From NCBI GenBank assembly GCA_977017645.1, contig OZ360234.1, positions 55,366,001-55,430,000 on the forward strand: 64,000 nt of DNA. The letters are read 5' to 3'. Below, in pieces: positions 1 through 64,000 of this stretch. The stretch comes from Torpedo marmorata. Lineage: Eukaryota. Position 1 is the first letter of the stretch, and every line of letters begins with the position of its first letter. A program made the translations under genes and the position numbers. Below the pieces are notes generated by a model that worked only from the letters and a program-made list of their open reading frames with translations, did not search any database and was not told the origin of the DNA.

Positions 1-193
1 AAAGGTACACTTGGATTTTGTATCGACTAAATATTGGGTCAAAGTGTTGCTTAAAAGCATTGAACTAATGACTTGATTTACTGCATCCTAATTAATTTGG
101 ATATTGCACATACTGATTCTAATAGGGAATCTCCACATCTATTTTTCCTTGCTAAATGGTAAATTTTATTATCTCGTTCAATTTTACTTTCAG

Positions 194-305
194 TAAGTAG
201 TAATGAAGATACTACTGAACAAGAGAGTGACTCTGATTTTCAGGAATCTGAATCAAGTGAAGAAGAAAGTGATTCGGATGATAAACGGAAACGTCCAAGG
301 ACGAG
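194..305 (+). CDS. ATRX: ATRX internal coding exon (acidic/Ser-rich region, ..SDSDFQESESSEEESDSDDKRKRPRTR)
   Basis: ttttactttcag acceptor and AG|gtattt donor; translation resembles vertebrate ATRX DSDFQES..RPRTR; phase joins the next exon. 5' boundary less certain (another AG at 199-200). Confidence 0.85.
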
Positions 306-1329
306 GTATTTCTTGAAAATCAAGCTTATTTGCACAAAAAGTAATATTTAATCTCAACAAATCCCACTGAACAATAATTTTGTATTCCTTTGGGTGATTG
401 TATCATAATGTTTTACTGACCATACAAGCTGACTAATCCTGGGTTTGATACTTGATACTGGCAATTTAATTTCAGTCAGGTTGCCAGTAGGGTGCAGCTG
501 TTCCTCTGCTGGAAAAGGGAAAATTAATATTTATCCGGAGCCAATGCAAAAAATTTAATTTTCTGACTGCTACCTGATGGAATGAAAACCATGAATCCAA
601 TCAATGGGTTTACTATAGAACTATGAGTCCTGCAAGGGTGTGTCGTCACTTCAAAACTTTTCTTTATTTTCTTGCTGCAGTATTGCACCTCATTTCGAAA
701 AAGCCTCCCATAGGTGTGGGGTTCATCTACAGGACAAACTGAAAGCTGTTCAACCAACTTAATTTCCAATTCAGAAACAAGGTCACTCCAGTCACAGTTC
801 GTCAAGGTGCAGACGTTATCTGTGCATACACTTGGTTAACTCCATGTTTTCATTGGATTGTTCCCTGAACCATCTCAAAGAATGGGTCTTGTAACAAGCA
901 CAGGCAAAACCAAGTACCTCTGACACCTTGCTTCAGCTACATAATGCCAACCCCTGGCAAACACAGTCCAAGACAAAATTTTAGAAAGTACAACACATTG
1001 TTCATGTCTCAAACTGCCTTTCAGCAAAGAGAAATGTCACTGAAGTTGACCAGCACAACCCAACTATCTGAAGAAAAGAGTGCTTGAAGATCAAGACCTC
1101 AAACCAATACAAACTTTGAAGTGAATTGGGCAGCAGTTACCGGTATTTCTTGCCTTTTATAACTGAATGTCTCAGTGACAGTTGCAGGCTCTCTCTGTAC
1201 TGGAGAAGTACCAACAAAACTCTCAACAAAATTCACAAAATGATAATTTTAACTCATTTCATTACCATCCCCCAGGTCAACATTCCCAGCATGGAGCCAA
1301 CTTGGTGAAATTAAGTGTCTCAAATAGTT

Positions 1330-1746
1330 TTTTTAAAAATATTTTATTTAAAATTTTTAAATCACAAAATACATTAAAAAAATATGAAATTATCAAAATA
1401 TTTGTGATACATTTTCACCAACCCTCCCAACCCCACTAATCTAATAAAAATAAAAATATAAAATAAAAATAGAAAAAGAAGAAAGAAAAAGATAGAATAA
1501 GGAGAATGCCAATCTAAAAAAAAACATACATCTATAAACTAATTCTATTATGGAGGTCAGGTATGCCAGTAGATCCGATACCCAAAGATCTTCAAATCCT
1601 TAAACCAACAACTTTCATATATGGGCTCCAAATTTTTAAGAAAAAATGATATTTGTTACGTAAATTATAAGTAATTTTTTCAAGTGGTATACACGAACGA
1701 AGTTCTGCATGCCATCTTTCTAATCCTAAATCTAAATCAGATTTCC
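1330..1746 (-). mobile_element. 5'-truncated L1-clade LINE 3' end
   Basis: ORF2 C-terminus (W..ELRSCIPLEKITYNLRNKY..KIWSPY), A-rich tail, 16-bp TSD AGTGTCTCAAATAGTT at 1314-1329 and 1747-1762. Confidence 0.9.
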
Positions 1747-2229
1747 AGTGTCTCAAATAGTTGACCCTACCTTTTTTTATGATCCACATTAGACTCCAGA
1801 ATCAGGTACTTTACTCTGACACAGTAGAAGATTGCCAAGGGGAAACACCTGTAAAGTTTCTTGAATGTTCCTTGTTTTCAACAAAAAAAAAAGATCCTCA
1901 CCAATATATTTGGACCACAACTCGAAAGATGACATTGATAATGTCAAGTTCATTGAACCCCCGACCTTTAAATTTTATCTTTCAAACTTTGAAAAGTTTT
2001 TTGAATTGAATCTAAAATAATAGCTTGAATTCTGGCACTCGTGGTCCTAAGGTGCCTGTCTATCAACCTATTCTTATTCTTTTTTAACCTCGTGCAAGCC
2101 TGTGTAATTCTTATGTAGGTTTGCTATGAGAGAAGTCTGTAGTTCGTTGCTTGTCTGAAAAAATGTATCACCATGGTAGCTAACGGAGGTTCAAACAAAG
2201 TTAATGCATTATTTGGCATTGCTTTTCAG

Positions 2230-2326
2230 AGCATCTAAGAAAGAGGCAGAGGAAAACCAACGCAGCTACTTGCAGAAAAAGAAAAGAAGAAGAATTAAAA
2301 TTCAGGAAAACTCATCAAGTGAAAAG
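2230..2326 (+). CDS. ATRX: ATRX exon (RASKKEAEENQRSYLQKKKRRRIKIQENSSSEK)
   Basis: gcttttcag acceptor, AAG|gtaatt donor, 97 nt, phase-compatible; matches ATRX EENQRSY.QKKKRRRIK. Confidence 0.93.
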
Positions 2327-3367
2327 GTAATTTTATGTATGCTGATTGGGAAGCAAAACTAAGATGTGTTGTGTACATAATTTGACGCTTTGATATTGGA
2401 CATTTTTTTTAAATGCACTCTACCCACAGCACTTAAATGCATATGTCAGATTTATTGTTATTTCATTTAATAGCTTCTTTTGGAGAGATGCTATACAAAT
2501 TAATTATAGATATGACAGTTGCTTATTTTGAATGTTCTATGCTGCAGAAATATTTTATTTGTATTTAAAATAAACTTCTCCATAGAAATACTATGCAAGC
2601 TGCATTGTAGACATTCCTATTGAGGGTTTTCCTAATTTTCAGCTGAGGGAAAAATGTTATAAAATGTAACCACTTAATCCATTAAATGTTCCATTTTATT
2701 CTCTGCCACATTCAGTGCTACAATAGAAGAGGTCCACCGTTTTAACTTTATTCTTTACATTCAATGCTGCATTAGAAAGCATTGCCTGCTTTAGTATTTT
2801 CAGCATTTTTGTTTTTATTGTAATTTTCCAGCATCTGCAAATTTTGTTGACTTTCAAAGTTATGGTGAATCTTCTCTGCAACCCATCCAATATAATCATA
2901 TCTTTCCTATAGTCTGGTGGCTACAACCATGCACAGTACTTCAAATTGTAATCTAAATGTTTTATATAGTTGTCCCTGCACTTGTATTTTGTGCACCGGG
3001 TCATGAAGCAAGTACCCTTTATGCCTTAATTACTTTATCCACCTGTGTTGCTGTGTTTCAGGAGTATGTGCAACAAGAATCCTTCTCTCCTTTTTTCAAA
3101 ATGCTCCTTAAATCCGAAAAATTAAAGTCTTTAGGCATGTATTCCTTAACTGGGTGGATTTTTTTAAGTGGGTAATTCTTGGATGTTTCCATTCTGTTGA
3201 TGACAGTTTTTAATGTTGTAAAAAGGCTCTCCCCTTGAAAATAATATGACTATTAAGAAAATGAGCAAACCAAAAACGTTCAAGACCTTGTAAAGTTGTG
3301 TCTGTGCGCAATAAATGTAAGAATTTTAATGCGCATGAACCCAGTTAACATTCGATTTATTATGCAG

Positions 3368-3568
3368 AGCAACTCAGAAGCTGAAAGTAATAGTGATAAG
3401 GAAGAGAATGAAGATGACGTGAAATCCCCTGGAAAAGGTCGGAAGAAAATAAGGAAGATTTTGAAAGATGGCAATTTGCGAACAGAAACTCAAAATGCTT
3501 TGAAGGAAGAAGAAGATAGAAGAAAACGCATTGCTGATAGAGAAAAAGAGAGGGAAAAGTTGAGAGAG
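3368..3568 (+). CDS. ATRX: ATRX exon (SNSE..KSPGKGRKKIRKILKD..ETQNALKEEE..EKLRE)
   Basis: tgcag acceptor, GAG|gtattg donor, 201 nt, phase 0/0; lies within ORF 3296..3583. Confidence 0.95.
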
Positions 3569-4623
3569 GTATTGAATTATTGATTACTTATATACATTTT
3601 CCATTGTTTAGATGTAGAGTGGATCCTCATAATTGAGAAGAATCCAATAAAACTTGCCAATTAAGACTTGATACCTCATATATTTGCATTGTTTGTTTCC
3701 CCATTTTGGGGGGAAAAGGTTCTCCTGTGTTCAGCTGATGCATTTTCTATTTGAAGATGGCAAGTAAGCTGAGACTGGATGCAAGTTTAGGATACGTTAT
3801 GTATTTCAATTGTTCACTGATCTAACCTCAGTTTCTTAGCACCAATCAGTGAAAGAAATACTGGATTATATATTTGATTTCTTACTCTCCTGGATAACAA
3901 ACTTTCAGTCAAGGATTTGCCATGATAGATTGCATATGAATTGTGTACATTTCAGAAGGTTGTAAAGTGTAAGATTTTTTTGGTTATCTATGAATGACTA
4001 AGTATTGGCTATTTTAGAGATACTAAGGTATTTATAGTGCAGAGTTTAATTGAAATAGTGTGTTTAATTTGAAATCCTATGTTGTAACTTTTTTGGGGGG
4101 GGGGGAACTGTTACTGAAGTGATACAACTTTGGTTTGTTTCTGGTTATTTGTAGTTTATGTCAAAATGTTGTTCAAGAAGCAGATGGCCCGAGAAATTGT
4201 CAGCTTTTGAGAGCAAGGGTAATAGTGTCTGAATAATTTGAATATTATTGAAAGCAATTGCATTTTGAAATCATTGGAGGATTATTCATGAGATAGGGGC
4301 ATTGCTGTGAAGATCATCATTTATCCTCTATCCCTAATTATCTGAGAAGAAACCAGTGCCTATTCACCTAGAAACATTGCTGCCCATAGAATGAGGATAC
4401 TTTCACAAGCGAGGGATTCCAGGATTTTGGATGGAAAAAGTATAAACATTGTTGTTTGACTTAGAGGGTGATATAGAGATGATGTTCTGTGTTTTTGGCC
4501 TTGGATTTGGGAGATGTTGAAGAATCCCTGCTAGATTACTGTATTGCAACTTATATAAATGGTAAATACTGCAACCACCTTCCGATAGTAAAGGAGAGAA
4601 TAAACGTGTTGGATGGTGTACAG

Positions 4624-5754
4624 CAGTCATACCCAAAGTGGGCGGTGGAAAGATCCAAGGGGGCGGTGAGGAAAAATCATTTGTGAACATCATTTGTGAC
4701 CGCGTTTATGAAGACTTGGTTGAACGTTATGGACATATGGAAAACCTGTCTCATCTGTAAAGATGTCAACACAATATCGAGGGGAGCTGTGGCCTCATTT
4801 TAAACTCTGTAAAGGCGCGACCATTGGGCTCGTCGCGGTTCTGCCAGTTTTATTATTCGTCACTCTCTTATTCTTACAGTGAGTAGGGTTTTTCTCTGAA
4901 CGGTATCAAACGTTATTTCTGACATGCAGCTGCGTACAAAGTAGTTTGTACAATAAAGATTGTAGAAATTTACAATGAAAATAAGGATAAATTGGCACCA
5001 ACTAATTGCAACATGACTGGATAGTTCTGGTGTCTTTTTGAAGATCGTGAATGCTGCGGAGAATCAACAATAGTTTAGCGGGGCCTATTGTGTGTTTTCA
5101 CATAGTTCATTCAGCCTGGCGTTGTGCCTTCTCCCCGATGGAGGGAGAAGAGGTGTGTTTCCGGAATGTGATTCGTCTTGCAGCATGTTGGCTGCCTTTT
5201 CCAGGCGGTGGGAGATGTAGATAGATTCCATGGAAGGGGGGAATTTATGCGTAATATTATGAGCTGAAATCACTACTTTCTGCAGGAACTTTCTTGTGCA
5301 GAAGAGTTCCAAAACTGCTCTCTTATCCACCCAGATAATATACTTACCTGTACAAGTTTTTAAGGGGCATGGGGGTCATGCAAATCCCCTTTGCTTCAAA
5401 GAAAGTAGAGGAGCTCGGTCGGTTTCCTGTCGGTAGCGCCACATGCATGACCCATGACAGGCATTGGAGATTAGAACCATACACCCATAGAGTCAAATCA
5501 GCCCTCTCCACGTTTATGTAGTTACAGGTGAGATGTAAATTTACCCTTTTATATTGCTAAATAAATTGGTGTATTATAAGTTTTATTTGTGAAATACATA
5601 CGCTTGTTTTGTTTAGTTGTTGTTTTAAATTTGCAGTGGACCTAATACCAAGAAAGAGGTGTGTGTTCTTTGTATGTGGGTGGGGGGGGGGGGTGTTGGT
5701 GGGGTGGCGCTAGGGATGTGTCCTGGGAGCCAAGGGGAAGTTTGGGAATCACTG
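4624..5754. mobile_element. Non-autonomous hAT (Charlie/Buster-like) element
   Basis: Imperfect TIRs CAGTCATACCCAAA / TTTGGGAATCACTG; perfect 8-bp TSD GTGTACAG. Confidence 0.85.
5085..5480 (-). mobile_element. Degraded Rex1/Babar LINE 3' fragment nested in the hAT element
   Basis: LEKAANMLQDESH..LLPPSGRR resembles the Rex1 ORF C-terminus seen in other copies in this window. Confidence 0.6.
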
Positions 5755-5789
5755 GTGTACAGGATACAATCAAGTTGGCCGTTTTTCTC

Positions 5790-6240
5790 AAAGCTAGTAA
5801 AAGCACACCAAAATGCTGGAGGAACTCAGCCGGTCTTTCAGCGTCCATAGGATTTGACTAAGATATATTGCTGACTTTTCGGGCCTGACCCCTTCTTCAA
5901 GGAATAAGTAGAATGAGCCAAGAGCAGGAAATCTCAGAATTCAGACAATGCTGGCTGGGAGAGGGATCCAGACTAACAAAAGGTGTTAATTGGATATGAT
6001 AAGAGAAGAGGTGAGAATTTATTATGTCTGTGTGAAAGGAGACAGGGAAAAGGGAGACACGAGCTTAGGGAAGGCGATGGGGGAGGAAGTGCCGGGGGAG
6101 GGGGGGGGGGTGGTTAACGGAAGCCAGAGAAGTTGATATTAATGCCATCTGGTTGGAGGATGCCCAGTCGGAAGATGAGGTGTTGTTCCTCCAATTTGTG
6201 GGTGGTCTCAGTCTGACAGTGCATGAGACCATGGACAGCT
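5790..6240 (-). mobile_element. Penelope-like element 3' fragment with pseudo-LTR
   Basis: AATGCTGGAGGAACTCAGC end motif; GIY-YIG C-terminal remnant; hammerhead-like core at 5871-5902. Confidence 0.75.
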
Positions 6241-7588
6241 ATGTTGAGTTGCACTCGTCCTGACAATTGGAGGCCACCTATATAGTCTTGAAGAATCTTC
6301 CCTTACACTGGATACTTCTGACTTTTTAGATACTAGAAAGGCTTTGAAATGTCTGGGATAAACCAGTTGCCAAAGAATACCCAGCTTCTGAAATGCTCTT
6401 GTTGCTACAGTTTTCAAATAACTTGCTCAGTTGCATTTGAATTGTGACTCCCTTAACCCCGGCCACAGTATTGATGATGGGGAACTTGGCAATGAGAATG
6501 CCATTGGGTGTGGAGGGAGATGGTTAGGCTGTCTTGTTGAAATAGCCATTATCTGGCATTTGTGTAGCATGAGTGTTACTTGCCACATGTCAGCTTAATC
6601 TTGAATTTTGTTCAGTATTACATGTAAGCACAGACTCTGCATTTGCAGAGAAAGTTGCAAATGGAACTGAGTGATCCCAAATTGTCAGTGAACCTTCTGG
6701 TCTTGTAATGAACCGATAGTCATCGAAGAATTTTTTAAAAAAACAGTACTGGAAAATCTCAGCAGATCAGACATCTTTTGTAGAGGCAAAAGGTGTATGT
6801 TTTGGGTCAAACCCTTACAACAGGGCTGAGAAAAGATTGCCAGCATATAGTAGTACAAGAGGTGGGACAAAGGCTTGGTGGTAACGGATGAGACCAGTTA
6901 GGTTGGGGGTGATGGGCAAGTGGAACCAGGTTGGGAAGGGGAGGGAGTGGGGGTGGTCATTGAAGTAGCGAGGATACCTTGGGGCACTAACCTGAGGAAG
7001 TTCTACAACAATGTTCTGGAATTAAGATTACCCTCTCAACAACCATAACTAGTGAAAGTGGAAAATTTCTCCTGATTCCCGTCGACTTTGGTTTTACAAG
7101 ATCTCCTTGATACCGGGATTGGTCACGTGCTCCTTTGTAGTCAGTACACTAACATGGTACTTGCAAAATACACCTGGAATTTGTATGAGCTATCAGTGAG
7201 TAAATGCCATTTAGAGGTAGTTGTCAGCAATGTTATTAACACTTTCCTGCTGATTCTGAAGTAAATTATTTACTACAGGCAGGATATAACTAAACCTCCT
7301 GTTTACAGGGTGAATGGCAGTGTTGTAAATGTCCTGGAACTGTTTGGCCATAAAGTGTTGTATTAGTTATGAATATTTATAGGTTGTATCTTTGGGCTAC
7401 ACCTCCCAGAAATATTGATTTCCCAGTTCCTAGTAAGCAATGATAGCTTCCTTGGTGCAAACTTGCTAATAAGTATAGCTACTGTAAATTGCACATTTAA
7501 TAGCTTTTACCCTGACATGGTTTGTGAAATATTCAATTGATAAAAATTACAAAATTCATTATTAGTGTAATATTAAAAATATGTAACT

Positions 7589-8712
7589 TTTAAAGAATGG
7601 TATAGATTGGGCATTAAATGTTTTAAAGATTTATTTGTCGAGGGGAGTCTCGCTTCCTTTGAACAACTTTCAGTTAAATACGGTCTACCAAATACTCATT
7701 TTTTTTCGTTATCTACAGATTAGAGATTTTTTACGATCTCAATCACATACATTTCCTAAGAGGACTGATAAGAATTTAATTGATGTCATTTTTAGTTTAC
7801 AACCTTTCTATAATGGTTCAATATCTAACATTTATGATATGTTGTTGGGAATAAGAGAGGCTCCCTTAGATAAAATTTTTAAAAGCCTGGGAACAGGACC
7901 TACAGCTTTTAATTCCAGAAGAAACTTGGAATGTAATTTTCAAATTGGTTAATACCTCTTCTTTATGTGCCCGCACTCTCTCCTACAATTTAAAGTAGTC
8001 CATAGGGCTCACATGTCCAAAGTCAAACTATCTCGTTTTTATGTGGATGTATCTCCTCGTTGTGATAAATGCAACAATGGAGATGCTTCATTAATTCATA
8101 TGTTCTGGACATGCCAGAGTCTCGAGAAATATTGGATCGAAGTATTTCAAACTATCTCTGCACTTTTTAAAGTTAATTTTAAACCAAATCCCTTAACTGC
8201 TTTATTTGGTATTGTTGGAGAGAGTGACATAACTTTAACGACATCTGAGCTACATGTATTAGCTTTTATTTCTCATGGCTCGGCAGGTGGTGTTGCTCAG
8301 ATGGAGGGACGTTACCCTGCCTAATCATGCTCAATGGCTATGTCATGTCATGTCATGTTTAAATTTAGAGAAGATTAGATGCTCAATTTCCAATTTGAAT
8401 TTAAATTTTCAAACACTGTGGGACCCTTTTTGAATTACTTTTATAATCTTTGATTTGTTATGAAGGTAGAAATGTTGACTAATGAGGTAATTTATCACTC
8501 TGATAAGAATTCTGTCTTTTTGGCCAAACAGCTTTTTATAATAAAATAATATCAAAACAATATTATCTGTTTGATTAAAATGTGGAGTACCTTGGATGAA
8601 ATGATATGATTTAAGTGTAATGTATCTTTTTGAATTTTAACATATATCCATATGTACTCTGTATTTTTGGATGTGAAATTTCAATGTTAATAAAAATACT
8701 GAAAAAGAAAAA
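7589..8712 (+). mobile_element. L1-clade LINE 3' fragment
   Basis: Frameshifted ORF2 with FFRYLQIRDF and zinc knuckle CDKC..LIHMFWTC; AATAAA and A-rich tail at 8689-8712. Confidence 0.88.
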
Positions 8713-8741
8713 TATTCTACAAATTTAAAAATACACAGCAG

Positions 8742-8883
8742 GTGGAAGTACTGGAAGATATATCAACTATACACTGTCCAATAACCACCAAACTGATTCT
8801 CGATGAAGATAAGGAGACAAAGGAATGCCTCATCCAAGTCCATAGAAATTTGGTGCGAAAGCTGAAACCCCATCAAGTAGACG
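8742..8883 (+). CDS. ATRX: ATRX exon (VEVLED..CPITTKLILDED..KLKPHQVDG), start of SNF2 domain
   Basis: cagcag tandem acceptor, G|gtgaga donor, 142 nt; LKPHQVDG Q-motif. Confidence 0.94.
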
Positions 8884-9019
8884 GTGAGAAAATCTGTATG
8901 TAAATAATAGTTCATAGGGAATTTGTTTTGTATGAAGATCCAAGCTCAGATATTGTCAAGCTGATGTTTCTGCTTATGAAGACTAGACCAGCTTGCTAAT
9001 GATAACTTCATATAACAAA

Positions 9020-9622
9020 CTGCAACAAATAAGAAGTCTGCAGATGCTAGGAAAACTAAAGCAACACACAAAGAAAGTGCTGGAGGAACTCGGCAGTTCA
9101 GGCAACATCCATGTAAAGCAATAGACAGTGGTTGGTTTGGGCCAAAAACTTCATCAGGGATAGCAACAACTGGGCAGAAGCCCGAATAAAAAGGTAGGGA
9201 AGGAGCACTCGCTGCCAGGTGGTAAGTGAACGTAGGTGGCATGAAAGAAAAAAGAGGCAATGGGGAGAAGGGACAAAGGGCTGAGAAAGATGCACTCTGA
9301 TAGGAGAAAGGAAGGAAAGGGTAGCTGGAGGAAGGGTGTAGGTGGCAAGGAGGGTGGGGGAGGAGAAAGAGAATGTAAAGAGGAGGAGTGGGGCAAGTGA
9401 GATGGGGGGAAGGGGGCTAACAGAAATTAGAGGTCAATATTGATGCCATCTGGTTGAAGACTACCAAGATGGGATATAAGGTGCGATTCCTCCAATTTGT
9501 GTGTGGCCTCAACCTGGCAGTGCCTGAGGTATGGACAGACATGTCATTGTGGGAATGGGCAGTGGAATTGAAGTGGCTGGCCACTGGAAGATCCTTTTCC
9601 AGCGGACGGTGTGGAGGCACTC
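9020..9622 (-). mobile_element. Penelope-like element 3' fragment
   Basis: DLPVASHFNSTAHSHNDMSV (GIY-YIG C-terminus), polypyrimidine 3' region, pseudo-LTR with CTGATGAAG core. Confidence 0.82.
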
Positions 9623-10398
9623 AATGAGTTTTATTGTATTTATTTTCTCTGACCTCTGCTAATGAACTGAATATGTAAGGAAAATTGTTCTGCACAGTGC
9701 AGTTGGACATTCAAATTAGAATGCAGAGGACAAGAGACAGCAGGACCATAAAGCAATGAAGCAAAATTGTTTTTTTGGGGGGGAACAGTCCTGATCTTAA
9801 ATTCGTCATAGCTGTCAGCTATGCTAAATTTAGGATCAGTTTCCTTCCTGTGAAGTAGCATTGCAATACCATTAAAAGTGGTAAATAAATGGAATAACCT
9901 GTGTATAAAAATTAAGTGATCTGATTCTGTCACCTGTATTTCCTTCTGGGTAACTAACTCTACATGGGTTCAAAAATTTACTTATTTTGTGACTGGAGTG
10001 GGAGGTGGGGAGGAGCATTTATAGTGTGCTAATCAATGATTGTTGTGGTGGGTGGAGGGGCTCAGAGCCAGATAATACTATTTAAAAAAAATCACACTAT
10101 GCATGACATGCAATAGTCAGTGCCTACTTAATAGTGACAAATGTACTCAGCCTTTTAAAATGGTTGGAAAATGTGTACCTATTTTGGGAGAAAGAGTCAA
10201 AATTATAATGCCTCTCAGTGGTTCCTTCCTGTTTTAAGGCTGCTATGTAGATGTGATTTGCTGCAAGGTATTTTCTGTTTGCTGAAAATGCAGGAGGCTC
10301 TTCAGAAGTACAGAGTATTGAGTTGTCCTTAAAAGATTAGGAAGGCAAAGATGGGTTGCAAAGTATCACTGACACATAAGATCAATTAAAATCCCAAG

Positions 10399-10509
10399 TG
10401 AAAACACATTGCTGGAGAAACTCAGCAGGTCAAACAGCGTACTTTATATAGCAAAGATAAAGATGCATATCCACCGTTTCGGGCTTGAGCCTTTCATCGA
10501 GGAATGATG
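10399..10509 (-). mobile_element. Minimal Penelope pseudo-LTR insertion
   Basis: 14-bp TSD ATTAAAATCCCAAG (10385-10398, 10510-10523); hammerhead-like core. Confidence 0.8.
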
Positions 10510-10861
10510 ATTAAAATCCCAAGGCATTTAATGTACATTAAAAGCAAAAGGGTAACGAGAAAAAAAATAGGACTTGTTGGGGACCAAAGAGAGAATCTGC
10601 ATGCAGAGCCAGAGGACATGGTCTTAACATTGATGCTTTTCATCAGTATTTTCACTTGGAAGAAAGATGTTGAAATTGATTATTTCAGTTGGGATGGTGA
10701 TGATTGATACAGAGAAATTAATAAGTACCTGAAGTTCAATTTGTTTTGTCTTTTTTATTTCACTGGAGGTGGTGGGTGTGAAGGACATGCCTTCCTGCTC
10801 TGCATTTTGCAATTGCTGCATTCTTTTGTCTAATTGCTCCCCTTCACTTAATTGATACAAT

Positions 10862-11119
10862 GGGGCGGTACAGTTAGCACAGCACTGTTACATCGCCAGC
10901 GATCGGGACTGGGGTTCGGATCCCGCGCTTGTCTGTAAGGTGTTTGTACGTTCTCACCGTGTCTGTGTGGGTTTTCCCCGGGGGCTCAGGTTTCCTCCCA
11001 CCGTTCGAAATGTACCGGGGGTGTAGGTCAATTGGGTGGCACGGACTCGTGGGCCGAAAGGGCCTGTTACTGTGCTGTTTGTCTAAATTCAAAAATTAAA
11101 AAAAAAAAAAAAAAAATTA
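10862..11119 (+). mobile_element. tRNA-derived V-SINE (HE1-like)
   Basis: B-box-like GGTTCGGATCC, V-domain GTTCTC.CCGTGTCTG.GTGGGTTT..GGTTTCCTCCCA, CR1-like tail, A-rich end. Confidence 0.88.
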
Positions 11120-12466
11120 AAACAAGATTTTATCACCATGGTCACCTTGGTTTTGCCCTCTCAGTGACATTGCCCCTTTTACACCCTCCATGCAGCTTAA
11201 CAGGCTTCTTTTGTCTCCTTTCCAATTGTGACAAAGGATGTTCGACCTGATTCCCATAGATGTGTCGTGACCTGTTGAATATTTTCAGCACTTACCCTTT
11301 TTATTACAGAACTGCATATGTTAAATGTGTGTGCAAGAATATTGTGAAAGTGGAAGTTTGTTCTATCTTTGTATCCAGCTGAGCAGGGGATCAACAAATA
11401 ATACATACATGAAGAAAGCAACAAAAAATGTGCAGAATCCCTTTGTCATTGGCTGCATTGTTAATGATGAATTTCCACAATGTCATGCATGACCACATCC
11501 ACTTGTTCACAGAGCACATGTATTAATATTCAGGAAACCAGTAATATACTCCGGCAGTTCTACAGGCAGTTCTGATCAATGACCACCTCACAATTAACAC
11601 ATGGAGGCATTATTAGGTTTGTCTTCAAGTTTGAGCTGTTTGAATTTTTTTTCAATGGTTAATTAGTCTTTTGATTTGAATGGATGAAATTTACACTTTG
11701 TAGAACATTTCAATATTTTGACTATTCAAAATATGTATTCACAATGAGTAATATTGGAAACTTGGGATCATGTTTCAACAGTCCAATAAGGCAAACACTT
11801 TTCTCCTCCTGTTGCAATAGTAGAAAATTAATGCATTGGTAAATCAGCATTTTCCACTGCTTTACAATGCATTCTCATGAGTATTGAGTATGCCTGTGAC
11901 ATTGGATTTGTATTTTCTAGAAATATTCTGTACATGGAAATGGCAAACACACAATGTGTATTCACCAAAGTTGTTAAATCCAGCCTAACTGCCAAGATCT
12001 GATGTCATAGTCCTGTTGTCAAACAATGCTTTATGAACAGTAGCCAAGAACAGAAGTCAATGTGTACTGAATATCATTGTCCCTTCACCTTGAAGTCGCA
12101 TGATTGGATAGATAGACTTGTAGCTCCCAAACATAGTGTTAGAAAAACAGTTTATTTGATGTGAATTTCACTTGCACTATAAATGAACCACTTGTAACGT
12201 GAGCAAGTCTGGCTATCTCTGGAATATATAGTCCACAACGAAATTTAATTTAAAAGTATTGTACTATTGTATTGCAATAAAGATGAAAGCTGTTTTTTTA
12301 ACATGTCTACACTCTGGTCGCACACAAGCGTACAAAAATTAAGAAAAAATTTATACATTTAAAATGTTTTTTTAAAAGTATATACCGGTACTTTGTTATG
12401 TTGTAGAAATATAGATGTTATATTAAATTGCATAGTTTTTAAACTAAAACATGCTAATTTATGCAG

Positions 12467-12576
12467 GTGTGCAGTTCATGTGGGATTGTTGCTGTGAGTC
12501 AGTGAGCAAGGCCTTGAAAGAGCAAGGCTCAGGGTGCATTTTGGCACATTGCATGGGACTTGGAAAGACACTGCAG
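12467..12576 (+). CDS. ATRX: ATRX exon, helicase motif I/Walker A ([27 protein letters not shown])
   Basis: atgcag acceptor, CAG|gtaagc donor, 110 nt. Confidence 0.97.
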
Positions 12577-13056
12577 GTAAGCCATGCAAAACAAAACTAA
12601 CTGAGAGGCTGTTTGGTAAAGACATTACAAAATTTGTAATGTCTTTACAATTGAGCTATGGTTCTAATATATCTTGGTTTTTAAAATTTGACTTTTACAA
12701 AAAGCTTTCAAACCTTGACAGATGAACACCATCTTGCAGTTATATTAACCCACTTATTGCATAGCATTTTTGAATTATGTAAATATGCGCTGAAAGAAGT
12801 GTGCATTCAGCCACTGTTGGATTGAGATCACTGAGCAATGCTTAACCTAATGCTAACCACACTGTTTGAGGAACTCAGCAGGTCAAGCAGCATCAGTGGG
12901 AGAAAAAAATTGTCAATGTTTTGAGCTGAAACGCTTTATGGGGAAATGTAAAAGATTAGCCAGTTTAGAGGACCGAGGGGGAGGTGAAAGATGATTGGCA
13001 GATGCCAGACGAAGTGAGAGAGAGACAAGAAAAACAAGGGTGTCAGTTAGAGGAAG

Positions 13057-14180
13057 ATGCTTGACTGATCTGACTTAAAAATGCTGAGGCTATATTTTAG
13101 GAGGCCAAAACATTAATGGAATATTTCTGCCTCACCTCTGCTGCAGTGAGCCAACCTAATATTGAAATCTCTGCACAGTGTTAAACTGGTTAGTTATTTA
13201 AATTCATGACAGGCATGAAATCAATTGCTAATTTAAGAGTCTCTTAGATAAGCACATGGATGCAAGAAAAAATGGAGGGTTGTGGGCTGTGAGGTTGGGA
13301 AGTTAGATTGATGGTGGAGTATGTTTATATAGGTTGGCACAATATTGTGGACAAAAGGGCCTGTACTTTGCTGGATTGTTCCATGTCGTGCAGAAAGAAA
13401 CACAGTTAATGCTTTGGGATAGTGACTTTTCTGATTGAAAACTGATGCATTGATGAGGGCGGCACGGTTGACATAGCGGTTATCGCAACGCCTTTACAGC
13501 ACCAGCGATCGGGACCAGGGTTCGAATCCCGCACTGTCTGTAAGGAGTTTGTATGTTCTCCCCGTGTCTGCGTGGGTTTTCCCCGGAGGCTCCGGTTTCC
13601 TCCCACCGTTCGAAACGTACCGGGGGTGTAGGTTAATTGGGTGTAAATTGAACGGCATGGACTCGTGGGCCGAAATGGCCTGTTATCGTGCTGTATATCT
13701 CAATTTTTTTTTAATTAACTCTTCACAGAAACTGTTAGGGCTGATGAGCATTTCCTGTGTTTTCTGTTGTATTGTGTATTTACTGAATTTGCAGTATTTT
13801 GATTTTTGGCTTGCACTTTACATGAAGTGTACAAGTACAGAACAATGCTCATGCAATCCAGGTGCTGAAAGAAGCTGCTATTTATTTTTGTAAATCGCTG
13901 TTAAGTTGTCAGAGAGCTGCTTTGGTTGACTTCCTGGTGTAGTTCTCAAGTGACAGTAACAGAGCAACAAAAATGATCCAGTAATTTCTCTGAATTGTAA
14001 AATTATAGCAATTGATTTCATGCCTGTCATGAATTTAAATAACTAACAAGTTTAACACTGCACACAGATTTCAATGATAGGTTGGCTGGCTGCAGTAGAG
14101 GTGAGGCAGAAATATTCCATTAACGATTTGGCCTCCTAAAATTTGCCTCAGCATTTTTTTAAGTCAGATCAGATAAGCAT
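13057..14180. repeat. Long inverted repeat, arms ~13057-13230 and ~14006-14180
   Basis: Arms align as reverse complements by eye with few mismatches. Confidence 0.9.
13457..13716 (+). mobile_element. V-SINE
   Basis: B-box GGTTCGAATCC, V-domain and tail near-identical to other copies. Confidence 0.9.
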
Positions 14181-14255
14181 ATTCAGAACAAGCATCAGTT
14201 TACAATTCAGAAGGAAGTTTCTTTTGTTTCCTAATAAATGTCCAATTAAAGGTGC

Positions 14256-14519
14256 AGTTAAATTTTTTAAATTTTAGACATACAGCACAGTAACGGGTCA
14301 TTTTGGCCCATGAGTCCGTGCCGCCCAATTTACACCCAATTAACCTACCCCCCTGGTACGTTTCGAACAGTGGGAGGAAACCGGAGCCCCCGGAGGAAAC
14401 CCACGCTGACACGGGGAGAACGTACAAACTCCTTACAGACAGCGTGGGATTCGAACCCCGTCCTGATCGCTGACACTGTAAAGGCGTTACACTAACTGCT
14501 ACGTCAAACGTGCTGCCCC
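14256..14519 (-). mobile_element. V-SINE
   Basis: Reverse complement of the 13457 copy. Confidence 0.9.
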
Positions 14520-14924
14520 AGTTGAAAGAAAAGAGAAGAGAACAGTGTTGATGAAATGAAACCAATAGCTTTTTCATGGAAAAATTGGGTAGTAGGCAAG
14601 AATGTAAAATGTGCAGAAAAATATTCATTTTATCTGCAACGTTAAAAATGAACAGTTCAATCAACAGGTGTTTATAGAAAATAACTTTTTTTTTTACTGG
14701 TCTTGATCCAAAATGTAGCCTGATCTACATTTTAAGTTGGGATGTCATTATAAGCACCCATTTCTCAGGCAATTATCTAAAACATTTGCAGTACATCTTA
14801 TCACATTTTGTTACCCTGACTTTTCAACAGCATGGATAGACATTTAAAGTGCAAAATAAAATTTTCTTGTTGGTTAGAGTTTGGGATGGAGCATCAGTCT
14901 ATCCTTTCCAAACAAAATATGTCC

Positions 14925-15962
14925 CTGAACCTGAATGCAATACATTGGCCTGGCCCTATACTCAGTCCTGGAATACAAAGATACCTATGTCAAACTACTA
15001 TTTATCGATTCCAGCTCTGCTTTCAACACAAGATTGGTGACAGCACCTCCTTCACGATCATCCTTGATACCAGACCACCACAAGGCTGTGCACTCAGTCC
15101 GCTATTATACTCACTGTACATCAACGACTTTATGGCTAAACACTGGTCTAATTCCATCTATAAATTGGCAGGTGACGCCTCTGTCGCAGGCAGGATCTCT
15201 AACATTGGCGAAATGGAGTACAGAAGAGAGATAGAGGGACTTGTAGCTTGGCGCCAGGACAATAACCTCTTCCCTTAATGTCAGCTGGCTATGGACCTCC
15301 TGAGGATGGGCAAAACTCACTCCCCAGTCCATATCAATTGTGCCAAGGTGGAGATAATAGATGACTTTAAATTCCTCAGGGTAAACATCTCCAGTGACTT
15401 ATCCTGGTCCACTTGCATTGATGCAGTGGCCAAGAAAGCGCACCAGGGCCTTGACTTCCTCAGAAGCCTGAGGAAATTTGGCATGTTGCCAGCATCCCTT
15501 GACAACTTCTACAGGCATACTAAGGAAAGCATCCTAACATGGTACATCATTGCATGGTATAGGAAATGCCCTGCCCAAGACTGCAAGAAACTGCAGAGGG
15601 CTGTAAACAGCTCAGTCCATCTTACAGACCCCTTCCCCTCCTTGGACTCCATCCACAAATTCCCACTGCCTTGGGAAAGCAGCGAACATATGAAAAGACT
15701 CCCGGCGCACTCTCTTCACCCTACTCCTGTCAGGGATTCATAAATGTGAGATTACTCACCGCCAGATTCAAGGGCAGTTTCATCATCAGACGACTGAATG
15801 AATTCCAAAAGATTAAAGTTATGTTGCTTTTTTCTGTACCAACTGATCTCTCTCTGTAACTCTGCACTGTCTGTCTCGCACTATGTATGAGATGTCCATT
15901 GGTCTGCTCGCAAAAACAATATCACTGCATTTTCGATACATTTGACAATTAACTTGAACTTG
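14925..15962 (+). mobile_element. Degraded Rex1/Babar LINE
   Basis: RT remnants (PQGCALSPLLYSLY..KLAGD), NISSDLSW..KKAHQ.L.FLRSLRKF, (ACTTGA)n tail. Confidence 0.85.
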
Positions 15963-16433
15963 AGTTTATAATGGAAGACAGAAGATCCTGCATTTTATTC
16001 AAATGCTCATGCACTTAAGTGGACCTCAATCTGCTACCATTAAATGTAACTTTCATGTTTTATTTATATTTGTGAATGCTTGATTTCATCTTGATACTAC
16101 TCCAAAGTATCCAATGAGTCGTACTCAAACTTTACATTGCTGTCACTTTCCTAGGAGGGGAGAGAGAGTTTAGAGCAGAATGAAAAGCCCCCAGGATTGC
16201 AGACATGTCAGCACTTCCAATTATTTGTATTCGAGTTCTTTAATATTTTAGTTTATCCTTGCCAATTTTAGCTGTATGATCTGTATCTTGATTTTAGTGT
16301 AATTAATTGAAACAGAATATGTGCTTTTAATTTTGTATCCTGCTTTGCTTTAGCATATTTGGTAAGAGGAAAATGGATAAAATTGTTATGAATTAAACTG
16401 ATTTTCTAAAATCGTTTTTCGTGTTGCTTACAG

Positions 16434-16580
16434 GTCGTGACCTTTTTGCACACCATGCTGTTGGCTGAGAAACTTGAATTTGGTACTGCTTTAATCGTTT
16501 GCCCACTTAACACTGTTCTTAATTGGATCAATGAATTTTCAAAATGGCAAGAAGGACTAGATGATGATGAATGCTTAGAG
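16434..16580 (+). CDS. ATRX: ATRX exon, motif Ia (VVTFLHT..ALIVCPLNTVLNWINEFSKWQEGL..LE)
   Basis: ttacag acceptor, GAG|gtattt donor, 147 nt. Confidence 0.97.
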
Positions 16581-17324
16581 GTATTTTTTCTAGATTTATT
16601 TTTAGCTTTGAGTTTTCTTTTCGTCATATTTTGTAGATGGCATTGGATTAAAATGCAAAATCTCGGATTATCTTGATTCTATCCTATTCCTGATGATCAA
16701 CTGCAAATCAAATCACATTTTGAAACCACTAGTATGATAAAAATTTTGATTTATAAATCTAAATACATTTTAAAATATTTCATTTGTAAGGGACCTTTAA
16801 TATTATGTGAATCAGTTGAAATATTGGGGAAATTTGCAACCAACTTTTGTCAGTATTAGATTTATAATTGTGGATTTATGGATCCTCCCTTATTTGAAAC
16901 CACTTTCTCCACATCTTCCTGTCTGATCCATTCGTAAGTAACTTGCAATAATGTATTTTTTAAAGTTTACATAAAACAATTATCTCTCAGAATTGTATAT
17001 CTTTTGAGCAGAATGTTAACTTATTTATTGCTTTTGGATGACCTTGGTACCATGTAAAGTGCTGGAGTTTAATTATCATTTGGTTCAGCTGTTTTTGCAG
17101 AAGTTTTTACATTAGCAAGTTACCCTGATGTGTTAATAATGTGTCGTGTTGTTACACAATTTAAAATGTCGGTGTTATATCCCTTGTATTTTATTCAGGG
17201 GCCCTTTCAATTTTGTAATTTTTGTAACTGTTACAATAGGTTTTGTACATCTTTCATTATAAATCCTTGGCCAGGATTTTGCCAGATGTTCAGCAATATA
17301 GTTCTGTTTTATTCTGTCTTAAAG

Positions 17325-17502
17325 GTAAATGAATTAGCGACGGTTAAGCGTCCTCAGGAGCGATCCTACCTTCTTGAAAGATGGATGGAGGATGGAGGTG
17401 TCATGGTTCTCGGTTACGAAATGTATCGTAATCTTGCACAAGGCAGAAATGTGAAGAGCAGAAAGATGAAAGAAATATTCCAGAAGACTTTAGTAAACCC
17501 CG
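17325..17502 (+). CDS. ATRX: ATRX exon (VNELATVKRPQERSY..GYEMYRNLAQGRNVKSRK..LVNP)
   Basis: cttaaag acceptor, G|gtaagg donor, 178 nt. Confidence 0.97.
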
Positions 17503-17546
17503 GTAAGGACTATTTTGATGTTTTTCCCCTTGCAATCTTTCAATTA

Positions 17547-17961
17547 CAGGTATACCCCTCTTTATGAAACTAGAGCGTTCCTACGGAACCTTTCGTAAGC
17601 TGAAATGGCGTGAAGCGATTGCCATTGATTCTATGGGAAAAATTTTTGAGCGTTCCCAGACCCAAAAAATAACCCACCAAATCATACCAAACAACACATA
17701 AACCCTAAAATAACACTAACATGATAAATACACAGCCTATATAAAGTAGAAATAATGTATGTACAGTGTAGTTTCTTACCAGAATCAGGAAGACAGCGAG
17801 TTTTGACCGCCCCGCCGACCGCCCAGTCGGCCACGCGCTAACAGCTTGGTGCTGTATGTCTACATTTTTTTTTTAATTTAAATTTTTAAAAATTCCACCG
17901 GCCGCTTTTTCGTAAAAGAGAATTTTTGTAATTCGAGTATTCGTAAAGCAGGGTATACCTG
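17547..17961. mobile_element. Tigger/pogo-type MITE
   Basis: TIRs CAGGTATACCC..CTTTA.GAA flanked by TA on both sides; 44 nt downstream of an ATRX donor. Confidence 0.85.
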
Positions 17962-18247
17962 TACATGATGTCACTTGTGTGCAGATCCATATTGCACAGG
18001 ATGTGCATTGGGCTGTTTAGAGCTTGAGCCTGTTTCACCAATCATTTAGATCATGGTTAGCTTAACTCCAGATAACATTTCAGAATATTCCTCAGTACAT
18101 TTTGTTAACAACAATCTCTCCACGTGGTGTGGTTTAATTTTGATTAAAACACATCATGGCCTCCAAAGCAAACTGCATCCTTAAGATGTCTTGCCCAAAA
18201 ATATGCTCAGTATTTCAGGTGTGGTGTAACGTGGTGTTTTCCTGTTA

Positions 18248-18920
18248 TAGAACATAGAAATCTGCAGCACAGTACAGACCCTTTGGCCCATGGTGTTGTG
18301 CTGACCTAATAACAACTGACTAGAAGTTTCCTATTACATAACTCTATTTTTCTCAGCTCCATGTATCTATCTAATAGTCTCTTAAAATATCATATCGTAC
18401 CTGCCTCCTCCACTGTTGCCGGCAGCGCATTCCAAAAACGTACTTCTTGCATCCCCCCTGTACTTGCTTTCAAACACCTAAAAAATATGCCTCTTCTTGT
18501 TAGCCATTTCAGCCCTGAGAAAAAGCCTCTGGCCTTCCACACTATCAATACCTCTCATCATCTTGTACACCTCTGTCAGGTCACTCCTCATCCTCCATTG
18601 CTCCAAGGAGAAAAGACAAATTTCACTCAACCTACTCTCATAAGGCATGCTCTCCAATCCAAGCAACATCTTGTAAATCTCCTCTGCACTCTCTCAATAA
18701 CATCCTCATCTTTCCTGTAGTGAGATAACCAGAACTGAACACAATATTCCAAGTGGGTGTAACTAAGATTTGTATTGTTGCAACATTACCTCACGGCTCT
18801 TGAATTCAATCCCGCAGTTAATGAAGGCCAACACACCTTTCACCTTCTTAACACTATTAACCTGTGCAGCATCTTTGAGTGTCCTATGGAAACTGACCCC
18901 AAGGTCACTCAGTTCCCCCA
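18248..18920 (-). mobile_element. CR1 LINE 3' fragment
   Basis: YESRL..LFSLEQWRMRSDLTEVYKMMRG; CR1 3' tail. Confidence 0.85.
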
Positions 18921-19004
18921 CACCTGGGTTCAAGTTCTGATATTATCCAAGGGATACTGTTTTTGATGCAACTTAACTGCAGTTTAATGGTTTGTTAAGC
19001 ATTC

Positions 19005-19430
19005 ATAACACTCCTGAATCTTGAGTCCTGATCCAGAGTCTAAAGCTAAACAACTCCCATATTTCTCGCAACATAAAGGCCCATTGAGTCTCTGATGTTC
19101 TATCAGTCCAGAACACTTTTTTGAGTGTTGCATTGTTGTTCTCTTTCAGACAAGGTTTTAAACTAAGGTGCCTTGTTTCTGAATGTAAAGATCTCATGGT
19201 ACCTATGAAGAGCAGAGGAGTTGTCCATGCTGTATTGGTCAATATTTATCCCTTTATCTTGTTTTCTACAGCAGGTTATCTGATTTTTATCATATTGTTA
19301 TTTATTCGAGGATGTGTGCAACATGGCTGCTGCTACTCCTACATTCTAATTTATGTCTTAAAAAATTAAGTACTTCGTTAAGCTGTGAAGTACTTTTGAT
19401 GTTTTCTCGGAAAGGCAAATTAAATATACC
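19005..19430 (+). mobile_element. Ancient DeuSINE (SacSINE1/AmnSINE1-like) remnant
   Basis: Colinear degenerate matches to the Deu-domain as recalled (GTAAAGATCTCATGG..GAAGAGCAG..CAATATTTATCCC..TGGCTGC..CCTACATT..AAGTACTTC..GAAAGGC). Confidence 0.65.
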
Positions 19431-21489
19431 CTATAATTGCCAGTTTGTTTTTCACCAGATCTGATTAACAAAGTTGAGGAAAGTTATTCCTTGCATCTTG
19501 TGGTAATCATTTTTTCAAAATACCACCACAAAAATTGCAATTCTTGCCATTTCATTTGTCAATACGTGAACAAACATTTTTACAGGAATGCGATCATAGA
19601 TCCCAAATTATCAGTCACAAGTCTTCATTTTGGTTGTATAGATCTGCTCTTCACATTTCATAAACTTTTGACTTCTCTCATGGTTGATAAAACAAGTAGT
19701 TCCACAAAGAATTTAAAGCTTATCATAAAGTTGGTGTTATGCAGTGTTACTTAGCACCACTTGTTACAGTATCCTGTAGCCATGTAAATCATCCCAAATA
19801 TTTTGATTATTTATGTGATAATTATGTACTGTGTGTTTTTGTGTGTGCACCATGGTCTGGAGAGATGCTGTTTCATCGGGTTGTATAGGTAAAAAATATG
19901 ATAATAAATTTGAACTTATTCTGTATTTATAATTTTTCATTCTCCAGTTATGGTATGATATTTTTTAAAAATTCAATTTTAAAAATTGATTTTTTTTTTT
20001 GTGTGCATTTTGCAGTATATTGATTTTCTTCAATGCTGCAGGTTAATGGGTAGCAATATTTATCTCTACAAGGTTGTTAAGAAACATTCCTTTGCTATAC
20101 ATCAGGGAGGCAATTGTTCTGACTTCATTACAATTCTTAGAAAATAAAAAGTAAAAGTTGAACAAAATTGTCTTCGATGGCCAGGAAAATATAATTATAT
20201 AAACTTTAAAATATTGAACAAGTTATCCAACTTTGTTTGCCAGTGGCTGTAGCTGGGAGGGATGTTAACATCAATTTATAATTGCAAATGGTTGCCAGAT
20301 TGCAGTAACTTTTGTAATGATCTTCATCTCCAAAAGGTCAGCTGGTTCTTATCTTGAAATTTTGACTTTTTCAAAAAAGTGTTTTTAACCACACAAACTT
20401 TTTGAACTCTTAAAAGTAATCGGTCTGTTTAAACTTGATTGCTATATTGCTTTTCTTTGGCCATGTTGGCTTTTAGATACAGATTTTGTTTGAACAATAG
20501 ATTTTCATTTTACTTTCCTTTCCCCAGACCATCCTTGTCCATCAAATTATGTTTTTCTTTTTTTTTTCTTTCATTAACCTTCATAATAGAACAATGAGTT
20601 GTTTTTTTTATATTGGAATTCTGTGGATTGTTATGCCTGAAATTTAACAAGGGAATGCAAAATATAGGACTCCCTTCCAACCTCCTATGCCCATGCCAAA
20701 TCATCATTTTTGTTTTGATTAAAGAAGTATTGTCTTTTCATTTCATCTAATTTGGTATATAATAATTTGAAGCGTGTATGCCATACCTCTTCAAATATCA
20801 GTGTATGAAATATTAGAATTGATTTCATAATCTGGTGTTTATAAACCAAAATTGCAGCTAAATTTGTTTTTCCAGTTACAGCATTATTGAAATGGAACAT
20901 TGGTTTCTGTTATCTGGAGTGGGCCATAAGGAGGTTGGCAGAGGGTAGAGAGAGGAAGAAGGGTGTGGACTGTGCTGCAAGCTGCCAAATGTTGATTGCA
21001 TGTTGATGCATAGTAGTTGTGAAATGACATGCAAATAAGCAATATTTAATGCAGTAAACAAAAGTGCTGGTGAAACTCAGCAGGTCACGCAGCATCCATA
21101 GGAAGTAAAAGGCAGTCGATGGTTCAGGCATGAGCCCTTAGGAGTCGAGTAATTTCAGTTTGTCAATGTTTAATAATGGGGCTAATAGGACCATGAGGGA
21201 TTCGTGTCAGTATTTGATATGTGAGGGTGCAGGGGGAGACAGTAATTTTATGAAAGGTTTAATTTGAAATCTTGTACTTAACCTAGACCCTAAACTGCAT
21301 GAAAAATGGCTGCTTGCTGACAAGTGGGATGTAGCACATTGCCACTTAGTGGCTAAAGAATAAAATTACACAAGTAAAATTTTGATCTTGGTTCTATGTA
21401 GCATGAAATTGCTGCTGCTTTAGAACCTAAGAGGGGGGGGGGTGGAATTACCAAAGCACCATCTGGAGGTTTAATATGAGGAGCAAGTA

Positions 21490-22270
21490 TTTGTCAGTTG
21501 TTGGCTGAACAACCGGAAATGATGATTCAATACAGAAGGGAGATAGAGAACCTGGATCGGTGGTGCCAGAACAGCAGTCTTGCTCTGAGTCACCAAGACC
21601 AAGGAGCTTGTTGATTTTAGGAAGGAGAGGAGACCACAGACCTGTCTGCATTGATGGGACTGAGGTGGAGAGGGATAGAACCTTCAAGTTCCTGGGAGTC
21701 CTGGATTTCAGAAAACCTTTCCCGGAGCCAGCACATTGGGGCATCCATGAAGGAGGTACACCAACGTCTCTACTTTCATTGGAGTCAGTGAGAAGATTTG
21801 GCATGTAGTGAAATACTCTTATCAATCTACTGTAGGTGCACTGTGGAATGTATACTGACTGGTTGCATCACAGCCTGACTTGGTAATTTGACTGCCGAGG
21901 AATGCAAAAAGCTCCAGAAGGTAACATGGCCAAGTCCATCACATGCTCCGACCTCACATCCATTGAATGCATGTATATTAGGCGCTGCTTCAAGAAGACA
22001 GCCAACATCTTAAAAAACCCCCATCACCATGGTCACAACCTCTTCTTACTGCTACCTTCAGGCAGAAGGTATGGAAGCCTGAAGACCAGCACCTTTAGGT
22101 TCAAGAACAGTTACTTTCCGACAGCTATCAGGTTCTTGAATCTCCCCTTGTTAAACATATCGGGGAGTGCTATGACACCACCAAAGGATTGTCTGTGCTA
22201 TTGCAAAGTCACATTTTATACCAGGATGACTGAATATTTATCTTTTTTTTTTTGTACTGTCTCTTTAAAT
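21490..22270 (+). mobile_element. Degraded Rex1/Babar LINE
   Basis: IDGTEVER..FKFLGV; RRCFKKTANILKNPHH..LLPSGRRY..RFKNSYFP. Confidence 0.85.
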
Positions 22271-22297
22271 CTATTAAGTATGCTTTTGGTTGCTTTT

Positions 22298-22640
22298 AGT
22301 GCAATGCTGGAGAAACTAGGCAGGTCATACAGCATCTATAGGAAGCAAAGGGTAACCAACATTTCGGGACTGAGCCCTTTGTCAAGGTAGGAGCATAAAG
22401 CAGGCAGGCGCCTGAATAAAATGGTGGGGAGAGGAGGGAAGAAGGGGCAGGGGGAGGGACATAGGCCAACAGGCAAGCAGTCATAGGTGTGTATGGGTGG
22501 GAGGGCAGAAAAGCTGAGAAGTGATAGAGAGAGGGGATAGCTTTCTGAATAAAGAAAGATGCTGCTTGACCTGCTGGGTTTCTCCAGCACTTTTGTGTAT
22601 TGCACTACAGTCACAGCATCTGCAGAATTTCCTGTTTAAC
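22298..22640. mobile_element. Penelope fragment with an inverted partial pseudo-LTR
   Basis: ATGCTGGAGAAACT..GCAGGTCA..CAGCATCT at ~22303 is mirrored at ~22557-22590; hammerhead-like core at ~22352-22390 (-). Confidence 0.72.
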
Positions 22641-22645
22641 TAGTT

Positions 22646-22790
22646 CAGTGATTCTCAACCTTTTTTTCACTCACGTGCCACCTTAAGTAATCCCTTACTA
22701 ACCACAGAGCACCTATGGGATAGGATTGTGGTTAGTAATGGATACTTAAGGTGGTATGCGAGTTGGGGAAAAAAGGGTTGAAAGCCACTG
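22646..22790. mobile_element. hAT MITE (145 bp)
   Basis: TIRs CAGTGATTCTCAACC / GGTTGAAAGCCACTG; 8-bp TSD AACTAGTT. Confidence 0.92.
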
Positions 22791-23460
22791 AACTAGTTGT
22801 TTTTGTGGAGTTTTTTTTCTGCAAAGTATCTGTTCAACTGCAGCCGGTAAAAATTTCAGTACAATAAATATGATATCTCAATACTTGCTAAAAGTTTTAC
22901 CATTTAGCCTTTCATTGCTTATTGTTACAGAAATGTTATGATCTTAATGGCTCATAAAACTTTCTTTAAAAATTCACAGTATTAATATTCGTTCATTGTA
23001 ATAGAGCTTGTCATATATTAACTATTATTGTATTGCTAGAATATATTTGTAGCTTGTATTCTACCGCATTTTTATTCAAAAATATTTTTTTTTGCCAGAA
23101 GGCATATTAATCAAAATTTCACAGTTAACTCCAGTCATATAAACTGAGGGGATAATTTGATGTGTATTTTAAATAAATGAAACTGAGGTTTGTCTTAAAA
23201 TATTTTAATTTTTTTAATGCAATTGTAGGGATTGCTTGCTAAGAATTTGTATTGGGTAAAATGATTGTGGCAAGGTGGTATCACTAATGGTTCTTAATCA
23301 ATGTCCTTGCATTATGCAAAAAATACACCATGAAACAAATGATATATTTATGAAAATTCATTACAAAGAATTTGTGTCATATTAAATTTGTGATTTAAAT
23401 CTTGGGTCCAGGGTTAACAAATGTCTTGCAGGTTATTTCAAATTACTCCTTCTCTTGCAG

Positions 23461-23598
23461 GTCCAGATTTTGTTGTCTGTGATGAAGGCCATATACTTAA
23501 AAATGAAGCTTCAGCAATATCAAAAGCAATGAATTCTATTAGAACAAAAAGGAGAATTATTCTTACAGGGACTCCATTGCAAAATAATCTTGTTGAAT
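23461..23598 (+). CDS. ATRX: ATRX exon, motifs II and III (GPDFVVCDEGHILKN..LTGTPLQNNLVE)
   Basis: cttctcttgcag acceptor, T|gtaagt donor, 138 nt; DEGH box. Confidence 0.97.
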
Positions 23599-23945
23599 GT
23601 AAGTGCATCTGTTTTATCATTGTCCCCTGAACACATTAATATCTCTCTGAATTGCAGAACCATTTTAAATTAAGTTAATCATTTCAATTTGATATGATAA
23701 ATATCACATAGAAACAAAGTTATTTGTCTAACTGGTCCATGCCAAGACATGTGCTTCAACTTTCCTTTATGCTAAAATTATGCTAAAATTGAACTTTCCC
23801 AAAATTGAACTATTAGTATAACCATCTTTTTACTTGTTTATCTACTTGGCTTTAAGTAATTGCACTAAAAATGACCTTGTTGCGTCAATTGAAATAACAT
23901 TGTGACAAGGCTGGAGGTGTAGAATCCAAAAGAAAAACAGCCTCC

Positions 23946-25870
23946 CATACATTTCATAGAAAATAGGTGCAGGAGTAGGTCATTCAGCCCTTTGAGCCTG
24001 CACTACCTTTCAATATTATTATGGAAGATCTTATGACCATAGTACCCCATCCCTGCTTTCTCTCAATACCCCATGATCCCTTTAGCCATAACTGCCAAAT
24101 CCAATTCCCTTTTGGTAGGGAATTCCACAAGTTCATGACTGGGTGAAGCAGTTTCTCAGCATCTCGATCCTAAATTGCTTACCCCTTATCCTCAGACTCT
24201 GAACCCTTGTTCTAGTCTTCCCCAGCATCAGGAGCATTCTTCCTGCCTGGTCCTGTTAGAATTTTGTTTCAAGTAGATCTTCTCTTAATCTTCTAAATTC
24301 CACTGGCTATAACCCTAGTCCAGTGGTCCTCAACGTTTTTATTTCCACTCACATACTACCTTAAGTAATCCCTTACTAACCACAGCACCTAAGGCACCTA
24401 TGTAGTTAGTAAGGGATTACTTAAGGTTGTATGTGAGTGGGGAAAATAAAGGTTGAGAACCACTGCCCTAGTCTATCCAGTCATTCTCCATACATCAGTC
24501 CTGGAAACCCAGGGGTTTGTTTGGTGAACCTTCACTGCACTTCCTCAATATCAAGAATGTTCTTCTTCAGATTAGCAGGCCAAACCTATATACTGTAACA
24601 CTGTACTCAAGGTATAACCTCATCAAGGACCTGTACAACTGCATGAATACCTCCTGCTTCTACATTCAAAACCTTTTCAAATAAAGGCCAAAGTGCTTTC
24701 TTCACTGCCTGCTTGTACCAGCATTCCAACCTCAATGCCTGGTGTGCCGTGGCATCTGGGTCTCGTTGCACATCCCCTTTTCCTAATTTATCACCATTCA
24801 GATAGTGATCTGCCTTCCTGTTATTGCCATCAAAATGCAGAATCTCATTTTTATCTACATTATACTACAGCTATCATGCATTTTCCCACTCTCCTGCAAT
24901 CTTTTGGAATCTTCCTCACAGCTTGCACTGCCAACCAGCTTTCTATTATCTGCAAACTTGGTGATATTGTATTCAATTCCTTAGTGTAGATCATTAATAT
25001 ATTTGGTAAATAGCTGGGGTTCCAGCACTGAACTTTGTGGTACCCGCCTGGTAACTGCCTGCCCATCTGAAGAGGACCCATTTATTTCAATTCTTTGCCT
25101 CCTGCTTGCTAACCAGTTCTCTATACTATGTTTTCTAATTTTGCACGGCAATTTCTCGTGTTGGACCTTTATCAAAAGCCTTTTGAAAGTCCAAATGCAC
25201 CAACTGGTTCACTGTTGTCCACTCTAGGTTTCATCTTCAAAAAAAATCTACATGATTTATCAAACATGATTTCCCTTTCATAAATTCATGCTAACTTGGA
25301 CTAATTTTGTCATTCCTCTCCAAATGCGCAGCAATGACATCTTTAATAATTGACTCCAGCATTTTCCCAGCTACTGATATCAGGCTAACTGGTCTGTAAT
25401 TGCCTGATTTTTCTCTCCTTCCTTTCTTAAAAGGAACTGATCCAGAGTGTACAGAATGTTCGAAAATAATCACTAATGCATCCACTATCACTTGGGCCAT
25501 CATCTCCTTAAGTACTCTGGAATGCAGACTATCAGGCTCTGGGGACTTTCAATGCCATTAATTTAACTAATGCAATTTCGTCAATTCCTCCTCTGTGCTA
25601 GTCCCTCTGACCTAGTATTCCCGGAATATTATGTGTATCTTCTTTAGTGAAAACCCTACCAAAGAATTTATTCAATTGGTCTGGAATTTCCTTGTTCCCC
25701 ATTATGAATTCCCCTGATTCTGACTGCAGGGCACCTACATTTGCTTTAACTAGTCTTTCTCTAAGGAAGTTTTTGCAGTCAGTTTTTATGTTCCCTGCAA
25801 GTTTACTCCCGTGTTCTATTTCCCCCTTCTAATTAGATCCTTTGTTTAATGTTAGTATATCATATGCTTG
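23946..25870 (-). mobile_element. Degraded CR1 LINE
   Basis: RT remnants (NYRPVSLISVAGKMLESII; RVPQ.SVL.PQLF..YINDL) and CR1 tail. Confidence 0.85.
24321..24465. mobile_element. hAT MITE (145 bp) nested in CR1
   Basis: TIRs CAGTGGTCCTCAAC / GTTGAGAACCACTG; 8-bp TSD CCCTAGTC. Confidence 0.92.
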
Positions 25871-26503
25871 TGTCTTCTGAGTTCTAAATTTCTCCCAGTC
25901 TCCATATTCCATATCCATGTTCAGGTTTGCTGCTTTTCCTAGTCAAATTGTAAACCACTTATTTGTTTTTTATGTTATCCCTGCTTTCCTTCATTAGCCA
26001 CGGTTCATCATATAAATCCCAAGCAATTACTGTTTTGGCTGTGGCTGCACTTGCTATCATATTGATCCACTTTTCACACATGACCACGATTGGATACCAA
26101 GCGTACCTGATGTAAAATGTACAACATAAGTAGGGTATCAAATAAAAGGTGCTGCATTTGTAATAATTCTGTCTCGCAGTAAATAATGGAAACATCTCAA
26201 CAATAAAATGTATAAAGTACTATTTTCCGAGCAAATCTTTGAAAATAAATAATTCACCTTCCAACTTGGGTGCACAACAATGCCTAAAACTTGCCTCATA
26301 GTTGAAATTTGCACACTTTTAGCATAAAGTAAATTCGCAACCTTATCTGCAAAGGTTTGTATTAGAGTTAGAAAAAATGTGAAAACCACTGTTTTAATCG
26401 TACCTAATTGACTCGTTATGTGCATGGTTTCATAACTCCAAAGGAAATGGGCCAATGATAATTTTTCTCAAGCAAAATATTTCCGTAACAATTGGGTCTA
26501 GAG

Positions 26504-26632
26504 CAGTGGTTCGCAACCTTCCCTTCCCACTCACATACCACATTAAGCAATCCCTTACTAATCACAGAGCACATGGCATAGGGATTGCTTAAGGTGGAAT
26601 GTGAGTTTAGGGGGGCAGTTTGAAAACCACTG
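26504..26632. mobile_element. hAT MITE, same family
   Basis: CAGTGGTT..AACCACTG termini; internal hairpin shared with the 22646 and 24321 copies; TSD degenerate. Confidence 0.82.
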
Positions 26633-27185
26633 ATTTAGATCCTTAGATAACATTCTTCATTGACTACTATATCACAAATTTTGGTGTCCTCTGCAAGCTA
26701 CATTGTCATCTATATTAATGACTTGGATGACACACCAGTAGACCCAGTGCTGATCCCTGTGGTACACCATTGATCACAGGCTTACAATCTGAGTTAGAAC
26801 CCTCCACTACTGCTCTCTGTCTCATACCATCAAGCCAGTTATCCAGTTGGACAACTCACCCTGGATCCCATGAAATCTGACCTTACAGACCAGCCTCCCA
26901 TGTGGGACCTTGTCAAAGGCCTTGATAACGTCCATACAGATGATGTGTACTGCCCTACCTTCATCAATCTTCTTTGTCATGTCTTCAAAAAAAAAAAAAA
27001 AAAACTCAGTCAAGATTTCCCATGCACAAAGGCATGTTGACTATTTCTAATCAGCCCTTGTGTTTCCAAATGCAAGTAGATCCTGTCTCACGGAATCCCT
27101 TCCTGTAACTTGCCCACGACTGATGTTATGCTCACTGGCCTGTAGTTCCCTGGGTTATCCTTACAGCCATTTTTAAAGACAGAAC

Positions 27186-29420
27186 AAGCAAAGCAAATGA
27201 GGTACTTGAGTATAAAAAAAAATGCAAGAAGAAACTTAAAGAAATCAGGAAGGCTAAAAGAAGACATGAGGTTGCTTTGGCAAACAATGTGAAGGAAAAT
27301 CTTAAGGGTTTCTACAGATATATTAAGAGCAAAAGGATAGTAAGGGACAAAATTGGTCCCTTGAAGATCAAAGTGGTCGTCTATGTATGGAGCCAGAAGA
27401 GATGGGAGAGATCTTGAGGTTTTTTGCATCAGTATTTACTCAGGAAACTGGCACAGGGTCTAGTGAAGTAAGGAAAACAAGCAGAGAGGTCATGGGCCTT
27501 ATACAGATTAAAGAGGAGGAGGTGCTTGCTGTCTTAAAGCATATAAGGGTGGATAAATCCCTAGGGCCTGACAAGATATTCCCTCGGACCTTGAGGGAGG
27601 CAAATGTAGAAATTGCAGGGGCTCTGGCAGAAATGTTTAAAATGTCCTTAGCCACGGGTTTGGTGCTGGAGGATTGGAGGGTAGCTCATGTTTTTCTGTT
27701 GCTTTAAAAAAGGCTCCAAAAGTAACCCAGGAAATTATAGGCCGTTGAGCCTGACGTCAGTAGTAGGTAAATTATTGGAAGGTGTTCTAAGAGATCAGAT
27801 ATACAAGTATTTGGATAGTCAGGGACTGATTAGGGATGATCAACATGGCTTTGTGCGTGGAAGGTCGTTTAACCAATTTGATAGAGTTTTTCGAGGAGGT
27901 TACCAGGAAAGTTGATGAAGGAAAGGCTGTGGATGTTGTCTACATGGACTTTAGTAAGGCCTTTGACAAGGTCCTACATGGGAAGTTAGTCAGAAAGGTT
28001 TAGATGCTCGGTATTCATGGTGAGGTAGTAAACTGGATTCTACATTGGCTATACGGGAGTAGCCAGAGAGTGGTGGTGGATGATTGCTTCTCAGACTGGA
28101 GGCCTGTATGTCGTGGTGTGCCTCAGGGATCTGTGCTGGGATTATTGCTGTTTGTCATCTCTATCAATGATCTGGATGATAATGTAAATTGGATCAGCAA
28201 GTTTGCAGATAACACAAAGATTGGAGGTGTTGTGGACAGCGAGGAAGGCTTTCAAAGCTTGCAGAGGGAGCTGGAAAAATGGGCTAAAAAATGGCAGATG
28301 GAATTTAATGCAAACAAGTGTGAGGTGTTGCATTTTGAAAGGACATACACGGTAAATGGTAGGGCACTAAGGAGTGCGGTAGAACAGAGCGATCTGGGAA
28401 TACAGATACATTGTCGCGGTCACGTACTTACCTTCGTCGGGAGTGGTGCCGGCCGCCGCTGATGACGTAAGCGATGCGATGCGCGGGGGTGTTAAGTGTC
28501 AGTATACGGGTGATGAATCTCAGATGCAGGAGGAGAGTGAGAGCGTCAGGATCATCCGTGTGGCAGTGAGCCAATGAGAAGGTCAGAGGGGTTTAGCTGG
28601 GTGGTGTTTGGGGAGTTGAAGAACGCAATGTTGTGTCCAGGGAATTTAAAAAAAAAAAAAATGAAGAAAGAAAGTCGACTTCATGGTGTGCTAAAAGAAA
28701 CGAGTGAGTGTATTCTTTATTTGTTTGTAAGCTGTGGTAAATCTGTGCCGTTACAACATAATTCCCTGAAAGTGGCATCACAGGTAGATAGGGTTGTAAA
28801 GAGAGCTTTTGGCACATTGGCCTTCATAAATCAAAGTATTGAGCGCAGGAGTTGGGGTGTTATGGTAAAGTTGTACAAGGCATTGGTGAGGCCAAATTTG
28901 GAGTATTGTGTGCAGTTTTAGTCACCAAACTACAGGAAAGATATCAATAAGATTGAAAGAGTGCAGAGAAGATTTACTAGGATGTTGCCCGGATTTCAGG
29001 AACTGAGTTACAGGGAAAGGTTAAACAGGTTAGGACTTTATTCTCTGGAGCATAGAAGAATGAGGGGAGATTTGATAGAGGTATTTAAAATTATGAGGGG
29101 GATAGACAGAGTAAATAGAGGTAGGCTTTTTCCATTGAGGGTAGGTGAGATACAAACCAGAGGACATGGGTTAAGGGGAAAAATTTAGGAGAAACATTAG
29201 GGGGATCTTCTTTACACAGAGTGGTGGGAGAGTGGAACAAGCTGCCAGCTGAAGTGGTAAATGCGGGCTCAATTTTAACATTTAAGAAGAATTTGGACAG
29301 GTACATGGATGGGAGGGGTATGGAGGGCGATGGACTGGGTGCGGGTCAGTTGGACTAGGCAGAATAATAGTTTGGGACAGACTAGAAGGGCCTGTTTCTG
29401 TGCTGTAATGTTCTAGGGTT
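27186..29420 (+). mobile_element. CR1 LINE, 5'-truncated
   Basis: Colinear RT pieces (NYRPLSLTSVVGK, GVPQGSVLG, KFADNTK, LVRPNLEYCVQF, RGDLIEVFK) and 3' tail. Confidence 0.92.
28412..28755. mobile_element. Solo LTR inserted in CR1
   Basis: TG..CA ends with imperfect inverted termini (TGTCGCGG/CCGTTACA); 4-bp TSD ACAT; removal restores CR1 sequence ATACAGATACATAATTCC. Confidence 0.85.
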
Positions 29421-30235
29421 CTCTTAGCCACCCTTCAGTTTTGTAGCACCTCACCTGTGCTCAACAATATGCAAATATCTCTGCCAGATCTCCTGCAATT
29501 TATTCCCTAGCTTCCCACAACATCCTAAGATCAGGCTCTGGGGATTTATCTCCCTGAATGAGTTTTAGGATCTCCAGCTCTTCTGTAATCCTGAACTCTC
29601 AAGCTATTTACTTTCCTGAGTTCCCTAGCCTCCAATTCTATCTCCAAGGTAAATTCATTATGAATTGCTCGTTAAGTACCTTGCCCACCTCTCATCTCCT
29701 GTGCTTCAACGCATCGATGACTTTGTGTTTAGGACCCCCATTCTTTCCCTAGTTGTTATTTTCCCTCTAATATTTACAGAATTTCTTGGCTTTCTCCTTG
29801 ACCTTATCTGCCAGAGCCATCTCACACCCTCTTGTTGCCCTCCATATTTCCCTCTTAAGTTAATTCCTATATCCTCAACTGCAATATTTTCATTAATATT
29901 TTAACTTATTGAAATTTATTTGGAGTGGTTTTTGTTTAAATTGTTTCATCCTTTTCAATGTTTATTCCTTTTTGTTAAAGTTTTGATCTGTTACTGATTG
30001 TCAGATTAGGGCTCTGGCTGTCAAAGACTTCTGATAAGCTTTGTGGACAGACATTGCATCATTGAAACCCTGTGTCACTGAAGGTCTTGGACGACTTTCC
30101 TTCAGGACCACCTGTGACACAAAGATTTGCCGCCTTAGGCGAGAGTGGCAGAGTTTGATGATTGAGCAACTCGTGATGCAAGATGTCACCCGGGAAGTTT
30201 AGGTCTCAATGTTTGATTTTTTTTTTCTCCTGCAG

Positions 30236-30411
30236 ATCATTGTATGGTGAATTTCATTAAGGAGAATCTTCTTGGCTCGATAAAGGAATTTAGAAACCGA
30301 TTTATGAATCCAATTCAGAATGGACAATGTGCAGACTCAACTTTAGTAGATGTAAGAGTAATGAAAAAACGTGCCCACATCTTGTATGAAATGTTAGCAG
30401 GTTGTGTGCAG
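30236..30411 (+). CDS. ATRX: ATRX exon (YHCMVNFIKENLLGSIKEFRNRF..LYEMLAGCVQ)
   Basis: poly-T ctcctgcag acceptor, CAG|gtaagt donor, 176 nt. Confidence 0.97.
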
Positions 30412-30477
30412 GTAAGTGCTACAGTTCAGTTTTTATTTCTTACCAGCCCTTATTCGAGTTTGGGTACAAATTGTTTA

Positions 30478-31500
30478 AGAATACAAGGAAAATAGAGGTA
30501 GGAGTCGGCTAATCAGCCCCTTGTGCAAGATCCCCATTCAGTAAGATTATGGCTAACCTCCTTCAATGTCACTTTCTAGCACCAACCCCAATTATTTTGA
30601 TTCCTTTAATATCTTGGGGTGGGGGGATAAGAATATGGTCCTTTATCTTGAATATATACAATGACTGAGCCTCCACAGCTACCTTGTGTGGATAAATCCA
30701 AATGCTCACTACGCTTTGGCTCAAGAAAATCCTTCTCTTGTCCATACTGATTTATCAAACGTTTGTTTTATGACTGACATGTCAACTAGGGGAAGCGTCA
30801 GTTCTGTATCTATCGAGTCAAGCCCTATTAGAATTTTGTATATTTCATTGAGAATGTATTCTGTGTAAGCTCTCCATGACAAACCTACCATCCAAGAAAT
30901 AACCTGGCGAATGTTTGCTGCACTTTTAGCACAAATATATTCTTGAGTAACAAGACCAGACTCCCATCTAATATTCCAGTTGCAGTTTCACTGGGGCCTC
31001 ATAATTTAGAGCAAGGCACCTCTGCTTTATTTCAGATTCTCTTGGTAAAGGGCAGCATATAATTTTCCTTCCTAATTTTTTGCTGAACTAAATGTTGATT
31101 TTTTTTTTTCAGTGATTTAGATGCAACGGGACTCAAGTCTCTGATCATCTTTGAGGCATACTATTTTGTAAAAATCTTGCTTTTCTTTTAATCAGCTTAG
31201 GTATATGACCTCACATTTTTCTACATTATACTTATTTCAGACCTGTTTATATCCTTGTGAAGCTTCTTTCCATCCTCATCCTGGCCCACCTACCTTTGTA
31301 CTATGAGCAAACCTGTCTGGATTACACTTGATCCCTGCATCCAAATCATTGCTGTAGATTAAGAACCTCTGGGGGCCCAGCAGTGATTCTTGTGTCACCT
31401 GCCTGATTGTTGCCTCGCTACCCAAATAGGACCTATTTATTCCTACTGTGTTCTGTTCACTAACCTATTTTAATTTCACAACAGTAATTTCCCAAAGTTC
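30478..31500 (-). mobile_element. Highly degraded CR1
   Basis: Tail similar to the 23946 copy (..ATAGAGGTAGGAGTCGGC..TCAGCCC); scattered RT-like remnants. Confidence 0.6.
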
Positions 31501-31971
31501 CACTAATTTATTCAAATACTCCACATCAGGCTTGCCCTCAAATGAAAATCAAAATACTGCAGTGCTAGAAAATCTGCAATAAAAAGAAAATACTGGAAAT
31601 GTTTAGTCATTCAGACAGCATCAATGGGGGAAAAAAAATAATTTCTTTCAGTTTGAAGGAACTTGTCAATACTGGGAAAGAACAAAAGTTAGCATCAAGC
31701 TACAGAGATGGTGGGGGAGGGATGGCTGGAATCCACCCTCTGATAGGATGAGGTCAGGTTTGCAATGGGGATGAGTCGTAGAGGTCATCCATTCGATGGA
31801 TTTAACGGAGAGAAAAAATGAATAAAAACTAAGGGCAGCCATAAATACCATTTCATAAATCCAACTGCCTTGTTATTACTTCATTAACAATGGAGGCCAA
31901 TATTTTTCCCTTCTACTGATATCTGCCTCACTGATCTACAGCTCTTTGTTTTTCCCCCCTCCTTCCTTCAG

Positions 31972-32270
31972 ATTTTTCAGATTTCAGATTTATTGTCAGA
32001 GTACATACACGACATCACATACAACCCTGAGATTCCTTTTTCCTGCGGGCGTGGCAGAATTACCACTAATTGGTAGTGCAAAAAATAAACTCTACACAGC
32101 GTAAAACATGTAAACAAATAAAGGAACTGTAAACAGATAACGAATGTAAACAAACTGCAATACAGAGAAAACAAAAGAAAATCAATAAAGTGCACAAGAG
32201 TCCTTAAATGAGTCTCTGATTGAGTTTGTTGTTGAGTCTGATGGTGGAGGGGCAGCAGCTGTTCCTGAAT
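31972..32270 (-). mobile_element. Rex1/Babar 3' end
   Basis: Near-identical to 43521-43810; (TCTGAAA)n tail. Confidence 0.85.
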
Positions 32271-32438
32271 ATAGTTCCTTAAATAGTGAGACTACTTTGT
32301 TTCAGTGTATTTTGATTTGTACATTGAAATCAATGTAGCATGCTGCTGTCTTCTATGCCCTCTGCCAAAATCCTCATCTAAACATCCTGATGATTTTTCT
32401 TTTCATTTCTGTTTCTCCCTGACATTCAAAAACCTCAC

Positions 32439-32683
32439 GGGGTGGCACAGTTAGTGTAGCGTTGGCGTAGCAGTTAGTGCAGGGCTATTACAGCGCCAGT
32501 GACCCTGGTTCGAATCCGGCACTGTCTGTAGGGAGTTTGTATGTTCTTCCTGTAACCGCATGGGTTTCCTCCAGGTGCTTCAGTTTCCTCCCACTTGTGG
32601 GGCTTGTAGGTTCATTGGTTTATTGGGCCGCACAGGCTCGTGGGCCAGAAAGGCCTGTTACCTTGCTGTCTCTAAATTTAAAT
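32439..32683 (+). mobile_element. V-SINE (older copy)
   Basis: B-box GGTTCGAATCC, V-domain, tail. Confidence 0.85.
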
Positions 32684-32983
32684 GTTGCCTACGACATCTT
32701 GCTACTTTGTCCAGTGCATTAACTTGAGGATTTTTGCTCTTGTTTTTGAATTCTCTTTAGTTATTTTCTGGATAATCACCTTCAGTCACAGATGTTTGCA
32801 CCCTCTGAGTCTCTGGGCAAAGGTTCCTTTTCCAGTGAAGTGGGAATGCATTTTGGAGTGACTGGTTGTTTATAAACCTTGCACCTTTTTTTATCTCACA
32901 AATTATCCTAATGAAGAATTTAATGGTAATACTTAAGTTTATTTTGTTAATTTTGTAAAAACAATTTATTTTTCTTTTTGTAG

Positions 32984-33101
32984 CGCAAAGATTACACCGC
33001 ACTTACAAAATTCTTGCCTCCAAAACATGAGTATGTTCTTGCTGTGAGAATGATGCCAATTCAATGCAAACTTTATCAATATTACCTTGACAATTTTACA
33101 G
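32984..33101 (+). CDS. ATRX: ATRX exon (RKDYTALTKFLPPKHEYVLAVRM..CKLYQYYLDNFT)
   Basis: tttttgtag acceptor, G|gtatgt donor, 118 nt. Confidence 0.96.
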
Positions 33102-33937
33102 GTATGTGACAAACTTTTTTAAAACAAACTTTTGCAGTTTTGATTTTTATAGCAACTATCTCTTATGTTTTTATTCGGTGGCTAGCTTTGAAAGAATCGC
33201 TGTCAATGCAGTGGCTGATCACTTTTGCATGTAACACAAAATTTGTTTAATAACAGAAATCAGGCATGTGTGTAAAGGAAGTGAACTGCCTTCCCAGGGA
33301 GGACAAGGATTCTATAACTCTTGTATTTTCAGTCACAGTGGAATTGCATTGTGATGTGTGGTGAATTGGAGTTGGGTCTTCCTGCTGTCTAGACATTGTG
33401 GAGAGAGTAATGGAATGTGGCTGTAGATCCAGATGTAATTCTTTAGATCTAACTGTTCCATTGAAATGTGGGCATTTTAAAAAAGAAAAATTTTAGGTGA
33501 TTTTTTTTTTTTGTGTTGTGTGTGTCTGAGGCAGACTGGGTGTGAGTGTGGTGGCTGCCTGGCAGAGTCGGTGTGAGACCAAATTAATTTTCATTGGCCT
33601 GAGATCACAATTGTGATTGGTGAACTGCCAGTGAAATGTTTCCCAACCCTATGAGAAACAGGCCGATTTTGAAGGCAGGATGGTGCAAGTGCTATTTCAT
33701 TGCCCACAGCAGAGCTTAAAGGAAAGAGTGCTTAGCATCTGAAATAGAAGGAAGAGATACTCAAATAACAGATTCTTGGAAATTTTAAGGCAATAAAATC
33801 CATAAACAACTGCCAGAAAGTTATCTCTAAAACCACTTTTTAATCATCTCTGTAAATGGGCTGCCTTGTGATGTTCAGTTTATGGCTTGGGGATAGAAAC
33901 AAGAACAAGTAATGCACAATAGAGCAAAGGAAAACGT

Positions 33938-35645
33938 GATAGAGAGTCGTACAGCATTGAACAGGCCCTTCAGCCCAACTTGTCCATGCCAATGAAGTTG
34001 ACATTCTGAGCTAGTCCCATTTGCCTGCATTTGATCCATATCCCTCTAAGCTCTTCCTAGCCATATCTGTTAAAATATCTTTTGAACAGCAAAATCGTCC
34101 CTGCTTTATAGTTTATCTTCTGGCAGCTTGTTCCAGATATGGAATGCCCTCAGAGAAAAGATTGCCCCTCAGATCCCTCTTAAATCTCTCTCCTCTTACT
34201 TTAAATCTATTCCCTCTACAGTCACCTATCTTGGGAAAAATTACTTTATTCATGCCCCTCACGATTTTATAAACCTCTAAGGTTACCAATCAGCTTCCCA
34301 TGCTCTAGGGAACAAAGATCCTGGCATATCACCTCTGCACCCCTTCCAACTTGTATCCTTCCTATAGCTGGACATCCAGAACTGCTCGCACAGTATTCCA
34401 AGTGTGATCTCACAATGCCTTGCACAGCTGTTTCATGAGATCCAACTTTTGTAGTCAATAGCCCACTCAATGATGGCAAGCATAACAAACACCACCTTCA
34501 CTACCTTGTCCACCTGAGTTGCCACTTTCAGGGAACTCTGCACCTGCACATCTTTATCTCTGATTTGCAACACTCTCCAGGTACCTGCCATTTACTGCAA
34601 GTCCTACTCTGGCTTGACTTAATAAAGTGCAACACCTCGTACTTGTCAGAGTTAAATTTGCCACTCCTTGGCCCACCTTCTCAACTGATCTAGATCCTGT
34701 TGTAAACTAGGATATCCTTCCTTGCTGTCAAATTTGCTAATGACATTAACTACTCTGACTATTTCGATGGCAATGTAGTTGATAGAGGTAACAAAGAACA
34801 GTGGACCTAGCATCAACCCCTGTGGCACCACTGGTCACAGGCCTCCAATCTGAAAAACATCCCTCCACTGCGACCCTCTAAATCCTTCCATCATCCACTA
34901 AGTCAAATTTGAATCCAATTGGTCAGCTTGCTGTGCTTCTCATGTGATCTAACTTTCTAGGCTAACCTGCCAGATGTGTGTACGTATGTGTGTCCACGCT
35001 TAGGTGCGCGTGTGTGTATACGTATAGAGGTGGGGGTGGGTGGGTGCATGCATTTTGGGATGGGGGTGTCTATAGGGGCGGGGGGTGTGTGAATATAGGG
35101 GCGGGTGTGAGTGTGTGTATATTGGGGTGTGGTGTATGGGGGGTGTGGGGGTTTTGGGGGGGTCGAGGTGTGGGAAGGGGGCTTGTGGGTGGTTGTGCTT
35201 GTATAGGCGTGTGTGTATATAGGAGTGGAGGGGTTGTGGGTGTGTGCGCAAGGGTGCATTTGTTTTGGTGGGTGCGCACCAGTGCGTTTTGGTGGGTGTG
35301 TGGGTATAGGGGTGGGTGCGCACAGGTGCGTTTTGGTGAGTGTGTGTATAGGGGTGGGTGGGCGCGTCTGTATAAGGGTGGGTGTGCATGTGTATAGGGG
35401 GGTGTGTGGGTGCGTATGTATATTTATAGAGGTATATAATTTTTGTTTATTTATTATATTTTGTTATATATAGACACACTCACACAACGTCCACCACCCT
35501 GCCCTCATCAATCCTCTTTGTAACCTCTTCAAAAATTCTATTAGTTTTGTGAGACACTTTTTCTCATGCTGACAACCACCACTCAGTCCTAGCCTATCTG
35601 GTAGCTCCTATCCCTCAGAAATCCCTCCAACAATTTTTCCTGCTA
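33938..35645 (-). mobile_element. Degraded CR1 interrupted by a GT-rich repeat
   Basis: CR1 tail near 33940; VRSHLEYC motif. Confidence 0.72.
34975..35420 (+). repeat. Degenerate G/T-rich low-complexity repeat with many G-runs
   Basis: Recurrent GTGT(A)TAGGGG and GGGTG units. Confidence 0.9.
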
Positions 35646-35746
35646 CATATGTTATTATGCATGAGGCTTATACCTAGTTTAGGCAGGAGTTCTCATCACT
35701 ATAATTGTTCAGAATGTGGATGAAGACACAGATGAATTTTAATTTA

Positions 35747-36394
35747 CCGTATTTGATGGCATATAAGAACCACTTTTTCCTCCAAAAAATGGCTCAAAAA
35801 TATCCCCCGGGTCTTTTATGCGAAGTTGAAATTAGGGTGATAATGGTGAGTAAAGCCGACAGTGATTATCGTCGCTGCGTGGCTCACTAGCATCACCGCC
35901 ATCTATCGTTGGGGGCTGGTGGCAGGCTGTCGGGGGAGGGGGGGAGCGGGGCGGTGGGATCACTGTGGGGGCTGGTGGCGGGCTGTCGGGCTACTCTCCC
36001 GGCAGCCCGCTGTCGGTCCCCGCACTAATCCCACCGCCCCGCTCGCCCCTCCGGGAGAGAGTGGGACCAGCGTGGGGACTGACAGCGGGCCGCCGGGAGA
36101 CAGCGGGACCAGCGCGGGGACTGACAGCGGCAGTTTGTTTTTATAAAAAAAATTCTGCTAATAGCTAAGCTGCTTTTGTTTTCTCTTGTAAATTACAGCA
36201 GTGTTATTAAAAAGATTTTTCCTGTTGTTCTAGTTGCATGTTTTGTCCAAGTTTTTTTTCTGCTATACTGTAGCTACATATTTCAATAACATTAAATGCT
36301 TACCCATAAATACACAAAAAAAATTCTTAATATTCTCTGCTGAAATGGGGGGGGGCCTTATATGCCCGTGGGTCGTATATGCCATCAAATACGG
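35747..36394 (+). mobile_element. Non-autonomous pogo-family MITE with GC-rich filler
   Basis: TIRs CCGTATTTGATGGCATATA, TA flanks; both ends match the 46748-48560 element. Confidence 0.9.
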
Positions 36395-36396
36395 TA

Positions 36397-36644
36397 ATTT
36401 AGACATACAGCACGGTAACAGGCCATTTCGGCCCAAGAGTCCGTGCCACCCAATTTACATCCAATTAACCTACACCTCCGGTACGTTTCGAAAGGTGGGA
36501 GGAAACCAGAGCCCCCGGGGAAAACCCACGCCGACATGGGGAGAACGTACAAACTCTTTGCAGACAGTGTGGGATACGAACCCCGGTCCCGATCGCTGGC
36601 GCTGTGAAGGCGTTGCACTAACCACTACGCCAACCGTGCCGCCC
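36397..36644 (-). mobile_element. V-SINE
   Basis: Reverse complement of the family sequence; the MITE appears to sit in its AT-rich tail. Confidence 0.9.
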
Positions 36645-37569
36645 AAGGATTTGAAGAACGTTGGAAACACATGCACAAACAATGAAACAAGTCTGCAATA
36701 GGTTGGAAGAAATTATACTCAGAGAGATGCAATAGCAGATGTTAATTAGACTTACAAGTAGGCCATGCACATGTTTAACAGGAAAATTAGGTCAAATTAA
36801 ACAGTGGCACCAAATGAATCTTTAATTTCAAATAATGCTGCCATAGCCAAAAAGCAAGGAAGTGAAAAACCTGTTAAATGTTACAAAAAAGTTCTTTTGC
36901 AGAATTTGTGTACTATGTAGTGTCAGTATGAACAGCATGAGGTGCTCGGTTTTGAAGTTAACATTCAGGCTCCTGCATTGTGGTGCTGACTCAGATATCT
37001 ACCCACTTGGCAGTATTTTGATAACAATCATTAATAATTTTGTTACGGTCTGTTTGTGATGGATTTTAAAACTCAATTAATTAGCCTAAAGCTTATTCTT
37101 GTGCAATCAGAGAACACTTTGAATTTGAGGCCACAATTACCTAATCAGTATAACTTGTGCAACATTTCACAAAGCTTTTTGAGGACAGTAACTACTGAGC
37201 AAGATCTACAAGATCTTTAAGAACTACAATGGATCATTAATCTTAAAAGCTTTTATTTAAATGTTTCATAACTATAAGATTGAACTTTATTTTCATTTGT
37301 TTGCTCTGATATCATTGTGTGTTTTAATGGGATACAGCAGCTTAACTATGGTGGATTTGAACCAGATGTCAGGTTTTTGCTCTGAAGCAAGGTCATTTTT
37401 GCCCAATTGGCTATCTTAAGAATATGGTGTGACTATTGAAAGCTGACTCCGCTTTTCAATTTTTTAATAGTGATGCCAACTGGAAATTTGTTTTTCGATA
37501 CTTAAAATGTATTGTTATACCAAACCAGCACATTTGAAAACTTCAGGCACGCTAGCAGTTATAATAAAA

Positions 37570-40040
37570 ATTGTGTTCAGATATGTTTGGTGAGAGTGCA
37601 CATACCAGTGCCCTCCAGCATTTGTGCTGCTGGTTTGTGCGATCATCTGAGGACACCTATTCCATGATAAATAGCGCTCTCTGCAGCAGTCAACCTGCTT
37701 CAAAAGGGCATCCATCATTCCAATGCCCAAGAGCAGCAAAGTGATACGCTTCAATGACTATTGGGCAGTGGCACTGACGTCTACCATGATGAAGTGCTTT
37801 AAGAGGTTGGTTATGGACCTGGACCCACTTCAGTTCGCCTATCGTCACAACAAGTCAAGGGCAAATGCCATCCCGCTTACCCTCCACTCTGTGTTAGATC
37901 ACGTAGATCACAGGAACACCGATGTCCCTGTGTTCGTTGACTGCAGCTCGGAGTTCAACACCAACATACCAGCAAGACTCATGACCAAGTTAAAGGACCT
38001 AAGACTCTGTCCGTCCCTCTGCAACTGGATTTTTGACTTCCTCATCGGCAGACTCCAGTCAGTGCAGTTCGGCAACATCACCTCATTGGTGCTGACCATC
38101 AGCACAGGGACACCGAGGTTGTGTGGTTGGTCCACTCTCTACTCTTTGTACACCACTGACTACAGCCAAGTTCAACACCAACTCAATCTACAAATTCATC
38201 GCCACTGTTGTTGACCAAATAACTGGAAATGATGAGTCAGAATACAGGATGGAGATGGAGAACCTGGTTGATGGTGCCAAAACAACTATCTTGCTTTCAG
38301 CATTGCCAAGACCCAGGAACTTATTGTCAATTTTGAGAAGGAGAGGCTGAGGGACCACTCATCTATCTGCATTGATGGGAAGGAGAGAGTCAGAACCTTC
38401 AAGTTCCTGGAAGCCCATATCTCAGAAGGCCTTTCCTGGAGCCAGGCACTTCAAGGCAACCGTGAAGAAGGCACACCAGCACCTTTACTTTCTAAGATTT
38501 GTCATGCTGTCGAATACTCTGATCAAACATCTACTGATACTCTGTGGAATGTATCAGAATCAGAATTTATTGTCATGAACAAGTCATGAAATTCGGTGTT
38601 TTGCGGCAGCATCATAGTGCAATTAACATTCATATTAACCATCTAACGACATTACTATAAAAAATTATAAACAATAGTGCACGAAAAGTAAGGCAGTGTC
38701 TTTGGTTCATTGATTATTCAGGAATCTGATGGCAGCGGGGAAGAAGCTGTCCTTGTGCCGTTGAGTGCTCGTCTTTAGGCTCCTGTACCTTTTTCCCGAT
38801 GGAAGCAGAGTGAAGAGGGCATGGCCTGGGTGGTGGGGGTCTTTGAGGATAGAGGCTGCTTTTTTAAGACACCGCCTCATGTAGATGTCCTCGATGGAGT
38901 GAAGTTTGGTGCCTGTGATATCACAGGCCGAGTTAACAACCTTCTGGAGTTTACTCTTGTCCTGGGAGTTGCCGCCTCCATACCAGGCAGTGATGCAACC
39001 AGCCAGAATGCTCTCCACGGAACACCTGTAGAACTTTACGAGAGTCTTTGGTGACATACCGAATCTCCGCAGACACCTCACAAAGTATAGCCGCTGACGA
39101 GCCTTCTTTGTGATTGCATCAACGTGGATGCTCCAGGACAGATCCTCGGAGATGTTAACACCCAGGAATTTGAAGTTCTTGACCCTCTCCACGACTGAGC
39201 CCTCGAGGACTGGGTCATGTTCCCCTGACTTCATCCTGAAGTCCACAATCATCTCCTTGGTTTTGCTGACGTTGAGCTCAAGGTTGTTGCCATTACACCA
39301 TTCAACGAGCTGATCTATCTCCCTCCTGTACGCTTCCTCATTGCCATTTGTGATTCTGCCGACAACTGTGGTGTCATCGGCAAACTTGTAGATGGCATTG
39401 GAATTGAGTGGGTCCAGATCTTTGCTTAGGTATGTGTTAATTCTGGCCATGACCAGCCTCTCAAATCATTTCATCACAGTAGAATTTAGTGCTACTGGGC
39501 GGTAGTCGTTGAGGCAGCCCACACTACTCTTCTTGGGTACCGGGATGATTGATGCCCTTTTGAAGCAGGTGGGAACCTCTGACTGCCGCAATGAGAGGAC
39601 AATACAATTGCTCAGGAATGCGGAAGGTAGCAAACATAGCCAAGTCCATCACAGGCACTGACCTCCCATCCATTTCAGACATCTATGTGAGGCGCTGCCT
39701 CAAAAAGGCAGCCAACATCACGAAGGACCCCCATCACCCAGGTCACAAGCTCTTTTCACTGCTGCCTTTGGGCAGAAGGTACAGAAGCCTGAAAGCCAAC
39801 ACCTCTAGATTCAAGAACAATTTCTTTCCAATAGCCATCAGACTCTTGAAGTTCTTGGTATACATGGACTGTCTGCACTAAATATCACTTTTTTGCATGC
39901 TGATTACTGCGAATATTGTCCCTTTTTAATTTAATTTGATTAGTTTACTGTTGTAGTTTTTCTTTACAAGTACCTGTTCAGTTGCAGCGATTAAGAATAT
40001 TGAGCAGATGTACATTGTATAATGTGTATGACAATCAACT
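37570..40040 (+). mobile_element. Degraded Rex1/Babar LINE split by a younger antisense Rex1
   Basis: NDYWAVALTSTMMKCF..DLDPLQFAY up to ~38550; resumes ~39595 with RRCLKKAANITKDPHHPGH. Confidence 0.85.
38552..39592 (-). mobile_element. Young, internally deleted Rex1/Babar LINE
   Basis: Open 247-aa ORF (KFADD, LGVNISEDLSW, KKARQRLYF); (TTCTGA)n tail. Confidence 0.92.
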
Positions 40041-40079
40041 AAAAAAGTGGACTTGTAGATTTATCTGCTATTAAACGTA

Positions 40080-40723
40080 CCGCGTATACTCGTGTAATAG
40101 TCTAGTTTTGAGGACCAATTTTTCCGGTCAAATTTAGGGGGTCAACTTTTACACGGATACTACTTTTCACCGTGGTAAGTACCTGCGTCGTTCAAGGCGT
40201 CGGGAGTTCGGATGGCTGGGACTGGGTGTTAAGTCCGCGTTCGGGGCGTCGGGAGCTCCGGTGGGCGGGTGGCCGAGGCAAGGATCCGCGGCCGGGCCAT
40301 TGGGAGCTCCAATGGGTGGGCTGTCGCGGTGTCGGGAACTCGGATGGGCGGGCAGCTGAGGCAAGGATCCGCGGTCGGGACATCGGGAACTCCGGTGAGC
40401 GGGAGGCCGGGGCGAGGATCTGCGGTTGGGGCGTCGGGAGCTCAGATGGGCGAGCGGCTGAGGCGAGGATCCGCGGTCGGGGCGTCGGGAACTCTGGTGG
40501 GCAGGCAGTCGAGGTGAGGGTCCGTGGTCGGGGCGTCAGAAGCTCGGGCGGCTGAGGCAAGGGTTCGTGGTCGGGGAGTCGGGCGCTCGAATAGGCGGGC
40601 GGTCAGGGTCAAAAATAGGGGGTCGACTTTTACATAGGATGTATGGAAAATACGCAATTTGTAGGCCAAAGAGGAGGGGGGTCGCCTTTTACATGGGATC
40701 AACTAATACACGAGTATATACGG
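40080..40723. mobile_element. Tigger/pogo-type MITE carrying a 51-bp GC-rich minisatellite
   Basis: TIRs CCG..TATACTCGTGTA.TAGT, TA flanks; 17-aa periodicity in the ORFs across it. Confidence 0.85.
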
Positions 40724-41880
40724 TACTTGCGCAAAGTGCTGCTAGCCTAGATAGTTCACTGTTCAACCTCTGGGCCACCAATTAGTTGAATTTCATTCCT
40801 GTTTATTTCTCAGTTCTTGGCTTCTACTTCATTCATTATTTTTATGCTCAGTAAGTCATCAAAATAGCTGTCAGTTTATTTTATGATTTGTCTCCAAAAC
40901 CACTTGTGGTAAAGAAGGTCATGTTCAAATAATCCTCTGTGAACTGACTTCATGCTTCTCCATTTCTTCTTTGTTGTTCATCTTAAATATGTGCATATTT
41001 GATATTCATTAGTTACTGGACTTGCTTTTGTTGCTTCAAAATCTCTATTTGAAACCCACCAATATACCGGGTACTTTCAACATTCATCCCTACTATTACT
41101 TTGTTCATTTTTTTTTAGTATTGATTTCTAATCAAATATCGTAAACGTTCCTTTCATAGCTCAATCTTTACTGTATTGGACTACCCAGAAACATGTGCAG
41201 TATAATTCCTGCAGTTTATAACTACAGTAAAACTGATAATTTGGCACTCTTGGGACTTTGGTAGTGCTGTGCAAGCAGGATTTCTTTTGGGACTGTTGAA
41301 TGTGACATCTATTAGTAGTCTTGTTTGACTTGTTTTGCCTGTTTCTCAGTAGCATGATAAATTTTCGAGTGAACCCTGTGAGTATAAAGGGTGGGAGAAT
41401 TATACAAGCTCTGAACCTCAGCTCCAATGGCAATCCTACCCACATTCCTGGCCCCTGGTGTTCCAAACGAATCCTAACCCTGGCCATCCACGACCCACTG
41501 TCTGGACCCCAGCCCTGGCTGTATTCAAATAGCTGTTTGAAGTTTCCTTGGTAGTTAGCATGCTTAATGTAATTTAAGCAGTACTTTTGCCAGTATAACC
41601 TGTTGAAGTAACTGGCAAATGCATTCACTCATTGTTGGTGAATGTCGGCTTTAAAGGGAACTATGCAAGTTGTGCCATTGGTGCCACAACTATGGCCTTT
41701 TAATTGTCTTAAAACACAATGTTGCTTCTTTAATTCTGAACTTAGGAGTTCTATATTTTTAAAAATCAAGAGTTTAGCTCATCTTAAGATTTTGCTTCTC
41801 ATATACCCAGCTTCAAAGATGTTTATTTCTGCACCATCTATGCTATTGTTCTTGGTGTTTCTTATTATTAATTGCACATA

Positions 41881-42160
41881 CCATATATTCTCGTGTAATT
41901 GTCGATACCGTGTAATAGTCGACACCCCCCCTTTTTCGTATGACCAGTGTAAAGGTCAAACCCCCTTTTTTGGCCCCGGCTGCCTGCCCATTCGAGCTCC
42001 CGACGCCCTGACCGCCTGCGGATCCTCACCCCAGCCGCCCTCCCACCGGAGCTCCCAATGCCCCGGCCACCGACTCCCTCCTAGGCCCTGGCCGCTCATC
42101 CACGCTCCCGATGTCCCGAACACGGACTCACCACCCGGTCCCGGCCATCCAAGCTCCCGA
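41881..42160 (-). mobile_element. Truncated related MITE with the same minisatellite, inverted
   Basis: TA-CCATATATTCTCGTGTAA terminus; GAGCTCCCGACGCCC..GCGGATCCTC units. Confidence 0.75.
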
Positions 42161-42564
42161 TGAAGTATGATCTCTGGTTTGTTTCTTTCTGAAAACTGCA
42201 ATATTCTTCCTTGAAGTTCTACGTTTTGTCTGCTTGCCTTGATGGCCCATTTTCAGATGACTTGTACAATAGAAAATAAAAATAATTCCACAGGTTCATC
42301 GCACACAGTTCTATCTATAATTGCCCAGCATTAAACAAATATTTTTTGCCTTCATTCTTCCCATACATGTGACATTTTAATAATGCTTTCTACAATTCTT
42401 TACATGATAGAATCATAGCCTGCAGCAGAGTGGGGACTTAATTCGTCCATTGTGTGTGCAATGGCTGAGTTTTGAAATCCAGTAAAATGCAGCTTAATCC
42501 TTGTAACCCTTTAAATTAATTATTTTAGACCACTCCGTATTGACACTTATTGACGTATTATGAA

Positions 42565-43320
42565 TATTAGAACATAAACATATGTATTGGGCACAGGAAT
42601 ATACAACTCTGCCCTCATTTGCCAACCATCTAATGAGTCATGCTAATCTGAATGTGACCTCAACTCTTCATTCCTTTCCACGTAATTTATCAACACCTTG
42701 CTTATTCGGTATTGATCTGCCTTGGCCTTAACTTCAAAGACTACTTGCACTGCCCTATTATTGTTGTGAGCCTTTCGAATTTGTTGGCAGAGGGAACTAA
42801 TGTAGCCTCGCCTGTCTTAAGAGGATGAACCGTTATTTTTAACACACGAAGAAAAATGCTCTTCCCAGTCTTCCTTTCAAAATCCCTCAGAATCTTTTGT
42901 GCTTCAGTTGTGTTTTCTCTCTCTTTCATACAACCCCCCACCCCACTCCCTTCTAAATTCCAGTGAATGTAAGCCTGCTCATCCATTCCTCATAACTCAA
43001 TCTGCCCCTTCCAGGTATTATTTTCCAATACAATAAAGTTCATTCTTAAATAAGGGAACACACAACTTTTTGTGTGGCCTCACCAACTCGAGCATAACTT
43101 ATCCCTAATGTTTTAATTCAATTCCTTACCAAAAAATGATACCATTCTGTTAATTTTCCTTATTACTCACTGTACCCGCATATATTAGCTTTTCATGAAT
43201 CATGCACCAGGACATCAAATCTCTCTGCCTCTGGGCTCTGCAAACTCTGTCATCTCTCTTCATTTTGGCAAGAAAAATAATTTTTAATTTTCCCACATTG
43301 CACTCCAATTGCCAAATCTT
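42565..43320 (-). mobile_element. Highly degraded CR1
   Basis: CR1-like tail and WQLECNVGK.K remnant. Confidence 0.55.
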
Positions 43321-43520
43321 ACCTGTGAGGAAAATGTGAATGACTATCTGGACTAGTCTTTCCAAGCAAGCACAAAAATTGCTATCTGCATATATAATGT
43401 TAAAAGGTAATTTCAAAGTATCCCAATAAAAATTGAAAAGCAATGTCAAGTCAAACGATTGCGGGATCACCAGAAACCAAGGTACAGATATGGAACGCGG
43501 TGGTGAAAATGGTGAAGAAA

Positions 43521-44263
43521 TTCAGATTTCAGATTTATTGTCAGAGTACATGCATGACATCACATAAAGCCCTGAGATTCTTTTTCCTGCGGGCGCGGCA
43601 GAATTACCACTAATTGGTAGTGCAAAAAAAAACTCTACACAGCGTAAACAAACAAAGAACTGTAAACAGATAACGAATGTAAACAAACTGCAATACAGAG
43701 AGAATAAAAAAGAAAATCAATAAAGTGCACAAGTCAGAGTCCTTAAATGAGTCTCTGATTGAGTTTGTCGTTGAGGAGTCTGATGGTGGAGGGGTAGCAG
43801 CTGTTCCTGAACCTGGTGATGCGGGTCTTGTGGCACCTATACCTCTTTCCTGGTAGCAGCAGCGAGAACAGAGCGTGTGCTGAGTGGTGTGGGTCTTTGA
43901 TGATTGCTGCTGCTCTCCGACGGCAGCGTTCCCTGTAGATGTACTCAATAGTGGGGAGGGTTTTGCCTGTAATGTCCTGGGCTGTGTCCACTACCCTTTG
44001 GAGGGCTTTACGCTCAGGGGTATTGGTGTCCCCATACCAAACCGTGATGCAGCCGGTCAACACACTTTCCACCACATCTCTAGAACTTTTCCAGAGTTTC
44101 TCAGGATTGCAAACCTCCGCAAACTCCTGAGGAAGTAGAGGCGCTGACGTGCTTTCTTCACAATGCCATTGGTGTGTTGGGTCCAGGAAAGATCTTCCGA
44201 GATAGTGACTCCCAAGAACTTAAATTTGCTCACCCTTTCCACCTCTGATCCCCCAATTATCAC
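43521..44263 (-). mobile_element. Young 5'-truncated Rex1/Babar LINE
   Basis: FKFLGVTISEDLSW..KKARQRLYFLR; VESVLTGCITVWYG..RFRNSCYP; (TCTGAAA)n tail. Confidence 0.92.
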
Positions 44264-44269
44264 TTTTTA

Positions 44270-46350
44270 CCACCAATTCCATTCAAATTTCTCTTCCTAG
44301 TGTGCTACATAATATTCGTGATACTGTGATCAATAAAATAAATGATATATTCATTGCATTTGCTGTCTGAGGGACATTATGGATAAATTAACTATCGCTT
44401 TTTCTACAATAGTGACTAAACTTTACAAAAAACTGCACAATTGATCGCTAGGCAGTTTGGGGCATTCCAAGTTAGTGAAAGGCGTTGTATCATTTGTTCT
44501 TTCATTGCTATATATTATTAACAATATATCTTCCATGGAGAATATGAACTGGGAGGTTTACAACTCCCAGATTTCAAAAAATATTATTGGGCAGCCCAAA
44601 TGAAATTTGTCACCTCCTTCTTTGAAGGGGGAGACAAGCCTTCCTGGGTAAAGATGGAACTGCAAAAGGTGGGAGAGAGGAGAGCAGAAGACTTTATATA
44701 CAAATGGGATTAAAAAAATTAATATCCAGTGTGAAAGAAACCCCCCTGTTGAAACACATAATTGATATCTGGCATAAAATAAATTATCAAATTGGGAATA
44801 AGGGGAGGTTATCTCCAAAAACGCCCCTGGCTCAAAATAGGTGTATACCTTTTACAATGGATAATAAGATCCTGGCGCCTGGTCCCGGAAAGGGATCAGA
44901 TGTGTCGAGGATTGCTATGGGCAGGGACAACTTATGTCATTTGAACAATTAAAAAATAAGTATGGTATTATGAATAATACACTCTTCTGCTATTTCCAGC
45001 TTACTTAAGGGATAAATTGGGCCCATCAATGACCCTTCCGGAATGCAGTGAAGTGGAGTCTTTGATTCGAAAGGGGATCACAAAGAAGTTTATTTCAGCA
45101 ACCTATCTTTTACTACAAAAAGGAACCCCTAAACAGGGGCTACATAGATCTAGACAGAGATGGGAGTCAGACTTGGATATAATAATTAATGAACAAAACT
45201 GGTCCGACTTATGTCGGGACAGTATGAAAAACACAATAAATGTGAGATACAGACTGGTACAATATAATTTTTTGCACCAGTTATCTCTCTCGCCGCAAAA
45301 ATTTAAATCGGAAATACCAGATAAATGTTTTAGATGCGGCAAAGAAATAGGAACGTTTTTACATTTAATCTGGTCATGCCCCAAAGTAAAAACTTTCTGG
45401 ACGGACTTAGGGAAACTCTTAGAACAAATTACAGAAATTCAGTTCCCACAACGCCCAGAATTATTTCTATTGGGCAATATCTCCGGCGCAAGACCTAAGA
45501 TGAGGCTGTCAAAATTTCAAATAAAATTTATGGAGATCGCATTGGCAGTGGCCAGGAAATGTATAGCGGTCACATGGAAGTCTGATTCCCATCTAGGTAT
45601 TTCAAGACAGAATGAGGAAATGTACAGTTGTGTTCCCCTTGAGAAGATTACCTATAATCTTAGAAATAGATATGATATATTTTTAAACATTTGGACTCCA
45701 TATTTACAATATATGGCTTTAAATCTATAACCAGGCCCCCCCTCGCCTCCAGGACCTATGTCCATTTCCTCTTCATAAATCCGAGTATGCCAAGTAATTT
45801 AAGCCTGTGGGGTGGGCGACGAGTCTCCAACGTCTTCTTTCCTTTTCTATTTCAACCTTTTCTTATTCTATTCCTCTCTTTTTTCTTTTAGGGGGGAATT
45901 GGGTGGTTGGGTTTTTCTTTGTTTGTAATGTTGTTGTTTTTTAGTATAATAGTCAACAGACGAATATTATATTTGATGTATTACTTTTGTTATTGTTAAT
46001 ATGTTTGACTTTAAAAAAAAAATACAAATAAAATATTCAAAAAAAAACCAATATATCTTCACTTTGATATATCAAAGTGAAGATATATTGTTAATGATAT
46101 ATAGCAATGAAAGAACAAATGATACAACACCTTTCACTAACTTGGAATGTCCTAAATTGCCTCGTGATCAATTGTGCACTTTTTTTGTAAAGTTTAGTCA
46201 GTATTGTAGAAAATGCGATAGTTAATTTATCCATAATGTCCCTCAGACAGCAAATGCAATGAATATATCATCTATTTCATTAATCCCAGTATCACCAATA
46301 TTATGTAGGACACTAGGAAGAAAGAAGAGAAATTTGAATGGAATCGGTTG
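44270..46350. repeat. Long palindrome (arms ~44270-44533 and ~46079-46350) interrupted by L1
   Basis: Arms align as reverse complements at roughly 90% or better by eye; perfectly palindromic centre at 46061-46078. Confidence 0.92.
44534..46048 (+). mobile_element. 5'-truncated L1-clade LINE
   Basis: 237-aa ORF2 C-terminus with CFRC..FLHLIWSC; A-rich tail; 12-bp TSD CAATATATCTTC (44522-44533, 46049-46060). Confidence 0.92.
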
Positions 46351-46747
46351 TATCATAGTTCAATGAAAGGAATTGCAATTTGTTTATGGATGACTATTGA
46401 ACAACACTGGAACCTTGTTGAGGTTCATTGGATGTCATTCACATAAATGTGGCTGACTTCATATATTTATGATATCACCAAAGTAAGTGGTTGGCTCGAA
46501 GCAAATGGCTGAAGAAATGGTGTGATTGCTAATTTTGGACCAAATAGTATATAGGTTTCAAAATGATACTGACCACGTCTTAGGAATATTCCTAACTTTT
46601 CTCAGGATTGCAAATTGAGTTGGTATTTTTTAAACAAAAATGTCTCGATTGCACAAGGGAATATTTAAACATGATTACACAGTGATTTTAAGTAAAAATC
46701 TCTTTAGGTTAATGTGTTCACAAAAAAATGATTCTCTAGTTGGTGTA

Positions 46748-48560
46748 CAGTATTTGATGGCATATAAGACCCACTTTTTTCTCAAAAAATCCCCCGGGTC
46801 TTATATGCGAAGTTGAAATTAGGGTGATAATGGTGAGTAACGCCGACAGCGATCATCGTCGCTGCGTGGCTCATTAGCATGACCGCCATCTATCATTGCG
46901 CACCGAAATACAAACGCATGGTGATAGTGGAAGATTTTACCCTCAAGATGGCTACAGGAGGAAAGCGCTTAAGCTATGCTATTGGATACAAACTAAAAGT
47001 GGTAAACTATGCTAAGGAGCATGGTAATAGAGTGGCAGTGAGAGTTTTTGGGGCACCGTCTACGGCAAACATGATACAAGACTTCCTGACGGGAAGACCT
47101 CAGGCAGTCCGGGTTGGAAACAGCACTTCTAAGGTCATTGCAATTGAGCACGGGGGCTCCCCAGGGCTGTGTGCTTAGTCCATTGCTGTTCACTCTGCTG
47201 ACTCATGACTGTGCAGCAAAACACAGCTCGAATCACATCAGCAAGAACGATGAGTCGGCATACAGAGATGAGGTGTAGTCGCTAATGGAATGGTGCGGAG
47301 CCAACAACCTGCATCTGAATGTAAATACAACGAAAGAGTTGGTTGTCGACTTCAGGAGGGCCTGGGGGGATCATTCTCCATTGACCAACGGCTCTACCGT
47401 TGAGGTCGTAAAGAGTACCAAGTTTCTTGGAGTGCACTTGGCGGAGAGTCTCACCTTGTCCCTCAACACCAGTTCCATAGTCAAGAAAGCCCAGCAGTGT
47501 TTTTACTTCCTGCGAAGGCTGAGGAAAGTTCATCTTCCACCCTCTATCCTTACTACATTCTACAGGGGATGTATTGAGAGTATTCTGAGCAGTTGCATCA
47601 CCGCTTGGTTTGGAAACTGTACCATCTCGGACCGAAAGACCCTGGAGAGGATAGTGGGGTCAGCGGAGAAAATTATTGGTGTCTCTCTTCCCACCATGAC
47701 GGACATCTACAACACACGATGCATGAGGAAGGCTAATAATTGTGAAGGACTTCTCACACCCCTTTGGTAAACATTTTCCCCTTTTGCCATCTGGAAGGAG
47801 GTACCGAAGCACTCGGGTTCGTACGTCCAGATTGTGCAACAGTTTTTTCCCCCAACCCATCAGGCTCCTCAATTTCTAGATATATATGTGTATTGCATGT
47901 TATAGTTTTTTTTATTGTATTATGATATTTATGTACATCTGCCCATGGTCCTGGAGAAACGCTATCTCATCTTACTGTGTATATGGTAATGAACGACAAA
48001 TAAAGGTGACTTGACTTGAGAATGGAAAAAGCAAGAACAACAGCTACAGACTGCTAAAAAAGGTAAATGTAACCTTTGTTGCCTAGCCCCACATTGGCCA
48101 GAACTTGAGGAGGAGTTAAAAAAAACTGGGTGATAAATGAGAGGAATTCAGGGAAATGCGTTTCTACCAAAATGATAATTAATGAGGCCAGGAGATTAGG
48201 AGAAGAACAAGGGAATCAGGGTTTTGCAGGAACAGAAGGTTGGTGTTACCGGTTCATGAAAAGGCACAGTTTATCAATGTGTTCAAAAACATCCATTGAA
48301 CAGAAAATGCCAGCGGATTATGATAACTGTACTGGTAGCTTGTTCTCTTATAAAATGTTTTCTGCTATAGCTAAGCTGCTTTTGTTTTCTCTTGTAAATT
48401 ACAGCAGCATTATTAAAAAGATTTTTCATGTTGTCCTAGTTGCATGTTTTGTCCAAGTTTTAAATGCTTACCCGTAAATACACTAAAAAAAATCTTAATA
48501 TTCCTTGCTGAAATGAGGGGGGCTTATATGCCCGTGGGTCTTATATGCCGTCAAATACGG
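46748..48560 (+). mobile_element. Internally deleted pogo (POGK-like) DNA transposon
   Basis: 27-bp TIRs with TA flanks; Brinker-type DBD (KRLSY..YKLKVVNYAKEHGNR) and CENP-B HTH (GWCYRFMKRHSLS); DDE domain absent. Confidence 0.88.
47078..48017 (+). mobile_element. Rex1/Babar LINE inserted in the pogo transposase
   Basis: 161-aa ORF (WC..NNLHLNVNTTKELVVDFR..); (GACTT)n tail. Confidence 0.9.
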
Positions 48561-48646
48561 TAATTGAAATTAGATTGAACAACCTATTGGTATTTTCAGA
48601 AGTGTGAAAAATATGTAAATCTTAAGATTTCGAACTTTGCTTTCAG

Positions 48647-48777
48647 CTGTAGGATTGAGTAATGAAAGTGGAAGAGGTAAAACTGGAACCAGACTCTTTC
48701 AAGATTTTCAGATGTTGAGTCGGATATGGACCCATCCTTGGTGTCTGCAGTTGGACTATATCAGTAAAGAAAACAAG
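48647..48777 (+). CDS. ATRX: ATRX exon (..GRGKTGTRLFQDFQMLSRIWTHPWCLQLDYISKENK)
   Basis: ttgctttcag acceptor, AAG|gtagag donor, 131 nt. Confidence 0.96.
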
Positions 48778-50601
48778 GTAGAGCAGATGAATACAGTGAA
48801 TTCTATTTATGATTTTTCTTTGCTCTTTGCCACTGACGTTGAAAAATTATTGCAGTTACACGGTTTATTGCATATTTTAAATAGCTGAATACAATCTTTT
48901 CTGACACCCATCTGATGGGATTGAATCTTCCTGCAACATTTAACAGATATTGAAATTTGTGTTTATTTAAACAGCTATTTGAATGATAATCTGTTTAGAA
49001 TTGATGGATTTGCTAACATTGAAAGTTGAGTTTTGGAAGCTTGCAGTGATGCCAGCAATCTATGTGGCAAAATAAGTTGACCATCCTGCCTAGAGTTTTT
49101 AACCTAGTTGGTTAATTGGCCTTTTTAACCTAGTTGGCTAATTGGCCACGTTGGTTTATTTGGGCGGCGCGGGCTCATGGACCAGAAGGGCCTGTTACCA
49201 TTCTGTATCTCTAAATTAAATTAAAATCAATCACCAAAAGTTTGCCATGGTAACCTGTTGTGGTTAAGTTACTGCTCCAGTAGAGGCCTGTACTGAAAAC
49301 TCAAACCAGAATTTGAGTCCCTGTGAAATTTTCTTCACTTGCCTGAATTGCTACACCAGTGTTTTTCAAGCAGCATTCACTAATTAGTGCTTAGAAGGTA
49401 GAAGAATTAACCATACACAAAACCAGATCAGATGTTATTTATTGTCATGTAATATTACATGAAATTGCTTTTAGTTTGTCATAACGCAGACAGAGATTTG
49501 GCATTAGCATTGCCTTACAGTCAGAGAAAGAGAAGCAAATGAGAGTTCCCCGTTTTTCCCCCCACCCCTCGCCCAGAGTCACCGAGTGTCCATGGATTCA
49601 CCTCCAGCATTCCTGCAGCCAAACAAACCATCGGCAACCCAAGCACAGATCCAAAACCTTCAGCACCCAAAGCCCTTCGGGAGCCCATCTTGCCCTCAGC
49701 ATCCTTTCGAATCCTGGTTCCAATACTTGGTTCTCTTGAGCCAGTCTCCAGCAGCCCATAGCCTGGTGTGAGTCCCTTGCCGGCAACCTGTGTGGGTTCC
49801 TTGCCCGCATGTCGCCAACAGCTTGCTGCCTGTGTGTGTCCTTCAGCCACAGAGCCCCTTGCTGGTCCGCCACCAGAACTCTTGAACAAAATATTTGCAT
49901 TAACTTTTAAAAAAATAACTTGAATATGCAGTGGAATCCTACGTTAAAACTATTTCATGTTTTCATGGCTTTTTAGATGATCAACACGACTGCATAATGT
50001 GGAGTTGGCAGTAATTTGGATCAGTGTCAATTTGGAATATTCTTGAATTTTGTCTTGAATATTCAACAGACAAGATCACCTAAATGTTTGAAAGCGCCAA
50101 GATTATATGGAGGGTACTTGTTTGGGATCACAAGCTTCCAGGTGTAGCTTTTTTAAATGACCAGATTTGCCACCAGCTGTATTGGGTTGAATGGGAAATG
50201 GGCATCTTCATATTCCTGCATTGAACTTTTTTTCATTTATGATTACATTTATTGACAAAAATACCTTAATGAAAATAGTCTCTACACTTTTTTCAAACAT
50301 CTTTTGATTACTTGCCAGGTTACAGTTTAAAAAAAAAAAAAAATTTACTTTTTTTACGTTCATTTTCTTGCATTTAGATGTCACTGGCAAGTCCACAGTT
50401 TATTGGCCATCCCTAATTGTCCCAAAGGTATCTACTTGAACCACCAGTTATTTTGGCATGTTGGGTAGAGAATTCCAGGGTATAGAATAACATCATAGAG
50501 GAAGTTGTGAAGAAAAAGTAGTGTGATTGAGTATAGACTATTGCTCAATGTTTTGAGAAAAAATATACTTAAATAATTAATTAATCTCTCTATTTGTTCA
50601 G

Positions 50602-50690
50602 GGATATTTTGATGAGGACAGCATGGATGAATTCATTGCATCAGATTCAGATGAGACTTCAATGTCTCTTTCCTCAGAAGATGAGAAAAG
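50602..50690 (+). CDS. ATRX: ATRX exon (GYFDEDSMDEFIASDSDETSMSLSSEDEK)
   Basis: tttgttcag acceptor, AG|gttttt donor, 89 nt. Confidence 0.94.
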
Positions 50691-52572
50691 GTTTTTCATT
50701 TTGCTTATCTATTAACTTACAAGGAACAACTTGAATTACCGGTATATATTGCAAATTATTTTGTTTGCACTGAAAACACAGAAAATCGTATTGCACTTTC
50801 ATGATATCTCAGTTCAATGTGACCCTGCAACTTTGAAGCTACTAATAGCCTAATTAAACCTACTTATTCATAATGCAAAACGATGGCAGATTGAGTACAT
50901 GTATTATACACATTCTTGTCAGATGCTGGAAACTCTGATTTTAAACTATTTCTGATTGGAGGTAAAGAGGAGCAAAACTACTTGGACAGTGGAGAACTAT
51001 ATTCCCATAGCAACAAGAAAAGCACATTATGAACACCATGGATAAATGTATTGCTTTTGAATTAATTTTGGATTGACATTTTTAGTGTTTGTCTTTTATA
51101 TGGTTCCTTATGTTAACATTAATATTTTCCCTATGTTTGCCCAATCTGACCTCATAATTCTTATTCTGTCACATTTATTTCATGCTTCTTCCCACATACT
51201 TTCTTTTGGAGAAGAGAGCCATAGTATTGCCTCTTCTAATGGATATAACCCTTTGATCCCTTTAAATCCATTTTCACCTCTTAGTGCCTCTGCAGTATTT
51301 TTTTAAGATGGAGAGCGTCTATCTACCTGTGCATAGTATTTCAAATTCAGACAAGGCGAGTTGCAAGTTTAACAAAGCTTGTCACCTCTTGTTAATTTGA
51401 TTCTATCACTTACCTTCACACTAGTGACAATATTCAGTGGCCAAATGGGAGTACCCATATGATTGCAAGAAGGACCTCTGAACTCCATTCAGGCAGCATT
51501 GTAGGTGAGGATTGAACATTTGTCGTTGAAGTTGTGAGGCAGTAGTTCTACCAGTTATGCCACTTAAGCAACCCAAAATTAAATTATATTTGCCTTTGTC
51601 TTTTTTCCATAGATCCCTGTAGTAGCACAGTGGCTTTGTGATGCCAATAACTGATCTGCCTTTGCTTCTGATATTCTCTTCTAAAAGTGGCTACTTAAAG
51701 TGTTCGGTGGAAATTGGTATGATCGAGATATATTGTCAAAGATAATTCCTAAGTTCTGAAGCTGATGGGCTGGAGAGAAGCAATTAGAAATGTGCTGACT
51801 AGATTCCTGTCTATAATGAGGCTTTACTTTCATGTTCACTTTGACCATATTCAAATTCTATTGTCTGTTTTTTATGGTCCACTTTAAACAATGATGAACA
51901 ATTGAGCAACTGGTGTTAGTTAATGTGCCACTAGTTTCTGTCAAAATTGAATAATACAGCAAATGAAAGCACAGGTAACTAATAGAATGAGTGAGAAATA
52001 CAGGTGCAGTGTGTTCCTTAGTTTGACTTGAAAGCTGGATAATTTAAGTTTGTTTACTTTTAAAATTGATCAAGAAAATGTGCAGCCATAACATTTCAGG
52101 ACCCCAAGTAAAGCAGTGCATACACAATTGGGTTGAAATGTGGAAAATGGTCATTTGCATAGGGTTAACGGACTGATGACAGAAAAAATTAAACTCCATT
52201 GTAAATAGCTATCTTTACAGGGTGAAATTGACAATGCCCAGTGAATAAAACCTCTCTTTGCTGTCTTGTGGTTTTTATGTCTCTTATTCTAAAGTGAATG
52301 AGGATAAAGTTTACACAGTTGTGGATATTTAAACAGCTGTGATAATGTATAATGGAGCGTGGTCTTTTAAATTTGGCCACTTTTCGTAGCCTCTGAGAAC
52401 TGATTTATGAAAATTGTATCATTTTGAGAAAATATGGTGGAATTGTTAGATCCTTTTTTTATTTTGTGCAGTAATAACTGAAATTGTTGTCAGTCCTGTT
52501 GAAAAAAGTTTCATTTCAGTTATGCAGTCTTCATCTATCCTGAATGTAGTTGCTTTCTTTACATTGCAAATA

Positions 52573-53255
52573 TCTAATATATATTTGTGCATGTATGTCT
52601 GTTTGTCTGTTCTCCATGCAAATCAATATGAAGCACTCTAGAAATGTCCAAGGAGGTTCAGTAGGGATAACATTTGATGCTGAATGTCATGACCACATTG
52701 AATTTAACCTTTAAGGTCATATGAAGTTCAAAGGTGTTTTTTGACCAGCTTCCACGGACTTGCATTACTGTTTCTTATACAAGTATTTACTATGCACTGA
52801 CTTGCATTACTGTTTACTATAATTGTGGTGACATTTGATGCTGAATGTCATGACCACATTGAATTTAACCTTTAAGGTCATATAAAGTCCAAAAGTTCAA
52901 CAAAATAAAATTTGAACTTGCATCAGGGACACCTCAATTAGTTACAGTGCTGTGCATCAATGTACATTCAGAATAAAAACAAGTGGCCAAACCCAGTTCA
53001 ATATGGGCCCAAAAAAGCGAAGCAACATTGGCAGAAGCTCTTCACAAGCCCGTAGAGTTAGACAAAGGAGAAAGCAAGACACAGCAAAGTCAACTTTGTT
53101 TGAACCGTGTATCTCTGTTACAAAGTATATAAAAGTTGTGTTTGAAAAAATATATTTATGCAGAATTACCATGAAGTTTTTTGGGTATTTTGTTTCAACC
53201 ATGTAGTCAACAACTGAGTGTTTTATTTCCCGGGCAACGCCGGGTATCCTGCTAG
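52573..53255 (+). mobile_element. Non-autonomous Helitron
   Basis: 5' TC, 3' hairpin CCCGG-GCAACG-CCGGG then CTAG; inserted between A and T, no TSD. Confidence 0.78.
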
Positions 53256-53784
53256 TGTTAAAATAAAATTAACCAAGTCAGCAGGATATTGCTGTAACGA
53301 TCAGTAAATTAAACTGAAATGTTGAGCTCTGAGTGCATTTCTATGACAGCATTTTTGGCTTTTGATGGGAGGGAGCTAGCCATTTTCATCAAAGGGTAGT
53401 GGCTAACAATAGTTTAACCAATATACTACATTGTCCACAAATATCCTTTCTCTGTAAAACACTCAATGTTGCAAAGTGAGAGCCATTCATAAGGTGATGA
53501 AATTCTCAACAGCCTGTGGTTCAGATAAGTACTTTAGTTTTTGTTAATGTTTAGAACTAAGATCATATTTGGAATCAAAGCATGCATAAGCTTTTGTAAA
53601 TTAGGCAATAATTCATTTGGGAACTTGTATCAGTCTTGCAATAATATGGTGAGTTGGACGACTTGGCTGTTTCATGCAGTTATGAATACTGTCAATAATG
53701 TGATTGGAAATGTGTTGCATTACCTAATTGTAATACCATGACATTTGTGTGCTCTATTCATTGCTTTCACTATATAAAATTTAG

Positions 53785-53951
53785 TAAAAAGAAGAAAAAG
53801 CGCGGGAAGAAAAATGAAAGCAGCTCCAAGGAAAGTGGCAGTGACAATGATGTAGAAGTAATCAAGGTGTGGAATTCAAGATCACGTGGTGGAGGAGAAG
53901 GAAGTACGGAGGACAAACCTGCAGAATCTATTGCTACAAAAACAGATGATG
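53785..53951 (+). CDS. ATRX: ATRX exon (KKKKKRGKK..SDNDVEVIKVWNSRSRGGGEG..)
   Basis: atttag acceptor, G|gtgaga donor, 167 nt, phase-compatible. Confidence 0.93.
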
Positions 53952-54268
53952 GTGAGAATTTAATTTGTTATTTATGATCTTTGTTTTATGCTTGTTGGTG
54001 TAATGCATTAAACACTAATTTACTGTATTTAGTTAAATAGAATTAATTTAATGTGATATGCCTTTAGAATTGCCACAGAGCTAACAATGGTGTGATCATT
54101 CTCTATGCAAATTTGGAACTAACAGGAGTTAGAACATTCTCCTTGGTTACAAAATAATCCTGCTTCATAGTCAATGGCATTATGTGCTATATAATCCACT
54201 TTGCATTCTGTATGTGGTCCATCGTACTGTAAATGTATTCCGAGTCATGTCAATTTTGGTGCTTGCAG

Positions 54269-54422
54269 CGAAGCCTTCCACTGGTTCCAATCCAGGTAGT
54301 CCTGCCGCTGACTGGTACAAAGAATTCATTACAGATGCTGATGCAGAAATAGTTCACCATTCTGGAAAAATGGCCATCTTGTTTGAGATTCTATACATGT
54401 CAGAGGCAATTGGAGAAAAAGT
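54269..54422 (+). CDS. ATRX: ATRX exon (..SPAADWYKEFITDADAE..HSGKMAILFEIL..IGEKV)
   Basis: gcttgcag acceptor, GT|gtaagt donor, 154 nt. Confidence 0.95.
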
Positions 54423-55240
54423 GTAAGTTGTCATTGCTTAATTATAAACATGGTGTTTTATTAGGTTTGAGTATGTTCCTTCTGATTATGGTATGAAGTA
54501 ATCTTTGTTTTAATTTCACTGTCTTTCCCCAATTCAAATTGTCAATTTTGCACAACTTCCAAAACTCGGGGCCAAAGTCTAATGTCATGTGATGTACATG
54601 ACAATGAAAAATAAAATGCTAATTAACTGGAATAATCACTGCACCCTGATCAGTAGAGTACTGTGGAATTTTGAAAAGTATCTAGTGAGCTTAATGTTAT
54701 CTAGCATGTATGGGTGGGGAAAATAAAGCTCCATTCTCTTTCAAACAGTTCATTGTTTCTACTTGCATTTGTAACTTTATTCATAGAATCCACATTGGAC
54801 AAGCATTTGTGTTTGAGTGTTCTGCTTCACTCCCTGTGGATTTGTTGAGTGCTTGCATGTAGGTTGAGTTCTTTCTAAGGCTGTAGCTGTTGGCTGTCCT
54901 CAATGTTGCCCTGGCATTTTGAGATTTGAAATTGGACATGTAACTTTTTAAAATAAAAAAAAGCACGACAAATTACCGTAGTTAACTATGGCAATAAATT
55001 GTTAATTAATCATGGTCTTCTCCCTAGTTTTACATTGCAGTATTGGGTAGTTTTGTTTTTACAGTGAACTATAATGTTAAACAGCAAACTTTTGTCAAAA
55101 ATAATACCAATTATTCTGCAACTTCTTCCCGCCCTCCGACCAATTCATTCTCCTGCAAATCAAATATTTTAACTACTGCAAAAGAGAATGGAAATTAATT
55201 AGTGTAATTGACTAAAGTTGATATTTTTGTTTAATTTTAG

Positions 55241-55341
55241 ACTCGTTTTCAGTCAGTCACTAATATCATTGGATTTAATAGAAGATTTTCTGGAGCTGGC
55301 AAATAGAGAAAAGTCAGATGGAAAATCTGATATTTATAAAG
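55241..55341 (+). CDS. ATRX: ATRX exon, motif IV (LVFSQSLISLDLIEDFLELA..IYK)
   Basis: aattttag acceptor, G|gtaatc donor, 101 nt; the next exon (YYRLDGS motif) was not found in the window. Confidence 0.95.
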
Positions 55342-55682
55342 GTAATCTTAAATTTACTTTATAAACTACAGTTCAGATGCTATACATATAATCCTCTAAG
55401 CTAACTTGTGTTTTGATCTCTATTACCAAAGTTATCAGCCAGTTTTGAATATTAGCAAAGAGTGATTTATTTTAAATTGCAGTTTAATGAAATTAGTGCT
55501 TGCATGAAACTAATTTTGAAGGAGCACTTTCTTATACTCCGTTAGGATTCATTGCATTGAAATTAACCTCTTCATATTGATGCTCAAGTGTTCTATTGAG
55601 CATGGCACTTTAATTTGTGTACACCTCTCGTTGTTTAGTCTACATGTTTAAATACTTTTTAACTGTTGAGAGTTTTTATTAA

Positions 55683-56084
55683 GAAGTAAATCACAAAAAT
55701 CTGTAGACACCGTGGTTGAAGTAAAAAACACAAATGCTGGAGAAACTCAGCAGGTCAAACAGTGTCTTTTATGTAGCAAAGGTAGAAATACATAACCGAC
55801 GTTTCGGGCTTGAGCCCTTCGTCAAAGTATGAGAAAATGCCAGCAGGCGTCCGAACAAAAGAGTGGGGGGGGGGAGGGGGGATGGCAAAGGCAGGAGATG
55901 ATAGGTGGAGAAAGGAGGGAGGGGACAGCAGCAAAGAGGGGGAGGAGGGATGGCTGAGTGGGTGGAAAAAACTGGAAGGACAGGTAAGGGGGGAGGGGAA
56001 GGAAACGGCAAGCAGGTTTAGTGGAAAGCAGAAAAGTCGATGTTAATGCCATCTGGCTGGAGAGTGCCCAGGCGGAAAATAAGA
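55683..56084 (-). mobile_element. Young Penelope 3' fragment with pseudo-LTR
   Basis: 19-bp direct repeat TGTTGAGAGTTTTTATTAA (55664-55682, 56085-56103); GIY-YIG tail remnant. Confidence 0.88.
55791..55831 (-). ncRNA. Minimal type I hammerhead ribozyme-like motif (Penelope-associated)
   Basis: Minus strand reads CAUACU-UUGACGA-A-GGGC UCAA GCCC-GAAAC-GUC-GGUUAUG. Confidence 0.62.
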
Positions 56085-56869
56085 TGTTGAGAGTTTTTAT
56101 TAACTTGGAGGATGAAATGTCAAATCCAGAACATATATATCTTCAAATGATATGGACTGAAAAAGTACAATATCACTGTTAACATCTAAAGCAATTTCTA
56201 GTGTACTAGTGAAACCTGATTGTTAATAGCTTCTGTGCATCCAATGTTCCTTTAAGTACTTTTTTTTTCTCTCTCTCTTTCCCCCCCCTCCTCCCCCCCA
56301 ATCTCATCTTGCCTTGGATAGCAAATGTATAACCTACAATGGAAGTTCAAAGTTGTTGATATTCACTATGTCCTTCACAACTAAATGTGGTCATGGAGAT
56401 TTGTATCCATACTGAAATTGCCATTCTCCAAGACAAAGCAGGATAAATAACTGCGGTCAGACCCACATATTGATTGTGAATGCAATATTACAGTCCTGGC
56501 CATTTAATTCTCTGAACAACTTCTACAACAATCTTGACATTCCTCCTTAACATACAATGTTGGAAATCTCATTCTTGTGGATAAAACCTAACTTTGGTTT
56601 AGAGCATTGAACCCAGTCTCCAAAGGGGAGTTTTATGGTGCACCAAGGAGGGATGTTTTTGATATTTCATGAAATTAGCCAATTTTTCGCTTTCCTGACA
56701 TTTTTGAAGAAAATTTAGAATTGAAAACAGTCTGTTGATCTGTTCTCATCTTTTTCATATCTGTGCTTATCCTTCACTTTAGAAAGTTCCAGCATAATCC
56801 AGTAGTTCATAAAATCCAAGTCTGACATTCCCAAAGTTTAGAGTGTTCAGGACAAACAGAATTTTACTG

Positions 56870-58810
56870 TGCTGACAAGATTCCACATGGTAAACTGATT
56901 GAAAAGTGAAAGTCCAAAAATGAGAGGCATTGACTCAGTGGCAGGAAGGAAAATGTAAAGGTTTATTTAGTGACTGGAAGACAATTTGTTGTATTCCAAA
57001 AAGCTCAAAGCTTTTAGCCACTCACACGGTTTTTGTGTGTCTGTGGCAGATCAATGGTTCTCAACATTTTTCCGCTCACAGATCACCTTAAGTATTCCTT
57101 TAGTTGCCATGGACCACCTATAACAAATCCACAGACCATCAGTTGGAAGTGGATGGGATGGGGGTGCGGCTGGCGAGCTCGAACCCTTTCCAGACCACCA
57201 GCAGGATTTTTTGTTTTAGTGGGAAAATTTTTAGATTTTTTTTGTCAAATTTACAATCTTGTCTATCACATCATAAATATTTGTCTTTTTCACTGTCACA
57301 GACCCTCTATTTAAAAGAAACCATGGACCACCAATAGTCTGCGGACCATAGGTTGACAAATACTTAGAGACAAATGTTGACGCACGAGTAAAAAAAAAAA
57401 AAATGCAGATCATGTAAAATTTGGCATTACGGTTAATGTTAATGGAATGCTGTATAATACAGCAAGGTATTGATGAGCGGAAAAATAATAAGTGGAGCAT
57501 AATCCTGAGAAGTGTTGAAAAATGCTTTTGGGGCAGTGTGGCAAGCAAAGGGAAGTGAATACCCAAATAGGGTGCTTAAAAGTATAGAGGGACTTTGGAG
57601 GACATCTTTACATATCCATGAAGTTGCTATGATAGATAAGTTGGTGTGCAAGGTATTTTCCTTTATTCGGTTGAGGCAGGGCGGGGGGCTTCATAGTAGA
57701 ACTTGGCTACACCTAGGCAATTTATATGCAGCACTGATAATGTTACAGAGAAGATATGCTAGCACCACAGAGCTTATGAAGATTTATTTGAATGTTGCTG
57801 GACCTGGAGAACTTTCGTTGACAAAAGATATTTTAAACAGTGAATGTTTCTTTTCAGAGACATGGGATAGTGATTGGAGTGAGGTGAATTTTTATTGATG
57901 TTTATAAAATTGAGAGGCCTAAATGAGATGAAAGCAGATTTACCTTCCTTACCAAAGTGGTCAATAACCAATGGTCTTAAATGCAAGATGGGGAAACTTG
58001 TTTGTACCCAAAGGGGACTGGGGAGGCCTGAAAGCTGCTGCTTGTTGCTGCAATGATGGTTAAGGCAAAAAACACTGATCACCATTTTTGAAGACAAAAG
58101 TACCTTGTTGAGCTTTTTTTGCTGAATTCTATAATACTATAGATAGAGAGCTGAGAAGTACAGTTAGAGTGAATGGCTTCCTTTGTTTACCTTGGATTTG
58201 GACTTTAAAGTAAGAGGATTTCAGTAGAGGAGCAAGTATGACTTGCTGCAGTTATACAAGGCTTTGAGACTACACCTGGAGCATTGTGCTACTTGTGGTC
58301 TCTATCCAATTATATACTTGCCATAGAGGAAGTGCAGCAAAGGTTCACCAGACTGATTTCTGGGATGGCAGAACTGCAGTACAAGGGGAGATTAAGTCGA
58401 CTAGATTTGTATTTACTAGAGCTTAGCAGAATGAGAGGGGATTTAATTAAATCTTAAAAATTTTGTCAGAGCCAGACAGACTGGATGTGGGAAGGATGTT
58501 TCCCCTGGCTGGGCTGTCTAGAATGAGGAGTCAAGTCTCGAGTTACAGAGCAAAACGATTCAGGACGAAAATGAGGGGGGAAAATTCCTTCACTCAAAAT
58601 GGTGAACCTGTGGTATTTGCTACCACAGAGCTGTAGGTGCACTGTGCTGAATACTTTTTAGTTGGAAGCAATCCAGATGTGAAATGCATCAAGGAATATG
58701 TGAAGAGACTGGAAACACAATATTGAGGTAGATGAGCAGTCATGATCAAGTTAAATGGAGGGCAGGCTCAAAAAGCCAAATGGCCTGCTCCTGTTTTGTG
58801 TTTCTATATA
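56870..58810 (+). mobile_element. Composite of degraded CR1 fragments containing a degenerate hAT MITE (~57052-57365)
   Basis: CR1 ORF-end and tail remnants; CAATGGTTCTCAAC terminus. Confidence 0.55.
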
Positions 58811-60019
58811 ATGTGGATGTGATGGACTGAGGGACCTCATGCTATAAATTTCTGTCTGTTCACCCTCAAAGAATTTGGGAGGTTTACATTGGGGTTTAAG
58901 CTTATTTATTTAATGTATTTGTTACTTCACCAATGCATTTTGCCATCCGCTGTATTTTGTTATGCATCTGGAATTGGGTTGTGTTGCATTTTATTTACAT
59001 CGTGATTAGACATTAGAAGCTTGATTCCTGGAAGTAATACTTTGGGGATGCAATTTGTCTGTAATTGTTCCTTAGTAATTAATACCACGCATGTGTAGAT
59101 AACATAACAGGGTTAATATTATAACGTACGAGGTTAAATGTATCTTTTAAACTTGGTTGTTTTACAGAGGTAAAGTTAAGAGTACAATTTGCTAAATTTG
59201 AAAAATTAGGCTGCATTTTCTGATTTTAAATTATCAGTTGAACATTTAAAACTACACTGATTAGAAACTACAATTTGAAAAACCTTATTAGAAACATGGT
59301 TTTAATGGAAATTGGTGAGCTGTAAAACAATTGTTAGACTAGAATGATATTTCCATCGCTGCACAAATATTAAAGGACTATTGCAAATAGAAATGGGTAA
59401 TGTTTCGTTATCATGGCCCAATGTGCGTGGATTGTTTTGTGCGGACCACATTTTCTTGTATTAGTAACAGCAGAGAAGTATAACCAACATGGTCAGTTCA
59501 GTACTTTATTGGTGCTTTGCTATAAATATTTGAAAATATTAATATTGAAAATTAGTTTATTTGAATATGATGCCCAACCATATTTTCAAAGTTTAAAACT
59601 CTGGCAGCTGAATTAGTGAGGAATCATCACTTCCTGATAATGTGGAAGTGATATAGCTCTGACTGTCAAGTCACAAGCCCATTGTAATTGATGGAGTGCA
59701 GTTGCACTAAAGACGCAGAGACTGTGGAGTTCAATCATGGAGTCTTTACTGGATTCAAAACACTGAACAATTCCCGGGGTGGAAGTGACGTCAGCGCCCT
59801 TTCCGGAAGTCCCGCCCCGAGCGCATCGTTCCGGATGCCCCGTTGTGTCCGATGGCAGTTCGAGACCCGCGAGTGCGCGTCGCTACACCACCCCCACCCT
59901 TCAAGAAATGACCATCGGGGACCTGGAGCCCCCATCCTGTGCACCTTGCTTGGGTGGCCAGCCTCGCCATCGCGGTACGGGCACGCTTACCGGTAGGTCG
60001 ATGTCCAAGTGTGCCGGTT

Positions 60020-62968
60020 TCAGCAGTCTATTGTAAAAGTCTCTTGCCGGTCACCCACCTCCACAATGCACGTGGTTCCATTCCTCTGGATCACCTTGAA
60101 CGGTCCCTCATACGGTCGCTGTAGAGGTGACCTGTGTGCGCCCCTGCGAATAAAGACATACTCACAGTCTTGCATGTCCTTGGGGGTGAAAGATGGTGTT
60201 GGACCGTGTTTGGAGGTCAGGACCGGTGCAAGGGTCCCTACCTTGTCCCGTAGTCTCGTCAGCACCACCGCAGCTGGAGTCTCTTCTGTAATTCTGGCCT
60301 CTGGAATGAATTTGCCTAGTACCATCAGGGGGGCGCCATAAACTAACTCAGTGGAGGAAGAACGCAAGTCCTCTTTAGGGGCGGTCCGAATGCCCAGCAG
60401 GACCCAGGGAAGCTCATCTGACCAGTTGGGGCCTTTCAGGCGAGCCATCAGTGCCGACTTGAGGTGGCGGTGGAAACGTTCTACCAGGCCAATGAACTGG
60501 GGGTGGTACGCCGAGGTGTGATGCAGTTGTGTGCCCAGGAGTTGTGCCAATGCCGTCCACAAAGTCGAAGTGAACTGCGCCCCTCTGTCCGAAGTGATAT
60601 CCGTGGGTAGACCGAACCTGGAGATCCAGTTGGCGATCAGTGCTCTGGCGCAAGCCTCCGTGGAAGCTTCTGTGAACGGGACTGCCTCTGGTGAACCAGT
60701 CCACCATGGTAAGCAGGTACCTGTAGCCCCGGGAGACTGGCAGTGGACCGACGATGTCCACATGGATGTATTGGAACCTCCTGTCTGGCAGCTGGAACTG
60801 CTGGAGCAGGGCCTTAACATGTCGCTGTACCTTGGAGGTTTGGCAGTGAACGCAGGTTCTGGCCCAGTGTCCCATTTGCTTGTTCAATCCGTGCCAGACA
60901 AATCTGTCCGCCACGAGTTTAATGGACGCTTGGATGGATGGATGGATGGGACAGGTTGTGCAGAGTATCGAACACCCGGTGTCTCCACGCTGCCGGAACC
61001 ACTGGTCTGGGCCTGTCTGTGGAAACGTCGCAAAGGAGCTGGTCTGCTGCTGAGCCAAAAGGGATGTCCTGTAGCTGGAGGCCTGAGATGGCGATGCGAT
61101 AGGCCGGCATTTCAGCGTCCGCCTGCTGTGCCGCTGCTAGTGCTGTGTAGTCAATGCCCGAGGACGAGGTGCCCACCGAGAAGAGTGTGGGGCGAGACAG
61201 TGCGTCGGCGACAACGTTGTTCTTCCCTGCAATGTGGCGGACATCGGAAGTGAACTCTGAGATGAACGACAGGTGCCTCTGTTGCCGGGCTGACCATGGG
61301 TTGGAGACTTTAGCCAGTGCGAAGGTGAGGGGCTTGTGGTCCATGTAGGCAGTGAACTCTCTCCCCTCCAGGAAGAACCGGAAGTGTCGGACGGCCAGGT
61401 AGAGTGCCAGAAGCTCTCTGTCAAAAGCACTGTATTTTACCTCTGGCGGTAGCAGGTGCCAGCTGAAAAAGGCGAGTGGTTGCCATTGACCCTTGACGAG
61501 CTGTTCGAGGACTCCCCCTATGGCCGTGTCGGATGTGTCGACCGTAAGCGCCGTGGGGGCTTCGGCCCTCGGGTGCGCTAAAAGGGTAGCATTTGCCAGC
61601 GCCTCCTTGGCCTGCTCAAAAGCTTTGTTTGACGCCGTGTCCCAAGTGACGTCTTTGGACTTGCCTGACATCAGGATGAACAAAGGCCTCATTGTGTGCT
61701 GCCACCGGAATGAAACTGATAGAAGTTGACCATACCCACGAATTCCTGCAGGCCTTTCACTGGTTGGCTTCGGGAACTGGCGAATGGCCTGGATCTTGTC
61801 TGGCAGAGGAAAAGCGCCGTCTTGGTTAACGCTATGGCCTAAGAAATCAATTTCCGTCCGCCCGAACTGGCACTTTGCTGGGTTAATTGCAAACCCGAAG
61901 TCGCTCAGGCGTCGGCAGAGTTGGCGCAGGTGTGCAGCGTGCTCCTGGCATGAGCTGCTTGCCACCAGAATGTCATCCGAGTAGATGAAAGCGAAATCTA
62001 GGTCACGTCCTACTGAGTCCATGACCCTTTGGAAAGTCTGTGCCGCATTTTCCAGGCCGAATGGCATCCTCAGGGACTCGAAAAAGCCGAACGGAGTGAT
62101 GAGGGCCGACTTTGGAATGTCGTAGGGGTGCACTGGGATCTGGTGGTATCCCCGGACTAGGTCGACCTTAGAGAAGATTGTGACTCTGTGCAGGTTCACT
62201 GTAAAATCCTGGATGTGGGGTATCGGGTACCTGCCGGCTGTCGTGGCGTCGTTCAACCTTCTATAGTCACCGCAGAGCCTCCATCCTCCTGCGGACTTGG
62301 GCACCATGTGCAGCGGGGATGCCCACAGGCTGTCCAAGCGGCGGACGATCCCCATTTCCTCCATCTTGCGGAACTCCTCTTTGGCCAGGTGTAGCTTGTC
62401 GGGTGGGAGACTGCGAGCTCGGGCGTGTAGAGGCGGAAATGTCGTAGGTATGTGGTGCTGCACGCCATGTTTAAGGCCGGTGGTGGAGAACTGCGGGGTA
62501 ACGATGGAGGGGAAATCTGCCAAAACCCTGGTGAATTCGTTTCCGTAGAGCTTCACGGAGTCCAAATGGAGGGCTGGAAGGTTGGCCTCGCCGAGCTGGA
62601 GCGTTTGGAACGTCTCCGCGTGGACCAACCTTTGGCCTTTCAGGTCGACCAGGAAACCTTTCGCCCGTAAAAAATCTGCTCCGAGTAATGGCTGTGAAAC
62701 CGCTGCCACCATAAAAGTACAAGTGAAATGAGCGGACCCAAAATCTAGCGGAATGGTCCATTTGCCAAAAGTGCGAATGGTTGTGCCATTCGCAGCAGTC
62801 AGCTCCGGGCCTGGAGTTGCGTTGCGTGTGTCCATTTTTGAGGACGCTGATTTCGGCTCCGGTATCTGCTAGGAAACGCTGCCCGGAGTGCCGGTCCCAA
62901 ATGTGCAGTAGGCAGTTTCGGTGGCCAGCCGTCGTGGCCATTAGCGACGGCTGGCCCCGGCGTTTCCC
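60020..62968 (-). pseudogene. pol: Gypsy pol (PR, RT, RNase H, IN), frameshifted
   Basis: LADTGA; RMPFGL..YSDD; VDTSD..DRELLA..DHKPL..ADALSR; HNLSHP..CVHC; HVDIVG, SDRGAQF, VERFHR. Confidence 0.92.
62923..62968 (-). promoter_or_regulatory. -1 programmed ribosomal frameshift signal (gag-pol)
   Basis: G GGA AAC in the gag frame, 5-nt spacer, perfect 12-bp stem with 10-nt loop; the -1 frame enters the protease. Confidence 0.85.
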
Positions 62969-63612
62969 GGAAACGCACATTGTGGACGGCAGCGGCGTGC
63001 GCCCTGGCCCCATCTTTGGTGGTAGAAACACCATAGGTCTGAACCATCATCATTGTCCCCCGTGGCCTTTGGCGGTGTCGGGGTTTTGGGAGGCGCGATT
63101 GCAGCAAGGCCCAGGGAGGTGGCTCTCCATTGCCTACTCTGCCAAAGAACATCTGCTTTGGCTGCGACCTTGCGAGGGTCGCTGAAATCCTCACTTGCGA
63201 GCAGGAGGCGAATGTCCTTGGGCATCTGGTGGAGGAACAGCTGTTCGAATAGAAAACATGGCTTATGGCCGTCCATGAGTGCCAGCATGTCGTTCATTAG
63301 CTCGGACGGTGTGTGATCGCCCAGGCCATCCATCTGGAGGAGCCGCACGGCCAGTTCGTGGCAGGAGAGGCCGAAAGTTTGGAGCAGGAGCGCCTTGATC
63401 TTAATGTACCTGTCCTCTGTAGGGGGTTGATGGAGGAAGTCATTGATCCAGCCTGCCGTCTCCTGGTCGAGCGCTCTGACCACGTAGTAGTACCTCGTGG
63501 CATCAGCTGTGATGTCCCTGATGTTGAACTAGGCCTCGGCCTGCTCAAACCATATGTGGGGCTGAGTGGACCAGAAAGTCGGGAGCTTCAGTGAGACTGC
63601 GCTGGAACTCAT
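62941..63612 (-). pseudogene. gag: Gypsy gag with a premature stop
   Basis: MSSSAVSLKLPTFW..WFEQAEA* then continues in frame to CFYHQRWG..RRCRPQC. Confidence 0.85.
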
Positions 63613-63651
63613 GGTCGATGCTGCTTCTTTAACTCCAGATGCCGTCTGGAG

Positions 63652-63664
63652 CGTCAGGTCACCA
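63652..63664 (-). promoter_or_regulatory. Primer binding site, probably tRNA-Trp
   Basis: TGGTGACCTGACG just inside the 5' LTR, near-complementary to the tRNA-Trp 3' end as recalled (TGGTGACCCCGACG). Confidence 0.7.
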
Positions 63665-64000
63665 ATGTAGTCGCGCTACGGCGCGCTATCGATTAAAGAC
63701 GCGGAGACTGTGGAGTTCAATCATGGAGTCTTTACTGATTCAAAACACTGAACTATTCCCGGGGCGGACGTGACGTCGGCGCCCTTTCCGGAAGTCCCGC
63801 CCCGTTGTGTCCGATGGCGGTTCGAGACCCGCGAGTGCGCGCTGCTACAGGAGCTTCTCTGAGATGCATGGGAATCCTCTTAATTGGCATGTCAGGAGCA
63901 GGTTTGATGCAGCTAATTCCTGTTGATATTTTTTTTAACTTTAAATACAAAGGTTTAGTCAACTCTTATTCAATGAAGTTTAAAATTTGAATTAAAATTT

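What the first reader, a model, noticed from the sequence alone, without database searches (positions are those of the whole stretch)
30010..30200. Unexplained multibranch RNA-like structure just upstream of an ATRX helicase exon
Seen: a GC-richer island retaining CpGs in AT-rich flanks, matching no repeat I recognise and ending ~35-50 nt before the acceptor at 30235. It folds almost entirely: CTGTC-AAAG/CTTT-GACAG (30018-30050); closing stem TTGCATCA/TGATGCAA (30054-61/30174-81); long hairpin TGTGTCAC/GTGACACA (30071-78/30114-21) with a 4x4 internal loop and upper stem GGTCTTGGA/TTCAGGACC; hairpin TTTGCCGC/GTGGCAGA (30126-33/30145-52); small hairpin TGAG-CAA-CTCG. Several G-U pairs work on the + (pre-mRNA) strand, which favours RNA-level selection. 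No well-placed C/D or H/ACA boxes. Inference: a candidate novel intronic ncRNA or splicing-regulatory structure near the branch point.
Basis: partly seen in the sequence, partly recalled or inferred. Interest (0 to 1): 0.7.

Follow-up and report, generated by a model that had tools for sequence, protein, structure and literature searches.

The report
Branched RNA fold before ATRX exon
A single-copy stretch of about 180 bases near the end of an intron of the chromatin gene ATRX is predicted to fold into a stable branched RNA that matches no catalogued RNA family and likely tunes splicing of the next exon, but it is missing from this intron in several bony-fish-like genomes and may be a neutral relic.

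Summary
The fold is real as a prediction. The core 30050-30188 beats all 20,000 shuffles (z about -5.3). A longer form, 30025-30206, folds better on the pre-mRNA strand (z -4.7 against -1.6). It fails the C/D, H/ACA, hammerhead, pre-miRNA and multi-copy MITE tests. Function is not shown. No RNA data and no distant orthologue could be had. One close relative has 1 change in 182 bases against about 4 expected (p 0.07-0.12). Eleven ray-finned-fish-like ATRX loci have this whole intron at 69-141 bases, too short to hold it. The G-U strand argument is weak (14 against 9, p 0.20), and repeats and a probable coding exon in this locus reach similar z. A 9-base direct repeat brackets it, and it holds five TGTCA words 125 kb from an FGF gene. 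Odds: cis-acting splicing structure 0.35, neutral relic 0.33, released RNA 0.16, DNA enhancer 0.14.

The parts
30025..30206 (+). Whole predicted fold: long irregular outer stem leading into a multibranch core (60 pairs in the model used)
   Evidence: z -4.74 on +, -1.62 on -, 0 and 35 of 500 shuffles; pair probabilities
30050..30188 (+). Core: closing stem 30050-61/30174-87 with multibranch junction
   Evidence: -55.2 kcal/mol, 0 of 20,000 shuffles; z -5.19 on +, -3.35 on -
30071..30121 (+). Long hairpin: 8 bp, 4x4 internal loop, 9 bp with two G-U pairs
   Evidence: pair probability about 1.0; z -4.55 on its own
30126..30152 (+). Second hairpin, two competing registers
   Evidence: 0.46 against 0.50 at 37 C; 0.72 against 0.26 at 20 C
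30163..30173 (+).
   Evidence: 0.07 at 37 C, 0.04 at 20 C
29995..30023 (+).
   Evidence: pair probabilities 0.8-1.0
30103..30105 (+). Decoy acceptor CAG after 9 of 12 pyrimidines, fully paired in the long hairpin
   Evidence: use as an acceptor not tested
30208..30208 (+). Candidate branch adenosine (-28), two bases after the outer stem; the one change in run X1 here (30207) keeps the yUnA pattern
   Evidence: motif recalled, use not tested
30216..30216 (+). Better-matching candidate branch adenosine (-20), outside the fold
   Evidence: motif recalled, use not tested
29955..29973 (.). First copy of a direct repeat (9 exact bases, 17 of 20 aligned columns)
30206..30225 (.). Second copy of the direct repeat, starting where the fold ends and running into the pyrimidine tract
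29999..30188 (.). Five TGTCA/TGACA words (29999, 30019, 30073, 30115, 30184) and an inverted pair of TGATGCAA words (30054, 30174)
   Evidence: the transcription-factor labels are recalled
30236..30411 (+). ATRX helicase-domain exon, 176 bases; the host intron runs from the donor at 23599 to 30235

Best explanation
The stretch 30025-30206 is a single-copy piece of ATRX intron that is predicted to fold in the pre-mRNA into a long stem capped by a multibranch junction, and it likely acts in cis on the 3' splice site of the next exon. Shown: the helices, their stability, single copy, and the position. Predicted: the outer stem covers 30203-30206, four of the bases U2 would read for a branch A at 30208, and the long hairpin buries a decoy acceptor at 30103-05. 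Inferred: folding steers branching to A30216 and the true acceptor, and opening of the outer stem by a protein or by slow transcription would change that choice. It would be lineage-limited, not pan-vertebrate.
For: Core beats 20,000 of 20,000 shuffles and 480 of 480 boundary-tuned controls. It is the strongest locally unique multibranch fold among 28 loci with z at or below -4 in 184 kb of the ATRX locus. It folds better on the transcribed strand, z -4.74 against -1.62. The fold survives holding the TGTCA and TGATGCAA words fixed: z -3.6 and -3.9, 0 of 2000 and 2 of 1200. Run X1 has 1 change in 182 bases, at a base unpaired at 37 C (30158), against 13-14 events in 586 flanking intron bases. 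The outer stem abuts a branch candidate, 30203-06 being 77-89% paired; the decoy CAG is 100% paired. Branch-proximal structures that regulate splicing are known (PMC11162794, passages).
Against: No covariation: no distant orthologue was obtained. The X1 deficit is not significant (Poisson p 0.07-0.09, Fisher 0.10-0.12) and rests on one contig of depth 6.6. G-U against A-C in register is 14 to 9, p 0.20. Eleven ray-finned-fish-like loci have the whole intron at 69-141 bases, and none of 41 read-through peptides resembles the translated element (best p 0.086). A window on a probable coding exon reaches z -4.6, another unique intron window -4.8, and repeated sequences give multibranch folds at -5.4 to -6.6. 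The better branch candidate A30216 lies outside the fold, and A30208 with both neighbours is mostly unpaired. No alternative or poison exon was found by inspection. A 140-base core is more than is needed to cover four bases.
Confidence: 0.35

Rival explanations
1. Neutral sequence: either the decayed relic of a roughly 230-base insertion bracketed by a target-site-like direct repeat, or a chance fold picked out of 64 kb.
For: A direct repeat (9 exact bases, 17 of 20 columns) lies at 29955 and 30206, and the second copy starts where the fold ends; 1 of 104 acceptor-like sites scores as high, 3 of 104 have 9 exact bases, 9 of 2000 shuffles reach the score. Real sequence here has a 19-fold heavier tail than shuffles (1.04% against 0.055% of 9109 windows below z -4); 10 of the 12 loci that rank above it have a further BLAST place in 464 kb, which for palindromes can be their own other arm. 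Absent from this intron in 11 fish-like loci.
Against: No parent or sister copy: six 25-27-base patterns with up to 3 mismatches find only this site plus one chance hit; a copy 15% diverged would be caught 97% of the time, at 20% 75%, at 30% 15% (substitutions only). The two repeat copies differ at 3 of 20 columns, which would make the insertion young enough for a parent to be seen. No terminal inverted repeats at the repeat edges and no clear A-rich tail (sequence). Fewer changes than the flanks in X1. The repeat was found after the fact and runs into a T-rich tract.
Confidence: 0.33
2. A stable non-coding RNA of an uncatalogued class, cut out of the intron after splicing and protected by its long terminal stem.
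For: Size, paired ends, short helices with G-U pairs and position 30-210 bases before an acceptor resemble intron-encoded small RNAs. No Rfam family at gathering score in the window or at E up to 10 beyond six chance-level hits. Weak constraint in X1.
Against: No usable C/D or H/ACA layout. No guide above chance for this genome's 28S, 18S or U2. The only changed base in X1 breaks the one TGATGA. No paralogue in 464 kb around the gene. The outer stem ends 2-10 bases from the branch candidates, leaving little room for trimming (inference). Absent from this intron in 11 fish-like loci.
Confidence: 0.16
3. A DNA enhancer: clustered, partly inverted TALE-homeodomain (MEIS/PBX-type) and C/EBP-ATF-type sites make some of the stems as a by-product, and act on ATRX or on the neighbouring FGF gene.
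For: Five TGTCA/TGACA words; 1 of 2279 windows of 200 bases in 464 kb has five, and 1 of 1000 shuffles. The closing-stem arms read TGATGCAA on opposite strands. An FGF9/16/20-family gene lies 125-135 kb away on the same contig. An enhancer would also explain raised GC and weak constraint. The site labels are recalled, from no call.
Against: Allowing any 5-mer, 68 of 1000 shuffles and 244 of 1160 genomic windows are as enriched. Pairs of TGATG.AA words within 200 bases occur 25 times in 464 kb. The fold stays significant with these words fixed. It does not explain the strand bias. No such enhancer among 12 listed of 24 papers (listing only).
Confidence: 0.14

Closest known systems
Intronic stem-loops with concealed branch sites, such as SF3B3 (PMC11162794; passages and supplement search)
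   Same: A pre-mRNA structure in the last 120 bases of an intron, touching a branch region.
   Different: SF3B3 is a simple 14-17 bp stem-loop upstream of a poison exon and conserved across animals. This is a 180-base multibranch fold before an apparently constitutive exon; the branch A itself is unpaired; conservation is not shown.
Intron-encoded box C/D and H/ACA snoRNAs and scaRNAs (features recalled; Rfam)
   Same: Intronic, sense strand, 140-180 bases, close to the acceptor; one TGATGA, three CTGA, and a hairpin with an internal loop.
   Different: Boxes are in the wrong order or place, no terminal C/D stem, no H or ACA box at the right distance, no guide above chance.
snoRNA retroposons (Weber 2006, PMC1687206; passages)
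   Same: Structured, lineage-limited insert in an intron in the sense orientation, with a direct repeat on either side.
   Different: No A-rich tail on the sense strand, no parent gene in the genome, no snoRNA boxes.
Hammerhead ribozyme, type II layout (core recalled; the U3 variant is reported for this genome by earlier notes)
   Same: GAAA at 30064 before the long hairpin and TTGATGA at 30155 after the second hairpin come in the right order round the junction.
   Different: No U-H cleavage triplet in register, three extra bases before the core, no 10.1-11.1 pair, no Rfam hammerhead hit, and X1 changes the A6-equivalent base.
MITEs and foldback DNA elements
   Same: Inverted arms near both ends; many such hairpins lie in the same introns.
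   Different: Single copy, short nested helices instead of one long palindrome, strand-biased folding.

Membership tests
Box C/D snoRNA or scaRNA | C box near the 5' end and D box near the 3' end closing a kink-turn with a terminal stem | tested here: not met
   Best C-like words (6 of 7) are at 30155 and 30173, near the 3' end; CTGA only at 29994, 30031, 30078, all upstream of them; 30205 reads CTCA here and CTGA in X1, where TGATGA is broken.
Box C/D snoRNA or scaRNA | Antisense element of 10-21 bases to rRNA or snRNA just before a D or D' box | tested here: inconclusive
   One 10-base duplex with one G-U to 18S ends at CTGA 30031; 29 of 600 random CTGA sites do as well. Tested against 28S, 18S and U2 only; other snRNAs not tested.
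Box H/ACA snoRNA or scaRNA | Hairpin, H box (ANANNA), hairpin, ACA three bases from the end | tested here: not met
   ANANNA at 30003, 30117 (inside the stem) and 30234; no ACA after 30121.
Box H/ACA snoRNA or scaRNA | Two-part pocket that pairs round a target U | tested here: not met
   The 4x4 loop gives at most 8-9 pairs in shifted registers on 28S and 18S, none in the modelled register, and at most 5 on U2.
Hammerhead ribozyme | CUGANGA, GAAA and UH in register round three stems | tested here: not met
   TTGATGA and GAAA are present on +, but the base that should be U16.1 is A, and the helices abutting the core do not form; no Rfam hit at E up to 10.
Hammerhead ribozyme | Self-cleavage | not testable with these tools
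   Needs an in vitro transcript.
MicroRNA precursor | One hairpin with a stem of about 33-35 bp | tested here: not met
   The long hairpin has 8 + 9 pairs in 51 bases and sits in a junction; best Rfam miRNA score 17.4 bits against a cut-off of 70, on the other strand. Stem length is recalled.
MITE or other multi-copy repeat | Many copies in the genome | tested here: not met
   One BLAST place, one match to a gapped pattern, six mismatch patterns with one chance extra hit. Old families over about 30% diverged are not excluded.
MITE or other multi-copy repeat | Target-site duplication next to terminal inverted repeats | tested here: inconclusive
   Direct repeat present; the inverted arm at 30025 is 50-60 bases inside the first copy.
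Concealed-branch-site structures (PMC11162794) | Branch A or one of its two neighbours paired in a stem of 7 or more pairs | tested here: not met
   30207-30209 are 77-86% unpaired at 37 C; only 30203-06 are paired. A30216 is outside the element.
Concealed-branch-site structures (PMC11162794) | Alternatively spliced intron, conserved structure | not testable with these tools
   No RNA run and no distant orthologue.
tRNA or tRNA-like gene | Cloverleaf found by ARAGORN | tested here: not met
   0 genes in the window.

The most novel reading that the evidence does not exclude
A box-less, multibranch RNA of an uncatalogued class, limited to cartilaginous fishes, either released from an ATRX intron as a stable RNA or acting as a two-state switch (its second hairpin changes register between 37 and 20 C in prediction) that gates the branch point of a helicase exon.
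Probability: 0.16. Interest if true: 0.75.

Novelty: new variant of a known kind. Interest (0 to 1): 0.4.

Why it matters
If selected, it would be a large structured element controlling a helicase exon of ATRX, a gene central to heterochromatin and telomere maintenance, in a lineage whose non-coding RNAs are barely catalogued; a released box-less RNA would be a new class. One alignment of shark, skate and chimaera introns would settle most of the question. If neutral, it is a useful warning: in this locus repeats and even a probable coding exon reach folding z-scores of -4.6 to -6.6.

Tried and rejected
Rfam: nothing at gathering score in the window or in 15 of the 40 neighbouring 10-kb stretches; six hits at E 0.86-7.3, all far below cut-off. 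Sequencing runs: one DNA holder, no RNA holder listed; this says nothing on expression. Metagenome scan with a 14-base pattern: too short, 114 chance stretches, best BLAST extension 33 bases at 85%; this spent the only scan, so no protein-led search there was possible. Viral contigs: nothing by exon protein or gapped pattern. Single-sequence covariance model: self and generic palindromes (at most 24.6 bits) in the window, nothing in 400 kb of flanks at default filters, nothing at L118; it could not be run on the whole genome. Earlier scan notes: no look-alike by DNA, protein or place. Hammerhead, C/D, H/ACA, pre-miRNA, tRNA: see membership. Passing likenesses to U8, U11, SRP RNA, telomerase CR4/5, hairpin and pistol ribozymes and the guanidine-I aptamer were recalled, not aligned, and none had an Rfam hit. 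A poison exon from the decoy acceptor: no good donor seen by eye. Not in print as far as searched: nine searches (listings only); ATRX absent from the main text of 10.64898/2026.10.24.761493, PMC7941889, PMC12335538 and PMC11162794 (term search and passages) and from the searched supplements of PMC5369223, PMC11880993, PMC12309372 and PMC4053766 (three files of the last not searched). The supplement of PMC11162794 (cut when stored) has 4 ATRX rows for three intron ends, one human and two chicken; which introns they are was not determined and they were not aligned. The preprint's supplements could not be seen and may list a human ATRX structure.

Full report
Setting. The window lies in a 6.2-Gb genome; earlier scan notes call the animal a ray, which I did not test. 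The exon at 30236-30411 translates to ATRX helicase sequence, 90-98% identical to the 120 listed relatives, most of them named ATRX or DNA helicase. ATRX exons run on the + strand from about 64 kb before the window to 50 kb after it. The host intron starts at the donor at 23599 and is 6.6 kb long.

Observation. The fold is larger than described: 30025-46 pairs with 30190-30206, and 29995-30023 is a separate hairpin. The core 30050-30188 has z -5.19 on + and -3.35 on -; the long form has -4.74 and -1.62. None of 20,000 shuffles of the core and none of 480 boundary-tuned controls reach it.

How unusual in real sequence. It ranks 6th of 638 windows in the 64 kb. In 184 kb of the locus, 9109 windows were scored roughly and the best 57 loci rescored; 28 have z at or below -4 and this one is 13th. 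Ten of the twelve above it have a further BLAST place in 464 kb and two are unique long hairpins, so it is the best locally unique multibranch fold. Against that, repeated sequences give multibranch folds at -5.4 to -6.6, a unique intron window at 52270 reaches -4.8 and a window on a probable coding exon -4.6. A z of -5 alone therefore does not show function. The strand argument is modest: counting helices and two flanking positions, G-U against A-C is 14 to 9, p 0.20.

Copy number. BLAST finds only this place, as does a gapped pattern. Six patterns of 25-27 bases with up to 3 mismatches find this place and one other, L118, which has no further likeness. That would catch 97% of copies at 15% divergence, 75% at 20% and 15% at 30%. 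A single-sequence model finds no paralogue in the window or in 400 kb of flanks. A young MITE or SINE is excluded; an old, small family is not.

Conservation. One run holds the element, a DNA run about 2% diverged. It has 1 change in the 182 bases, at 30158, which is unpaired at 37 C, against 13-14 events in 586 covered flanking intron bases; about 4 were expected, p 0.07-0.12. For distant species I used ORFs called on genomic contigs that read through the intron. Of 291 proteins held, 41 passed the filter (50 or more of 58 residues identical, 8 or more residues upstream, not spliced at this junction); four of these are gene models parsed wrongly. Eleven read from the previous exon through the whole intron, which is 69-141 bases; their best named matches are ray-finned fishes. 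That is too short for the element plus splice signals. None of the 41 resembles the three translations of the element (best p 0.086). This test favours short, stop-free introns and is blunt for non-coding sequence, so it shows absence in those loci only. No cartilaginous-fish orthologue was identified.

Known families. Rfam gives nothing. TGATGA lies downstream of all three CTGA words, and X1 breaks it. A 10-base match to this genome's 18S ends at CTGA 30031, but 29 of 600 random CTGA sites do as well. There is no H/ACA layout and no pocket target in 28S, 18S or U2. GAAA and TTGATGA stand in hammerhead order round the junction, but the cleavage triplet and the adjoining pairs are missing. No tRNA.

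Mechanism. Two branch candidates lie after the fold, A30208 and A30216 (the yUnAy pattern is recalled). The outer stem pairs 30203-06 at 77-89% and leaves 30207-09 open. A CAG at 30103-05 after 9 of 12 pyrimidines is fully paired. I infer that the fold favours A30216 and the true acceptor by half-covering one branch site and hiding a decoy acceptor. This works like the concealed-branch-site structures of PMC11162794 but fails that paper's first criterion (passages). No step of the mechanism was tested on RNA.

Rivals. A direct repeat at 29955 and 30206 brackets the GC-richer island, and its second copy begins where the fold ends; 1 of 104 acceptor-like sites scores as high. This suggests an insertion, as for snoRNA retroposons (PMC1687206, passages), but there is no tail and no parent. 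Five TGTCA words and an inverted TGATGCAA pair, 125-135 kb from an FGF9/16/20-family gene, suggest an enhancer; the enrichment fades when any 5-mer is allowed (68 of 1000), and the fold persists with the words fixed. A released RNA is not excluded, since no RNA run was listed.

Print. No description was found in nine searches or in the texts and supplements listed under Tried and rejected; preprint supplements and three files could not be seen.

Verdict. A real, unexplained, single-copy predicted fold with weak signs of selection and no proof of function. About even odds that it is a selected RNA structure (cis 0.35, released 0.16), against neutral 0.33 and enhancer 0.14. Interest 0.4.

Noticed in passing
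window 22650-22790 and 24320-24470: Two related long palindromes (z -12.6 and -10.4) with 3-4 further places in 464 kb; a MITE-like family.
   Followed up: partly
window 35930-36070: GC-rich (75%) near-perfect long hairpin, z -8.3, with no further place in 464 kb.
   Followed up: no
window 9750-9890: Locally unique long interrupted hairpin, z -5.7 on + and -5.2 on -; probably a decayed palindromic element.
   Followed up: no
window 52270-52410: Locally unique AT-rich three-hairpin fold, z -4.8 on + and -1.6 on -; no ATRX exon seen in it.
   Followed up: partly
window 27500-29520 and 31900-32650: Very high-copy repeats by depth in run X1, flanking the unique stretch that holds the element and the exon.
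   Followed up: no
L154 1589-1777, minus strand (G000:C47:55521589-55530533): FGF9/16/20-family gene about 40 kb beyond the last ATRX exon found, on the opposite strand.
   Followed up: partly
G000:C78:10257844-10300675: Tandem array of about a dozen U2 snRNA genes at a period near 2.9 kb.
   Followed up: no
window 30007-30012: One TTAGGG telomeric word forms the loop of the 5' hairpin in this ATRX intron; probably chance.
   Followed up: no
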